Shown here: positions 1 to 64,000 of the stretch, piece by piece
How the letters are laid out: each line of letters starts with the position of its first letter
Position numbering within the stretch: the stretch's first letter is position 1
Origin: Escherichia phage MN05
Sequence record: NC_070987.1
Strand: one strand, 5' to 3'
Length of the DNA: 64,000 nt
Notes under the pieces: generated by a model
What the model was told of the DNA's origin: nothing
The model's input: only the letters and a program-made list of their open reading frames with translations
Databases searched by the model: none
Translations under genes and position numbers: made by a program

Positions 1-1
1 A

Positions 2-2956
2 GACTTAGCTCCTAATGCTTTCACTAATGCTATAAATGCTCGATTTGTTGAGCAGAGAGTATTTAAGACGGGGGGCAATGCCCCTCTTTCTTATGTAGAT
101 GAAGATAAGGATTTAACCCCTCTGTCTTTCGTTTCTATGCCTTTCGATTATTATAGCGCAGGTAATAGCTTTCTTGTTGTAGGTACGGATAAGAAGTTAT
201 ATAAACTGACAGATGAAAGCTTGACTGATATTAGCCGTAAGGTTGCTACAGTCACTAAGAAGGCTTCTGCCTCAATTAAGATTTATCCAGTTGTTTCTCA
301 GATCGTTCCTAAAGAATCAACTATCTCAATGAACTTCAATCAGACCAAGAATCTAGAGGTTTCTCTTCTCCCTGCTGATGCTAACAATACTGATCTTATT
401 TGGGAGGTTAGTAACTCATCCTATGGAAGTATTACGGTAGACCCTAGTGACTCTAAACTTGCTACTCTAACATCTTTTGAGAAAGAAGGCAATCTTGTAG
501 TAACTATCTCTACTGCCAACGAATCTGTAGTGGCTCAGATTGCTGTTAATATCATCGACGGTGATTCAGGCATCTTCTTGAGTCAAGACACTGTTACAAT
601 TCGTAAAGGAGGGACTACTACTCTCACGGCTGTTACTGGCAAAACTCCTGTAACTTGGTCCAGCAATAATGCTTCTATTGTAGCCGTAACCCCTAACGCC
701 AATTCTTTAACTGCTGTCATTACAGCGAACGGAGAAGGTAATGTAACAATCACTGCTGATAACGGGACTAAGACTGCTTCTTGTGAGGTTGTTTCCATCC
801 CTCAGATTGATAGTATCTCTTTGAGCCAGTCAGATGTTATTGTGAGCAGAGGTTCTCAGTATATCTTAACTGCTACCCTTTCTCCTGCTAACGCCCCTAA
901 TCAAAATATTACTTGGACCTCTTCTAATCCAAATATTGCAACAGTATCAGGGAATAGCACACAAGGGACGATCAACGCTTTACTTGCTGGCTTTACTGAG
1001 ATTACAGCTACCACTGAAGAAGGCAACAGGGTTGCTGTCTGTACTGTAAGAGTAGACTTAGCTGGAAGGGCTATGAGAACAAGTGCTATGGCATTTGCTG
1101 CACCTGCATCAGAACCAATTGAATCACAAGAGGAAGAAGTAGTAACTCCTCCTGAAAGTGAAGAGACGGTTTATTTTGCTGAGCCTACGTCTGGTATTGA
1201 TACGTCAGGGATGTACGAAGGTAACAACTTCTATGATTATTCTAACGTAAACGATATTGAAGGTTTTGCAAGAGCTTCTTTGTTCGCAACCCCTTTATCA
1301 TCCGTAACCTTAGATGTTGTCAGCGCTTCTCTCGATGTTGGTGAGGAAATAGTTATTACAGCTACAGCTTCTCCAGAAGGTGATTATTCTTATCAGTGGT
1401 CTGTTGATAAGACTGGCTATGTTTCTACAACTTCAGTTACTGGTAAATCTATCAAACTGGTTGCTCTTCGTAAAGGAGAGATTAATGTAACATGTACTGT
1501 CAGCCAAATGACTCAGAAGGATTACGATGCTTTTGATGACTACCCTTGGTATCACGCTATTATTTCTAACTGTGCAGTTGCTACAACTCACTATGAAACT
1601 CCTCAGGTAAAAGAATTCGAATCAGAATACTTTGTAGATCTTCCGGGATGGGGTGAGCAAACAGTTGTCGATAATGACGGGAACCCTTCAGTCAAGAAGT
1701 TTAACTGGAAATGTGAAAGAGTGAGATCTTTTAACAACCGTCTTTTTGCTCTGAACATGAGAGAGGCTAACGCTTCTGGTGTTACCACTAACTACCCGCT
1801 TCGTCTTCGTTGGTCTAACTTTGCCAATGAGAACAAGGCTCCTACACTGTGGGATGACTTTGCCTATGATAGAGTTGTGTCTTCGGACTTGGCTTCTAAC
1901 ATCGTAGGACAGACTCAGGCTTTAGAAAATGGATATGCGGGTTACATTGACCTAGCGGATTCTAATGGCAGCCTGATTGATATCCTACCTCTTAAAGATT
2001 ACTTGTTCGTTTACACAGAGTTTGAAACGTATATTGGTTCTCCGACTAATAACACATACCAACCTCTGATGTTCAAGAAACTCTTTAATGACTCTGGTAT
2101 CCTTGCTCCTGAGTGTGTGGTTGAAGTAGAAGGTAGCCACTTCGTAGTTACTCAGAACGATGTAATCTTACATAATGGTGCAACCAAGAAGTCAATTGCA
2201 TCTAACCGTGTTAAGAACATGCTGATTAATGAGGTGTGTCTGGTCAACCCTCTAGCTACTCGAGTTCACTTACATCAGGATAAGAAAGAAGTTTGGGTTC
2301 TCTATGTAGGTCCGGGAGAGCCGAAAGAAAGCTTCGCTTGTACTAAAGCTGCTGTATGGAACTACGAGTTTGATACTTGGTCCTTCCGTACTATTCCTTA
2401 TGCTCAGTGTATCGGTCTGGTTGATCCTCCTGTTTTAGAGAGAGGTCCAATCTGGTCTGACTTCCAAGAGATCACTTGGGATGACCAATCCATCAAAGAG
2501 CTTGTTTGGAGAAAGGATGCAACAAACTTTAGACAGAGGGTTACGATAGTAGGTTCGTTCTTGAGGGGATTCTACCAAGTGGATGTAGGTGCTCTTGATT
2601 ATTTCTATGACAGGTTAAATGATGTTGTTATAGAGAAGCCTCTGGAGATGAGGTTGGAGAGAACTGGTCTAGATTTTGATAATGTGACGAATGAGTGGAA
2701 TCAGAAGCATATTAACAGATTCCGTCCTCAGACAACCGGCTCAGGCACTTATACCTTTGAAGCTGGAGGTAGTCAATTCTCAAATGAATATGGACACCCA
2801 CACACATCTAAGACTTATACAATCGGTGTTGACAGGCATGTCTCGGTGAGACTGAACCATCCATACCTTTTCTATAATGTTATAGATAATGATGTTAACA
2901 GTAATGCTGCTATCAATGGACTAACGATAGAGTTTGCTGTTGGCGGACGGAGATAA
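2..2956 (+). CDS. Tail fibre / tail spike protein with tandem Ig-like (Big_2-type) repeats; 5' end probably lies outside the window
   Basis: Track ORF 137..2956; the frame stays open back to position 2 and there is no SD before ATG 137; N-terminal half has repeated ~90-aa Ig-like segments; followed by a terminator. Confidence 0.6.
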   Translation, partial: DLAPNAFTNAINARFVEQRVFKTGGNAPLSYVDEDKDLTPLSFVSMPFDYYSAGNSFLVVGTDKKLYKLTDESLTDISRKVATVTKKASASIKIYPVVSQIVPKESTISMNFNQTKNLEVSLLPADANNTDLIWEVSNSSYGSITVDPSDSKLATLTSFEKEGNLVVTISTANESVVAQIAVNIIDGDSGIFLSQDTVTIRKGGTTTLTAVTGKTPVTWSSNNASIVAVTPNANSLTAVITANGEGNVTITADNGTKTASCEVVSIPQIDSISLSQSDVIVSRGSQYILTATLSPANAPNQNITWTSSNPNIATVSGNSTQGTINALLAGFTEITATTEEGNRVAVCTVRVDLAGRAMRTSAMAFAAPASEPIESQEEEVVTPPESEETVYFAEPTSGIDTSGMYEGNNFYDYSNVNDIEGFARASLFATPLSSVTLDVVSASLDVGEEIVITATASPEGDYSYQWSVDKTGYVSTTSVTGKSIKLVALRKGEINVTCTVSQMTQKDYDAFDDYPWYHAIISNCAVATTHYETPQVKEFESEYFVDLPGWGEQTVVDNDGNPSVKKFNWKCERVRSFNNRLFALNMREANASGVTTNYPLRLRWSNFANENKAPTLWDDFAYDRVVSSDLASNIVGQTQALENGYAGYIDLADSNGSLIDILPLKDYLFVYTEFETYIGSPTNNTYQPLMFKKLFNDSGILAPECVVEVEGSHFVVTQNDVILHNGATKKSIASNRVKNMLINEVCLVNPLATRVHLHQDKKEVWVLYVGPGEPKESFACTKAAVWNYEFDTWSFRTIPYAQCIGLVDPPVLERGPIWSDFQEITWDDQSIKELVWRKDATNFRQRVTIVGSFLRGFYQVDVGALDYFYDRLNDVVIEKPLEMRLERTGLDFDNVTNEWNQKHINRFRPQTTGSGTYTFEAGGSQFSNEYGHPHTSKTYTIGVDRHVSVRLNHPYLFYNVIDNDVNSNAAINGLTIEFAVGGRR

Positions 2957-2960
2957 CAAC

Positions 2961-2989
2961 AAGGGGCTTCGTGCCCCTTTTATTGTTTT
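2961..2989 (+). terminator. Rho-independent terminator
   Basis: Stem AAGGGGC/GCCCCTT with loop TTCGT, then TTATTGTTTT; lies between the tail-fibre stop and the next start. Confidence 0.6.
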
Positions 2990-2999
2990 GGAGGAACTT

Positions 3000-3968
3000 A
3001 TGGGTGCAGGTGGTTTTCGTAAGAATACTGGTCGTAATAACACCACACTCCCGTACAACGTTGGGTTTCTCAATAATGTACAGGACACAGAAACATATAA
3101 CGTAGCCGTATATGACGAGCTACAGAAAGTCAGTACAGCTACTAACCAAATGTTCCAAGCTATTGATGAGATTCATGATGAGATTGATGTTCGTATCAAA
3201 GCTCTTCATGCGATGAATCTACAATTTGATGAGCTTGAGAACAGAATTACCACAGAGATTGAAACAGCTATCGCAGATATTATAACACAGATGGGGAATC
3301 TCTCCACTGAGGATATTTGGGATAACTCTGTTCAACCTCCGGTAAAACTAGAAAGCACTGTATCTGGCTTTAAAACAAGTATTGAAGGTAACACAACTAA
3401 GATTCAAACGGTAGAAGGGATTGTTAACGACCAAGGTCAAGAGATTGCTTTAGTTCAGACAGAGATTCAAAATATCAATGGAAGCCTCTCTCAGTATATG
3501 AAGCTTTCTGAGTATGAAGCTACGTGGGGTGTTAACTCTACGGTCAACGGAAGATATGCTGGGGTCAAGTTAACTAATAACGGAACAAACAGTCAATTCC
3601 AAGTAACAGCTAACAAGTTTATTGTTGGTGATGGCAGCTCTGGTAATACCCCTTTTGTATTTGAAGGCGGAAGAGCTAGGATGGAATTCGCTGACATAAA
3701 GAACGTCAACATCACAACGGCTCAGATTGCCAACGCTAGGATCCAATGGGCACAGATTGATAACGTATCTATCTCCAATGCTCAGATTCAGAACTTATCA
3801 GCGGATAAAATCACTGCTGGTTCTATGTGGGGTTCTAACTGGAGACTTACTGTTGGTGGTGATTTTGTTATGGGTGGTACAGGTGGTTCTCAGTTGTGGA
3901 TGAATGGTAATAGAATAGATTTTTATGATGGGAGTGGAACTCTTCGCATAAGAATAGGGAGTTGGTAA
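3000..3968 (+). CDS. Tail fibre-associated / tail protein
   Basis: Track ORF 2934..3968 trimmed to ATG 3000, which has SD GGAGGAA upstream; the track N-terminus overlaps the terminator; coiled-coil N-terminus then beta-rich repeats. Confidence 0.5.
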   Translation: MGAGGFRKNTGRNNTTLPYNVGFLNNVQDTETYNVAVYDELQKVSTATNQMFQAIDEIHDEIDVRIKALHAMNLQFDELENRITTEIETAIADIITQMGNLSTEDIWDNSVQPPVKLESTVSGFKTSIEGNTTKIQTVEGIVNDQGQEIALVQTEIQNINGSLSQYMKLSEYEATWGVNSTVNGRYAGVKLTNNGTNSQFQVTANKFIVGDGSSGNTPFVFEGGRARMEFADIKNVNITTAQIANARIQWAQIDNVSISNAQIQNLSADKITAGSMWGSNWRLTVGGDFVMGGTGGSQLWMNGNRIDFYDGSGTLRIRIGSW

Positions 3969-3969
3969 C

Positions 3970-5004
3970 ATGGCATATGGAATATGGACACGCCCGGTTG
4001 GTCCGGGTCCAGCGGCACCTGCTGATATTTATATTGATAGTGGTAGCACATTCCCTCAACTCAGAAATAGAGTCAGTGGGAATTTCTCTTTTAGTGGAAA
4101 TACCTGTGACTTGCCTATAAGTGGTTGGGATGGTAGTGGTCAGATAGTTGTAGTCCCAACAGGGTCTGTTGTTTGGGAGAGATATATACCTCCTAATGTA
4201 ACGTCTGATGTGTATTGGCTAACGGATATATCTGTTATTAATAACTCAACCTTCAGGGTTACTATGGACTATAACGTAAACGGTTGGGTATTTGATATGG
4301 CTTTTAATGTATATCAAATATGGCCTAGAGCTAACAGGAACTATGGAATCACATTCTCCAACTCTGCTGACTATTTCTCAATCTCTGATTCTGGAGTTGT
4401 TGGTCAATGTATTTGGGCTTGGGAGGGTGACATAAACGGTGCTCTTCAAATACCAGATATTGGTGGTTTTGATATGAGCCGAGCAACTGTCTATGCGAAT
4501 TGGAGTAACGGCGGAGCAGGTCTGCTATACAACCCATCCAATAGGGTTGTTTATGTGTACCAGAACAGATCTCATGATAATGGTAACACAAACCAAACAG
4601 GATCAATTGGCGGTGTTAGAATTGCCGTCTTCTGTGATGGTTCTGGAGTACCAACTCATAATGGAGGTTTAAATATCTTCTCTCCAAATGGGTCTCAGTG
4701 TGTATTTTCTACATATAGAACCCCTTTTAGTGTTGAGAGATTTATGCCTATGAGTGGCGGTAACACATCTCTGGCCTATCCAATGATACCATTATCTTAC
4801 GGAGCAGGAGCAATAAGGGGCAAGGCTAGTGGTTGGTATTTTCAACACGCAAGATCTCACATGATGAATGGCTCTTCTTTCGGTACAGGTTTCGGAAGGA
4901 TGATTTACTCTTGGAGTAGTCAATATGATTTAGGAGGGGGTGGTGCCCTCGGGTTAAGTATTCCAATATTAGATGCTAGGAAAATATTCAGGAGTATACA
5001 ATAA
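3970..5004 (+). CDS. Tail fibre / tail protein (Gly/Asn/Ser-rich, beta-rich)
   Basis: Track ORF; starts 2 nt after the previous stop; composition typical of fibre or receptor-binding proteins. Confidence 0.45.
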   Translation: MAYGIWTRPVGPGPAAPADIYIDSGSTFPQLRNRVSGNFSFSGNTCDLPISGWDGSGQIVVVPTGSVVWERYIPPNVTSDVYWLTDISVINNSTFRVTMDYNVNGWVFDMAFNVYQIWPRANRNYGITFSNSADYFSISDSGVVGQCIWAWEGDINGALQIPDIGGFDMSRATVYANWSNGGAGLLYNPSNRVVYVYQNRSHDNGNTNQTGSIGGVRIAVFCDGSGVPTHNGGLNIFSPNGSQCVFSTYRTPFSVERFMPMSGGNTSLAYPMIPLSYGAGAIRGKASGWYFQHARSHMMNGSSFGTGFGRMIYSWSSQYDLGGGGALGLSIPILDARKIFRSIQ

Positions 5005-5013
5005 GGAGATATT

Positions 5014-5796
5014 ATGGCAATTAGAATGGGTATCGAAGAACTAGACCCAATGGTGCAACGGGCTTCAAAGAAGTATGGAATACCAGCTGCTTTGATTCAT
5101 GCTGTAATCCAAAGAGAATCTAGTGGTCGTCCTACAGTGGCCTCTGGAACTGGTCCTGTAGGTTTAATGCAGATCAGTAAAGGGTTGGCTAAAGATTACG
5201 GTTACAAACTAGAAGACAGACTTGACCCAGAAAAGAATATTGATATGGGTGCTCGTTACATAAGAGATAACTTAAAAGCTTTTAATGGTGATGTTAAGAA
5301 AGCAATGGTTGGTTATTCAGAAGGTATCGGTGGAGCTAAGCAAATGTTCGCTGGTAAAAAGGGATTTACTCCACAAGCTCTTGACTCCATGAACAATAAA
5401 CACTTTCTTCCTTTCTATGGTGATGCAGCTTCTCAGATTGCTAATCCAATTGGAGCTTTGCAAGCTGTTCAACCAGTCAATCAGTTTAATCCTGACTTGT
5501 TAGACAGAGAGAAGGCTGCACAAGCTCCCACTCAGGCAGAGATTGCTGCTTCTAAGACAGGTGCTTTAGGTGGTAATCCGGTAGAGTTTTACTCTGATGA
5601 AGTGCAGGAAGGTGAAGACCAGAAGCCTCAACAGAACTTTGGTAATGCTGTATTAGGGGTAGCTGCTATGCTTGCTGGTAAACCTCCCACCTCTCAAACA
5701 GTTCAGAGGGCAAGTGCACCACATGCAGCAGGTTCTCAGTATAGTCCACAAACACAAGCAGTGCTCAGACGTTTGGCTAGCATTGGTGTAAAGTAA
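5014..5796 (+). CDS. Virion-associated lytic transglycosylase (SLT domain)
   Basis: Motif GIPAALIHAVIQRESSGRP...GLMQI typical of the SLT catalytic domain; SD AAGGAG upstream; located among virion genes. Confidence 0.7.
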   Translation: MAIRMGIEELDPMVQRASKKYGIPAALIHAVIQRESSGRPTVASGTGPVGLMQISKGLAKDYGYKLEDRLDPEKNIDMGARYIRDNLKAFNGDVKKAMVGYSEGIGGAKQMFAGKKGFTPQALDSMNNKHFLPFYGDAASQIANPIGALQAVQPVNQFNPDLLDREKAAQAPTQAEIAASKTGALGGNPVEFYSDEVQEGEDQKPQQNFGNAVLGVAAMLAGKPPTSQTVQRASAPHAAGSQYSPQTQAVLRRLASIGVK

Positions 5797-5815
5797 TAAC
5801 CTTTAAGGAGGACTT

Positions 5816-6868
5816 ATGTCTTTATTTGGAAAATCAGCTTCTAGCAAAACCACAGTGGCCCCTTCCTCTCAGGTTGATGCCCTGCTGAAGCAGATTGTTG
5901 CTAATGCTCAGAATATGCAGAACAACGATCCGGGATTCATCTCCCAACAGCTGGCTGGGTTTAATGGCAACCAACAAGGTGCTCTTAATAACTTAGCAGC
6001 TTCTACTACTCAGAAGAAACTAGCTGATATGTACACACCTCGTACACAGCAAGGTTTAGACCAACTTAACTCTCTTGCTCAACAGTATCAGAATATTGTT
6101 AATGGTGGTGGAGTGACGGCTGAAGGGGTTAATAACTTTAGTAAAGGTTTGAATAACTCAGCTCTTGCACAAGCTACTAGTAAAGCAGCTTCTAATGTTT
6201 CTCTTGGCAATGGCTCTGATTCAGGATCTCTCCGTAGAGCTGCGGCTCAAGGGGCTGCTTTGAATGGTGCTAACACTAACCTGTCTCGTACTATCAGTGG
6301 CAAGAATATGGGTGTAAGTGCTCTTCAACAAGATCAAAACTTCCAGAGAGGGTTGCTTGGTGCTCAATCTGGTCTAGCTGGACAGAACCTCAACCTAGGT
6401 GCTCAAGGTGTTCAGGCAACTCAACAGGCTATTCAGAATCAACTCATGGCTGGCAATCTTCAACAGCAACAAGCTCAAGCTCAGGCTGATACTAATTGGC
6501 AAAATGCTATTGGTTCTCAGCAGTATGGGTGGAATCAGCTTAACAACCAGCTTAATGTATTAAATAGTGTAAGTCCGATGGCTGGATACACGATTAAGAA
6601 TTCTGCTCCGGGAGTTAATGTTGGGCAGCAGCTCCTAGGTGCTGGTATCACTGGTTTAGGTATTGCGGGTCGTATGGGTGCTTTCTCTCCTGATCAACAA
6701 ACTCAGAATGCTTGGAGTTCCTATAACAATTCAGGTGGGCAATCTGGAATGGCTGGTCCTATGATTGGAGGTTCTAATCTTTCTCAACAGAAAGGTCAAT
6801 CTAACTGGTTATCCACAACGGGTAATAATATCTTAGGCGGAGTCTTAGGGGCATTTGGAGCAAACTAA
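5816..6868 (+). CDS. Gln/Asn/Gly-rich virion (internal/ejection) protein, paralog 1
   Basis: Track ORF; SD GGAGGA; shares N-terminal MxLFG and GFNxNQ..ALNNLA motif with the next gene. Confidence 0.5.
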   Translation: MSLFGKSASSKTTVAPSSQVDALLKQIVANAQNMQNNDPGFISQQLAGFNGNQQGALNNLAASTTQKKLADMYTPRTQQGLDQLNSLAQQYQNIVNGGGVTAEGVNNFSKGLNNSALAQATSKAASNVSLGNGSDSGSLRRAAAQGAALNGANTNLSRTISGKNMGVSALQQDQNFQRGLLGAQSGLAGQNLNLGAQGVQATQQAIQNQLMAGNLQQQQAQAQADTNWQNAIGSQQYGWNQLNNQLNVLNSVSPMAGYTIKNSAPGVNVGQQLLGAGITGLGIAGRMGAFSPDQQTQNAWSSYNNSGGQSGMAGPMIGGSNLSQQKGQSNWLSTTGNNILGGVLGAFGAN

Positions 6869-6880
6869 AGGAGATTTGAT

Positions 6881-7849
6881 ATGGCTTTATTTGGAGGAGG
6901 GAATAGTAAAACTACTTCCCAAATGATTCGCCCTGAATATATTCAACAGTATATTGACCAGCTTAACCAACAGATTGGTAATACTAGTTCAGGGGATTAT
7001 GTTTATCGTGACAATGTAGGATTCAATAACAACCAGACAGAAGCTCTTAACAACTTAGCACAATCTGGTGCTCTAGGGACTCTCTCGCAGCAATATATGG
7101 ATGCAGCAGGTCAAGGGTTGGGTTATCTAGATAATGCCTATAAAGGCTATCAGAGCCTCTCTGGACAAGGTGGGATTACTGGGGAACAGATTGGTGCTCT
7201 TGCTGGTCAACTATATGATGATGACGCTGTGCAAGCAGCCATTACAGCTAATAATGAACAAGTTCAACAGAACCTAGCACGTAACGCTCTTCCTCAGTTG
7301 TCTCAACAGTATGCTGGTCAGCAGGGTTCAGGTGCTCGTATGGCTAAATCTTTTGCTCAGGGTGATGCTCTGAATCAGATGCAAAGTCAAGCAACAGATA
7401 TTACCAATAGTGCTTATAACTCGGCTATCAACCAAGCTGAAAGCATTCTCTCTGGTAATAGACAGAATCAGGCAGCTGCTCTCTCGGGCCTTTCTACTAT
7501 CGGTTCTAACCTTTCTAATTTAGGTCAACAAGGTGCTGATCTATCTCAACAGCAAATACTAAACCAGTGGAAGGCTGGGTTGCAGCAACAACAGCAACAA
7601 CAGAATGAATATGATAATGCCTACCAGAATGCTCAGAACGCAGCTAATTGGGGATGGCAGGATATAAACAACCAACTCGGTGCAGCAGGTGTACTTAACG
7701 GTGCTCTCGGACAAACTACAACTACTAAAACATCTGGTGGGGGTGGTGGCTTCTTAGGTGGAGCTATGAGTGGTGCAGCAGCTGGCTCTTCTTTTGGTCC
7801 TTGGGGTGCCTTGGCTGGAGGGGTGATTGGCGGGATGGCTAGTTCTTAA
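6881..7849 (+). CDS. Gln/Asn/Gly-rich virion (internal/ejection) protein, paralog 2
   Basis: Track ORF; SD GGAG; paralogous to 5816..6868. Confidence 0.5.
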   Translation: MALFGGGNSKTTSQMIRPEYIQQYIDQLNQQIGNTSSGDYVYRDNVGFNNNQTEALNNLAQSGALGTLSQQYMDAAGQGLGYLDNAYKGYQSLSGQGGITGEQIGALAGQLYDDDAVQAAITANNEQVQQNLARNALPQLSQQYAGQQGSGARMAKSFAQGDALNQMQSQATDITNSAYNSAINQAESILSGNRQNQAAALSGLSTIGSNLSNLGQQGADLSQQQILNQWKAGLQQQQQQQNEYDNAYQNAQNAANWGWQDINNQLGAAGVLNGALGQTTTTKTSGGGGGFLGGAMSGAAAGSSFGPWGALAGGVIGGMASS

Positions 7850-7862
7850 TTAGGAGATAAAT

Positions 7863-9536
7863 ATGCAACAGACAACTTATGCTCAGGTCAGAAGTCGTGA
7901 CCCGAGAAATACTTTCTATGGTGTTAATCCGGGAGCGGCTTCGGCCTCTCCTTACATGGCTAGACCCATTCAGACAGCAGATGTTTCTATGTACCAACGT
8001 CCTGCTGTACCTGCTGGACTTTCCCGTCTTGTAGGTCAAACTTCAGTGGATTATCAGAATATGCTGAACCCTGTTCAGAGTAATGGACTTCCTTCTGATA
8101 TTCCTAATGACGTACAACCTCAAGCACAACAAGCTGTAACTCTTCCTGAGCCTAATAATCAAGAAACTGTGCAAGATGCCGGACCTTCTCCTTCTTCTGT
8201 TCCTCAAGAATCGGAGCCTCTTCCGGTGACGCCTCCGACTAAGCCTCTCGAAGATGGTCCTACAGAGTTTACTCCTTCTCAAGTAGAGCAGGCACAAGGT
8301 GTTGTTACCACTCTTGCTCAAAGTCAGGACACTGGTGAAGGCATGGCTGGGGCTACTCGTGCAAAAGATCAAGAACGTGTTAACTCTGATATCATGCAGA
8401 TTGCAAAAGCTAAAGACCCTTCAGAGGCTTGGAATAAGTTACAGAAAGAGCCGTTCTACCAGAACTCTAGTTTCTACACAGGCTTAATGGGTGTAGGTCT
8501 TTCAATCATGTCAGGTAAGTCTCCGATTGAAGCTTTCCAAATTGGTCAAGGTATGGCTAACCAAGATGAGACTAAGAAACAACTAGAAGCTAACCGTGAT
8601 GCATTGGTTGAACAAGGTTTCTCTCAAGACTCTATTGCTGCTGCTATCGCAAGCGGAGACCCTTCTCTTCTGAAGATGAGAGCTAAAGACCCTCTTCAAC
8701 AGGAAGCTTTATACGCTGAGCGTGAGAGACGCCAGAATGCTGAGTGGGATAGACGTCAAGCTATCAATGAAGAATCTGCTGAGAGAAATCGTAAGGCTAC
8801 TTGGGAAAACCAATTAGCTCTGGCAGAAGCCCGTGGTGAGATTGTTCGTGACAACCTTTTGTTCAAGAATGAACACAGTGTTCGTAAAACATCTCCCAAG
8901 TGGGAAAAATCAGAAGAACTTGGTGGTATTACCCCTAACTTCCGAGATAAGTTACAGCAATCTTATCGTCCTGTTATTAATGTCCTAGCTTCTCGAAACA
9001 AGTGGATGGCTCCTACAGAAGCTGCTATTTCTAAACTAGGAACTGGTTCAAACTCTCAAGAGAGTGCAGCTCAGCAACGTGCTGCTATTGAGAACTTGAC
9101 TAAACTTATTCAAGGTGGTTTAGCTTCCATTAATGGAGAGGTAATGAATGAGCTTACAGGTGATCCAGATTGGGTTAACAACAAGTTGAATAAGATTCAG
9201 ATGATGGCAGGTCAAGGTCCGACCGAAGCAAATATCAAATGGCTTAAAGCACTAGGTACAGAGATTCAAGAAATCGATAAAGAGGCAACTAAATATCAAG
9301 TAGCCCCTCTAGTGGAATCTTTGATTCTTGACAGTGGTTTAGCTCCTGATAATGCTATCAAAGCTGCTAACTCTATTTTTGCTCCTGGCTCTGTTCGACT
9401 TACTACTGAAGAGTTTAAAGAATGGTCTCGTGGACATAGTAAAGTTCATGATAAAACATTCCCTGATGATAAGCCCTCTAAATTGAAGGGTGGTGCTTTA
9501 TCTGATTCTTCAGATACTAGCTGGTTCACTAAGTAA
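7863..9536 (+). CDS. Virion structural / internal protein
   Basis: Track ORF with SD; Pro/Gln-rich linker then helical domain; position within the structural module. Confidence 0.45.
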   Translation: MQQTTYAQVRSRDPRNTFYGVNPGAASASPYMARPIQTADVSMYQRPAVPAGLSRLVGQTSVDYQNMLNPVQSNGLPSDIPNDVQPQAQQAVTLPEPNNQETVQDAGPSPSSVPQESEPLPVTPPTKPLEDGPTEFTPSQVEQAQGVVTTLAQSQDTGEGMAGATRAKDQERVNSDIMQIAKAKDPSEAWNKLQKEPFYQNSSFYTGLMGVGLSIMSGKSPIEAFQIGQGMANQDETKKQLEANRDALVEQGFSQDSIAAAIASGDPSLLKMRAKDPLQQEALYAERERRQNAEWDRRQAINEESAERNRKATWENQLALAEARGEIVRDNLLFKNEHSVRKTSPKWEKSEELGGITPNFRDKLQQSYRPVINVLASRNKWMAPTEAAISKLGTGSNSQESAAQQRAAIENLTKLIQGGLASINGEVMNELTGDPDWVNNKLNKIQMMAGQGPTEANIKWLKALGTEIQEIDKEATKYQVAPLVESLILDSGLAPDNAIKAANSIFAPGSVRLTTEEFKEWSRGHSKVHDKTFPDDKPSKLKGGALSDSSDTSWFTK

Positions 9537-9543
9537 GACCTAA

Positions 9544-9588
9544 GTCCTGCCTTCTATAATGTATATAGGGGGTAGGACATTTTTATTT
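9544..9588 (+). promoter_or_regulatory. Hairpin plus T-run (terminator-like) whose loop contains the motif TAATGTATA
   Basis: GTCCTGCC...GGTAGGAC stem followed by ATTTTTATTT; TAATGTATA at about 9557-9565, upstream of the 9604 start. Confidence 0.35.
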
Positions 9589-9603
9589 ATAAAAGGAGAC
9601 GTT

Positions 9604-12600
9604 ATGGCTAACATTAAACCGTGGGAAGAAGCTTCCAAAGCTCCTGCGTATCTGAATGCCTCTCCAGAGCGTCAAGCTCAAATGAGAGAACAATATAAGG
9701 CAGCAGGTGGCTCTATTCCTGAGGAACAACCAGTAGCACAACCACAACAAGAAGAACGTGGTGCTGTAGGTGAGTTTGCTCAAGGTGTGTCAAATGCTCT
9801 TCAGTCCGGCAGTGCTAATATCTCTGCTAACCTCTCTAGAGGTATTGGCGGTTTAGTTGAGATTGGTGAAGACCTAGTTGGAGCACAAACCGGCTATGGT
9901 AAACGTATGCAAGAGAACGCCCAGAACCTTCTTAAAGAACGTATGGATAAGATCGAGGACGGGATTGGTAAATCTGCTGGTCAGTATGCTGGGGTGGTTG
10001 CCGATATTGGTTTGACAGTTGCTAACCCGCTAGCTGCCGCTGCTATCATCGCAGGTCGTGAGACAGGTCGTGCATATGCAGACCAAACCCCTAAAGAGGG
10101 AGAAGACAAATCCGTTCTGGATGCAGCCTTAGTTGGTGGAGCTAACTATGCAGCTCAGAGAATTCTTCCGGGTGCTGTTGGTACAGCTAAGTCCACACTT
10201 GGTCGTATCGGTCAGAACGTTGCTAGTAACGCAGTGGCTGGTGCTAAGGGTGGTGCTATTGTTGGTGCTGCTGAAGCTCAAAACAAATATGGGGATGATA
10301 ACAATCTAGCTAGGACATTAGAAGGTGTTATCGAAGAAGGGGGCATGGGTGCTGCATTCGGTGGTGCAGTTGGTGGTGTTCATGGCTTAATTAGCCGTCC
10401 AGATTCTGCTGTATTCAAGAATACTCCAGAGTATGCAAAGACTGACATTGCTGCTGACGATGAATTAATTCGTAGTGCTAAGAATATTGATGAACTGAAA
10501 GAAGCCTACTCTAAAGCTGAAAATGCTAACGCTGCTTCTGCTCTTAATCTTCTGGATGAGAATGGATTCCGTATCACGGATGCTGTTGCTTTAGATTCTC
10601 CTGCTGCCCAGCGTATTCTTAATACAGACCAAGCTAGTGCCGAGAAAGCTGCTTCTGCTCAGAAAGAGCATTCTAATATTCCGGGTCTTAATCCTTTGGC
10701 TGCTCCTGCTAAAACTCGTGGTAAAGCATTCGCTGATAACGAGCACAACCAGAAGAAAGCTGTCGCTATGAAAGATGCAATGGCTGACTACACCAAGGAT
10801 AACACGAAAGCTCTTACAGATGTTCTAGATAACCTAGATCGTGAATTAACCTCTCTCCGAGCTGCTGATGATTTTACTGGAAGTCCACTTGATGCCAAAA
10901 ATCGTTCACAAGCTGACCGGGACTTCGTTGATGCTTACAAGACTTTCTATAATGAAGCAAACCGATTTAAAGCTCGTGATGGTGAAGATTTTAATAACTT
11001 TGTAGAGAAAGCTACTGAGCTACAGAAGATGGCTGATAATGTTTCTCCAGAGATGAAAAAAGCTATCGGTGGATTGAAGAAACTGAAAGGTATGCCTGAA
11101 GGTTTTAATCCTATCCAAGATGCTTACACTCTGAACAATACAGCTAAGTTCATGAGCAACCAAGATCGTGGTTGGACTTCTCTGACTGATGATGGCTTCC
11201 GTGAAGCTTCTTCTCCTAGTCTGGTTATGAATACACTTGGTGCTGCTAAGTATGCTTTGAATCGCTTCTCTTCTCAGCGTGCCCGCTCTCAACGTGTTAA
11301 GCAACAAGAATCTAACAGTGAAGCTATTCGCTCTCTGGCTCGTGGTGATTTGGAAGTTGCTCGTGCTAAGTCTACTGCTGACGAAGCTCGTGCTAAAATG
11401 GAAGAAGAACCAGTTGTTGATGACATTAAATTTAAGACGCAAAATGACGTGGAAAACGAACCGGTTCGGGATCCTTCTTCTAGTACTGTGACGGAAGAAA
11501 ATCTTCCTTCTTCTGCTCCTCAAGAAGCTCCTCTTACAGCTCGTGATTTGGTTGCGCAAAGACGTGCTATCCGTCAGGCTGAACAGCGTCGTGCTGAAGA
11601 AGAATCAGCTGCTGCTCAAGAAGCTCCGGTTGAACAGGCTCCGAAGGCTGAACCACTCCCTGCTCGTAATCCTTTAGAGGAACGTCGTGCCATGGAACAG
11701 CAACGTGCTCAAGAAGAGGCCGCACAGGCTCCAGAACCAACCGTAGAGGAACCAACAGTCAAATCTGAGCCGTTACCTACCCGTGCTCCTAAAGCTCCTG
11801 AGGAAGCTGTACAGGACGTTAAACCGGCAAGTGGTGTAGAACGTTTAGCTGCTATGTCTAGTACTGCTCGTCAGGCTACTATAGATCGTGCAGAACGTTT
11901 TGCTCGTTCTTTGTACTCTAAGACTGCTAAGGCTAAGGCCACTGCTGAAAACTTCTTGGCTTACAAGGGAAGTTATAGGGAGTTGATGCGTCGGATTCGT
12001 CAGGAAGATAATGCTATCAACACTGAACGTCATGAAGAGATGGCTCGTAATCAGAGAGCTACTCAGAAAGGTATTGCTACTGCTAAGAACAACGCTGTAC
12101 GATCTGAGTTTGCTGAATGGGTTAAAGAACGTGGTCTGCCAGAAGATATTGCTACTAAGGCATTACGTGCTGAAGAGAGCGGTTTAGGTGGGAACGTAAC
12201 TAACTTGGAAAGCCTGAAACGCAGATCTGAAAGATTGTACCAGAAGCAACGTGAGGCTGAGTTTGATAGGTTGTATCAAGAAGCTCTGGAAGAGAACAAA
12301 GCTTTCGATAAGAAGGATGCTCCTAAACTGGTTGACCAGAAGAAAGAGCTTCAGTCTGAGATTGATACTTTGATTGATTCTGAACCTTTACGTCCTGCTC
12401 AGAAAGATGCTATGCGTAGGCTGATGAATGACTTTGTAGATGGGAAGTTTAAATCTTCAGAGAAAGCTGGTAGGGAAGAGGCTTTGGAAGTTGGTCAGAT
12501 GAAGGATATTTGGGATGGGTTTATTAACACCTATAACAGAGAAGTGAATGCCTTCAACAAAGCTAACAAGAACTCTCAATACGAAGCTGCTGCTAAACAC

Positions 12601-14025
12601 TTGCAGGCTCGTGAAGAACGTCTTGCTACTCTGAGAAATAAAGCTCAGGCTCGTTCAGATGCTAAAGCTGCTGTTGAAAATGAACGTAAAACTCTAGAGG
12701 CTATTGCAGCTCAGAAGAGTGAGATTGAGAAGATGATGGAAGGTTTACCTAAACCTGTTCGTGAGGCTCAGGAATCTCGTACATTGAAACAGTTGGCTGC
12801 TCACCACGATAAGAACTCTCCAGTTCCTCCAGAGAAGTTCCGTAGTTACATTGAACGTATCCATAACGCCGAGTCAGATTACCTTGATCGTCAGCGTCGT
12901 TTAACTGATGCAGAGGAAGATGCTCGTCAGGCCAAGTGGAACAGGATGTATGAGCAAGCGGAAGAGATGGACCGTAAGTTTGATATAGACAAAAGAGTTA
13001 AGCGCAGTGAAGAGCTTAAAGCGGCTCAGAAGCGTGAGAATGACCTTATGGCAGTACAACGTCAACGTGACGACATTCATCGTCGCCTGATGCATACTAT
13101 GGAAGATAAAGGCATATCTAAAGAGGATGCTGAAGCATTTGCTGGTTCCTACATGGATAACCGTTATGCACTTCTTGATAAACCTATGACTCCTACTGAA
13201 CATCAGAATGCTCGTTCTCGTATCGAAGCTGATGTTGAGAAGTTTGCTAAGAAGTACGAATCAATGACTCCTATTGAGAAAGAGATTGTTAAGATTACTG
13301 GAGATACTGAAGGTAAACTTGATAATTTGGATGCGGATACTAGGAAGGCTGTTGAGGAGGCTCAGAAGGTTGACTCTGATATCAAGAAACTGCAAGAGGA
13401 AGAGTTGGAGATGGAGAAGATTCGTTCTGCTCTGCCTGATGATGAAAAATCTCAAGCAAATTCTGATATCTTGGAAAGCATTAAACAACAAGAAGAGGTC
13501 TTTGCTGATAAAGTAGAGAAAGCTTTCTTGAGTGGGAAGAGCTTGGATGAGTTGGCTAGTGTGGCTGAAGTTTTAGACAGGGTTCATGGTGCAGATAAGG
13601 CTGGTAACAACCGTCGCTTTGTACGTGCATTGCAGACTGCTGCTGAAAACAAGAAGAAGTATGGTGATAATCCAGTAGCTTGGTTTAGTGCTGATGATTA
13701 CTCTGCCATTGCTAAACTTGGTGCTTCTTCCGCAGGTGGTAACAAATCCAGAGCACTGGAGAAGATCTTTGGTTCTACAGCTGAACAGGCTAAGAGTAAG
13801 TTGCTTGGTAGGGATGATGTAGCGAAGATGAGACGTGTAATTGAAGAGAACCCTGATGTTAAGATTCCTTCTTACAAGACAACGAATCGTACTGAGTACT
13901 TGAAGTTCTTGGAGAAGTTTAATGACGAAGGGAAGCCGAAGATTAAACGTGGCTCATTGTCAGAGAAGCTTGAACGCAGTAAGCGTCAATCAAGACTCCG
14001 TGTAAGAGTTCGACCTAAGGAGTGA
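9604..14025 (+). CDS. Large internal virion / ejection protein (tape-measure-like, 1474 aa)
   Basis: Track ORF 9559..14025 trimmed to ATG 9604 with SD AAAGGAGA; Ala/Gly-rich N-terminal region then long charged helical region. Confidence 0.55.
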   Translation: MANIKPWEEASKAPAYLNASPERQAQMREQYKAAGGSIPEEQPVAQPQQEERGAVGEFAQGVSNALQSGSANISANLSRGIGGLVEIGEDLVGAQTGYGKRMQENAQNLLKERMDKIEDGIGKSAGQYAGVVADIGLTVANPLAAAAIIAGRETGRAYADQTPKEGEDKSVLDAALVGGANYAAQRILPGAVGTAKSTLGRIGQNVASNAVAGAKGGAIVGAAEAQNKYGDDNNLARTLEGVIEEGGMGAAFGGAVGGVHGLISRPDSAVFKNTPEYAKTDIAADDELIRSAKNIDELKEAYSKAENANAASALNLLDENGFRITDAVALDSPAAQRILNTDQASAEKAASAQKEHSNIPGLNPLAAPAKTRGKAFADNEHNQKKAVAMKDAMADYTKDNTKALTDVLDNLDRELTSLRAADDFTGSPLDAKNRSQADRDFVDAYKTFYNEANRFKARDGEDFNNFVEKATELQKMADNVSPEMKKAIGGLKKLKGMPEGFNPIQDAYTLNNTAKFMSNQDRGWTSLTDDGFREASSPSLVMNTLGAAKYALNRFSSQRARSQRVKQQESNSEAIRSLARGDLEVARAKSTADEARAKMEEEPVVDDIKFKTQNDVENEPVRDPSSSTVTEENLPSSAPQEAPLTARDLVAQRRAIRQAEQRRAEEESAAAQEAPVEQAPKAEPLPARNPLEERRAMEQQRAQEEAAQAPEPTVEEPTVKSEPLPTRAPKAPEEAVQDVKPASGVERLAAMSSTARQATIDRAERFARSLYSKTAKAKATAENFLAYKGSYRELMRRIRQEDNAINTERHEEMARNQRATQKGIATAKNNAVRSEFAEWVKERGLPEDIATKALRAEESGLGGNVTNLESLKRRSERLYQKQREAEFDRLYQEALEENKAFDKKDAPKLVDQKKELQSEIDTLIDSEPLRPAQKDAMRRLMNDFVDGKFKSSEKAGREEALEVGQMKDIWDGFINTYNREVNAFNKANKNSQYEAAAKHLQAREERLATLRNKAQARSDAKAAVENERKTLEAIAAQKSEIEKMMEGLPKPVREAQESRTLKQLAAHHDKNSPVPPEKFRSYIERIHNAESDYLDRQRRLTDAEEDARQAKWNRMYEQAEEMDRKFDIDKRVKRSEELKAAQKRENDLMAVQRQRDDIHRRLMHTMEDKGISKEDAEAFAGSYMDNRYALLDKPMTPTEHQNARSRIEADVEKFAKKYESMTPIEKEIVKITGDTEGKLDNLDADTRKAVEEAQKVDSDIKKLQEEELEMEKIRSALPDDEKSQANSDILESIKQQEEVFADKVEKAFLSGKSLDELASVAEVLDRVHGADKAGNNRRFVRALQTAAENKKKYGDNPVAWFSADDYSAIAKLGASSAGGNKSRALEKIFGSTAEQAKSKLLGRDDVAKMRRVIEENPDVKIPSYKTTNRTEYLKFLEKFNDEGKPKIKRGSLSEKLERSKRQSRLRVRVRPKE

Positions 14026-14034
14026 TAAAAGAAA

Positions 14035-14068
14035 AGCCCCAACCGAAAGGAAGGGGCTTTATTTGTTT
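14035..14068. terminator. Bidirectional rho-independent terminator between convergent gene blocks
   Basis: AGCCCC...GGGGCT stem flanked by an A-run on one side and a T-run on the other; plus-strand structural block ends here and the minus-strand block ends opposite. Confidence 0.5.
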
Positions 14069-14384
14069 CTAAGTTTTAAAAACCATCAAATTCGTCATAC
14101 ATCCCAATTCTCTTCAGAAGTCTGGATGTTCATCTTCAAAGCATCCTGAGATGCCTCCGTAGAACCAATCTGATTTATTGCCAAGAATGACAACTTCTTC
14201 ATTCATATACCCTCCTAGATTGTGTTTATAAAATTAGTAAGTTTCTCTTCACTTTCATCAAAAGCTTTTCCAGCTGCTTCCATCTCCCAAGTATCGGCAT
14301 TGTCAATAAAGCTCTGAGCTTCTAATAGGTCGTGGATTAAGTCAAAGAGTTTATTTTTATCTGCTTGTGTGATCATTTCAGTTC

Positions 14385-14612
14385 CTAGATTAAATCGTAA
14401 TACTGAATAATGTCCGAGAGCTTGAACTCTCGAACCTCATCTTTCTCTACATCAATTGCTGTCATAATCCAACAAGGTTTGCCACCGTTATGAAAACGGG
14501 AGCTAGCAACGGAGGTTCGGAGTGGAATAACGGACCGGTCAGCAACCTCGCCTCTCCAATTGCGATAGCGAAAGCGAAGTACTTGTTGCGTAGATTTTTG
14601 ATCATCACTCAT
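14385..14612 (-). CDS. Hypothetical protein (75 aa)
   Basis: Track ORF 14385..14753 trimmed to ATG 14612, which overlaps the HNH stop by 8 nt; the longer N-terminus would run inside the HNH gene. Confidence 0.4.
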   Translation of the reverse strand: MSDDQKSTQQVLRFRYRNWRGEVADRSVIPLRTSVASSRFHNGGKPCWIMTAIDVEKDEVREFKLSDIIQYYDLI

Positions 14613-15006
14613 TTCCTTTTTTGAATTGTTTTCTTGCATCATTCTCTTCTTTTGTTTTAATCTTATGACAAGGGTCTTTACACAGAACCTGAAAACCTTC
14701 TTTCTCACACAGAGCACGAGAGATGATCTCATCCCAAGTTGCTTCGTGGTCAATAGGAACTATAGGCTCTATGTGGTCAATAGCCATATCCTTTACAGGG
14801 TGGTCAGAACCACACATGGCACACTTAAAGTGCATTGCCAGTCTTCCTGTCTTTGGATTAATCTTCTGCTCTGTCTTGGCGTCTGCTAGTGCATCGAACA
14901 TGGGCTTCCACTTTCTAGTCAGAGAACGAATCCCTGACTTGATGAAAGAGTTGTAACGAGCTTCAGTCCACATTCCACTACAACGAGTCTTCTCAGACTT
15001 CGCCAT
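14605..15006 (-). CDS. HNH endonuclease
   Basis: CxxC...DHIxP...CxxxCH zinc-HNH motif. Confidence 0.6.
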   Translation of the reverse strand: MAKSEKTRCSGMWTEARYNSFIKSGIRSLTRKWKPMFDALADAKTEQKINPKTGRLAMHFKCAMCGSDHPVKDMAIDHIEPIVPIDHEATWDEIISRALCEKEGFQVLCKDPCHKIKTKEENDARKQFKKGNE

Positions 15007-15172
15007 AATCAGCTTCTTCCCAAACTCGTTTGTTTACACGATGGCTCACTTTGCCCTCACGAGGAATACGACCAGTTCGCTGATCAAACAGTTGGTGTTT
15101 AATCTTTTGGTCTTTACGAGATTCACGATTGGAGGAGTTTTCATCATATGAACGATAATCAAATTTACCCAT
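14993..15172 (-). CDS. Hypothetical basic protein (59 aa, below the track cutoff)
   Basis: ATG with SD AAGGA 8 nt upstream; its stop overlaps the HNH start. Confidence 0.4.
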   Translation of the reverse strand: MGKFDYRSYDENSSNRESRKDQKIKHQLFDQRTGRIPREGKVSHRVNKRVWEEADYGEV

Positions 15173-15185
15173 TATAATATCCTTA

Positions 15186-16004
15186 TTACCAAGATTTATC
15201 TAACCATGTCCAGTCGAACAGGTCTTCCGGAGTCTGACCAACAAAGAGCAGCCGAGCATTCTCAAGCATCTTCTCTTCATCTTCAGTATCGAACTTCTTA
15301 TAATATTCCATTCGTACTATATGATACATGGTCCACTTATCTGTAACACCAGCCAACAGTTTAGCTGCTGCTTTCTTCCCTATTCCTTGACGTCGAAGCT
15401 GGAACTTACCACCCCACATAACTTCTTTACGTTCTCCGCATCCGGGGATATTATCTGTACCGTCTCCAACCAGCATCTGATAGAAGAAATTTTGCCATGA
15501 AACTAAATCAGACACGTAGTGAGGGGGAACCTCTTTCTGTCTTTCTCCACAAGCCCAACGATAATGCCATCCGGGAGTTATCAACAAATCTTTGTCTCTA
15601 GTACAGATGATAGTGTTCTTATCTCTGCGTTGCCTTTCAGCTAGTGCATCATCAGCCTCTCTCCCAAATACGTCTATGTATTCATATTTATCTTTAATAT
15701 AATCACCAACGTTTTGCCAATGAAAAGGTCTTTCTCCGGGAGGTCTATTTGCTTTGTAGTCTTGCTGCTTAGCAACATCGAAACGGAAGTTACCACCTTC
15801 ACTGAAGTAGAATACAACCTTACTACAACCTGAGCGAGCTATGATTGTATCAATCTTGTACTGAAGTCGTTCAATCATGAAATTGTAATCAACTGGAACA
15901 CGTCCTGTGTCAAGAAAGGGATGCTCCTGAGTAAGAGCACCCACTTCATATCGAAGAACGTCAGCATCCACTATAGCTACCTCAGGGAGCTTAACGTCTT
16001 CCAT
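15186..16004 (-). CDS. 5'-3' exonuclease / flap endonuclease (T7 gp6 / FEN-like)
   Basis: GDGTDNIPG motif and acidic clusters typical of the 5' nuclease family; SD AGGAGA. Confidence 0.65.
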   Translation of the reverse strand: MEDVKLPEVAIVDADVLRYEVGALTQEHPFLDTGRVPVDYNFMIERLQYKIDTIIARSGCSKVVFYFSEGGNFRFDVAKQQDYKANRPPGERPFHWQNVGDYIKDKYEYIDVFGREADDALAERQRRDKNTIICTRDKDLLITPGWHYRWACGERQKEVPPHYVSDLVSWQNFFYQMLVGDGTDNIPGCGERKEVMWGGKFQLRRQGIGKKAAAKLLAGVTDKWTMYHIVRMEYYKKFDTEDEEKMLENARLLFVGQTPEDLFDWTWLDKSW

Positions 16005-16005
16005 A

Positions 16006-16532
16006 TTATTCTCCTAACAGCTTACGAATTTCACTACGGAAATTATCATACTCTTCAGGGTATTCAAATCCACACTCAAGAAGAGCGTAGTGAACAACCT
16101 TCAACAAATCCTGAGCCTTATTCTTATCCTTGTGTCGATAAGCATATTTGATCATGTTGGTTTGTTGGAAGTTCAACTGAGGGTTTGCATGGTAAAACTC
16201 AACAGGTTGAATGATTTTAGATTCAGGGTTATAATGTGCACCACCAACCATAGTGTCTAAAGCTGGACTCCTTTTGCTGGCTTGTTCAGTTGTAGCTTTA
16301 AAGCTGGCTACAGGAACAGAAGAATAAATTGGATACGCTTCACCTACTGGTGGTTTTACTATCAATCTTTTCATTGCAAATCGAATTTCTGTATCAGCAG
16401 AACATGAAGAGATCTCTTCAACAGTTTTACGATAACTGTCAATAACTGCACGTAGCATAGAGACTGTCTTAGTCTTCTCTTTTAATTTCTCTGTTAGTAC
16501 AATAACTTCGGCTTTTTTGGATTCAAACTCGT

Positions 16533-16542
<10 letters not shown>
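16006..16542 (-). CDS. Hypothetical protein
   Basis: Track ORF in the co-directional packed block. Confidence 0.45.
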
Positions 16543-17826
<1,284 letters not shown>

Positions 17827-18074
17827 AATGCATCTCTTTATAAATAGTTTCCGTGTTCTTCTTCCAGTTAGATAAACCGGTAAGAACCCTCTGAGCAACT
17901 TCATCAGCTGCCCTACTTCTTTCAATCTCTAGCTCTTGCTGGTGCTTCTCTTTGTCCAGATTACTGCTGTCTGTTTGATATTCGTTAAACTTCATACCAC
18001 CAAAGAATACAAGAGCTGAGAAAACGATAAACCCTAAGTTATCACTTAATGTGTTTTGCATATTGTCTCCAACG

Positions 18075-18096
18075 AAAAAAGCCACCCGGAGGTGGC
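18075..18096 (-). terminator. Rho-independent terminator (minus strand)
   Basis: GCCACC-CGGA-GGTGGC perfect hairpin followed on the minus strand by TTTTTT. Confidence 0.55.
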
Positions 18097-18118
18097 TAAG
18101 CTATAACAAGGAGAGTTA

Positions 18119-18865
18119 TCAGAATGGGCTATCGTTGTCGTCTTCGTAAGTAGAAGCAGGCTCTTTATCAATCGTAGGGATTGAAGGAGTAGCTTCTTTC
18201 TGCTCTGTTTCAGAAGCACGAGTAATTTCACGACCAGCCAGAGGCATGTTCTTAGCGTCATTAGCTTGAGTAAGCAGGTTGCGCTGGAACGGGAACATCA
18301 GTTGATAGGATGCTACGTTCTCATCGGTTTCAGCATACGGTTCGAAGAATACCAGAGGACTACGAGCTTCGCCAACTGCTGCACGATATTTGGTTGGGAT
18401 TGGAGAAATGGTCTTGATGGAGTTTTTAACTTCACCAGCTTTGTTAGTGTAAGAGTTAACCAGAATGTTAACAGGCTGACCTAACAGAACATCCTTGAAC
18501 CAAGACAGATCACCTTTCAGTGCTTGAATACTTGGGTCAATCATCTTGCAAAGATCAAGAATACCAGAGTTCTTAGCTCGTGGGTTTACATCATAGCTCT
18601 TGAACTGGCAAGCAGGACGTGGTTCTAATGCCTTACCATCGGAATCTTTACCAGTAGCATCAACACCAATCAGCTCGAAAGCCAAATCCATACGGAAAGC
18701 TGGATTCTTAGGAGTTACTGCTTTGGTCTTCGGGTCAATCCAAGGGTCACGATTGTGAACACCCAAACCTACTACACGAACGATACGTGCTTCGTATTCA
18801 CCATCAGGGATGATGTCGTAGTTGGATTTACGGGAAGAAGTTGCGATAGTTGGAATCATAGACAT
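18119..18865 (-). CDS. Putative ssDNA-binding protein (acidic C-terminal tail ending DSPF)
   Basis: Acidic C-terminus ending in Phe as in E. coli SSB and T7 gp2.5; position in the replication block. Confidence 0.4.
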   Translation of the reverse strand: MSMIPTIATSSRKSNYDIIPDGEYEARIVRVVGLGVHNRDPWIDPKTKAVTPKNPAFRMDLAFELIGVDATGKDSDGKALEPRPACQFKSYDVNPRAKNSGILDLCKMIDPSIQALKGDLSWFKDVLLGQPVNILVNSYTNKAGEVKNSIKTISPIPTKYRAAVGEARSPLVFFEPYAETDENVASYQLMFPFQRNLLTQANDAKNMPLAGREITRASETEQKEATPSIPTIDKEPASTYEDDNDSPF

Positions 18866-18925
18866 ATTTTAATTTCCTTATTTAATTTTGAAAGATTGTT
18901 GCTCTCTTTGAGCGGTTATGTATAA

Positions 18926-18934
18926 TATACATTA
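18926..18934 (-). promoter_or_regulatory. TAATGTATA motif (candidate phage-sigma promoter element), minus orientation
   Basis: Exact 9-mer about 60 nt upstream of the SSB-like gene start. Confidence 0.3.
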
Positions 18935-18986
18935 TAACTTTTGTAAGATAAGTATCATTTTATTGGTAGTAGATACTCACTAATGA

Positions 18987-18995
18987 TAATGTATA
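18987..18995 (+). promoter_or_regulatory. TAATGTATA motif, plus orientation, facing a 330-bp region with no plus-strand ORF
   Basis: Exact 9-mer divergent from the 18926 copy. Confidence 0.3.
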
Positions 18996-19299
18996 TAAGG
19001 TAGAGTTAGAGAATAACTCTTGCACGGGACTGACGACGATAAGGCGCAGACGACAATCTCTCATAAGTTTGTAAGAAATTGAGAGACTACCGGAAGGGCA
19101 GGAGCCACCTGCGAGATAAAAATAGAGAATTAAGGAATCCTTGATTTAGGTTGTAGGGACTCCTAGGGACTTTGATTCTCTATTTAAAAGAATATTAATT
19201 ACTTACTACCTAAATAATTAACTAGCTTACTTAAACCAAATTCAAGAATAATAGATAAAAAGATTATTCCTAAGAAAGCTAAGAAGTAAAGGATATAAG

Positions 19300-19464
19300 T
19301 TACCATTCAAGTAAACCTTTAAAATTAGATTTTTCTACTATCCTCTGATAATGAAGATTAGAATCAGCTTGTTTCTTTAACATCTCATTATATCTATCTC
19401 TGATAGAGTCTTTATAAACTACAGGTTCTTTAAATAATGAGATCTTGTTCTTTTCTTCTTTCAT
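19300..19464 (-). CDS. Hypothetical protein (54 aa)
   Basis: Track ORF 19300..19545 trimmed to ATG 19464 with SD AGGAAGG. Confidence 0.4.
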   Translation of the reverse strand: MKEEKNKISLFKEPVVYKDSIRDRYNEMLKKQADSNLHYQRIVEKSNFKGLLEW

Positions 19465-19933
19465 CGAAAACCTTCCTAATCTCTTGCAGAGAAACAGCTT
19501 TATAATTAATTTGCTCCATTGATGTACAGAAATATCTCCAATCATTAATTACATGGTTATGAGTATGAGCATAAATATTAAACTTCCCTCTCATCTCATC
19601 AGTGTGAATAGGAATATGAGTTACCCAAAACTCTTTATATTTATAATCACCAGAGATTCTACGGAAGACTTTCATCATATCAGGGAGAAGTTCTAACCTG
19701 TCATGGTTCCCTAAGACTAGATGCTTCTCTCCTCTAACTTCAGCGATGATATCAAGGGCATACTTTTCAAACACCCAATCACCGGTAAAGAAAACTTTAT
19801 CACGTTTGGTTACGTGGTCAAAAGCAGCCAGAATTGCTTTGTCATGCTCTTCAATGTTTTTAAATTGCTTACGAAAACTACAGATGTTGCGATGGCCTAA
19901 GTGACCATCTCCTGCAAAATAAACTTCAGCCAT
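19430..19933 (-). CDS. Metallophosphoesterase (calcineurin-like phosphatase)
   Basis: GDGHLGH...GDWV...GNHD...H.H motif series. Confidence 0.65.
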   Translation of the reverse strand: MAEVYFAGDGHLGHRNICSFRKQFKNIEEHDKAILAAFDHVTKRDKVFFTGDWVFEKYALDIIAEVRGEKHLVLGNHDRLELLPDMMKVFRRISGDYKYKEFWVTHIPIHTDEMRGKFNIYAHTHNHVINDWRYFCTSMEQINYKAVSLQEIRKVFDERRKEQDLII

Positions 19934-19942
19934 AAAGACCTC

Positions 19943-20158
19943 TTAAATCAAGCATCCATCACAGGTTAAGTCACCTAATAGGGACAGGGAGAGTAATCTG
20001 GATTGTTCATCGCTGTACAGTTGATCAATCTCTTCTTTAAGTTTTGCCAATTCCATAAAATTAATAAGCTGTCCATGTTCTAGACAGTCTGTTTTCAATA
20101 TGAATAAAACATCAGCGTCTTTTGAATCTTCACTTGAGTATTTATCAATGTATTCCAT
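19943..20158 (-). CDS. Hypothetical protein
   Basis: Track ORF in the packed block. Confidence 0.4.
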   Translation of the reverse strand: MEYIDKYSSEDSKDADVLFILKTDCLEHGQLINFMELAKLKEEIDQLYSDEQSRLLSLSLLGDLTCDGCLI

Positions 20159-20160
20159 TT

Positions 20161-20382
20161 TTATGCCACATCTCCTTGTTTGTTGTTAATAACATCCAGT
20201 GCTGTATAAGCTTTACCTGTTCCTAGATATTCTAGAACTGGAGGATTCTTCTTTTCTTCAGCGACTACATAAGGTGTGATCTTTCCTTTCAGTACAGCCT
20301 GAGATGCTTTAGCACTGTCTTCAGAGGTATGAATAGTGGTAAGCTCTTTCTTTCCAATCTTATAAGTGTGAATCCAAATCAT
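20161..20382 (-). CDS. Hypothetical protein
   Basis: Track ORF in the packed block. Confidence 0.4.
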   Translation of the reverse strand: MIWIHTYKIGKKELTTIHTSEDSAKASQAVLKGKITPYVVAEEKKNPPVLEYLGTGKAYTALDVINNKQGDVA

Positions 20383-20546
20383 ACTTCTTCCTTATATTCC
20401 CAATTTCTTTCATAATATCCAGAGTTATAGTTTAGGGCGCACTTCTCGGCCTCTTCTATGTCGTCAGTGTTTAGGATATTTACCCACCCTCCAGTCTCAT
20501 CAAAACCTTCTTCTTCCTCATTAATCCATACACTGTATTTCTTCAT
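20379..20546 (-). CDS. Hypothetical acidic protein (55 aa, below the track cutoff)
   Basis: ATGA-type overlap with the upstream stop and TGA overlapping the next start. Confidence 0.35.
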   Translation of the reverse strand: MKKYSVWINEEEEGFDETGGWVNILNTDDIEEAEKCALNYNSGYYERNWEYKEEV

Positions 20547-20953
20547 CGAATCACCAAAGGCTCTTCAGAGTACACAGGAGCGGCTATTTCTACAGGAGGT
20601 GCTGCCCTAAGGTCATTAAGTCTTACGCCCTTCAGCATACCATCTAGGTGGTCCTTTTTGGGGATTCCAACAGGGAAGTCATCAATCCAGATATCTACAA
20701 AGAAACCTAGCTGTCGACAGACCTCATCCTTCTGCACACCGTTGCAAAAGATGATAGGAATTTGCAAACACTCTGCATCAATCTTAATGTCGTGGTTATC
20801 GTACCCATTAGGCTCTGCAAAGCGATAAGTTACAAAACGTACATCATAACCTTTCGCTTGCATTAATGTCACCACAGAGCGCCACAGCTCCTTATCTGAG
20901 GTGTAAGTGTCATCATAATCTAAACCAATATTCATGTCAAGTCCTTTAGACAA
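20543..20953 (-). CDS. HAD-like phosphatase (tentative)
   Basis: N-terminal LDYDDT fits the DxDxT HAD motif I; otherwise unrecognised. Confidence 0.3.
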   Translation of the reverse strand: MSKGLDMNIGLDYDDTYTSDKELWRSVVTLMQAKGYDVRFVTYRFAEPNGYDNHDIKIDAECLQIPIIFCNGVQKDEVCRQLGFFVDIWIDDFPVGIPKKDHLDGMLKGVRLNDLRAAPPVEIAAPVYSEEPLVIR

Positions 20954-20981
20954 GAAAAGCCGCCCTAAGGCAGCTTTTTAT

Positions 20982-21158
20982 TTAACTATTCACTTTAGCT
21001 TCAAGTGCTTCATTTTCGATACTCAAGTCAATCACTACACCAGTAAGCTCAACGACTGCTTGGCGAAGGGCATCTTTACCCATAGAGTGTACTTGAGATA
21101 AGAAGAAAGCTTTACCTTCTTCAGTGGATAGGGTTTCTTTTAATTCAGAAGCAGTCAT
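20982..21158 (-). CDS. Hypothetical protein (58 aa, below the track cutoff)
   Basis: ATG with SD AAGGA 9 nt after the upstream stop. Confidence 0.35.
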   Translation of the reverse strand: MTASELKETLSTEEGKAFFLSQVHSMGKDALRQAVVELTGVVIDLSIENEALEAKVNS

Positions 21159-21167
21159 TGATATTCC

Positions 21168-21335
21168 TTATGTTATGTTATAAATTCGCATGATTGTACC
21201 ACCATTGGCTTCAATAGCAGCAACCATTTGGTTTCGTTCTTCATCCGTGTAAACTAACACACTTCTAAACTCACCTGTTGCATCAGTATAAAGGATGTTA
21301 TATTTTGGAGGCGGTTTACGGTAAATACCTTCCAT
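21168..21335 (-). CDS. Hypothetical protein
   Basis: Track ORF 21168..21362 (GTG start) trimmed to ATG 21335 with SD GGAGAAAGAG. Confidence 0.4.
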   Translation of the reverse strand: MEGIYRKPPPKYNILYTDATGEFRSVLVYTDEERNQMVAAIEANGGTIMRIYNIT

Positions 21336-21518
21336 CACTCTTTCTCCTCTCGTTCTTTCCACAGTTCAGCAAGTTCTAAATAAAACTCAGCTTCATCAGG
21401 ACGTCCTTGTTCATTACAGATGGCGCTCTGACGATAACACCAATCCGATGGCATCTCTTCCACTTCAATCTCCTTGTTACGAACCAATCAATAAGAATAG
21501 TTCATTCGTCTTATTTAT

Positions 21519-21710
21519 TCACTCTACCAATGCAGGTACTTCTATCCTTTTAACTGTGAATGACTTGTTTGGAAACTTTCGAACTAACTCTGCTGCTTTG
21601 GTTATTGCTAAGTTCTCTGTCTCAAAGATACACAGTTGACCATTTAATGCTACGAGAGTGGAGCCACCACTGTAGATGGCCCAAGATTGATAATAACTAC
21701 GAACACTCAT
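21519..21710 (-). CDS. Hypothetical protein
   Basis: Track ORF. Confidence 0.4.
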   Translation of the reverse strand: MSVRSYYQSWAIYSGGSTLVALNGQLCIFETENLAITKAAELVRKFPNKSFTVKRIEVPALVE

Positions 21711-21718
21711 AACTCACC

Positions 21719-22141
21719 TTATTTAATCTTAAAGTCTTCTGTTTTTATTGAAGCCCGAGATCCAGTTACAACACTCCCATCTTCGAGCAATTTTCCAAAA
21801 GTGAAAGATTTCTTATCTAAAACCAGATCTACTGGAAACCTCCACAACCCTGTATCGTGAACAACTATCAGTTCGTCAAAATCATCTCTAGTGTATTCCC
21901 TGACAGAGAAGTCAGTCGGCTTCCCTTGTAGCCGTATCTGCAAATACGTCCCATGTTTTGTGGGATTTTCAGAAGCCTTCTTTACTTGCACTTTTATAGT
22001 CTCAGAGTTTTTACTAGCTATAAAATCACATTTACTTTGAGGCATTATTGGGGTGTATATTTCATACCCCTCCTCAATATAATACACCTGAGCAGTTAGT
22101 TCTGCTAACATCCCAATTCTGTGGTTCTCACTTCCACTCAA
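21719..22141 (-). CDS. PD-(D/E)XK-type nuclease-like protein (tentative)
   Basis: E...D(F)...Q-V-K arrangement resembling restriction-endonuclease-fold nucleases. Confidence 0.3.
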   Translation of the reverse strand: MSGSENHRIGMLAELTAQVYYIEEGYEIYTPIMPQSKCDFIASKNSETIKVQVKKASENPTKHGTYLQIRLQGKPTDFSVREYTRDDFDELIVVHDTGLWRFPVDLVLDKKSFTFGKLLEDGSVVTGSRASIKTEDFKIK

Positions 22142-22151
22142 AATTGATCTC

Positions 22152-23996
22152 CTAGTGAGTATTCATCCAATTTAATCCAATCTGACAATCAGAAGCCAGA
22201 GGACATTCCATATTCAAATACTCACCAGCCTTCTTAACACAAAGCTCGGTGTGCTCTTTGAGTTTCTGTACATCGTTACGATTAACTGAGAATTGACCTT
22301 CATCGTGCATATCAATTACCTTAGCACAACGAACTCCATCCCTCTCAATCCACTTGTTTAGGAACATCATAGCATATTTCATAACAACAGCACCAGCACA
22401 TTGCAGGAGTGTGTTAAGAGCTTTATGAACCATAACTTTACCAGTTGCATCTCGTCTCATTGTAATCTTACGACCATCAACACCAATCAAGTATCCCTGA
22501 GCAGCCTTTTCTGTCATACGATCAATGAGGATTGCAATACATGGGTTCTCTGCCAAGAAACGTGCCCGCATCACTGAACCTTCGTCAGCCCCACCACCCA
22601 CAATTGAACCGAGCTTAGCATCACCAGCACCATAGTTGAATGCGTAGATAAATGTCTTAGCGTTGTCGCGAGTAGGAAGACCAGCAAGTTTCTGGTTGTG
22701 GGAGTGGATATCACCTTCAAGGAGAATATCACGATACATAATAGCAGAAGCTAAACCACGTTCTGCCAGAGCTTTCTTAGCTGGGTTGTTCTCTTCGATT
22801 GCCTCAGCAAGCATATCCCTACACTCTTTAATGAGGTAGTGAGCGAGCATACGAAGTTCAAGTCCAGAACCATCATACCCTAAGAATACTTCTTTACCAG
22901 CGGGTATGTAATATTTGTAAGCACCTACAGGTTTGTCTTTCTTCCCCGGCTTACCTTTCTCATAAATTACGTTAGTACCTTTTCGTATATAACAACCATC
23001 AGGAACAACGTTAGTAATAACGAAAGGACGAGAGTGATCACTGTCTGAGTTATAGTCAGACTCAAACAAACTGCGACACTCATGACCAAACAAACCACGG
23101 GAGGGAATATTAACCACGATACGATGTTTGAATCGAAAAGTCGGCGTAGCGCAGCTGTTAGCTTCTGCCGAAAGTTTACCATCTTCGCGTTCCTTTGCTA
23201 TGAGTCCACTGATAAGACCTAGCCTGTGAGCCGCTACAACGCGCCTCTTAAGCAAACTTCCGACACTCCCTAGCTCACCCCCTAACCCCTCTTCAAGAGT
23301 CTCCTCGAGGTTTGTAGGAGCTGTAGGCCACTTGTTTGAGGTAGCTAGTGCTATCTTAATCTCATCAAAAGTGATAGGTCTACGTCGGTTAGGGTTTAAA
23401 CCTAAACCAAACACATAAGCCTTCATATAGTTCTTAGTTTTAAACCTAAAATGCTTCTCTAAGAACTTCCTAATATCAGCGTCAACCATCTCGGCTGTCT
23501 GTTTCTTTTTAGCATTACCTTGTATCCAAGCTGAATACCACGCTTGATATGTTCCATACTTTCTTATATCTTTCTTAATTTCAAAAGTATTCCAAGGTTT
23601 CTTTGATACGTTAAACTCTGGAGGAAGAAAACCCTCATCCATAAGGGCTTCTTTAACTCGTGCATCTTTCGATGGGTCAAAGTCTACGTACTCTACACAG
23701 GTGAAAGCTCCACCAATGTCTTCTCTCTTCAGCCCAACCCTATCACAATAGGCTTGAGGCCACTTCTGTAAAGCTCCAGACTTCTTAAACGGCTTCATGT
23801 AAGTAGAGCCATCTAATCTCATCTTAGGTAAGAGAGGAATCAACTCTCTGTCAATATTAACAATAATCTCTTTAAGGAGGTGAACATACCACCGAGCATT
23901 TCTTCGGTTGAAACTCACTCCGTGCTTTGCTTGCTTAGAGATTATATCAGCGACAGTCATCTCTGTCAAAAATGGAAGAGCGTCCGGGTTGCTCAC
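22152..23996 (-). CDS. Family-A DNA polymerase, polymerase domain only
   Basis: Motif A DGSGLELR, motif B RDNAKTFIYAFNYGAG, motif C HDE; GTG start with SD AAGGAG; no 3'-5' exonuclease domain in this ORF. Confidence 0.8.
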   Translation of the reverse strand: MSNPDALPFLTEMTVADIISKQAKHGVSFNRRNARWYVHLLKEIIVNIDRELIPLLPKMRLDGSTYMKPFKKSGALQKWPQAYCDRVGLKREDIGGAFTCVEYVDFDPSKDARVKEALMDEGFLPPEFNVSKKPWNTFEIKKDIRKYGTYQAWYSAWIQGNAKKKQTAEMVDADIRKFLEKHFRFKTKNYMKAYVFGLGLNPNRRRPITFDEIKIALATSNKWPTAPTNLEETLEEGLGGELGSVGSLLKRRVVAAHRLGLISGLIAKEREDGKLSAEANSCATPTFRFKHRIVVNIPSRGLFGHECRSLFESDYNSDSDHSRPFVITNVVPDGCYIRKGTNVIYEKGKPGKKDKPVGAYKYYIPAGKEVFLGYDGSGLELRMLAHYLIKECRDMLAEAIEENNPAKKALAERGLASAIMYRDILLEGDIHSHNQKLAGLPTRDNAKTFIYAFNYGAGDAKLGSIVGGGADEGSVMRARFLAENPCIAILIDRMTEKAAQGYLIGVDGRKITMRRDATGKVMVHKALNTLLQCAGAVVMKYAMMFLNKWIERDGVRCAKVIDMHDEGQFSVNRNDVQKLKEHTELCVKKAGEYLNMECPLASDCQIGLNWMNTH

Positions 23997-24012
23997 TTTA
24001 TACTCCTTTAAA

Positions 24013-24435
24013 TTATTGGTAAATCAAATCCGTAAATGCTTGATTGTCTTCTATCACATCTAACACGGTAGCTTCATAACTGTAAGCCCTAACCGCCCCG
24101 TTAACAACTATCCGAGGAGTAGGTGGAGGTGGTGCATGGTTAGCCCTAGCTTCACGAGGTTGCTCTCGTACTAGATGAGCCACAACTCTTTGGTTAGCGA
24201 CTTCTTCTCTTTCTCGGATAGCTCTCTGAATGTAAGCTAACTTCATGCCCCAAGCTTCTTCAAACTCTTGAGGGTGTTTATCGCTGATAACTACATACTG
24301 ACGCTCTGGATTACCTGCCCTGATATCTGACAATAGCTCGTGGAATAAATCAAGTTCATGCTCAGTGAGACTTTCTTCAATATCATCCCACTTGAGAACT
24401 AAGAAACGGTTTTGGTGTCTAGCTGGTAATGGCAT
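24013..24435 (-). CDS. Hypothetical protein
   Basis: Track ORF. Confidence 0.45.
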   Translation of the reverse strand: MPLPARHQNRFLVLKWDDIEESLTEHELDLFHELLSDIRAGNPERQYVVISDKHPQEFEEAWGMKLAYIQRAIREREEVANQRVVAHLVREQPREARANHAPPPPTPRIVVNGAVRAYSYEATVLDVIEDNQAFTDLIYQ

Positions 24436-24598
24436 TCTACTTCACCTCTACTCTAACGTAAGTTCTCTCGCCAACATCATCTTTCCAGACCCATGCCTTA
24501 GCATCTTCTTCAGACTTAAAAGCTTTCACAACGCTGTATCCACCTTCCCATTCATCACCGAACCAGCGCTGTCCTACGTAAACATATTCTTTCATTAT

Positions 24599-24883
24599 TT
24601 AACCTTTTGGGAATGGCATTAAAGATTCCATAGCATTTTTGATATCGCTATTGATTCGTTCATCACGGTAAGAGATAAACTTACCTTTGCTATCACGTAA
24701 CATCACATGAGTTCTTGCTGTTTTATGTGGAAGTAATGTGATACTTTTTGGGATGGTGTTAAGTTCTACAGAGTAGCTATCAATAGTCTTGCTCTCGGTT
24801 AACAGGTAAGACCAAGTACGTGGTTTCTGCTCTGGGCGATTTGGGTATGTGTCTCGAATCTGAACCATAGCTAACTTATTCAT
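24599..24883 (-). CDS. Small protein, paralog pair D (1 of 2)
   Basis: C-terminal TART.V.LR...GKFISY...PFPKG shared with 24885..25136. Confidence 0.5.
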   Translation of the reverse strand: MNKLAMVQIRDTYPNRPEQKPRTWSYLLTESKTIDSYSVELNTIPKSITLLPHKTARTHVMLRDSKGKFISYRDERINSDIKNAMESLMPFPKG

Positions 24884-24884
24884 A

Positions 24885-25136
24885 TTAAACTCCTTTAGGG
24901 AATGGGATGAGGTTTTCTACTGCAACACGGAACTCTTTCTCTACATCTTTATTCTTATAAGAAATGAATTTACCATCAGCACCACGTAGGATTACGTTAG
25001 TACGAGCTGTTTTTGGGTTATGACTAATCTGGTTTGCAATGATATTAGCAATGCCGTGATTATTGGTGAACTTCCATTTAACCATACGATTGTTAGACAT
25101 TACATCAATGATATTTACAGATTTTACAATAGACAT
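24885..25136 (-). CDS. Small protein, paralog pair D (2 of 2)
   Basis: Tandem paralog of 24599..24883. Confidence 0.5.
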   Translation of the reverse strand: MSIVKSVNIIDVMSNNRMVKWKFTNNHGIANIIANQISHNPKTARTNVILRGADGKFISYKNKDVEKEFRVAVENLIPFPKGV

Positions 25137-25204
25137 ATTTATTACCTAAGAAGTTTAATTTGGTTTATATAAAAGAAAAGGCCACCCATTTGGGTAGCCT
25201 TATA

Positions 25205-25522
25205 TTACGATGAGCTTAAAGCTCCTTTTCGTGCTCCAGCCGCTTTTCCAGCTCGATTACCACTTTTGCCGCCGTTTGAACGGTTTGAGCTGACTGATTC
25301 AACACGTAAGTTGCTTGACGCATTAGAGCCTCCAGACTTGACAGCTCGTTTGTGTCCAACATCTTTACCTCTGACAGCAGCTTTTCCATCGCGCTTTTCA
25401 ACGATGCGACGTGCACGGTGGCGCTGAGCATCTCCGCTCTTGCTCCCAACGCCTGTTTCACCACGGGCAATTGCGGTACGTCTTTCTTGTGCATAATCTC
25501 TCTTTCCTACATGGTCTGCCAT
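25205..25522 (-). CDS. Highly basic Gly/Lys/Arg-rich protein
   Basis: Strong SD AAGGAG 6 nt upstream; preferred over the fully overlapping alternative frame 25216..25494. Confidence 0.5.
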   Translation of the reverse strand: MADHVGKRDYAQERRTAIARGETGVGSKSGDAQRHRARRIVEKRDGKAAVRGKDVGHKRAVKSGGSNASSNLRVESVSSNRSNGGKSGNRAGKAAGARKGALSSS

Positions 25523-25578
25523 TTAAAACTCCTTAATATATCAGTGTACACTAAGGAGTATACATTATAAGTTACTGT

Positions 25579-26316
25579 TTAAGCTTTCTTTTCCATTGCT
25601 TTAACAATCGCCTTACAGAAACCAGAACGAACAATGTCATCTGATTCCCCATCTACAATCTCAGCAAACTCATACAGATCATGTTCATCAATAAAGTTAG
25701 TAGCCCAAGTAAGACCACTCTCACGACCACGCATATCATGCTGGTTAGTATCACCCATGCAGAACAGTTGAGAGGTTTCTCCCAATCGAGTCATGATTGA
25801 GAAGGCTTCATCTTTAGTGGTGTTCTGGAACTCATCAACAATAACAATAGCATCATTGAAAGAACGACCACGGAGATATTCCAGAGGTACGAACTCAATG
25901 TTACTGTTACCGAGCTGGCATTCATAGAACCCCTTACCGTATCGCTGAGTAATAACATCAATGATAGGCATCAGGTAAGGTTCAAACTTCTCGCGCATTC
26001 CTCCCGGAAGTAACCCAAGAGAGTTACCCATGCCGACCGAAGGGCGACTCAGAATGATCTTCTGAATCTTACCGCTCTTCAGTGCGTCAATAACTGTGGA
26101 AGTGATTACAAAGGTCTTACCACAGCCCGCAGGAGCGTCTGTGAACACAACTTGTTTAGTCTTAATAGCATTGAGTAGCTCAGACTGAAACTGGTTCTGA
26201 GGGACTACAGGCTTTGCTAAAACCACCTCTTCAAACTCTCGCTTACCTTTACGAGTAACAAGTGCTTCCCGACGAAGGTCTTTCCGTGATTCTTTCCGTG
26301 ATTGACGACGACTCAT
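25579..26316 (-). CDS. phoH: PhoH-like ATPase
   Basis: Walker A APAGCGKT, LSRP, GLLPG and DEFQN motifs co-linear with PhoH. Confidence 0.8.
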   Translation of the reverse strand: MSRRQSRKESRKDLRREALVTRKGKREFEEVVLAKPVVPQNQFQSELLNAIKTKQVVFTDAPAGCGKTFVITSTVIDALKSGKIQKIILSRPSVGMGNSLGLLPGGMREKFEPYLMPIIDVITQRYGKGFYECQLGNSNIEFVPLEYLRGRSFNDAIVIVDEFQNTTKDEAFSIMTRLGETSQLFCMGDTNQHDMRGRESGLTWATNFIDEHDLYEFAEIVDGESDDIVRSGFCKAIVKAMEKKA

Positions 26317-26510
26317 TTACGCTCTCCAATTTCTTCGTAATGACACTCAGTAGTTAAACAATCTTTACAGATTGCTGTGTAAACCCTGACGTTAGTAAAT
26401 CGTTTGTTCTTCCCTTTGGTTGGAGAGCCTTTGGCAAGCTCTCTGATAACCTTGTTACTTAAATGAAGGTTTGTTCCTTCACATCTAGAGCACTTCACCA
26501 CAATGTCCAT
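26313..26510 (-). CDS. Zinc-ribbon protein
   Basis: CxxC...CxxC; ATGA overlap. Confidence 0.4.
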   Translation of the reverse strand: MDIVVKCSRCEGTNLHLSNKVIRELAKGSPTKGKNKRFTNVRVYTAICKDCLTTECHYEEIGERK

Positions 26511-26695
26511 TCAGTAAGAGACCACAGAGAGTCACCTATGTTGGCATTGTCATTCCTGATGAGGTCTTTGATTTTATCAACATCAGTTAAGTGAGTCACA
26601 TTCAAAATATCCTCAACATCCGGGGCATATTTAAATATGGCAACAATACTGTTGTGATCTTCAGCATATCTTTCTAGAACATAAACTACGCTCAT
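26495..26695 (-). CDS. Hypothetical protein
   Basis: Track ORF. Confidence 0.4.
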   Translation of the reverse strand: MSVVYVLERYAEDHNSIVAIFKYAPDVEDILNVTHLTDVDKIKDLIRNDNANIGDSLWSLTEWTLW

Positions 26696-27015
26696 GCGAC
26701 GTTAACCTCTTTATGAAGTCTGTAAACGGCTGTCGCCATACAAGCAACAGCCTCATTGTGTGGGAGATGCATACCTGTAGAACCATCCCAATCTCTGAAC
26801 TCATTGTCAAAGACTCCGGTAGGCTCTGGATACAAGGCTTGCAACTCAACCAAATCATTAGCAACTTGTTGCCATTTATCATCAGACCAGATAGGGTCAT
26901 CCAACCAGTAATACAAATAGGAATGGATGATCAATTGCCTTCTATGCCGATTAATTACTTCAGCGGGACTTATCTCACTTCCATTTGAAGTCCTAAATGT
27001 ATTACTGTCAATCAT
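26692..27015 (-). CDS. Hypothetical protein
   Basis: Track ORF. Confidence 0.45.
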   Translation of the reverse strand: MIDSNTFRTSNGSEISPAEVINRHRRQLIIHSYLYYWLDDPIWSDDKWQQVANDLVELQALYPEPTGVFDNEFRDWDGSTGMHLPHNEAVACMATAVYRLHKEVNVA

Positions 27016-27197
27016 TTCACAACCTTAAATTTGAATGTTGTTGGGTGATAATAGTGCAACCTGTTAATGGTGTGCTTTGTTTCAAGATATATCCTACAAG
27101 AGTGACACATCACATGATTTAGACCAGTCACAGGATTGGGCTTAAAGTTGGCGATAGGCTTCTCTTTCTTACAGAAGCTACAGATCTTCTTTTCCAT
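27012..27197 (-). CDS. Zinc-finger protein
   Basis: Track ORF 27012..27266 trimmed to internal Met to reduce overlap with 27178..27411; CxxC...CxxC. Confidence 0.35.
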   Translation of the reverse strand: MEKKICSFCKKEKPIANFKPNPVTGLNHVMCHSCRIYLETKHTINRLHYYHPTTFKFKVVK

Positions 27198-27411
27198 CTT
27201 TTCTCCAGTGGTCAACGAATTGCTGAAACACTTTATGGTCGAATGTGAAACCGCTAGCAATTCCACACTCTACGAAAGTAGAAGGCATATAGTCTATATC
27301 ATCTTTAGATGTATGACCATAAACTTGAATAAGCTTTTTAATCTTATCCTTCTCTCTTCGAGGAAGCATTCTAAATGCCTCCTGAATATCTGTAATATGT
27401 TTGATTTTCAT
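27178..27411 (-). CDS. Hypothetical protein
   Basis: Track ORF. Confidence 0.4.
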   Translation of the reverse strand: MKIKHITDIQEAFRMLPRREKDKIKKLIQVYGHTSKDDIDYMPSTFVECGIASGFTFDHKVFQQFVDHWRKDGKEDL

Positions 27412-27423
27412 CAGAAATTCCTG

Positions 27424-27558
27424 CTAATCCTCTGAGTTGTGGGAACAGCAATATTCACATACTCCACAACAAGGGCAGATTTCTACACTTGGGTCATATG
27501 CATCATCAACTGTCATCCCACACTTGGTGCAGAACACATCGTCATCTTCTTCCAACAT
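27424..27558 (-). CDS. Cys-rich small protein (44 aa, below the track cutoff)
   Basis: SD GGAGAG; ATG overlaps the ThyX stop (TAATG). Confidence 0.35.
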   Translation of the reverse strand: MLEEDDDVFCTKCGMTVDDAYDPSVEICPCCGVCEYCCSHNSED

Positions 27559-28214
27559 TAACTCTCCAAAGTTTTCTTCAGAGCTGCCCACGAGATTGGG
27601 TAGAGCTTAGCCATCTCTTCATCCAGAGATTGAGCAAACACTCGAACTTCATATTGAGCGTGAGAGGAAAGTCGCTGACGACACAACTCAAACCAGCCAT
27701 ACAAAGAACCAGTCCACACCCACTCAGTGATCATCCCCTGAGGAAGAACAAATCGAGCTTGCTCTGGTGCAACAAATTCAATCAACTTATCATATGCTGC
27801 TAGAGAGGCTTCATATGCATCGTTAATCAACATTAATGCTTCAGCTCGTTCTCCATTGATGAGTTGAATCCCTGAACCTGCATGGAGGTCCGAAGGTCTC
27901 GCAAAAATCTCTTTAGGGATGAAGACTTCAACTGCTCCATCTTTATACCGCCGGGACATTTCGTTCCACGAGAATCCAACCTGATGCTTGCCCAACTGTC
28001 TCGCAATTGCGATAGGTGCTTTGCATCGGAAACTGACTTGCGGGTGTCGGAATGGGGTAACATGCTTCTCTCTTGCGAGGAAGTTGATGAGACGTTCATC
28101 ACGTTCATTTAAATCACCTTCACGGGTTACGCCAAAGGAAACTCGAGCTGCGTTTACTACGCTACGATCACTTCCCATAGCTTCGATTAATGTTGCTTGT
28201 AATTGTTCATTCAT
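27558..28214 (-). CDS. thyX: Flavin-dependent thymidylate synthase ThyX (divergent signature motif)
   Basis: Co-linear with ThyX (AARVSF...TPF.H...KAPI.IARQ...S....SRRY...SHAQ); the RHR motif position reads KHQ. Confidence 0.75.
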   Translation of the reverse strand: MNEQLQATLIEAMGSDRSVVNAARVSFGVTREGDLNERDERLINFLAREKHVTPFRHPQVSFRCKAPIAIARQLGKHQVGFSWNEMSRRYKDGAVEVFIPKEIFARPSDLHAGSGIQLINGERAEALMLINDAYEASLAAYDKLIEFVAPEQARFVLPQGMITEWVWTGSLYGWFELCRQRLSSHAQYEVRVFAQSLDEEMAKLYPISWAALKKTLES

Positions 28215-28229
28215 CCGTGAATTTCCTTA

Positions 28230-28445
28230 TTAATATTCCTTGATTGGAGAAACTACAAAACCACCCAGAACTGACATATGGGATTGTCTTAAACTTACCG
28301 TATTGACAGGCATTGGTACAACTTTTAAAGCTTTCTTGAAACGACGAGCCTCTTTTCTGGTCTTAAAGTTTTCTGAAAAAGGGACTGGATTGTCCCCCAC
28401 GTAATACACCACTGTCCAGAAATATTTAATCTTTTCCATATTCAC
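28230..28445 (-). CDS. Small protein, family B (TRKEAR..KK motif)
   Basis: Shares the TR(K/E)EAR..KK core and C-terminal Y with 30301..30916. Confidence 0.45.
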   Translation of the reverse strand: MNMEKIKYFWTVVYYVGDNPVPFSENFKTRKEARRFKKALKVVPMPVNTVSLRQSHMSVLGGFVVSPIKEY

Positions 28446-28717
28446 TTAACACCTAAAGCTGTGTCCAAAAATGCTTTCAGGTTTGCTTCAGTCTGCATAC
28501 CAGAGAGGCTGTAATGTGCACCACTGTTACGATCAGGCACAACGAAAGCAGGGATGCTTCGTACACCATACTTAACAGCTTGCTCACGACCATCACCTTC
28601 AAGGATGTTAATCTCTTCCACTTCTACATCAAACTCCTTAACAACCTTCTCAAAGGTAGGAGCCATTGCTTTACATGGAGCACACTGATCACTATAAAAC
28701 TTAATTACTTTACTCAT
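28442..28717 (-). CDS. Thioredoxin / glutaredoxin-like protein
   Basis: CAPC active-site motif in thioredoxin-fold context; track ORF trimmed to ATG 28717 with SD AAGGA. Confidence 0.6.
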   Translation of the reverse strand: MSKVIKFYSDQCAPCKAMAPTFEKVVKEFDVEVEEINILEGDGREQAVKYGVRSIPAFVVPDRNSGAHYSLSGMQTEANLKAFLDTALGVK

Positions 28718-28907
28718 TCTATTCCTTGTTAATAAACAGGTTGATATGACGCTGGGTAGCAGGAACAACAATAAAAGATTTATACTGACCTTTTGCTAGG
28801 TCATGAGCAATCTTCTTTGTCTGACCAAGACCCATCACACAGCCACTAACGATAATGGCATGTGCTTGTAATTCTTCAGGTAGGTTTAGTTTCACTCTTT
28901 GGATCCC

Positions 28908-29093
28908 TTATAGCATACAAAGAATAATAACAAGAGGTAGTGTTATAGCAAAATGTACCAGAACAACACTACCTAGCTTGATAGCTTTAACATCCTCTTC
29001 TGCTGGGTTTTCTTTAATTGCTAAATTTCGAGCTTTATATATAACAGTACCAACTATTAACGACCACACGGCCCACACAATCAGTGAAATCAT
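28908..29093 (-). CDS. Small membrane protein, pair E (1 of 2)
   Basis: Two predicted transmembrane segments. Confidence 0.45.
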   Translation of the reverse strand: MISLIVWAVWSLIVGTVIYKARNLAIKENPAEEDVKAIKLGSVVLVHFAITLPLVIILCML

Positions 29094-29102
29094 ATCAAAC
29101 CC

Positions 29103-29282
29103 TTATGCAGTCAGGAGGTGAAGCAGGAATGGGATAACAACAGCTACGATAACCATGATAGTTGATGCTGTTTGAATCTCACCTTTCTTATCAGGAGTTT
29201 CTTCAATAAGCTTACCAGAAGCCCAATAAATACCACCACCAATAAAGATAGCCCAAATACCCCATACGATTGCTGATAACAT
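29103..29282 (-). CDS. Small membrane protein, pair E (2 of 2; 59 aa, below the track cutoff)
   Basis: Paralogous N-terminus (M.S.IVW..W....G..IY) and two transmembrane segments; replaces the alternative-frame track ORF 29144..29416. Confidence 0.4.
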   Translation of the reverse strand: MLSAIVWGIWAIFIGGGIYWASGKLIEETPDKKGEIQTASTIMVIVAVVIPFLLHLLTA

Positions 29283-29342
29283 ATATCTATATCCTTATAA
29301 ATAAGTTCGCCCCACCTCGGGTTAGGAGACAGGGCGGAGGTT

Positions 29343-29906
29343 TTAGTAAGACACGTCACCACTTGAATGGGACATGTTGCTCTTGACGAAGTAGCAATAC
29401 TTGCCAAGACCTTCATTAATTTCTTGAAGCATACTCTGATCGACAGGGTAGGTGGCTAAATCGCCATCAAACTCATCCATCTTCTCAATAATACACATCA
29501 AGGTCATGCACATATCAGAGAGCATACCGTCCATATCCAGATCAGCATTACCCTCTGAGAACCAAGCATGAGAGATGTAGTTAGCTGCTGTAGCATCCAC
29601 TTTAACACAGTGGTAACGCATACGTTCAGCAATACGATCTCCTACCTGTCGTGCGTAATCTTCCAGCTCATCAAACATACCATGAACACCCTGAAATCCT
29701 GCACCAGAGACGTTCCAGTGATAGTTTTTAGCTTTGATATGCAAGAGTTCCATGTTAGCTTGTAAGCAGCTCAGGATGTGTTCTAGGCTATTTCCGCTAA
29801 TCATGCCTTGCATCGTTTCAAGGCGAGAGATTGAAAGCTCAGACCGGTCTAACATGTTATATTCTGCACGACCAATCTCAGGTAAATCAAAGACATTCTT
29901 ATGCAT
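29343..29906 (-). CDS. dps: Dps / ferritin-like protein
   Basis: KNYHWNVSG...FQGVHGMFDE...ARQVGDRIAER matches the Dps ferroxidase-centre helices; start trimmed to ATG 29906 with SD GGAGA. Confidence 0.65.
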   Translation of the reverse strand: MHKNVFDLPEIGRAEYNMLDRSELSISRLETMQGMISGNSLEHILSCLQANMELLHIKAKNYHWNVSGAGFQGVHGMFDELEDYARQVGDRIAERMRYHCVKVDATAANYISHAWFSEGNADLDMDGMLSDMCMTLMCIIEKMDEFDGDLATYPVDQSMLQEINEGLGKYCYFVKSNMSHSSGDVSY

Positions 29907-30228
29907 TTGGCTTTTCTCCATCAAGTTCAACTGAATTAGCAACGTTACGTTCCAGATTGTCAATTACCTGCTGGGTAATTACGATGCAGTTCTGTGGGTC
30001 TACTGACTTAGAACGCCCCATTTCAGGGTCATACACCTTAACTCGCTTAGCAGTTGAACCTGTAACCTGAAGAACCTTCAACAGATACCCCTGATTACCA
30101 ATAGACCAAGCAACAACATCACGATTCTTGATAAAGCGACCAAGCATATCACGATGATAAAACTGTTGCATCACCTTGGATTTTGTAATCTCTTCAGTGG
30201 GCGGGGCCACTTTACTCAAATCTAACAT
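29899..30228 (-). CDS. Hypothetical protein
   Basis: Track ORF. Confidence 0.45.
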   Translation of the reverse strand: MLDLSKVAPPTEEITKSKVMQQFYHRDMLGRFIKNRDVVAWSIGNQGYLLKVLQVTGSTAKRVKVYDPEMGRSKSVDPQNCIVITQQVIDNLERNVANSVELDGEKPNA

Positions 30229-30300
30229 AACTCTCTCCTGTAAAATACAAATTCTTATTGTACTCTATATACATTTGAGAGTTATCATATCTACTACCAA

Positions 30301-30510
30301 TCAGTAGTAAATTACTTTAGACATAAAAGAACCAGTGTTAGGGTCTTCATACCAGCGATGTATGTCAGCGCTTTTTACTATTGTGCCCAGAGTCTTCAAC
30401 TGTTTCTTAGCAATACGAGCCTCTTTGCGAGTGTCAAACAATTTGATGCTATCTTTTCTCATGTGTTGCTCAAGATCCCAAACAACATGAATAGCCCACA
30501 TCTTTTTCAT
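30301..30510 (-). CDS. Small protein, family B
   Basis: FDTRKEARIAKKQLK...VIYY. Confidence 0.5.
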   Translation of the reverse strand: MKKMWAIHVVWDLEQHMRKDSIKLFDTRKEARIAKKQLKTLGTIVKSADIHRWYEDPNTGSFMSKVIYY

Positions 30511-30719
30511 TAGTAATGCACCTTTCCGCTGATATAAACACGACCAGAAGAATACTCCTTGGCCTTATGGATACTGATACTATTGACCACGTCACCAGTA
30601 AGCATAGTCTTTTTAAAATCTCGAGCTTGTTGGCGAGTGGGTAGTGCAGTCATAGTCATGCCACCTGATGCCCACTTAATCTTTGCTAACCAAAATTTTC
30701 TCATAGTGATTGGTCTCAT
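30510..30719 (-). CDS. Small protein, family B
   Basis: LPTRQQARDFKKTML...KVHY. Confidence 0.5.
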   Translation of the reverse strand: MRPITMRKFWLAKIKWASGGMTMTALPTRQQARDFKKTMLTGDVVNSISIHKAKEYSSGRVYISGKVHY

Positions 30720-40391: not shown

Positions 40392-41495
40392 TTACAGCGC
40401 TTGCTCTAACTGATTTTCCAGATGGTCTGGAATGTACCCTGTGATATTGCTATCACTGTGACCTGACTCACGTAGTAAGTCAAAAATAGCACGGATACGC
40501 TGTTCTGGAGCGTGTCTTACTTGAGATAGGTCTGCTGTACGAAGCATAACCAGAATCTCTTGGTACAAATTGTTAGCGTTCCCTCGGACATATCCAAGGA
40601 ATCCGTAGAAGTCTGACATATGACGTAAGTCAACAAGAACATCTCCGTTGGAGTTAGTTCTACGTAAACGAATACGACCAGACTGTTCTACTTCATGAGA
40701 ACGGCAATACAAAACATCACGGGCCATACAATACCCTGAATGCAAATCAGATTCATCCAGATTGTAATCTAGAGGAAGATAAGGAAGCATTGGGGCGAAT
40801 CGTACAGTATTTAAATGCTCAACAAACTGATCGTTGCTCATATCTGCGTTATCTAAAGCCAGCTTCTTCAACATCAAGAAGCGGTTAACCAGATTGAGAA
40901 GTTGACCACGTTTCCACTTAGGCTCACTGATACGGAACTCAATTGAACCGTATTGGGCAAGTGGCAGAAGGTTCAGGGATGTATACTTATCCCATGAACG
41001 AACCAGACGGTTGAAGAACTCTTCGTCGTCGTAGTTAAATGCGTCAGAGGCATTCATTACCTGTGCTTGTACCACTGCAAAAGCAGGGCAGAAGTTGCTA
41101 CGGTAACGATGGTAGCCTGAACACTTGAACAACATCTTTTCATAGAAGGTCCAAGCGAGAATGGTTTTCTTGAGGATATTACTATCAGCATCCCTCATAT
41201 CCATATGAACGTGAGTAGAGCAACGCCAAGTCCCCTCGGCGTGCGATTCAGCTACTGCTTCACTCAGGTTGTTGATAGCGTCTAACAACTCCTGTCCGTT
41301 GTAAGGCCGTGAACATACCATTTCACAACCATTACGCAGGGAACCATCCTCTGTACAATCCCACATATCTGCTTCAATATGATCGGAACCTTCGAGTTCA
41401 AGTTCAATACCGACACCGCACTGAAGTGCAATTGAACTATGCGCCTCAGTTAAACGACCTTCTCGATATCCAAAAGTTTGCGCTACAGTTGTCAT
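40392..41495 (-). CDS. Putative carboxylate-amine ligase (GCS2 / glutamine-synthetase-like amidoligase fold)
   Basis: N-terminal GIELELEG and downstream EDGSL...STHVH resemble the metal-binding strands of this fold; start overlaps the upstream stop (ATGA). Confidence 0.4.
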   Translation of the reverse strand: MTTVAQTFGYREGRLTEAHSSIALQCGVGIELELEGSDHIEADMWDCTEDGSLRNGCEMVCSRPYNGQELLDAINNLSEAVAESHAEGTWRCSTHVHMDMRDADSNILKKTILAWTFYEKMLFKCSGYHRYRSNFCPAFAVVQAQVMNASDAFNYDDEEFFNRLVRSWDKYTSLNLLPLAQYGSIEFRISEPKWKRGQLLNLVNRFLMLKKLALDNADMSNDQFVEHLNTVRFAPMLPYLPLDYNLDESDLHSGYCMARDVLYCRSHEVEQSGRIRLRRTNSNGDVLVDLRHMSDFYGFLGYVRGNANNLYQEILVMLRTADLSQVRHAPEQRIRAIFDLLRESGHSDSNITGYIPDHLENQLEQAL

Positions 41496-42109
41496 AACGA
41501 ATCCACCAACGTAATATTGTAATTGCTAAGGTTTTCAGAAATGTGATGAAAGTGTTCCAGAAGTCGCATCGGTTGCTGACCGTAAGAGTCACGAGGCGCT
41601 TCCAGATCTACTTGTCCTACCAGTGCACCTTTATAATGCACCTTACCATCCGTAGGGTTGATGTAAATATAACGAGTAACCAATCCTTCGAATTCAGGAT
41701 TGAACAGACTATAAACCATCTCCCCGGAGATAGCACGACCAACACCCGGAGCATTTCGAATCTTATTACCCATTAAACCCTTTGCTCTCTGACGAACAGG
41801 GTTAATATGAGTCCAGCTTACAGTGTTACCGTTATGGAACAGATAACCAACATCAGGTGATTCAAGAATCAAGGTTGGGTCGAACACTGGAATACTTATC
41901 GTAGTGTTTCGAAGATACCCTTGCTCGTTCTTGTACCACTGCTCTACAACAAAGTACAGGGCCTGCTCTGCTTCGTGAGAGAAGTCATCACTGCGGAAGT
42001 TACCGCTCTGCTCAACACCAATCACAAAACACGGAAGGTTAATATTACCTGCTCGTTTAGCAATCCATGTACCATTATAGTAATGAGAAAAATCAGCTAC
42101 TAAGCTCAC
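41492..42109 (-). CDS. Hypothetical protein (module-associated)
   Basis: Track ORF; translationally coupled to the flanking genes. Confidence 0.45.
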   Translation of the reverse strand: MSLVADFSHYYNGTWIAKRAGNINLPCFVIGVEQSGNFRSDDFSHEAEQALYFVVEQWYKNEQGYLRNTTISIPVFDPTLILESPDVGYLFHNGNTVSWTHINPVRQRAKGLMGNKIRNAPGVGRAISGEMVYSLFNPEFEGLVTRYIYINPTDGKVHYKGALVGQVDLEAPRDSYGQQPMRLLEHFHHISENLSNYNITLVDSL

Positions 42110-42118
42110 GATAACCTC

Positions 42119-42925
42119 TTATGCTACCTGAAGGAGTTTGATCTGCTGGTCCGCTTCTTTAACGTTGTTACCGTTAATGATTTCATGAAGCTTCTCAATT
42201 GGAAGGCGAGAGTGCAATGCCATCAGAGTGGACATGTCACACTGCTGAACAACCTTGTCAACCTGATCGTAAACAAACTTACGATTTTCACGATCACTAA
42301 TCCAGAAGTTAGACAGCGAACGATATTCGATACCGTAGTCCTTATAACGGATTGCAGACGCTTTGCCATAAAGCTCTTTACGGCGAGTATCTTTGTCCAT
42401 AATTACTGCTGGGAGAGACAGGAAATAGTCACACAGCACACCAAGCATCATCTGAGTTTGCAGAGTGATATCCAAAGCACCAACCACTCCAAGATGTACG
42501 TGACCACCGGCAGTACGAAGCCCTTTATTCTGAGAAGTCGGGGATGGGTTCTTCTGACCAGTGAAAGCGTTGAAATCAGGAGTACATCCGAAGATGAACG
42601 CTGATTCGTTGAAAGTCTTCATCTCTTCTTCAGTGAAGATATGAGAGCTAACACCCGGAGCTGTTTCCATGTCCAGTTTGTTCAGGACATTATTGGTAAG
42701 ATCAATACCACGTTGCATGTTATCGTTAAACGCTTCAAAACCGCTCTGTGGGTCAATATCAAACTCAGCCAGTACATTGTCCTCTTGAAGACGAACATCC
42801 TTAGCCAGAGTGATCTTATCGTCCTTAGAACAACCTAACAGACCAGCCACAGAGGTGATGATGCCATTGCTGGTACGAACGAACATCTCGGGATCGCTCC
42901 CAATAAGGAATTTGCGCTTAGTCAT
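42119..42925 (-). CDS. Hypothetical protein; possible second amidoligase-like enzyme
   Basis: N-terminal FLIGSDPE and later GGHVHLG loosely echo the motifs of 40392..41495. Confidence 0.4.
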   Translation of the reverse strand: MTKRKFLIGSDPEMFVRTSNGIITSVAGLLGCSKDDKITLAKDVRLQEDNVLAEFDIDPQSGFEAFNDNMQRGIDLTNNVLNKLDMETAPGVSSHIFTEEEMKTFNESAFIFGCTPDFNAFTGQKNPSPTSQNKGLRTAGGHVHLGVVGALDITLQTQMMLGVLCDYFLSLPAVIMDKDTRRKELYGKASAIRYKDYGIEYRSLSNFWISDRENRKFVYDQVDKVVQQCDMSTLMALHSRLPIEKLHEIINGNNVKEADQQIKLLQVA

Positions 42926-43889
42926 TGTAATACTCCACTAGTTCAGAAAAGAGAGATGAGATTGTGTTACCAACTTCTTCAGTAGTAAGGCCAGAGCTTG
43001 GGCCAGTACGCTGAATTAGTCGGGCTGTAAAGTTTTGTACTGTAATGTTTTCCAACTTATTGTCTATTGCTTCACGTTTGTGACCATGACAGTTGGACCA
43101 GAGTCTTAACCACTCTGACATTGTTTCATACTCGTCCGGGTCTTGATCTTTAGCACGAGCAAATCTTCGTAAGGCATCTTGGTTATGGTTACGAACATAA
43201 CCATTCTCGTTGTCGCCAACACCGAAGAGGTTTTGAACCCATACTTGCTTCGTGTATTCATCAGAGTCTACAACCAAAGGAAGGAAGGCTGCTGCTGACA
43301 TATTATTGTTGACAACAATAGATGTGCTCTCACTACTCCCATTGGCCCTTCCTCGTTGAGACCACCCACCGAAGAAGTCACGACCCAACCCAGCTAACAC
43401 TAGAGCGATACCGATGCGTTTACGCTTCAGCCACTCTTCCCTGTCTTCAATTCCTTCTGCTAGGAAATCCATTCCACGATATTGCCCTTCCAGAATACTA
43501 CGAAAGAGCATAAGTCCTGTGAAGATCTGATCTGCTGGATGCTCACGAAGGTTGACAGCAACACTATTCGCTGAAGTGATCGTAAATACGTCACGATAGC
43601 AAGACATGGAGTTCATAATGTCTGCTGTTTCAACCAAGTTCTTTTCAATATCAGATGCAACATGACCATGAAAAGAGTGAGTCCAGTAATTCAACATCTC
43701 CAGTTGCAAGTTGATATCACGGTTGAAGCGACGATAGCGCCCCTCTTCCGTGATAACTTCACCATTAATGTCATTTACACACTGGCCTTGCATGTAGTTG
43801 TGGATACCGAAGCACCCACGACCTAAGAACTTCTGTTCCCCTAAATCCTGTTGAAGATTAAGAGGTACGATCGTTGTGGAGATTGACAT
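42918..43889 (-). CDS. Hypothetical protein
   Basis: Track ORF. Confidence 0.45.
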   Translation of the reverse strand: MSISTTIVPLNLQQDLGEQKFLGRGCFGIHNYMQGQCVNDINGEVITEEGRYRRFNRDINLQLEMLNYWTHSFHGHVASDIEKNLVETADIMNSMSCYRDVFTITSANSVAVNLREHPADQIFTGLMLFRSILEGQYRGMDFLAEGIEDREEWLKRKRIGIALVLAGLGRDFFGGWSQRGRANGSSESTSIVVNNNMSAAAFLPLVVDSDEYTKQVWVQNLFGVGDNENGYVRNHNQDALRRFARAKDQDPDEYETMSEWLRLWSNCHGHKREAIDNKLENITVQNFTARLIQRTGPSSGLTTEEVGNTISSLFSELVEYYND

Positions 43890-43899
43890 AACTAACCTT

Positions 43900-45096
43900 T
43901 TATTTTCCTAAAAATAATCCGCTCATAATACCATCCCACTCAGAGGATGGAATCACTGAATACACTGAACTTTGGTCCAGAGTTCCACTACTAAATCGTT
44001 GAACGATGTTATAGATGTTGAACAGATCTTTAGTCTCAGCACGAATGCCGTAGATTAGACTATTAGCTGTTCTTTCATCTTTAGACACTCGACGGGTAAA
44101 GTTAATCAGAAGGTTGTCACATTTCAGGATTTCTGATTCACTCTCTACTAAGTCGGGGTGCATCACCGGCAAGAACATCGAGTTATTAACTCGTAATTCT
44201 GCTGTTTCATCATTCTCATAATGAATCCACTTAAAATCTTCATCACGGAAATGACCACACCCATCTCTATATGACTGTTGACGCCAAGGCACTTGAAATG
44301 CTTCAGCATACTTATTAGCCATGCCAACTGTAAACAGCGACGCTGGGAAGATACAAGCATCCCAATCATTACCAACCAGAGTTGCTTTCGTTTCCCCTAA
44401 GAGGTTAGTGTAAGTGCTAACCATTCGTGAGTAAACATAAGCCTGAAGGATTGTCCAGCCTTCAACCAACCATTTATGGAGGAAGGTTTCAACTTGACTC
44501 TCTTCATCTTCACAATAGAAGGTTCGGTCTAACATCAAATAGAACAGACAACGATCAGCAGGGATATTCTCAGTTGCTACCCCCATAAAACCTTTATCGT
44601 GCCAGCGTAAACAGGAGGGACGATCTTTGTCCACAAATGCTTCCATAGCTTCCAGTACAGCACGAGGTGTGGTTCGATGCTCAGGGTTTTTGTCGTTCCA
44701 ACGTTCGATGTTGTTCTTAGGGGGCGTGTCTTCATCTTCATACGAACACCAACTTAAAGCTTCAGCTACATGCTTTTCATCACGCCAACGTCTAAAACCT
44801 AACATCTTCATATGAGTTCCAGAGTTCCAGATATGCTTGATTTTACACATATCCATCTCTCGGCTTAACAGGAACTCTTCCCCATCAGCACTACGAACGT
44901 TAGCTTCTTCATGCCACACTCGAACGTGCATATTCCATCCATGAGTTGCCTCATACATGTTAGGGTCGAAGTAGTCATCATCTTCGTCGTCTTCATCAAC
45001 GCCACCATTATAGTTGCGAAGCTGAAGGAACCCATAACAAGGAGGACTAACCGTTAAAACATTACCTTCAGTATCTTCTAATGTTACTGGAAACAT
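43900..45096 (-). CDS. Hypothetical protein (398 aa)
   Basis: Track ORF. Confidence 0.45.
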   Translation of the reverse strand: MFPVTLEDTEGNVLTVSPPCYGFLQLRNYNGGVDEDDEDDDYFDPNMYEATHGWNMHVRVWHEEANVRSADGEEFLLSREMDMCKIKHIWNSGTHMKMLGFRRWRDEKHVAEALSWCSYEDEDTPPKNNIERWNDKNPEHRTTPRAVLEAMEAFVDKDRPSCLRWHDKGFMGVATENIPADRCLFYLMLDRTFYCEDEESQVETFLHKWLVEGWTILQAYVYSRMVSTYTNLLGETKATLVGNDWDACIFPASLFTVGMANKYAEAFQVPWRQQSYRDGCGHFRDEDFKWIHYENDETAELRVNNSMFLPVMHPDLVESESEILKCDNLLINFTRRVSKDERTANSLIYGIRAETKDLFNIYNIVQRFSSGTLDQSSVYSVIPSSEWDGIMSGLFLGK

Positions 45097-45107
45097 TATA
45101 CCAACCT

Positions 45108-45470
45108 CTATTGGTTTTTAATCAACTCAATCGATTTACGGATATAAAGAATATCTCGGAAGTTTCGATAGTTGTTCATAAATTGATGCTTCTGGAACTC
45201 AGCTTCTTCCAGAGCTTTCTTTGCATCTGCGTAGTTTTTACGGGCAAGATGTACAACCCGCTCTGGTAACACATTTGCACGACGGATGATATACTTGTGA
45301 GCTTTCATGTTGCTTTGCTCACGAGAAATCTTACCTTTAGCAACTTTGATACCATTTGCAATCCAAGCAAGTTCTTGCTCAAGATCCTCGTTGGACATTC
45401 CACCGAGATTTGATGCAACCTTGTTCAGAGTTTCAATATTAACGTTGCCCTTGATGGGACGTGTATTCAT
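45108..45470 (-). CDS. Hypothetical protein
   Basis: Track ORF. Confidence 0.45.
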   Translation of the reverse strand: MNTRPIKGNVNIETLNKVASNLGGMSNEDLEQELAWIANGIKVAKGKISREQSNMKAHKYIIRRANVLPERVVHLARKNYADAKKALEEAEFQKHQFMNNYRNFRDILYIRKSIELIKNQ

Positions 45471-45472
45471 AC

Positions 45473-45625
45473 TTACTCCTGTTGTTTACACTCGTCAATA
45501 ACCCACTGATAAGTGGATTGCCCAGAAAAGAAACACTGAATAAATCCAGATGTTCTCTGCGTTACCAGTGCTAGTGCACAAATCACTACCGCTGCTGCTA
45601 GCAGTTTTAAATCTAATTTAGACAT
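45473..45625 (-). CDS. Small membrane / secreted peptide (50 aa, below the track cutoff)
   Basis: SD GAGAGG upstream of the ATG; hydrophobic N-terminus; ends 2 nt before the next start. Confidence 0.35.
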   Translation of the reverse strand: MSKLDLKLLAAAVVICALALVTQRTSGFIQCFFSGQSTYQWVIDECKQQE

Positions 45626-45739
45626 ATTTCCTCTCATTGAATTTAAAAAAGGACTCTCCGAAAAGAGCCAAGCTTTAAATCCAAAAAAAAGATATTACCC
45701 AATATCTGTGGATAACCTGCTCTTAAAATATCTATCCGA

Positions 45740-45853
45740 CGGATGTTTGAGGAACACTCCTCGCCCTAGCATCGGCCCCATACGGGAAATATATTAAGAT
45801 TAGGTTAGTTGAGTCAGAATAACTCACATAGCCCTCCGGAGGGAAGGCTATAG
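45740..45853. repeat. Conserved bipartite intergenic element, copy A
   Basis: Block CGGATGTTTGAGGAAC..CCCTAGC and hairpin block CTCACATAGCCCT...GGCTATAG; second copy at 52125..52228. Confidence 0.45.
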
Positions 45854-45865
45854 GCGTTACTACAA

Positions 45866-46081
45866 CTAAAAATCACTTGATTTTACAAAACCATCACTAA
45901 GAATTTCGTCAATTTCTTTGTTAGTCAAATCTTTCCTGAACCAACAACAAGGTACATCCACCCATTGACCAGAGTTGTTTTCTACAGAGCATCTATTGCC
46001 TGTCTTACTCTTGCACTTATAGGTTTTACCTTTGTCTAGACGATAGTGTATTCTGTGAACGATCGACACAAGCGTTATCAT
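45866..46081 (-). CDS. Hypothetical protein
   Basis: Track ORF. Confidence 0.4.
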   Translation of the reverse strand: MITLVSIVHRIHYRLDKGKTYKCKSKTGNRCSVENNSGQWVDVPCCWFRKDLTNKEIDEILSDGFVKSSDF

Positions 46082-46314
46082 TACTCGCCTTTCTTAGCAC
46101 GATCTTTGGCAGTTTTGCCAGTGCGGATACGATGGGAAACGTTAACCAGAGTGCCACCATCAATTACGGTAACGCTCTTGTTTTTAGCCAGATCAAACAC
46201 AGTCTTCTCTGTGCCACCCAAGCGAATTTGCTTAGGCTCACTGAAGGTTTGGGTTGATTTGGATTGGAACTGGAACGGTTGACGGATTGCATCAATTGCA
46301 CTTACTTTAGACAT
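46081..46314 (-). CDS. Hypothetical protein
   Basis: Track ORF. Confidence 0.45.
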   Translation of the reverse strand: MSKVSAIDAIRQPFQFQSKSTQTFSEPKQIRLGGTEKTVFDLAKNKSVTVIDGGTLVNVSHRIRTGKTAKDRAKKGE

Positions 46315-46420
46315 AGGGGAAATTCCTTAAAAAGTCATGGCTGCGTAGAGGGAATTCCCTACGCAAATTGGGCCGCCCACAGAGAGGCGTCATAGTACTA
46401 AAAGGAGGAGAGAAGAGGGC

Positions 46421-46537
46421 TTATTTAGCTACCTTTTTCTGTCCGTTTACGAACCAGATAATTGAACCATCAGGCTGTCGTTGACCGAAGCCTTTCTGGT
46501 TAATCATATCGTAATAAGAATATGCTTTGATTCTCAT
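46421..46537 (-). CDS. Hypothetical small protein (38 aa)
   Basis: SD AGGAAA; stop lies just upstream of the repeated motif GCGTCATAGTACTAAAA. Confidence 0.3.
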   Translation of the reverse strand: MRIKAYSYYDMINQKGFGQRQPDGSIIWFVNGQKKVAK

Positions 46538-46545
46538 TTGTTTTC

Positions 46546-46788
46546 CTATGGAGTTAAGATAATTTCAGCCTTACTAAACTTCTCACCAACTTCAAGAGTA
46601 TCAGCAACAGGACGGGGCACACCTGTACCCAAACAAACAGCCCTTCGATACCCTCCAGTCACAGGCATCATCAAATAGATGATCTGATTATCATCTTCTT
46701 TTAAAGTGAAGATATCAGCGATCGCTAGATCTTTAACAAAGAGTTTCTTTTCTTCTTCATGATGAACTTTGATATGTATTGTGCTCAT
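46546..46788 (-). CDS. Small protein, family A (G-x-hF / Y-hhh motif)
   Basis: ~80 aa with the shared motif pattern; tandem array. Confidence 0.45.
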   Translation of the reverse strand: MSTIHIKVHHEEEKKLFVKDLAIADIFTLKEDDNQIIYLMMPVTGGYRRAVCLGTGVPRPVADTLEVGEKFSKAEIILTP

Positions 46789-46790
46789 AC

Positions 46791-47036
46791 CTACTCCTGA
46801 ACCACTGACATACGAATCATTTCTACCTGATCATCAAGACCTTTAACAGATAATACACCTGTGGAAAGGTTTACCACAGGAACCCAACCACTGGCTATAC
46901 GGATGTTACCAGAAGCATTTTCAACCCTCATGTAATACTGAGGAGAGGCACTTCCGTTCTGAACCACGAAAGGGTTTCCGGGAATGATTGTTTCCAATCG
47001 TACCGTATTATCCTTTTTCTTTGGGATGATTTTCAT
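46791..47036 (-). CDS. Small protein, family A
   Basis: PGNPFVV...YYMRVEN...NLSTG. Confidence 0.5.
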   Translation of the reverse strand: MKIIPKKKDNTVRLETIIPGNPFVVQNGSASPQYYMRVENASGNIRIASGWVPVVNLSTGVLSVKGLDDQVEMIRMSVVQE

Positions 47037-47275
47037 TAGCCACCACTCACTAAAAGTTCAGCTGATACAGGGACAACTTGGCACGTAGAATCTGGTGCTG
47101 TTACAAGCCCGTCATGTAGACGAAGGGCTAGGGTACGTCCACTATTTACAGACACGTTGGGTGTGCCGTGAACAAAACCTTTAACATAAAGTGTGTCACT
47201 ATCTGGGTGCTTAAACACGGTCCCATTTTCTAAGGATTCAAGTGGGACACGATCAACTCTCTTTGTAATCTTCAT
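47036..47275 (-). CDS. Small protein, family A
   Basis: NGTVFKH...LYVKGF...NVSVNSG. Confidence 0.5.
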   Translation of the reverse strand: MKITKRVDRVPLESLENGTVFKHPDSDTLYVKGFVHGTPNVSVNSGRTLALRLHDGLVTAPDSTCQVVPVSAELLVSGG

Positions 47276-47283
47276 ATTGATTC

Positions 47284-47595
47284 CTATTTAAGTTTTAGAC
47301 TAATATTAAGGTGCATACATGCCCTGTTCTGTACAGCAGCATAACTTCTACCGAGCATGTCAGCCATTCTCTGAATAGACATGAACCCAGCATTACGGAT
47401 AAGGAACTGATCTTCTTCTTCAGACCATTTAACTCGGATTGAAGCTCTTGATATTCCGAATTTAGTGCAAGCTGTGTTAACAGCATTCTCCGTTACATTC
47501 ATAATCTGAGCAACTTCTTGAACCGAGTACTCTTTGATTAGTCTCCGAAGATTTTCAATCTGCATCGGAGTCCATATAGTTCTTCGTGCTTTCAT
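47284..47595 (-). CDS. Myb/SANT-like DNA-binding protein (two repeats)
   Basis: W..MQIENL...VAQIM and WSEEEDQFL...MADMLGRSYAAVQNRA repeats. Confidence 0.45.
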   Translation of the reverse strand: MKARRTIWTPMQIENLRRLIKEYSVQEVAQIMNVTENAVNTACTKFGISRASIRVKWSEEEDQFLIRNAGFMSIQRMADMLGRSYAAVQNRACMHLNISLKLK

Positions 47596-47949
47596 ACATC
47601 CTCCAATTAATTGTTAAAGCTATCAGGGGAGCACACTAGCTCTGGGCCACGCTGTAGATATCGGCCTGCCTTCCACAGCTAATCAGCTAATGTACTCTCC
47701 TAATAGTTTATGAATAGGGGGAGGGGACGAATCCTCCCATATCCTATTAATTAATATTGCATGTAAGATCTAACAATCGGTTGCCTTTGTAGGAATAAGC
47801 GTAAAGCCAATCCAGCACTAAACTCCCGCCCCCTTAGTGGGCTGGGTTATTAAAGGGTAACGCCCTTATGGGCTAGTTACATGAATGTTAGTTTGATAGG
47901 AGATCTGAAGTCCTATCTCAAAGGACTCTCGTAAGAATCCTTCACGATA

Positions 47950-48207
47950 TTACTTAAAGATAAAATGTATAACTGCATCATATGCTTTAGACAGAAGCCA
48001 ACCTATCGGATAACAAACTCCTGCCAATATTGAGATAGGCCACAACACAATTAAGATCACAACCATCATCTCATCAGGTTCAGAGCTGGTGGATCCTGTT
48101 GTAATGACCCCTTTTAGTAGACCTTTCTTGTATAGCAGTTTCAGCACTAAAACAGAAAGGAATACTCCAATAAAGTAAACTGAGATAAAAATATCAAGTA
48201 AACCCAT
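47950..48207 (-). CDS. Small membrane protein, pair F (1 of 2)
   Basis: Two predicted transmembrane segments; shared LWPI motif. Confidence 0.45.
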   Translation of the reverse strand: MGLLDIFISVYFIGVFLSVLVLKLLYKKGLLKGVITTGSTSSEPDEMMVVILIVLWPISILAGVCYPIGWLLSKAYDAVIHFIFK

Positions 48208-48218
48208 TTAATCGTCTC

Positions 48219-48350
48219 TTACTTATTCATCTCTCGTCGGCTGTCTCTCCAAGCCAACCAAGTGTAGGTTTTCAGTTCTTCAAAGTCTTCTGGAGAGAAG
48301 AGATAATCTTTGAAGGTGTTTCCAAACCACTCTAAAAATTCTTTAGTCAT
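48219..48350 (-). CDS. Hypothetical small protein (43 aa)
   Basis: ATGA overlap with the upstream stop. Confidence 0.3.
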   Translation of the reverse strand: MTKEFLEWFGNTFKDYLFSPEDFEELKTYTWLAWRDSRREMNK

Positions 48351-48592
48351 GAGTCCTCATACTTTTTGTTAGGAAGGATGAAATCCCAAAGAGCAGCCCA
48401 TACTGCGAGAGATATAAACAGTACAGCAATGATAGGCCATAGGAAAACCATGGCTGCTATCTTTCCAAGGTCTGCTTCACCTCTCCAGTTTCTAAAGCAT
48501 TCATCACCTTTAACATCTATAACCTTAATAAGTACTCCTGATAATACCATACCTATCAGATATACTATTAACACACTAACAAGACTGATCAC
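48347..48592 (-). CDS. Small membrane protein, pair F (2 of 2)
   Basis: Paralog of 47950..48207. Confidence 0.45.
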   Translation of the reverse strand: MISLVSVLIVYLIGMVLSGVLIKVIDVKGDECFRNWRGEADLGKIAAMVFLWPIIAVLFISLAVWAALWDFILPNKKYEDS

Positions 48593-48791
48593 AAGGTTGA
48601 TCTCCGCATGTTTTACAGATCACTGGTGAGTAACTACAGGCAGGATATACTGACACTCCATCCCACGTCTCACACCCACAGTCAGGACATGTACCATTAG
48701 AAGTCATGTCATCATCGTCACACACATCACCGCCACCAAAACAACTCATATGAACTCCCCTATTAATTGAGAATCCAACTGCCATTCTCAT
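48576..48791 (-). CDS. Cys-rich small protein (start uncertain)
   Basis: Track ORF; CPDCGC...CKTCGD clusters. Confidence 0.35.
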   Translation of the reverse strand: MRMAVGFSINRGVHMSCFGGGDVCDDDDMTSNGTCPDCGCETWDGVSVYPACSYSPVICKTCGDQPCDQSC

Positions 48792-48911
48792 CTATGAATG
48801 AAATCCAATCCCCTACACTCCACTTTGTAGTATCCCCTTTAGGGGATTCTCGGAGAGTGTACATTCCATTTCGAAAAAGCATTCGTTTAAGTTTCACTTA
48901 AGTTAAACTCC

Positions 48912-49133
48912 TTAGTAAACTAAACCTACAACCTTTGCATTAGCTTGAGGGGTGACTTCAGCGGCTGGACGAAATCCGTCAACAACACCGTTGCAGATGT
49001 TGATGCAAGTGATATACCCTCCAACCTCTTGGTCGCCTTTAATCCAAAAACCATCTCTATGTCTAAAAGCACTTCCGCTTAGGAGTGTAGACAGAGGAAC
49101 TACTGGGAGTGTTTGCTTAGCTTCAACCAACAT
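48912..49133 (-). CDS. Small protein, family A
   Basis: SGSAFRHRDGFWIKG...NICNG. Confidence 0.45.
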   Translation of the reverse strand: MLVEAKQTLPVVPLSTLLSGSAFRHRDGFWIKGDQEVGGYITCINICNGVVDGFRPAAEVTPQANAKVVGLVY

Positions 49134-49140
49134 AATAACC

Positions 49141-49395
49141 TCAATTATCGTAGCATGTATTCCAATACATGTAGTTAATGTACGTTCTCGGTTTGATTCC
49201 GTACATGATGAAGTGAGTCTTCTTAATCCTTTCCTTCAGTGTGTAGTAAAGGCCATCGCTGAAGTTACCAATCTTTACTTGGAAGCGTAAAGAGCGAGCA
49301 TCCATTCGAAGCATAGAGATTAGCTGTACCCTACTACCCCCAGCCATCTCTTCCAGAAGCTTCTTTGTATTCCAATAATGAGCTGTCATACTCAC
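49141..49395 (-). CDS. Hypothetical protein
   Basis: Track ORF. Confidence 0.4.
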   Translation of the reverse strand: MSMTAHYWNTKKLLEEMAGGSRVQLISMLRMDARSLRFQVKIGNFSDGLYYTLKERIKKTHFIMYGIKPRTYINYMYWNTCYDN

Positions 49396-49396
49396 C

Positions 49397-49558
49397 TCAG
49401 CGTAGTAAGGTTACGGATGAAAGTTTACCTGTTGCACAGAGAATAACCTCTTTTACAGGGTATTCGTTTCCTGAAAGATCTTCAATATAGACAATAGCTT
49501 CTGGACCACAGTCAACAGATAGATTTTCAAGAGTTCTGATGAGTTCTTCAATAGTCAT
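49397..49558 (-). CDS. Hypothetical small protein (53 aa)
   Basis: ATG 1 nt after the upstream stop; ends 1 nt before the next start. Confidence 0.35.
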   Translation of the reverse strand: MTIEELIRTLENLSVDCGPEAIVYIEDLSGNEYPVKEVILCATGKLSSVTLLR

Positions 49559-49559
49559 A

Positions 49560-49859
49560 TCACCACTCCTTACCGGTTGTTGTTACAGAGCCACCACACC
49601 ACAACGCTGTATCAATCACAACATTGTCTGGAGTAGATTTCTCTTCGTTGATAGAAGGGTTAGCGTTAGAGCAGGTTGCTCCGTTCCAGCGCATATCAAT
49701 TTCACCAGAAGGAATCTTCTCACCTTTATGCCAGCGAGAAACACAAACACCTTCCACTGCTACTGCACACCACCCATCAGGACGGCTCTGTACGCAGCCT
49801 GTAATGGCCACACAGACAAGGAAGATACAGATTAAGGATATTACACCACCCCAACTCAT
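49560..49859 (-). CDS. Predicted lipoprotein
   Basis: Signal peptide with lipobox-like AITGC. Confidence 0.45.
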   Translation of the reverse strand: MSWGGVISLICIFLVCVAITGCVQSRPDGWCAVAVEGVCVSRWHKGEKIPSGEIDMRWNGATCSNANPSINEEKSTPDNVVIDTALWCGGSVTTTGKEW

Positions 49860-49878
49860 AACTATCTCCTACGTTGAT

Positions 49879-49954
49879 TGGTGCACCCTACAGGACTCGA
49901 ACCTGTAACCAACGACTTAGAAGGTCGCTGCTCTGTCCATTGAGCTAAGGGTGC
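49879..49954 (-). tRNA. tRNA-Arg (anticodon TCT), CCA encoded
   Basis: 76-nt cloverleaf folded by hand: 7-bp acceptor stem, D-arm GCTC/GAGC, anticodon loop CTTCTAA, T-arm ACAGG-TTCGAGT-CCTGT, 3' ACCA. Confidence 0.85.
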
Positions 49955-49963
49955 TAGATTTGT

Positions 49964-50173
49964 TTAACTAAAGATACGAATGGCTACATCATGACCGATA
50001 TGACCGGGAACTTTATGCTGTTCTATTTTCAAACAGTGTTTACAGATACGAGATACACGAGATTCTTTTCTCTCGACCGGAGTGTCTTTAGCGTGGGTGA
50101 TATGTAGGTTCTCAGTGATCACCCACTCGTGTTTACATCCAGAATCTTCGGGCTTTTTCTTACGAAAGAACAT
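49964..50173 (-). CDS. Small zinc-finger protein, family C (1 of 3)
   Basis: Track ORF trimmed to ATG 50173 with SD AAGGGG; CKHEW...CKHC. Confidence 0.4.
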   Translation of the reverse strand: MFFRKKKPEDSGCKHEWVITENLHITHAKDTPVERKESRVSRICKHCLKIEQHKVPGHIGHDVAIRIFS

Positions 50174-50181
50174 AACACCCC

Positions 50182-50346
50182 TTAGATCAGATCTGTTTTC
50201 TTGTGCAGACCACACACTTTACAGCGAGAGTAGATACGCAACCCTTGTCGCTCTCTGTCAGTAAGTTTATTTGTGATCGTCAGTTCATAAGTATGAAGAT
50301 CTTCCCACTCATGGAAATGAAAGAAGCGTTTGAACCATTTGATCAT
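50182..50346 (-). CDS. Small zinc-finger protein, family C (2 of 3; 54 aa, below the track cutoff)
   Basis: MIKWFKRFFHFHEW...CKVCG paralogous to 50356..50517. Confidence 0.4.
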   Translation of the reverse strand: MIKWFKRFFHFHEWEDLHTYELTITNKLTDRERQGLRIYSRCKVCGLHKKTDLI

Positions 50347-50355
50347 AATGATTCC

Positions 50356-50517
50356 TTAGATTACATCACGATGACTAACATCACCACACACCTTACACTG
50401 AATAACGTAACGTGTGCCCTTGTCATTATTCCCATCTGAATCTGTATAGACCAGAGGGCGAGTATTAATAATCTTCCAATCATGACAATGAAAGACACGC
50501 TTTAGCCACTTGAACAT
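50356..50517 (-). CDS. Small zinc-finger protein, family C (3 of 3)
   Basis: Track ORF 50356..50691 trimmed to MFKWLKRVFHCHDW...CKVCG with SD GAGG; the track N-terminus overlaps the neighbouring gene. Confidence 0.4.
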   Translation of the reverse strand: MFKWLKRVFHCHDWKIINTRPLVYTDSDGNNDKGTRYVIQCKVCGDVSHRDVI

Positions 50518-50524
50518 ATTAACC

Positions 50525-50776
50525 TCAAGCACAAGCAGGGAGAGTGATGATTTTATACTTGTCATCAAACTCTCCAAATAAACCCAAGAATATAGGACTG
50601 TAAGTACCAGTACAAACAAACTCATCAAACAATGCGTTATAGCTAGGCTTAATCTTCCAAGCCCATACATAACCCATCTTATCAATTGCAATGTAACGAG
50701 TGTTCAGAGGAACAGTCATCATTACACCGTCAACTTCGATCACTTTAGTTATTGGTGCAGCTTGAAAGTTTTTCAT
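50525..50776 (-). CDS. Hypothetical protein
   Basis: Track ORF. Confidence 0.4.
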   Translation of the reverse strand: MKNFQAAPITKVIEVDGVMMTVPLNTRYIAIDKMGYVWAWKIKPSYNALFDEFVCTGTYSPIFLGLFGEFDDKYKIITLPACA

Positions 50777-50997
50777 CCTACTCTCCTAACATTTAGGGTA
50801 GCTTGATAGTATTTGACAGGGCAAGTTCTATCAAATGTAAATCTTGTTTCAGGATTCTTTATACAGATAGCATGTCTGTGCATAACCTTCATGTATAAAG
50901 GAGGTTTTGTATCCCCGTCTATTTCTAGAGAGAATACATCACCATTACGTAGACTACCAAAAGTATTATCTTTAGGTTCAGAGTGGACGATAATCAT
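50773..50997 (-). CDS. Small protein, family A
   Basis: NGDVFSLEIDG...LYMKV. Confidence 0.45.
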   Translation of the reverse strand: MIIVHSEPKDNTFGSLRNGDVFSLEIDGDTKPPLYMKVMHRHAICIKNPETRFTFDRTCPVKYYQATLNVRRVG

Positions 50998-51170
50998 ACT
51001 TTACCTTTGATAAAAATATCATTACCACAAACACAGCATGAACGAACAACAGTAGCGCCACGCTGAACGATACGAACCTCTTCCTTAACCAGATTAATAC
51101 GAGCACCGCAGCAAGGAGAGTTAACATAAGAGTAACCAGCTTGTGTATTCTTGATTGTTTGCTTAGACAT
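50994..51170 (-). CDS. Cys-rich zinc-ribbon protein (58 aa, below the track cutoff)
   Basis: CC...CCVC clusters; stop overlaps the next start (ATGA). Confidence 0.35.
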   Translation of the reverse strand: MSKQTIKNTQAGYSYVNSPCCGARINLVKEEVRIVQRGATVVRSCCVCGNDIFIKGKV

Positions 51171-51519
51171 TTGATTCGAGATCTCTTAGTTGTTCAGCCA
51201 TTTGTTCGCATTCGTTGATGCAGAACACTTCTGTTCTTGGAACCCCGTTAGGGTTGAACCGTGTCTTATCACCTGCATGGGCACAATCAAATCCGATTGT
51301 ATCTAAACCACCCATCTCTTCAAGGGTGTCTTGCCATGTGACACCACCATGAACGTTCACATAACAAACAACCTTTTCCTCTCCGTTATATCCGGTGAAG
51401 TTTTTATGTTTCAAACTATCTGGTAACTCTACATACCCACATAAGTGGGAATTGTTCATGTGCATAATCACAGAACGAAGACCCGATTTAGTTTCCCAAC
51501 TTTTAACTATGCGTCTCAT
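51163..51519 (-). CDS. Hypothetical protein
   Basis: Track ORF. Confidence 0.45.
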   Translation of the reverse strand: MRRIVKSWETKSGLRSVIMHMNNSHLCGYVELPDSLKHKNFTGYNGEEKVVCYVNVHGGVTWQDTLEEMGGLDTIGFDCAHAGDKTRFNPNGVPRTEVFCINECEQMAEQLRDLESNV

Positions 51520-51596
51520 ATAAGCACCTCTTGTTAGTTTAAGTAAGAGTTGTCCCTTAATTAAAACAACAAAGGCCGCCCGAAGGCAGCCTCTCT

Positions 51597-51848
51597 TTAT
51601 TGACTCACACCACGAATCAGATGATTCTGTAGCGTCCCGTCTTCTGCATTATAAAGGAATGCGAACATCAATTCCTTAGCCACATCTCTTGAGCAATTAA
51701 GACACTTAGAGATTTGAGTTAGTTGAGCGTTGCGATCAGTGTGTTCCATCAAGGCAATGCGAATGATCTCTCGCATACCTATTACATGAACTGATTTAAC
51801 CGGCATAGGTCCAATTACCTTGCTTGTTACGAATGGCTGACATTGCAT
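51597..51848 (-). CDS. Hypothetical protein (start uncertain)
   Basis: Track ORF; several internal Met candidates. Confidence 0.35.
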   Translation of the reverse strand: MQCQPFVTSKVIGPMPVKSVHVIGMREIIRIALMEHTDRNAQLTQISKCLNCSRDVAKELMFAFLYNAEDGTLQNHLIRGVSQ

Positions 51849-52124
51849 GAACCCAGAAGCCTTCCAGTTTCAGAGCACCGTTAGCTACTGCATCCATACG
51901 TTCAGGGCGGTTCATACGTTTGGTTGATACTTTCATACCTATCTCTCTTTGTTGGTGGAGGCATTATTGCCAGTTGATATAGCGGATGACTCTTACAATA
52001 GAGCCACCTACTCTACAAACTGGTGAAGACTCCCTACCCCTAGGAAGTCTCCTGAATCCCAAACCAATACGTACCCCTACATATCGGAAAGTCTTTCGAA
52101 AATTAACAGGTTTTAGTCTAACAC

Positions 52125-52228
52125 CGGATGTTCGAGCAAGCTCTCCCTAGCGGTGTGGCATATGCCTGGTTAATAAGTTAATGAGGAACATCCTCACATA
52201 GCCCTCTGATAAACACAAGGGCTATAAG
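52125..52228. repeat. Conserved bipartite intergenic element, copy B
   Basis: CGGATGTTCGAGCAAGCTCTCCCTAGC and CTCACATAGCCCT...AGGGCTATAAG; matches copy A. Confidence 0.45.
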
Positions 52229-52234
52229 TCGATG

Positions 52235-52453
52235 TTACTTTTGAGTCAAACACAAATCAGGACGAGGCATAACAGTGGTTGACAGATTGAACACACCAAT
52301 ATATCCAGTTACCAAATTAGCTGCCTGACGCAAGCCATCAGGAGTCTTATCCTCTAGCATCAGCCAGAAGCATTTATCATAAGAGAAAACATCACCACCC
52401 TTAACGTCTTCTGCATTTGCATATTTAGGATAATCAACTACTTTAATTTCCAT
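52235..52453 (-). CDS. Small protein, family A
   Basis: GGDVFSYDKCFWLM...NLVTG. Confidence 0.5.
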   Translation of the reverse strand: MEIKVVDYPKYANAEDVKGGDVFSYDKCFWLMLEDKTPDGLRQAANLVTGYIGVFNLSTTVMPRPDLCLTQK

Positions 52454-52711
52454 TTACTTGCCTTTATTAGTAATTACTACATCAGGGACGAGGATAACTT
52501 TACTTTTTGATCTGAGCTTAATGACTTTTTTATTTGTCAGACTCAGGACAACACACCCACCATCAGAGGGTTTAACTTCCTTGATTTGTGGTGAAAACAA
52601 CTGAACAACCATGTAGAAATCTGCGCGGGTATCCCTGATTTGGAATACATCCCCGAGAACAAGATCACCCACTGTAAGATCTGGGTCTTTCATCTCAAGA
52701 TCAATCTTCAT
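52454..52711 (-). CDS. Small protein, family A
   Basis: LGDVFQIRD...FYMVV. Confidence 0.5.
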   Translation of the reverse strand: MKIDLEMKDPDLTVGDLVLGDVFQIRDTRADFYMVVQLFSPQIKEVKPSDGGCVVLSLTNKKVIKLRSKSKVILVPDVVITNKGK

Positions 52712-52958
52712 CTTTATCCTCTATGTTAGTTATGTGGAGATCATTGCGCACTTGGCAGACTTCGTTTTTGCTGATAACAATAAGCTCTCCAGAAACCACG
52801 TTAACGCAATTGACGTGATAATCAGTTGTTAATCCGGTTCTGATATAGAGGGAACCTTTAAAATGAAACAGGGCACCCGGCCTCATGTTATTTAAACGGA
52901 GTGTAGTATGATCAGGCTTAATATTAACTTTCACTGTTAATCTCCTGCTGCTTAGCAA
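52701..52958 (-). CDS. Small protein, family A
   Basis: PGALFHFKGSLYIRTG...NVVSG. Confidence 0.45.
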   Translation of the reverse strand: MLSSRRLTVKVNIKPDHTTLRLNNMRPGALFHFKGSLYIRTGLTTDYHVNCVNVVSGELIVISKNEVCQVRNDLHITNIEDKDED

Positions 52959-53220
52959 TAGCTACTCGCAAGTCTTCATTAGCACGAGCAAGACGTAATA
53001 CTTCATGGTTGAGACTCTGAAGACGCTTGTTTCTGTCTTCAACTTGCATAATAAGATCATTAAGAGTTGCTTTAACTTTCTCATTATACATCTCATCCAC
53101 TCGGACTAGAGATTTATACATTCTTTCCCAGCTTGCTGCTTTGTTTCTGAGAACAATAAATCCTATAACGCTGATAGTTAAACAGCTTACAAAAAGGAAT
53201 TTATATACTTCTAAAGTCAT
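52924..53220 (-). CDS. Membrane-anchored coiled-coil protein
   Basis: N-terminal transmembrane segment followed by coiled coil; downstream of the hydrolase gene. Confidence 0.4.
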   Translation of the reverse strand: MTLEVYKFLFVSCLTISVIGFIVLRNKAASWERMYKSLVRVDEMYNEKVKATLNDLIMQVEDRNKRLQSLNHEVLRLARANEDLRVAIAKQQEINSES

Positions 53221-53420
53221 ATCATTTTACCCTTTATCAGAGATTAAAAGTAATATTATTTAAGTAAGTTATATTTAGTAAACTTATTTTCTAAGAAATT
53301 TTCAAAGGGTCTATATACAGAGCATTACCCATAGTCCCAGAATACTACCATCTTTTTCAATAAATTTACTAAGTGGTTGGTTTATAAAGGAATTTAGTTT
53401 GTCAAATCTGGCACTAGTGA

Positions 53421-53810
53421 TTATTCCCTAGAGCTATTATCGAATACTAAATCACCACAATACATAGGATTGGCATACCATTTTGGCACCCCTTCGCTCT
53501 TACTCTGAAAGTAAGTCCCACTATACAGCGGAACATAATTCTTCTTAAGGGCACGTTTAGCCAGCCGCTCGCTTTCTCCAATGGCTTGCTTAGTCATCGG
53601 ATTTTTATCACGAATCAGCTTTACATAACGTTTATAAGGTTTCTCCTGTTTTAATAGTACCGGAATCCACTCAAACTGGTTCTTTTGTCTTATCACCTGT
53701 TCAGCGGTCAGTTTTCGTTGGGCCATTCTATTTATCACGGTATCCGCAACTAAAGCCTTACATGCGGTTGGCTGGTTCCCTGCCTCATAATAAATAGTCA
53801 ATGTCAACAT
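53421..53810 (-). CDS. SleB-like cell-wall hydrolase (candidate endolysin)
   Basis: YYEAGNQ...KALVADTVINR resembles the Hydrolase_2 catalytic motif; no SD seen at the start. Confidence 0.45.
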   Translation of the reverse strand: MLTLTIYYEAGNQPTACKALVADTVINRMAQRKLTAEQVIRQKNQFEWIPVLLKQEKPYKRYVKLIRDKNPMTKQAIGESERLAKRALKKNYVPLYSGTYFQSKSEGVPKWYANPMYCGDLVFDNSSRE

Positions 53811-53857
53811 TAGCTGGGCCGTTGTTATCAGAACTTGCTACCTCCTGTTTTACGGGC

Positions 53858-53885
53858 ATAAAAAAGCCCCAGCCGTAGCCGGGGC
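53858..53885 (-). terminator. Rho-independent terminator (minus strand), first of a tandem pair
   Basis: GCCCCGGC-TACG-GCTGGGGC hairpin (one mismatch) followed by TTTTTT on the minus strand. Confidence 0.55.
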
Positions 53886-53948
53886 AAACCTGAAAGCAAC
53901 GCATGACCGTTGCTATAAATACACTCGCAAATGCACTTACAGCAACGC

Positions 53949-53969
53949 AAAAAGCCGCTCAAAGGCGGC
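53949..53969 (-). terminator. Rho-independent terminator (minus strand), second of a tandem pair
   Basis: GCCGCC-TTTGA-GCGGC hairpin followed by TTTTT on the minus strand. Confidence 0.5.
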
Positions 53970-54027
53970 TATGTGGAAGCTTCAAATGGGGGAGAGGGCA
54001 CGACGCTACAGAAAGAGCGTCATAGTA

Positions 54028-54201
54028 CTAAAAAGAGAGGCTATTGGAGAGGTTACTTATTGCCTTCCTTAATGCCTTGTTTTCTTGTTTAACCAAATCG
54101 TTTTCTTCTTGCAAGGATGATACCAGATGAACCAGAACATCAACTACTGCATCACCTTGCCGCATCTCTCTGACTTTATTTAGAATCTCTGAATAAATCA
54201 T
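54028..54201 (-). CDS. Small coiled-coil protein (57 aa, below the track cutoff)
   Basis: ATGA overlap with the upstream stop; stop lies inside the repeated motif GCGTCATAGTACTAAAA. Confidence 0.35.
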   Translation of the reverse strand: MIYSEILNKVREMRQGDAVVDVLVHLVSSLQEENDLVKQENKALRKAISNLSNSLSF

Positions 54202-54641
54202 TTTACCCTCGCCTCTTTGATGGGGTCAATGTATTTCTCAACGCCCCACTTGTGTTTACTATCTGCGTAGAAAACATCAGGCGCACACTGACTTGTCTTA
54301 GGGAATGCTTGCGGGTCTTTCGTGCTACCCTTAAACTTCTGTTTACCACGGGTGCGACCATTACAGAAGATCTCTAACTTCTTCTCCTCTTCTGTTTTAG
54401 CTCCCCCGCTCTGTAACAAAGAACGTTTATGATCGGCTAACAATAACGCATCAGCACGATGAACGCGATGGCCTACACGTTTTGCCACACTGGAAGGAAT
54501 ATGGGATTCAGCCTCAGCCTTTGCAGCACGACGTTTTAAACTGCGCTTACTAACGTGATTGGTTGCCTTCGGCTTCTCTTTCTCCAGTTCAGAGATAGAA
54601 AAACAACGCCCGCCCTTCATGCTGATTTTAGATTTAGCCAC
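54198..54641 (-). CDS. Basic protein (possible nucleic-acid binding)
   Basis: Track ORF; Lys/Arg-rich. Confidence 0.45.
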   Translation of the reverse strand: MAKSKISMKGGRCFSISELEKEKPKATNHVSKRSLKRRAAKAEAESHIPSSVAKRVGHRVHRADALLLADHKRSLLQSGGAKTEEEKKLEIFCNGRTRGKQKFKGSTKDPQAFPKTSQCAPDVFYADSKHKWGVEKYIDPIKEARVK

Positions 54642-54710
54642 AATCTTATCCCTTTTAGTGATAAATTATATCGGGCAAGCCCATCAAGGCGACGGGCTTG
54701 AACAAATAAC

Positions 54711-54920
54711 TTAATCAAGTAAACCGAATGACTTCCAACTACGTAGCAGGATTGTACCATCATCCATAGTTACACATAATTTTAGTAGTGTTTTGTTGGT
54801 ACTACTCACCGTTGTAATTTGTCCGGTTGTACATTTACCTTTATTGCTATAAAGATATATAACACGACGGCCTAACAGTCTGGAAGGTGCTTTCTTAAAT
54901 TCTGAGATGTTAGTGATCAT
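54711..54920 (-). CDS. Hypothetical protein
   Basis: Track ORF. Confidence 0.4.
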   Translation of the reverse strand: MITNISEFKKAPSRLLGRRVIYLYSNKGKCTTGQITTVSSTNKTLLKLCVTMDDGTILLRSWKSFGLLD

Positions 54921-55141
54921 AATGCTTGATACCTTTGAATATGTTCGATACGGGTTGATTGAGCAAACGACGCTTTAACAGCCATTTTCCTAACTTCTTC
55001 TTTACGCTGGTTAGTGTGTACAGTATCCCAATGGTTGTTATCACGTTGGCGCTGTAATATCTTACTACACTTGCGATGGTTTCCCGTGCTGCGATGTTTC
55101 TCACAAATAGGACACTTGCCAAAATTATTACTGAATATCAT
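54917..55141 (-). CDS. Zinc-finger protein
   Basis: CPICEKH...HRKC; preferred over the overlapping frame 54910..55122. Confidence 0.4.
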   Translation of the reverse strand: MIFSNNFGKCPICEKHRSTGNHRKCSKILQRQRDNNHWDTVHTNQRKEEVRKMAVKASFAQSTRIEHIQRYQAL

Positions 55142-55356
55142 TTTCTCAATCCCAGCTTTCTTAAGATACGGCCTAACGTTGTTTCTTGCGTGATAATATA
55201 GCTGATCGCTTCACGTTCCAACGTTTCAATTTTCATTGGTGACGGACACCATTCACCAGTAAGCACACACTTACACTCAACGCCATACTTTTTAGATAGG
55301 CGGTAATGTTGACCGTTGACAAGATTTCTATAAACCGTCGTATGTGTAATTAACAT
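55138..55356 (-). CDS. Hypothetical protein (first gene after the promoter)
   Basis: Track ORF (GTG start) trimmed to ATG 55356 with SD AAGGTG. Confidence 0.4.
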   Translation of the reverse strand: MLITHTTVYRNLVNGQHYRLSKKYGVECKCVLTGEWCPSPMKIETLEREAISYIITQETTLGRILRKLGLRK

Positions 55357-55370
55357 GATCGTCACCTTTG

Positions 55371-55401
55371 ATTATATTCTTTGATTAATGCACTGAATCA
55401 A
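55371..55401 (-). promoter_or_regulatory. Sigma70-like promoter candidate with a tandem AATGCACTGA repeat
   Basis: On the minus strand TTGATT-N19-TATAAT, ending about 15 nt before the ATG; two direct AATGCACTGA copies overlap the -35 region. Confidence 0.3.
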
Positions 55402-55410
55402 TGCACTGAT

Positions 55411-55455
55411 AAAAGAAAAGGCGCTACCCATTAAGATAGCGCCTTATGTTTATTT
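55411..55455. terminator. Bidirectional rho-independent terminator
   Basis: GGCGCTA...TAGCGCC 7-bp stem flanked by A-run and T-run; lies just after the stop of 55468..56367. Confidence 0.5.
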
Positions 55456-55467
55456 AAATTGTCTTAC

Positions 55468-56367
55468 TTATGCTGCCTGACGTGCTGCCATAATCTCGGC
55501 TGCCTTACGCAATACTTCTTCTTCTTCTGCCGCCGCTTTCTCATTGGCCTTAATAGTAGTGGCAGTTTCGATACGTTGGCGCAGGTTATTCAGCTTGTCC
55601 TGCATCACACTGACCACTTTTTCCATTTCATCAGCGTATGAATCGAGTGATTCCAATTCCTTGCTTGATGCGTTCATCAGATAATCGTCTGAGATCGCTA
55701 CCGTTGAAGCCGTGACTTTCTTGATGAGTGAATCAAAGGACTTTTTAACCTTGCCGACTTCTTCACTTAAGGCAATAGTGTTGTCACTGGTAGCGCCGTT
55801 GCGCTCATCAGCCAACAATTTGGCTTCAATACGGATTGCATTCAAGCGTTCAACTAAAGCGTAAATATCCTGATTAAAATCTTCCTTGTTTTTCGCCGGG
55901 ATTTGAAGGTGGGCCGCCACGTTGTCATTGCAACCCTTGTAGAAGTTAGGGTTATCGACTTCAATTTCACGACCTAACGCGAAGTTTTCGAAAGCGTTTG
56001 ACCAGCGGGCACGATTCTGTTCCATTTTGGTTTTAATTTGCGCTTCTTTCGCATCTTCTTTCGCTTTCGCTTCACCTTCCAGATTAATCCACTTCTTACG
56101 ACCATTTGCCGCATCGGTGTTAAACTTGATAGGGGTTAAGAAAGTAATTGCAGTGGCAATCACATCCATATCGCGGAAACGTTCGGTTAACAGAAAATCA
56201 ACCGCCGACTGCAATACATCTAACTTCTTGCCGTTGCTACGGAAGTGCTGCAAGTGCCCTAACAGAAAATTAGATACATCTTGTTTGATCGCCGCGTTAT
56301 TGCTACGGATGTTGTTAGCCAGTGCGTTAAAACCAGATTCTTTTACCAGATTAAAAATTTTAGCCAT
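55468..56367 (-). CDS. Hypothetical early protein (300 aa, helical / coiled-coil)
   Basis: Track ORF (GTG start) trimmed to ATG 56367 with SD AAGGTG. Confidence 0.5.
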   Translation of the reverse strand: MAKIFNLVKESGFNALANNIRSNNAAIKQDVSNFLLGHLQHFRSNGKKLDVLQSAVDFLLTERFRDMDVIATAITFLTPIKFNTDAANGRKKWINLEGEAKAKEDAKEAQIKTKMEQNRARWSNAFENFALGREIEVDNPNFYKGCNDNVAAHLQIPAKNKEDFNQDIYALVERLNAIRIEAKLLADERNGATSDNTIALSEEVGKVKKSFDSLIKKVTASTVAISDDYLMNASSKELESLDSYADEMEKVVSVMQDKLNNLRQRIETATTIKANEKAAAEEEEVLRKAAEIMAARQAA

Positions 56368-57189
56368 GATATTCACCTTTCAATTGTAAGGGCACTATTG
56401 CCCCGCTCGCTATGAGCCTTTAAGTCGCCATTGACTTATCAATATCCACTCAATGTTAAGTAAATATTGATAAGCGGAGCGGTCTTATCAGGAGTTAACC
56501 TTGCCGCTCCCTTATCCGTGATGTTTCATCTGGTATCTTTAATTAGTCGCTATAAACAAAGCCGACCTGATAGCGATGATCAATCATCACAATAAGGCTA
56601 TGCGTCCGATTCTATTTAATTACATTGATGTAACCATCGGCAATATCGTTTACTTTGCTTTCGCTCCCGCCTATCCTTTTGTATTAGCTCTTTATCGCTA
56701 GTCATCGCCCACTACGGGATACTGTTGCGAAAAAGTCACTAACCGCCTAATATTCCGGCGTTTTATATCTTTCGGCAGGTTTACTACATAACCCGACTAT
56801 GTACTTCCGTCATAAGACGAATATCAAGCCGTTCACATCGTAAACGTTCGCATTAAACCTTATTGTTAAATAGCAATTTGCCACTGTTTAACCATTCCCC
56901 GCCGCTCTCAATTGAGCGTTAATTCGTCGGACTTGCCTACCCTGATTAGCTTCTCTCATTGTAGCACCTTGTTAGCGATGGCCGCCGCTACCCTTAACCG
57001 TGGGCGATTAGCTTAAACCGTTGCGTGTACTCAATGAATCCGCTTATCAGTGGTGACGTTTCCAGTTAAGGGAATGTAAAACTGTTTACCCTGATAATTT
57101 AGGGAGTTTTACGCCGTTTTATCTGGTATGCTTTCCGATGGTTATTATCTTCCAGCATATGCAACCGATATAGGGGAATGTTTAAATTG

Positions 57190-58234
57190 TTAAAGAGCGG
57201 TAAATCTATCAAACGTGCTTTCTCACGTTATGCAACTGTTAGCCGTTGTTACGCTTTTCACTGAAGCGGTGTTTTGCTTGAGTGTGCTCATTATGGACCA
57301 TGATGTTTTCGCCGTCAACCGCTTTTTTAATCTTTTTCGTCGTTCCCACTATTGGGAGGATATATCAACCAGCTTTGTTTGATTGAAGATCAAGCGATAA
57401 GGCTTAACTCATGATTCACATTGTTAAAGAGCGTTTAGCCTTTTATAGTGTCTGCTAATCACTGCATCATTAAAGGCTTACTTATTCATTAACGGGGCGC
57501 CTAATCCCGAACTGCCCGCTGCACTATGTGCCACCTTTCCCGCGATACGTTGATTTGGGAACTAGTTAACGTTGTTTTGTTAACTTGTGGTTAGTATGAA
57601 CTACCTTAACCACGTTTGCAACCTCTTTTTTATCATCTTCTTTTATTCTTTTCCCTTATCTCGCGTGACTCTATGCGAAAGGGCAAGATGATAAGTCTGA
57701 TTTGTCTTTTAGGAATCTAGTACGCTTTCAAGCATTAATCTTTTGAAAGTATCGAACAAATAAGGCTTATTGATATTGCTTATTGTCCGCCTGCGTCACG
57801 TATGAATCAGGAATCAATTCTACCGATTAACTGGGCGCCTTATAGTAATGACGTCGCCGCCACCCGTAAGACAAATCATATTTTTAAAGAGCGTGCGGCT
57901 CACATAACACCGCTTGATAGTCAGTTAACCTATGACTATTCAGGGGCATGGTATCCGTCTGCCTACGTCTGACTTGCTTCACTCACTAGGGAGTTACTTG
58001 AGCGGTCATCTTGTCTTTCTAAGCTCATTATAGGTTAGGCTTTCCAGTTGTCAAATACTTTTTCAAGTATTTTTTCACTTTCCAGCCTGATTTTTAAAGA
58101 GCGGGGCAAGTTTCCTTGCCTTGTATGTTTTACATCGTACCCGATGAAAACCAGTATACGCCATCTTTCACGGAGCGCAATAGGGCAAAGCAAAATATTT
58201 TAAACTTTTTCACTATAGGGAAGATAAAAGAGCG
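57190..58234. repeat. Dispersed direct repeats of TTAAAGAGCG (four exact copies and one degenerate) in an ORF-free region
   Basis: Copies at 57190, 57424, 57884 and 58094, plus AAAAGAGCG at 58226; each preceded by AT-rich ATT(G/T)T. Confidence 0.5.
57290..57318 (-). promoter_or_regulatory. Sigma70-like promoter candidate (minus strand)
   Basis: TTGACG-N17-CATAAT with an upstream A-tract; no ORF of 60 aa or more for about 900 nt downstream. Confidence 0.35.
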
Positions 58235-58655
58235 GGCGAACGTGTTACACCGTAGGAAAAGGCTCGTAAGGCAACAATAGGCGGCCTAAAACGCACCGTA
58301 GCGAGCTAAAAGGGAGTAGGGAATACAATCACCTTAGAAAAGAAAAAAGCCTCATGGCGAGGCTTTCAGGGAGGTTTTAAAGCATTAAGTAAATTATGGC
58401 CATAGGCATGACTACGGCACAATAAAGGAGAAAGATCAGTCCTATGGATTTAAACATTACCCACAGCCGATAGCAGAACACCTAACAGAAGAATGACCAG
58501 AAAGAAGCCTACAACCGTTTTAACGACGAATCTAATAAACCACATAGCAATAAACCTTCTTAATTAAAGGATGTAAGAATAAAGCATATCAGCGACGAAT
58601 AGCGCCACTGTAACAACGAACAAGCAACGCCAAAGATAATCACAAATCATTTTTA

Positions 58656-58907
58656 TCACCATTTTGGCAGATCACAATCCAGAAGACCAGCAAGCGACAA
58701 ATCACCGTCAACATATATCGAACGAAAATCATCGCGATTTATATCAATGCGCACCAATTGGAGCCATCTTTTGGCCTCGCTAAAACTCATGGAACAAAAG
58801 GCAACGGTAGGCAGTATTACGTCACCTTCTTTCAAGCCGAACGCAATAAAAGTATCACAAACAAAACAAGAAACACCGCTAGATAATTTGATCACTTTGT
58901 TACTCAT
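58656..58907 (-). CDS. Hypothetical protein
   Basis: Track ORF. Confidence 0.4.
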   Translation of the reverse strand: MSNKVIKLSSGVSCFVCDTFIAFGLKEGDVILPTVAFCSMSFSEAKRWLQLVRIDINRDDFRSIYVDGDLSLAGLLDCDLPKW

Positions 58908-58934
58908 TTTTTGTTACTCCTGAAAATTGGTTAT

Positions 58935-59426
58935 TTACTTACTGGCCTTGATGCAGTTGGCTAGGTTAATGTAAGCGGTATAAACAGCATTGCCCGCATT
59001 ATTGTAAACAGTAGTCGCAATCATCGACTCCTTAACCGGGCCATAACTCACTAGGTTGGTTACAGCTTTAACGTCTTTATAACGTTTTACAGTGCCATAC
59101 GTCACCATATCCGCATCGTTATCAGTACGCTTAAGCACCAGATCATTGTTAGGCTGATTATCTAGCGTTTTAGATTGAAAGAGAACGCCTTCACTAGTTA
59201 CGTTGCTAAATTTCACTTTTAACACGATAGAAGCACCGTCACTATCAGCACCGTTACAAATCATCCAACCTTTATTGATGGAACTAGCGAAGACACTAGC
59301 GGCATCAGTTGCAGAAATAGGGCCAGCGATAGCCTTATCAGAAAGAGATGTTACCAGCGCACTAACACCGATCGCGGCAATCAGTGCATAACTTGCCAGA
59401 TTAATCATCTGCATCGGTTTAGTCAT
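58935..59426 (-). CDS. Secreted / periplasmic protein (signal peptide)
   Basis: Track ORF trimmed to the Met preceding a hydrophobic signal sequence (..ALVTSLSDKAIAG). Confidence 0.45.
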   Translation of the reverse strand: MTKPMQMINLASYALIAAIGVSALVTSLSDKAIAGPISATDAASVFASSINKGWMICNGADSDGASIVLKVKFSNVTSEGVLFQSKTLDNQPNNDLVLKRTDNDADMVTYGTVKRYKDVKAVTNLVSYGPVKESMIATTVYNNAGNAVYTAYINLANCIKASK

Positions 59427-59479
59427 TTGTGAAGCCTCATTGATATGTATTAGAAAGGGATATAATAGGACACGCTTTT

Positions 59480-59671
59480 TCACATTGCAACCATCTTTCT
59501 AACTTTCTTTCTACTAAAAGTAGCGCCATTAAACTTACTAGGTTTGTTTCTTGGGCTTAACTCGCTATCAGTGAACGATTCGACTACTTCACAAACAATC
59601 AGAACAAGTAAAGGAAACACTACAGCCATTGCCATCATTACTAGAATAATCATTTCTATCACTCCAATCAC
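59480..59671 (-). CDS. Small membrane protein
   Basis: Hydrophobic N-terminal segment. Confidence 0.4.
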   Translation of the reverse strand: MIGVIEMIILVMMAMAVVFPLLVLIVCEVVESFTDSELSPRNKPSKFNGATFSRKKVRKMVAM

Positions 59672-59775
59672 TCAATTGATAGGCTTCAATTTACTACCAC
59701 TTAACAAGGAAGACAAGCGACCACGGGTAAACTATTTCTACTATATAGGACGGGGCATACAACCGCAGAACAGAC

Positions 59776-60171
59776 CACGGGGAAACATGCCAGATAGTGC
59801 GGTAATAATATACCACTTAAATAATTAGTTAACTATTAATGTAAACTCATAAAAGAAAAAGACCAACAGAACGCTGAAAAAGAAAAGAAGAAAAAGAATA
59901 TAATAACTGTTAATTACTATCTTCCACTTAATTAATACATACATCATTATTGCACTCATAATCATTACTATTGAAACTATTTACATTCAAACTATGGGGA
60001 GCTGCGACTGTTACATGACGGTATTATATCGCCTTAAACTATTCTTACAGTGGGGGAATTATACAGTGCTAGCCTTTCTCTCACTCTTTAAAGGGGAACT
60101 AAATAAACGGGTAGGTAATGAATAGGATGGTATACACGGGGAAAGAATAACGGGGAGTAGGCACGGGGAAA
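59776..60171 (+). repeat. Direct repeats CACGGGGAAA (three exact copies and related ACGGGGA variants) in the divergent intergenic region
   Basis: Exact copies at 59776, 60135 and 60162; variants at about 59722, 59749, 60149 and 60179. Confidence 0.5.
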
Positions 60172-60369
60172 GGTTGGAACACGGAAGAAGGTGTAAAGGC
60201 ATTGCCAATAACCATTTTTTATTTGAGGACTCCCCCTTTTTGAGAAACACGCGGCGAGCGGCTAGCCCCACTCGGTCAAATCAGAATTTTAAACAGATAT
60301 ATACATCTTTATTTTTTTTATAAATCTGTATTTTAAACTCTTATATATATAAGCTTAAGAGAGGACTTA

Positions 60370-60531
60370 ATGAATCTAATTAAAGTATTTAGACGGATGA
60401 AGTGTAAGCACAATTACTATCTTCTTCGTAAAGCTTACGGGGATGAAAGAATACATGGTCTCTACCTATCAACATGGAGATGTAGGGAATGTGGTAAGTT
60501 GAGATTCAGTACGTGGGTGGATAGGCCTTAA
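60370..60531 (+). CDS. Small zinc-ribbon protein (53 aa, below the track cutoff)
   Basis: SD AGAGAGGA; C.H...CxxC; first gene of the plus-strand block. Confidence 0.4.
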   Translation: MNLIKVFRRMKCKHNYYLLRKAYGDERIHGLYLSTWRCRECGKLRFSTWVDRP

Positions 60532-60798
60532 CATGACATGGCCTTTATGAAGCCCCCTTTAAACCCCTTCCCTTTATCAGCGATCACGGGTTGTTGGTAT
60601 GAGGGTGCCTTTACGGGTAGGTCTTATGATGTGCCCTTTATACTTTTATTCAGAGGATAAGAATATGAGGTTTTTAAAAGAACTACACTCCTTGATTTAT
60701 AAGGACATAGTGTACTCAGTATCCCGCAATGCATGGTTCTACCAAAAAGGTGGCAACGGTGAATGGGTAGATTGAATCTTATTCAGAGGAGATGAATT

Positions 60799-61053
60799 AT
60801 GAATTTAGTATTAGACTTTTTATCAGAGATAGTGCCTAGGTTCAGAACGGAGACATATGCTTTCGTGGTCAATAGTGACTCTGAAGAAGGGATGGAAGCT
60901 ACATGCTTAGGTCGACTTGTTGACTTAGATGATGAAACAGATTTTGATATTACAATTGATGTGAGTAGTTTAGGTTGGCTCTTCTTCAGAGCATTCCGCA
61001 CTTACAAAGTAGAAACATACAAAGATTATAGCAAGGGAGATGCAAATGAATAA
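60799..61053 (+). CDS. Hypothetical acidic protein
   Basis: Track ORF. Confidence 0.45.
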   Translation: MNLVLDFLSEIVPRFRTETYAFVVNSDSEEGMEATCLGRLVDLDDETDFDITIDVSSLGWLFFRAFRTYKVETYKDYSKGDANE

Positions 61054-61678
61054 TAAAATAATCGCAGTTAATATGGAAGGTGTTTATGGAGGTAGTTTCC
61101 CTTCTGGTTCTCCTTTCCACATCAAAGCAATGGACATGGTTGACTACAATTCACAGCTATGTCGCTCTGGTTGTAGCTTACAACATTTAGAAACTATGGG
61201 AAATATTTCAGGACTGGCTGTACAAGATTTATATAGTGGAAGTATTCTTAAACCAAATATTACGGAGAACAAAAACATGTTAGATTTGATTCATACTACT
61301 CGCCCTGATTCTAAAACTAAAACACAACCATCTACTCTGGAAGTAGTTGAATACGAATCTACTAAACATGATCACCTCCCTGACTATGCTCGTGCAATGA
61401 TTGAGATGATTGAAGAAGCTGAATATGAAATGCTCCATGATTACATTACCTCCAAAGATGAATGGCATCGTGATGTTCGAATCGAAGAAGATGGTACAGA
61501 AACAATTACGTGGATTCACAAGAGTGAGCTAGTAGACGACGCACTGCGAGACTACGAAAAATTTTTGGTCGACGGCTCTATTCTTTTAGAGGAAGAGAAG
61601 GGTGCAGAACTTCCGTGGGAAGGTGAGATAGTTACTCTTGGTAAGATGTTTAACCTGTCCGTTGGTGATTGTAAGTAA
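61040..61678 (+). CDS. Hypothetical protein
   Basis: Track ORF. Confidence 0.45.
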   Translation: MQMNNKIIAVNMEGVYGGSFPSGSPFHIKAMDMVDYNSQLCRSGCSLQHLETMGNISGLAVQDLYSGSILKPNITENKNMLDLIHTTRPDSKTKTQPSTLEVVEYESTKHDHLPDYARAMIEMIEEAEYEMLHDYITSKDEWHRDVRIEEDGTETITWIHKSELVDDALRDYEKFLVDGSILLEEEKGAELPWEGEIVTLGKMFNLSVGDCK

Positions 61679-61683
61679 TATTT

Positions 61684-61704
61684 GCCTCCCTTGGGAGGCT
61701 TTTT
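61684..61704 (+). terminator. Rho-independent terminator
   Basis: GCCTCC-CTTG-GGAGGC hairpin followed by TTTTT. Confidence 0.55.
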
Positions 61705-61734
61705 GTGTTGTTGATAATGTAGAAGGAGTATAAA

Positions 61735-62208
61735 ATGTTTGGAGAAAAAGGAGAACTCACGCCTGCACAGGTAGCTGAGATTACAGGAAGATTACCCGGA
61801 GTAACGGAAGAACTTGAAAGCCGTGGTATGAACCCAAGCAATGGGAAGTTTCAAAAGGGAAATAAATTCGGACGACCCAGAGGTAGTAGAGGTAAACTGA
61901 CACAATTAATGTTGGACCGTGTTGCTGCAAGTCATTTGTCTCCTGATGAAGTGTTAATTCAAATTTACGAAGATCCTAATATTCCACCTGATCTTAGATT
62001 CAAGGCTGCATCAAAAGTTGCAGATCTGGTATATCCTAAGGCGGCCTCTGTTGAAGTTAAGATTGAGGAAGAGAATGTAATCAACGAAGAATCATTGAAT
62101 GCACAAATCAAGGACTTCTTGACTGGAGCACTTGGTATCGACGTTATGCCTCCAGAAGAAGACAACTCTGAGGACGCTGAAAAGGGGGAGGAAGCGGACG
62201 AGAGTTAA
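61735..62208 (+). CDS. Putative terminase small subunit
   Basis: Position immediately upstream of the large terminase; N-terminal HTH-like segment; acidic C-terminus. Confidence 0.4.
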   Translation: MFGEKGELTPAQVAEITGRLPGVTEELESRGMNPSNGKFQKGNKFGRPRGSRGKLTQLMLDRVAASHLSPDEVLIQIYEDPNIPPDLRFKAASKVADLVYPKAASVEVKIEEENVINEESLNAQIKDFLTGALGIDVMPPEEDNSEDAEKGEEADES

Positions 62209-62369
62209 TTAAAGGAAACAGGGAGCTGTCGAAGATCATCTGATTAGCAATCTGAGGATTGTTATAGTTTTATTGCCACGATGTTCTTTTGCAGTGTACC
62301 CTTGTAGTGGAGAGGGGAGGTTCTTTGACGAAGGGACTTTCCCTTTTCTATTTTTAAACTGGAGGAAGT

Positions 62370-63911
62370 ATGTCATTAGATAAACAAATTTATGAAGCTC
62401 TAACTGGTAACAACCTTAGTGTAGATGAAAAGAAAGCACTATTGAATATGTTGAAAGAGCGTGACCAATGGAGGAAGTATAATAGGATTTTGTCTTTCAA
62501 GGCGTATGACTTCCAAAAGAAATTTTATGCAGCAGGATTGAAGCATCGCTTTAGATTCTTGTGTGCAGCGAACCGTGTTGGTAAATCTTACAGCGAGGCA
62601 TACGAGTTTGCTTGTCATGTCACAGGTCGCTACCCAACTTGGTGGACAGGATATAAATTTAAAAGACCTATCTTAGCATGGGCAGTTGGTATTACAGGGG
62701 ATTCCACAAGGAAAGTATTGCAAAAGGAATTGTTTGGTACACCTATCGGAAAGGATACAAATTTATTGGGGACAGGTGTCATTCCTCGTGATGCTATCGT
62801 CATTGACACGATAGAACGAGATGGTAATAAACTTCAAATCGTACAAATCAAACATCAAAATGAAAGAGGAGAATTTGACGGTTTAAGTACATTAGAATTC
62901 CGTTCAACCCAACAGGGTGAACACACATTGATGGGTGCAACAGTTGACTACATTTGGTTAGACGAAGAAGATCCATACGAGTCTATGGCTATATTCGCAC
63001 AGTGCGTCACACGTACACTCACAACTAAAGGTCTAGTTACAATTACAGCTACACCAGAGAACGGTTTAACTGAACTGGTGGATAAATTTATGAAAGGTGA
63101 AGGGGATGAGAACACAGGTTCTCTGTATTTCCAGAATGCTTCTTGGTGGGATGCTCATGCAGACCTAGGTGGGCACATCACTGACCAAGATATAAAAGAT
63201 ATGACTGAAGGTATTCCAGCGTGGCAGTTAGAGATGCGTTCGAAAGGTATGCCATTGTTAGGAAGTGGTTTGATATATGATGTATCGGATGACACAATTA
63301 AATGTGAACCATTCGAAATTCCTGATACGTGGAAACGTGTCTGTGCAATTGATATTGGTATTGATCACCCAACTGCTGCTGTTTGGACAGCTTACGATGC
63401 AAACACGGATACTATCTATGTTTACGACTCATATAAAGAAGGTGGCTTTACTCCAGTGTATCATGCTCCAGCTATTAATGGTCGTGGTCAGTGGATTCCT
63501 GTCATCCTACCGCATGATGCGGACAATACTGAGAAAGGTAGTGGTTCATCTGTTGCTCAATTCTATAAGAATGCAGGAGTTAACGTACAGAGTGAGACCT
63601 TCTACAACAAAATTGGAATGGATGGTAAAAAGAACTTCTTTGTAGAACCGGGAATCACAGATATCCGAGAAAGAATGATGAGTGGACGCTTTAAAGTCTT
63701 TAACACAGCCGCTAACGCTAAGCTATTCGAAGAGAAAGCTAGATATCACCGTAAGGTTGGTAAGATTATTAAAGAACATGATGACTTAATGGATGCAATG
63801 CGCTATTCAGCGTGCTCTGTTACACATCGTGGTCGCTCTAAGCATGATGTTAGCTACGGAAGCGCTTCTTTGTATGAGGCAAACGTAAGCAGATGGAATC
63901 AGAGCTACTAA
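62370..63911 (+). CDS. Terminase large subunit
   Basis: Walker A AANRVGKS, Walker B VDYIWLDEED, C-terminal RNase-H-like nuclease region; SD GGAGGAAG. Confidence 0.8.
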   Translation: MSLDKQIYEALTGNNLSVDEKKALLNMLKERDQWRKYNRILSFKAYDFQKKFYAAGLKHRFRFLCAANRVGKSYSEAYEFACHVTGRYPTWWTGYKFKRPILAWAVGITGDSTRKVLQKELFGTPIGKDTNLLGTGVIPRDAIVIDTIERDGNKLQIVQIKHQNERGEFDGLSTLEFRSTQQGEHTLMGATVDYIWLDEEDPYESMAIFAQCVTRTLTTKGLVTITATPENGLTELVDKFMKGEGDENTGSLYFQNASWWDAHADLGGHITDQDIKDMTEGIPAWQLEMRSKGMPLLGSGLIYDVSDDTIKCEPFEIPDTWKRVCAIDIGIDHPTAAVWTAYDANTDTIYVYDSYKEGGFTPVYHAPAINGRGQWIPVILPHDADNTEKGSGSSVAQFYKNAGVNVQSETFYNKIGMDGKKNFFVEPGITDIRERMMSGRFKVFNTAANAKLFEEKARYHRKVGKIIKEHDDLMDAMRYSACSVTHRGRSKHDVSYGSASLYEANVSRWNQSY

Positions 63912-63917
63912 AGTAAG

Positions 63918-63946
63918 GGGGAGGTTTGTCCTCCCTTCTTTTATTT
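63918..63946 (+). terminator. Rho-independent terminator (possibly attenuating)
   Basis: GGGAGG-TTTGT-CCTCCC hairpin followed by TTCTTTTATTT. Confidence 0.45.
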
Positions 63947-63972
63947 AAGCTATCAACCGAGGGAGAGAATAG

Positions 63973-64000
63973 ATGGCTAAGCAAAAATATAGTGAAGAGG
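63973..64000 (+). CDS. Start of the next virion gene (probably portal), truncated by the window end
   Basis: ATG with SD GAGGGAGAG directly after the terminase; only 9 codons visible. Confidence 0.3.

Follow-up and report, generated by a model that had tools for sequence, protein, structure and literature searches.

An oriented ACGGG repeat array spanning the terminal repeat and both flanks at the putative genome-end junction of the Kuravirus Escherichia phage MN05

Positions 59672-60369 of Escherichia phage MN05 (NC_070987.1), which separate a leftward ORF starting at 59671 from a rightward ORF starting at 60370, probably represent the two physical ends of the phage genome fused by assembly rather than a true divergent spacer. 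Centred on this region we found an array of short ACGGG repeats, all on one strand, which runs from the right genome end through the direct terminal repeat (DTR) into the left end. Based on its position, orientation and conservation, we propose that the array is plausibly a cis-acting element of the concatemer junction that serves terminase recognition or end formation. Coordinates are those of the window, i.e., the whole 64-kb stretch of DNA that was analysed.

Identity of the region

The window is DNA of a Kuravirus, a phiEco32-like coliphage, and shows the phiEco32 gene order of DTR, small genes, small terminase subunit (TerS), large terminase subunit (TerL) and portal. The phiEco32 record carries an exact 193-bp repeat at both of its ends, whereas the window holds a single copy: position 1 of the repeat falls on 60071 and position 193 on 60263, with 89.5% identity over a 228-bp alignment that spans the repeat. 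This segment sits where the DTR of a Kuravirus is expected, between the early genes of the right arm and the series gene 1, TerS, TerL and portal. It begins with AGCCTTTC and ends with ...GGCT, sharing its boundaries and its length with the Kuravirus-type terminal repeat. The features that define the junction are:

59480-59671, - strand, rightmost leftward gene of the right arm, 63 aa, matching PHROG phrog_7482 (unknown function) with an E-value of 3e-13
59672-60070, predicted unique right genome end, the left part of the concatemer junction
60068-60074, + strand, left boundary of the DTR, marked by the heptamer GCT|AGCC; left genome end predicted to begin at 60071
60071-60263, + strand, homolog of the 193-bp DTR, present once in the window and collapsed in the assembly
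60261-60267, + strand, right boundary of the DTR, marked by the same heptamer GCT|AGCC; right genome end predicted at 60263
60264 onward, predicted unique left genome end, the right part of the concatemer junction
60370-60531, + strand, gene 1, 53 aa, with a CxH...CxxC pattern (zinc-ribbon-like)

The DTR is matched by 85 phage records at 82-98% identity; many of these begin exactly at the equivalent of 60071, and several carry a second copy at the opposite end. In YF01 and Paul the sequence is annotated as a DTR. For phiEco32, SU10, Paul and YF01, experiments or sequencing reads have established terminal repeats of 193 bp (PMC4281155, PMC9965538), that of phiEco32 being from Savalia 2008, as cited in PMC9965538. 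The homolog is 193 bp long in the window, as it is in 15 of the 16 relatives, with its boundary sequences kept. IMEP8 likewise has an exact 193-bp repeat, also ending ...GCCT|AGCC, and the repeat annotated in the LAMP record is 172 bp long, not 193 bp. Similarity among the relatives rises from 0.62 before the DTR boundary to 0.89 within the DTR.

Since so many records begin at the equivalent of 60071, the "divergent region" of about 700 bp would consist of the right end, one collapsed DTR copy and the left end, the repeat appearing only once because the assembly is circularly permuted. The divergent layout seen in the original prediction therefore stands as far as the ORF starts at 59671 and 60370 are concerned, but not for the spacer between them, which would span the genome ends and not be continuous in virion DNA. 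In the virion, the sequence up to 60263 would form one end of the molecule and the sequence from 60071 onward the other, both carrying a DTR copy. The physical ends of MN05 itself are predicted at 60071 and 60263 from homology. ORFs called across the DTR, such as 60059-60271, are almost certainly spurious. A corrected annotation should begin the genome at 60071 and repeat 60071-60263 at the right end; a "divergent promoter" call, an "origin" drawn from GC skew or a circular map at this place would be an assembly artefact.

On the + strand, GCTAGCC occurs just twice in the window, at the two DTR boundaries, 193 bp apart, and CT|AGCC is found at both boundaries in most of the 16 relatives. These identical heptamers provide a concrete hypothesis for the cleavage site. 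In SU10, the genome ends are blunt (PMC4281155).

A repeat array on a single strand

The sequence CACGGGGAAA, of which three exact copies had been noted in the region before, occurs exactly three times in 64 kb, always on the + strand (59776, 60135 and 60162); the shuffle mean is 0.03, and none of 100 shuffles held three or more copies. The reported ACGGG(G/T)A variants are equally real: ACGGGKA is present six times in 59672-60369, within the three exact CACGGGGAAA copies and at 59723, 60107 and 60150, and a near-variant, ACGGGGC, lies at 59750. Eight of the 12 ACGGGKA matches in the window fall within 59723-60619, all eight on the + strand; counted on that strand alone, the junction region holds 8 of the 10 copies of the 64 kb. 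A second exact 10-mer, ACGGGTAGGT, is found at 60107 and 60613. The 5-mer core ACGGG occurs ten times on the + strand of 59672-60700 and never on the - strand, to be compared with a mean of 3 and a maximum of 6 in the best 1029-bp cluster of whole-window Markov simulations. With models trained on the region itself, at least ten ACGGG copies were reached in 0 of 5000 simulations at order 1 and with a probability of 0.004 at order 2, and at least eight copies of the 7-mer ACGGGKA in 0 of 5000.

Of the ten copies in the array, three precede the DTR, four fall within it and three follow it, all on the + strand:

59719-59786, + strand, right-flank block: GACCACGGGTAAAC (core at 59723), GGACGGGGCAT (59750) and GACCACGGGGAAAC (59777, the first exact CACGGGGAAA)
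60107-60171, + strand, DTR copies: ACGGGTAGGT (60107), CACGGGGAAA (60135), ACGGGGA (60150) and CACGGGGAAA (60162)
60586-60622, + strand, left-flank pair: ATCACGGGTTGT (60586) and TTTACGGGTAGGT (60613), 27 bp apart

The right-flank copies are spaced by 27 and 27 bp and lie 294-348 bp before the DTR. Inside the DTR, the copies have offsets of +36, +65, +79 and +92. They lie near the predicted cleavage positions, with the left boundary at a distance of 36-92 bp and the right one at 101-157 bp. The first of the three copies after the DTR, CTTACGGGGATG at 60437, is part of the coding sequence of gene 1 and is conserved in the relatives that have this gene, and the left-flank pair sits in the 60532-60664 spacer alongside five copies of CCTTTA. 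Between copies, the common part is a core of 5-7 bp (up to 10 bp), with unrelated flanks.

Conservation in relatives

The original prediction had named non-conservation in related phages as an argument against it, and the comparison with related genomes shows the repeats to be conserved in 16 relatives and, as a variant, in EK010. All 16 relatives carry 9-13 motif copies on the + strand and none on the - strand, in the same three blocks. Their right flanks contain one to four copies at -254 to -382, three in most genomes and often 27-30 bp apart, and the motif offsets within the DTR are identical in 13 of them. In Bas92-94 the DTR copies have moved to +81/+93, the motif being retained despite the register shift, and additional copies were gained within insertions in EK.W2-6, rybdy3 and SGF2, so that copies turn over between genomes. 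The junction of EK010, which belongs to a divergent genus, is nearly unalignable, yet it holds 14 non-duplicate A[CT]GGG[TGC] copies on the + strand and none on the other, with a right-flank spacing of about 29 bp and DTR copies that include the offsets +36 and +65. The array geometry is thus conserved across at least two genera of Gordonclarkvirinae, and the core common to the subfamily is A-Y-GGG-K, represented in MN05 by ACGGG[G/T]A. Given that number, strand and position are conserved in the 16 relatives, and that a variant is present in EK010, the copies are very probably functional, as sites of protein binding.

At the level of single columns, conservation at the motif positions inside the DTR (0.94) does not significantly exceed that of the remaining positions (0.88; p = 0.13), and motif cores persist in the poorly conserved right flank (majority fraction 0.53). 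The distant relatives GAP52, SE131 and LAh_8, whose genomes are without established termini, contain no ACGGG arrays, and an exact-pattern scan of viral contigs gave seven loci, mostly in genomes already known. In the SU10 and YF01 papers, descriptions are given of the DTR, of the conserved segment at 130-170 and of a CCCTTTTTTA repeat, but not of the ACGGG array, its extension into the flanks or the shared boundary heptamer (PMC4281155, PMC9965538). A full-text literature search for CACGGGGAAA, the scope of which did not extend to the original phiEco32 papers (Savalia 2008, Pavlova 2012), returned no phage-related paper.

Terminase genes and a possible role of the array

The two terminase genes lie downstream of the small genes of the left arm:

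61735-62208, + strand, putative small terminase subunit (TerS), 157 aa, a candidate reader of the array
62370-63911, + strand, large terminase subunit (TerL), 100% identical to the DNA packaging protein of phage 172-1

The TerL protein is also 99.8% identical to that of NJ01 and about 40% identical to that of PaP3-like phages. A TerS profile searched against the PDB gave small terminases as its top two matches, 7JOQ (E-value 0.0026) and the PaP3 protein 6W7T (E-value 0.057); these matches are weak but again point to PaP3-type phages, and the corresponding gene is assigned as TerS in the YF01 paper (PMC9965538). Single-sequence searches of the putative TerS against PDB, Pfam and PHROG returned nothing specific, and a Foldseek search with its AlphaFold model, of moderate quality (pLDDT 68), was without significant match. 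A match to the gp36-type late promoter, TAATGTAGA, is found at 61715, before this gene.

We propose that the array would be bound by a protein and so mark the junction on replicative concatemers. The likeliest reader would be the terminase, acting through the PaP3-like small subunit encoded at 61735-62208. Once bound, the terminase might position and orient cleavage at the two identical GCT|AGCC sites 193 bp apart, and both cuts together would leave a full terminal repeat on every packaged genome. A more elaborate version, possible but rather doubtful, is that a ring-shaped small terminase or an end-binding protein wraps the junction and acts as a ruler for both cuts. The flank period of about 29 bp, the DTR offsets +36/+65 and the identical CT|AGCC sites at a fixed distance are features that can be viewed in this light, and the zinc-ribbon-like product of gene 1 is an example of what such an end-binding protein might be. 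If true, this would offer a testable mechanism for the making of exact 193-bp repeats, and of short exact terminal repeats in general, a question open since T7.

The best-conserved part of the DTR contains no copy of the motif:

60200-60241, + strand, segment CCATTTTTTATTTGAGGACTCCCCCTTTTT (DTR positions ~130-170), the sole DTR segment alignable with EK010

This corresponds to the highly conserved region described in the YF01 paper (PMC9965538), and the length of a T-run within its equivalent varies among SU10 reads (PMC4281155). It could be the actual terminase site.

Promoters, origins and other readings of the repeats

Three conserved non-coding blocks accompany the array:

59765-59830, conserved block A, with the third right-flank repeat between inverted arms
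59922-60000, block B, AT-rich, mean majority fraction 0.94 in 16 genomes
60264-60369, + strand, left-arm leader: invariant block AGCCCCACTCGGTCAAATCAGAATTTTAAAC, then an AT-rich element resembling a promoter

The arms of block A are CCGCA (59767-59771) and TGCGG (59801-59805), and a promoter-like match on the - strand runs from 59832 to 59805 (TTAACT-16-TATTAT, with TGGTATATT as an extended -10). The mean majority fraction of block A is 0.94, versus 0.53-0.62 in the neighbouring non-coding DNA, and we consider its promoter-like element to be probably a promoter. Block B is in part retained even in EK010. The left-arm leader reaches a majority fraction of 0.96, and its promoter-like 29-nt element is duplicated in MN05 (60278-60306 and 60322-60350). 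The AT-rich stretch previously remarked before the first + strand gene is borne out, with 18.5% GC in 60278-60369; the value is 24% in 59806-60000 and 41.8% in the whole window. The authors of the SU10 study proposed a "potential sigma-70 promoter" just after the DTR (PMC4281155). A sigma-70 consensus scan of 59300-60800 gave three matches, one of them inside the region, versus 5.3 expected from shuffles, and a terminator consensus scan found none in the junction region. The repeats themselves do not resemble sigma-70 promoter hexamers, and the strong internal early promoters (58054->58027 and 57318->57290) lack the 7-mer, so that the repeats are not general early-promoter elements. Of the earlier idea of an early promoter cluster, what remains is that promoters probably exist in the region (the SU10 prediction and block A).

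The repeats could nonetheless be operators, bound by a phage or host transcription regulator for promoters at both genome ends. The right-flank copies overlap, or sit immediately downstream of, the conserved promoter-like element of block A, the potential sigma-70 promoter has the DTR copies 100-170 bp upstream of it, the left-flank pair occupies the spacer ahead of the next small gene, and the small CxH...CxxC protein of gene 1, which adjoins the DTR, might bind DNA. We regard this reading as unlikely: besides the strong internal early promoters that do without the 7-mer, a uniform orientation across divergent promoters, with positions 100-170 bp upstream, would be unusual for operators, and the early promoter annotated in SU10-type genomes is left of the repeat block and not beneath it. 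Quite unlikely, in our judgement, is binding of another end-specific factor that protects or tethers incoming DNA ends or controls stepwise genome entry. It would suit an array that is terminus-specific, strand-locked and conserved in geometry, and the first gene after the DTR does encode a small zinc-ribbon-like protein. TerS, moreover, shows no co-variation with the core sequence, being identical at 152 of 155 positions in IME267 and EK010, the DTR copies of which differ (ACGGGG versus ATGGGT); little can be drawn from this comparison, as the identity of TerS is 92-98% throughout and A-Y-GGG-K covers both variants. The same orientation of the copies at both ends suits a unidirectional process on concatemers better than a symmetric protection of ends.

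A replication origin in which the repeats serve as iterons or initiation sites, as first suggested, or as preferred primase start sites (primer 5'-ACGGG), appears improbable. Direct, oriented and conserved repeats do adjoin AT-rich DNA, as in iteron origins, and the cumulative GC-skew minimum lies at ~59.8-60.0 kb; in the distant relative GAP52, a gene-free leader contains four perfect DnaA boxes, which makes origins near the junction conceivable in the wider group. The skew minimum is however confounded by the switch in gene orientation with which it coincides, the AT-rich stretches are equally well explained by promoters, and the flanks, at opposite ends of linear virion DNA, mean that the "divergent region" is not one locus. 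The resemblance to iterons does not extend to the unit or its arrangement: a core of 7-10 bp, spaced by 13-29 bp in blocks ~300 bp apart, contrasts with regularly spaced iterons of 17-22 bp. The neighbouring genes encode small proteins without Rep-family match in PHROGs or Pfam, leaving no adjoining initiator gene, and a DnaA-box search gave no cluster near the region. In T7, the same architecture surrounds the terminal repeat, and the primary origin is elsewhere.

Very improbable, to our mind, is that the repeats are functionless relics of local duplication, kept in a terminal repeat conserved for other reasons. Most relatives are close (82-98% DTR identity), so common copies are partly inherited, and the motif columns of the DTR are, as mentioned, not significantly better conserved than their surroundings. 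Against this, copies share a 5-7-bp core amid unrelated flanks, cores persist where the right flank is poorly conserved, appear in insertions and survive register shifts, and the variant recurs, with none on the other strand, in the unalignable junction of EK010. Finally, we rejected as hardly credible the idea that the DTR encodes a small structured RNA, with the G-runs pairing with a conserved CCCCC-UUUUU segment. In its favour are the inverted pair AATAACGGGGAGT / ACTCCCCCTTTTT and, at 60116, a sequence (TAATGAATA) one mismatch away from the gp36 promoter consensus. The latter is not significant, since about 20 one-mismatch gp36-like sites occur across the window; an Rfam scan of 59000-61000 gave no match at E <= 1, folding of the DTR shows no excess stability over shuffles (z = +1.15 and +0.22 for the two strands), and the consensus fold of 16 homologs is almost without covariation, its GGGGAGT arm being lost in Bas92-94.

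Comparison with other phages

The array has an architectural parallel in T7, where the 7-mer CCTAAAG is present in 13 copies on one strand and none on the other: two before, three inside and eight after a short exact terminal repeat (160 bp), which early promoters likewise adjoin. These arrays are reportedly those named SRR and SRL by Dunn and Studier in 1983, and to our knowledge their function has never been firmly established. The cores are unrelated (CCTAAAG versus ACGGGKA), and phage family, terminase and RNA polymerase strategy also differ; the resemblance is an analogy in architecture, not homology. With its geometry mirrored in T7, this oriented array of short repeats across the terminal repeat and its two flanks represents an arrangement common to two unrelated podophage lineages, which suggests that array architecture may be part of how short exact ends are recognised or made.

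Lambda cosB, with its R sites, and P1 pac, where hexamer repeats lie on both sides of the cut, are read by a small terminase or pacase subunit. There, as in MN05, several short oriented sites flank the cleavage site, with binding being putative in MN05; these systems differ in producing cohesive ends or packaging by headful instead of forming a short exact DTR. Compared with iteron origins, the MN05 core is much shorter and irregularly spaced, in three blocks over 900 bp that are split between genome ends.

Among the LUZ24/PaP3-like podophages, to which the MN05 terminase points, phage tf carries one and the same core sequence at either boundary of its short DTR on the concatemer, and the nonameric small terminase of this group has an HTH fold (PMC3517423, PMC7672466). 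The repeated core of tf was proposed as the terminase site, comparable to GCT|AGCC in MN05, and its sequence is different (GATATCcc), as is its one protruding end, versus the blunt ends of SU10 (PMC3517423, PMC4281155); in the passages considered, no repeat array is reported for tf (PMC3517423, PMC7672466).

Knowledge of the ends and of the array should be useful for the engineering of these phages (rebooting, in vitro packaging, therapeutic use). As a whole, the finding is helpful for annotation and an incremental addition to a known, largely ordinary type of element. A likeness of the repeats to Chi (GCTGGTGG) or KOPS (GGGNAGGG), judged by eye, was set aside: some copies in EK010 are KOPS-like (GGGTAGGG), but the dominant CACGGGGAAA of the window is not.

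Identity of the divergent region

By its sequence, MN05 belongs to the phiEco32-like coliphages (genus Kuravirus, subfamily Gordonclarkvirinae); over positions 59400-60700 it shares 88-90% identity with phages 172-1 and NJ01. The phiEco32 record, which starts ∼300 bp upstream of phiEco32 gene 1 (the large terminase subunit, TerL, being gene 7), begins and ends with an exact 193-bp repeat, whose position 1 aligns with 60071 of the window and position 193 with 60263. A search with 60071-60263 matched 85 phage records. The match lies at the exact first base of the record in phiEco32, SU10, YF01, Paul, WFI101126, CHD5UKE1 and IMEP8, among many, while the ES17, IME267 and KM01 records start within one base of the homolog's start; several matching records hold a second copy at the opposite end, and those of YF01 and Paul annotate the sequence as a direct terminal repeat (DTR). 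The phiEco32 DTRs were measured as 193 bp by restriction mapping, primer walking and subcloning (as cited in PMC9965538), the 193-bp, blunt-ended repeats of SU10 were shown by sharp drop-offs of reads (PMC4281155), and the repeat of Paul was called by PhageTerm and that of YF01 obtained from full-length nanopore reads; by similarity, 30 members of the phiEco32 group were found to have DTRs of 192-193 bp (PMC9965538).

The DTR homolog is present in a single copy in the window, which is thus a circularly permuted assembly with its two terminal copies merged. What the original prediction described as a divergent intergenic spacer is therefore a right end, a DTR and a left end joined together, and we regard this identification, taken by itself, as very probable:

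59672-60070: unique right end (right flank)
60071-60263: DTR homolog
60264-60369: unique left end, up to gene 1

The predicted layout was otherwise accurate, with a leftward ORF starting at 59671, a rightward ORF starting at 60370 (gene 1) and an AT-rich stretch (60278-60369, 18.5% GC) before the latter. Leftward genes form the early right arm, and the rightward genes lead to the small terminase subunit (TerS), TerL and the portal.

Three mechanical ORF calls overlapping the repeat (60059-60271 and 60099-60215 on the minus strand, 60174-60323 on the plus strand) are probably not genes, judging from compensating one-base indels in 60172-60195 among relatives and from the physical genome ends predicted here. 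Hypothetical proteins are annotated over the terminal repeat in some relatives.

Boundaries of the terminal repeat

Across 16 aligned junctions, similarity rises from 0.62 just before the left DTR boundary to 0.89 inside the DTR. The plus strand of the window holds only two copies of GCTAGCC (60068-60074 and 60261-60267), which straddle the two boundaries as GCT/AGCC (the slash marks the boundary), exactly 193 bp apart. Most relatives have CT/AGCC at both boundaries, and for 15 of the 16 the homolog measures 193 bp, internal indels offsetting each other. The right boundary of phiEco32 reads GCT/AGG, so that the shared core is shorter there. The LAMP record is an outlier: its annotated repeat (1-172) is 172 bp long and stops at CCCCCTTTTTA, short of the CT/AGCC site of the other members by 21 bp. 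Yet IMEP8, whose DTR shares some of the divergent right-hand sequence of LAMP (TTCGTCGC.GAG.GCCT), carries an exact 193-bp terminal repeat, likewise ending ...GCCT/AGCC. In the concatemer of phage tf, the two DTR boundaries likewise have a core sequence in common, which was proposed as the terminase core site (PMC3517423); tf is a LUZ24/PaP3-like podophage, and PaP3-like TerL is ∼40% identical to that of the window. The identical heptamers at both boundaries are new with respect to the SU10 (PMC4281155) and YF01 (PMC9965538) papers.

An oriented repeat array across the junction

The predicted exact repeat CACGGGGAAA does occur three times in the 64-kb window (59776, 60135 and 60162, all on the plus strand), against a mean of 0.03 in shuffled sequences, of which 0/100 reached three copies; a second exact 10-mer, ACGGGTAGGT, is found twice (60107 and 60613). 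The 5-mer core ACGGG is present 10 times on the plus strand of 59672-60700 and never on the minus strand:

59723, 59750, 59777 (+): three copies in the right flank, 294-348 bp before the DTR, spacing 27 bp
60107, 60136, 60150, 60163 (+): four copies inside the DTR, offsets +36, +65, +79, +92
60437, 60586, 60613 (+): left-flank copies after the DTR, the first within gene 1, the other two in the spacer that follows it, spacing 27 bp

The densest 1-kb ACGGG cluster in simulated genomes had a mean of 3 copies and a maximum of 6. As a conservative control we used models trained on the region itself: under the order-2 model the probability of at least 10 ACGGG was 0.004, and for the 7-mer ACGGGKA 0/5000 simulations reached the observed count. 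The whole window contains 12 matches to ACGGGKA; eight fall in 59723-60619, every one of these on the plus strand. Counting plus-strand ACGGG[GT]A only, 8 of the 10 copies in 64 kb lie at the junction, and none was found at the strong internal early promoters (58054 to 58027 and 57318 to 57290). The motif is thus specific to the genome terminus.

Within 700 bp of the DTR, all 16 relatives carry 9-13 copies on the plus strand and none on the minus strand, in the same three blocks. The copies have only the core in common, their flanking sequences being unrelated, and are thus not simple tandem duplications. In Bas92-94, two DTR copies are shifted by one or two bases with altered flanks (CACGGGATAG, CACGGGAAAA) and the core kept, and in EC.W2-6, rybdy3 and SGF2 a right-flank insertion carries a fourth copy in unchanged orientation. 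BLAST aligns the junction of EK010 (genus Suseptimavirus) with the window in no more than the final ∼60 bp of the DTR and some short pieces elsewhere. That junction holds 14 non-duplicate A[CT]GGG[TGC] copies on the plus strand and none on the minus strand, including four in the right flank (spacing 28, 30 and 30 bp) and four in the DTR (offsets +36, +65, +93 and +108). Together, these cases point to selection on the motif itself. IME267 is a mosaic, its copies reading ACGGG in the DTR and right flank but ATGGGT in the left flank, hence a general core A-Y-GGG-K. Motif columns inside the DTR are not significantly more conserved than the remainder (0.94 versus 0.88, p = 0.13); what speaks for function is instead the recurrence, orientation, geometry and turnover of the copies. 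Both the strand-locked A-Y-GGG-K array across the repeat and its two flanks, and its geometry conserved across genera, are new relative to the SU10 and YF01 papers (PMC4281155; PMC9965538).

The EK010 record has ∼140 bp in common between its two ends (∼40 bp of upstream sequence and the initial ∼100 bp of the DTR), probably an assembly overlap, and its boundary motifs CT/AGCC ... GGCT/AGG imply a DTR of ∼249 bp, not 193 bp.

Putative promoters and other junction elements

Two non-coding blocks of the right end are ∼94% conserved across the 16 genomes, the level of coding DNA and far above their surroundings:

59765-59830: block A, third right-flank repeat between inverted arms CCGCA and TGCGG
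Within block A (-): promoter-like element TTAACT-16-TATTAT, TGGTATATT forming an extended -10
59922-60000: block B, AT-rich, conserved non-coding

Directly after the DTR lies an invariant block, followed by a promoter-like AT-rich element that the SU10 authors called a "potential sigma-70 promoter" upstream of CDS1 (PMC4281155). This element is tandemly duplicated in the window (60278-60306 and 60322-60350) and in NJ01, EC.W2-6, 172-1 and O18-011, and single in phiEco32 and most other relatives. Farther downstream, 12 bp ahead of the putative TerS gene, TAATGTAGA (61715-61723) matches the gp36 late-promoter consensus with one mismatch and is identical to the SU10 late promoter upstream of CDS4, similarly placed (PMC4281155).

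The spacer after gene 1 (60532-60664) contains five plus-strand CCTTTA copies (60542, 60556, 60571, 60608 and 60635) interleaved with two left-flank ACGGGT copies; CCTTTA thus makes another short, oriented repeat close to the left end. Positions 56377-58034 (∼1.6 kb) lack any ORF of at least 60 aa and carry strong sigma-70 consensus promoters on the minus strand, at 58054 to 58027 (a perfect TTGACA-16-TATAAT) and 57318 to 57290; the three early promoters lying between CDS120 and CDS121 of SU10 probably have their counterpart here.

Possible function of the array

Judging from their conservation, the repeats probably bind a protein. A candidate is encoded at 61735-62208, directly upstream of TerL. 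This 157-aa protein had no match in Pfam and none to a named PHROG, and its AlphaFold model is of moderate quality (pLDDT 68) and gave nothing significant in a fold search. When a profile of 23 homologs was compared with 177,635 PDB sequences, the best two matches were small terminases of Pseudomonas podophages over the same core (7JOQ, E 0.0026; 6W7T from PaP3, E 0.057), and the YF01 authors made the same assignment by HMM comparison (PMC9965538). Since PaP3 TerS is a nonamer with nine helix-turn-helix motifs and sequence-specific DNA binding (PMC7672466), a multi-site array would be a plausible substrate of the putative TerS. The latter is 92-98% identical across the compared phages (152/155 between IME267 and EK010), so there is no co-variation with the motif to exploit. 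Gene 1 (60370-60531), the first after the DTR, encodes 53 aa with a zinc-ribbon-like CxH...CxxC pattern (MNLIKVFRRMKCKHNYY...WRCRECGK) and belongs to no known family besides a PHROG of unknown function; its product is possibly a small DNA-binding protein encoded beside the repeats.

The T7 junction, assembled from the two genome ends around a single copy of the exact 160-bp terminal repeat, has 13 CCTAAAG copies on one strand only (2 before the repeat, 3 inside and 8 after). These correspond to Dunn and Studier's SRR and SRL arrays, for which no function is known to be firmly established. The early promoters A0 and A1-A3 adjoin that junction, with phiOL on the left and phiOR on the right. Array architecture is the same in both phages but the core is unrelated, and the likeness is one of analogy, not homology.

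We propose that the array would be recognised by the terminase, marking and orienting the junction for cutting. A packaging role, with both the binding protein and its task inferred by us, is tentative and slightly short of an even bet; the full statement, a terminal junction whose repeats serve recognition and orientation in terminase cutting, is the most likely function, at roughly even chances. The original prediction read the repeats as candidate iterons, an origin or an early promoter cluster; it is correct in part (the repeats show conservation and probable protein binding, with promoters close by), but it missed the genome-end junction. We consider iterons or an origin near the genome end unlikely: the shared unit is too short and its spacing too irregular, neither an initiator gene nor a DnaA-box cluster was found near the repeats, the locus is divided between the two ends of a linear genome, and the cumulative GC-skew minimum (∼59.8-60.0 kb) falls at the switch in gene orientation. 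Nothing specific supports an origin near an end.

The right-flank block may hold operators of the terminal promoters, although the motif is absent from other early promoters and uniform orientation better fits a polar process. A non-functional relic is disfavoured by the copy turnover among relatives and by the persistence of the EK010 array in a barely alignable junction. A structured RNA from the DTR was rejected: Rfam gave no match, the DTR showed no stability beyond that of shuffled sequences, and a consensus fold of its homologs had almost no covariation.

In the distant relative Cronobacter phage GAP52, a gene-free leader (1-1711) upstream of the packaging module contains the DnaA-box consensus TTATCCACA as four perfect copies on one strand and one on the other, together with five ATTGAGG copies on one strand, making it a candidate origin or terminus element.
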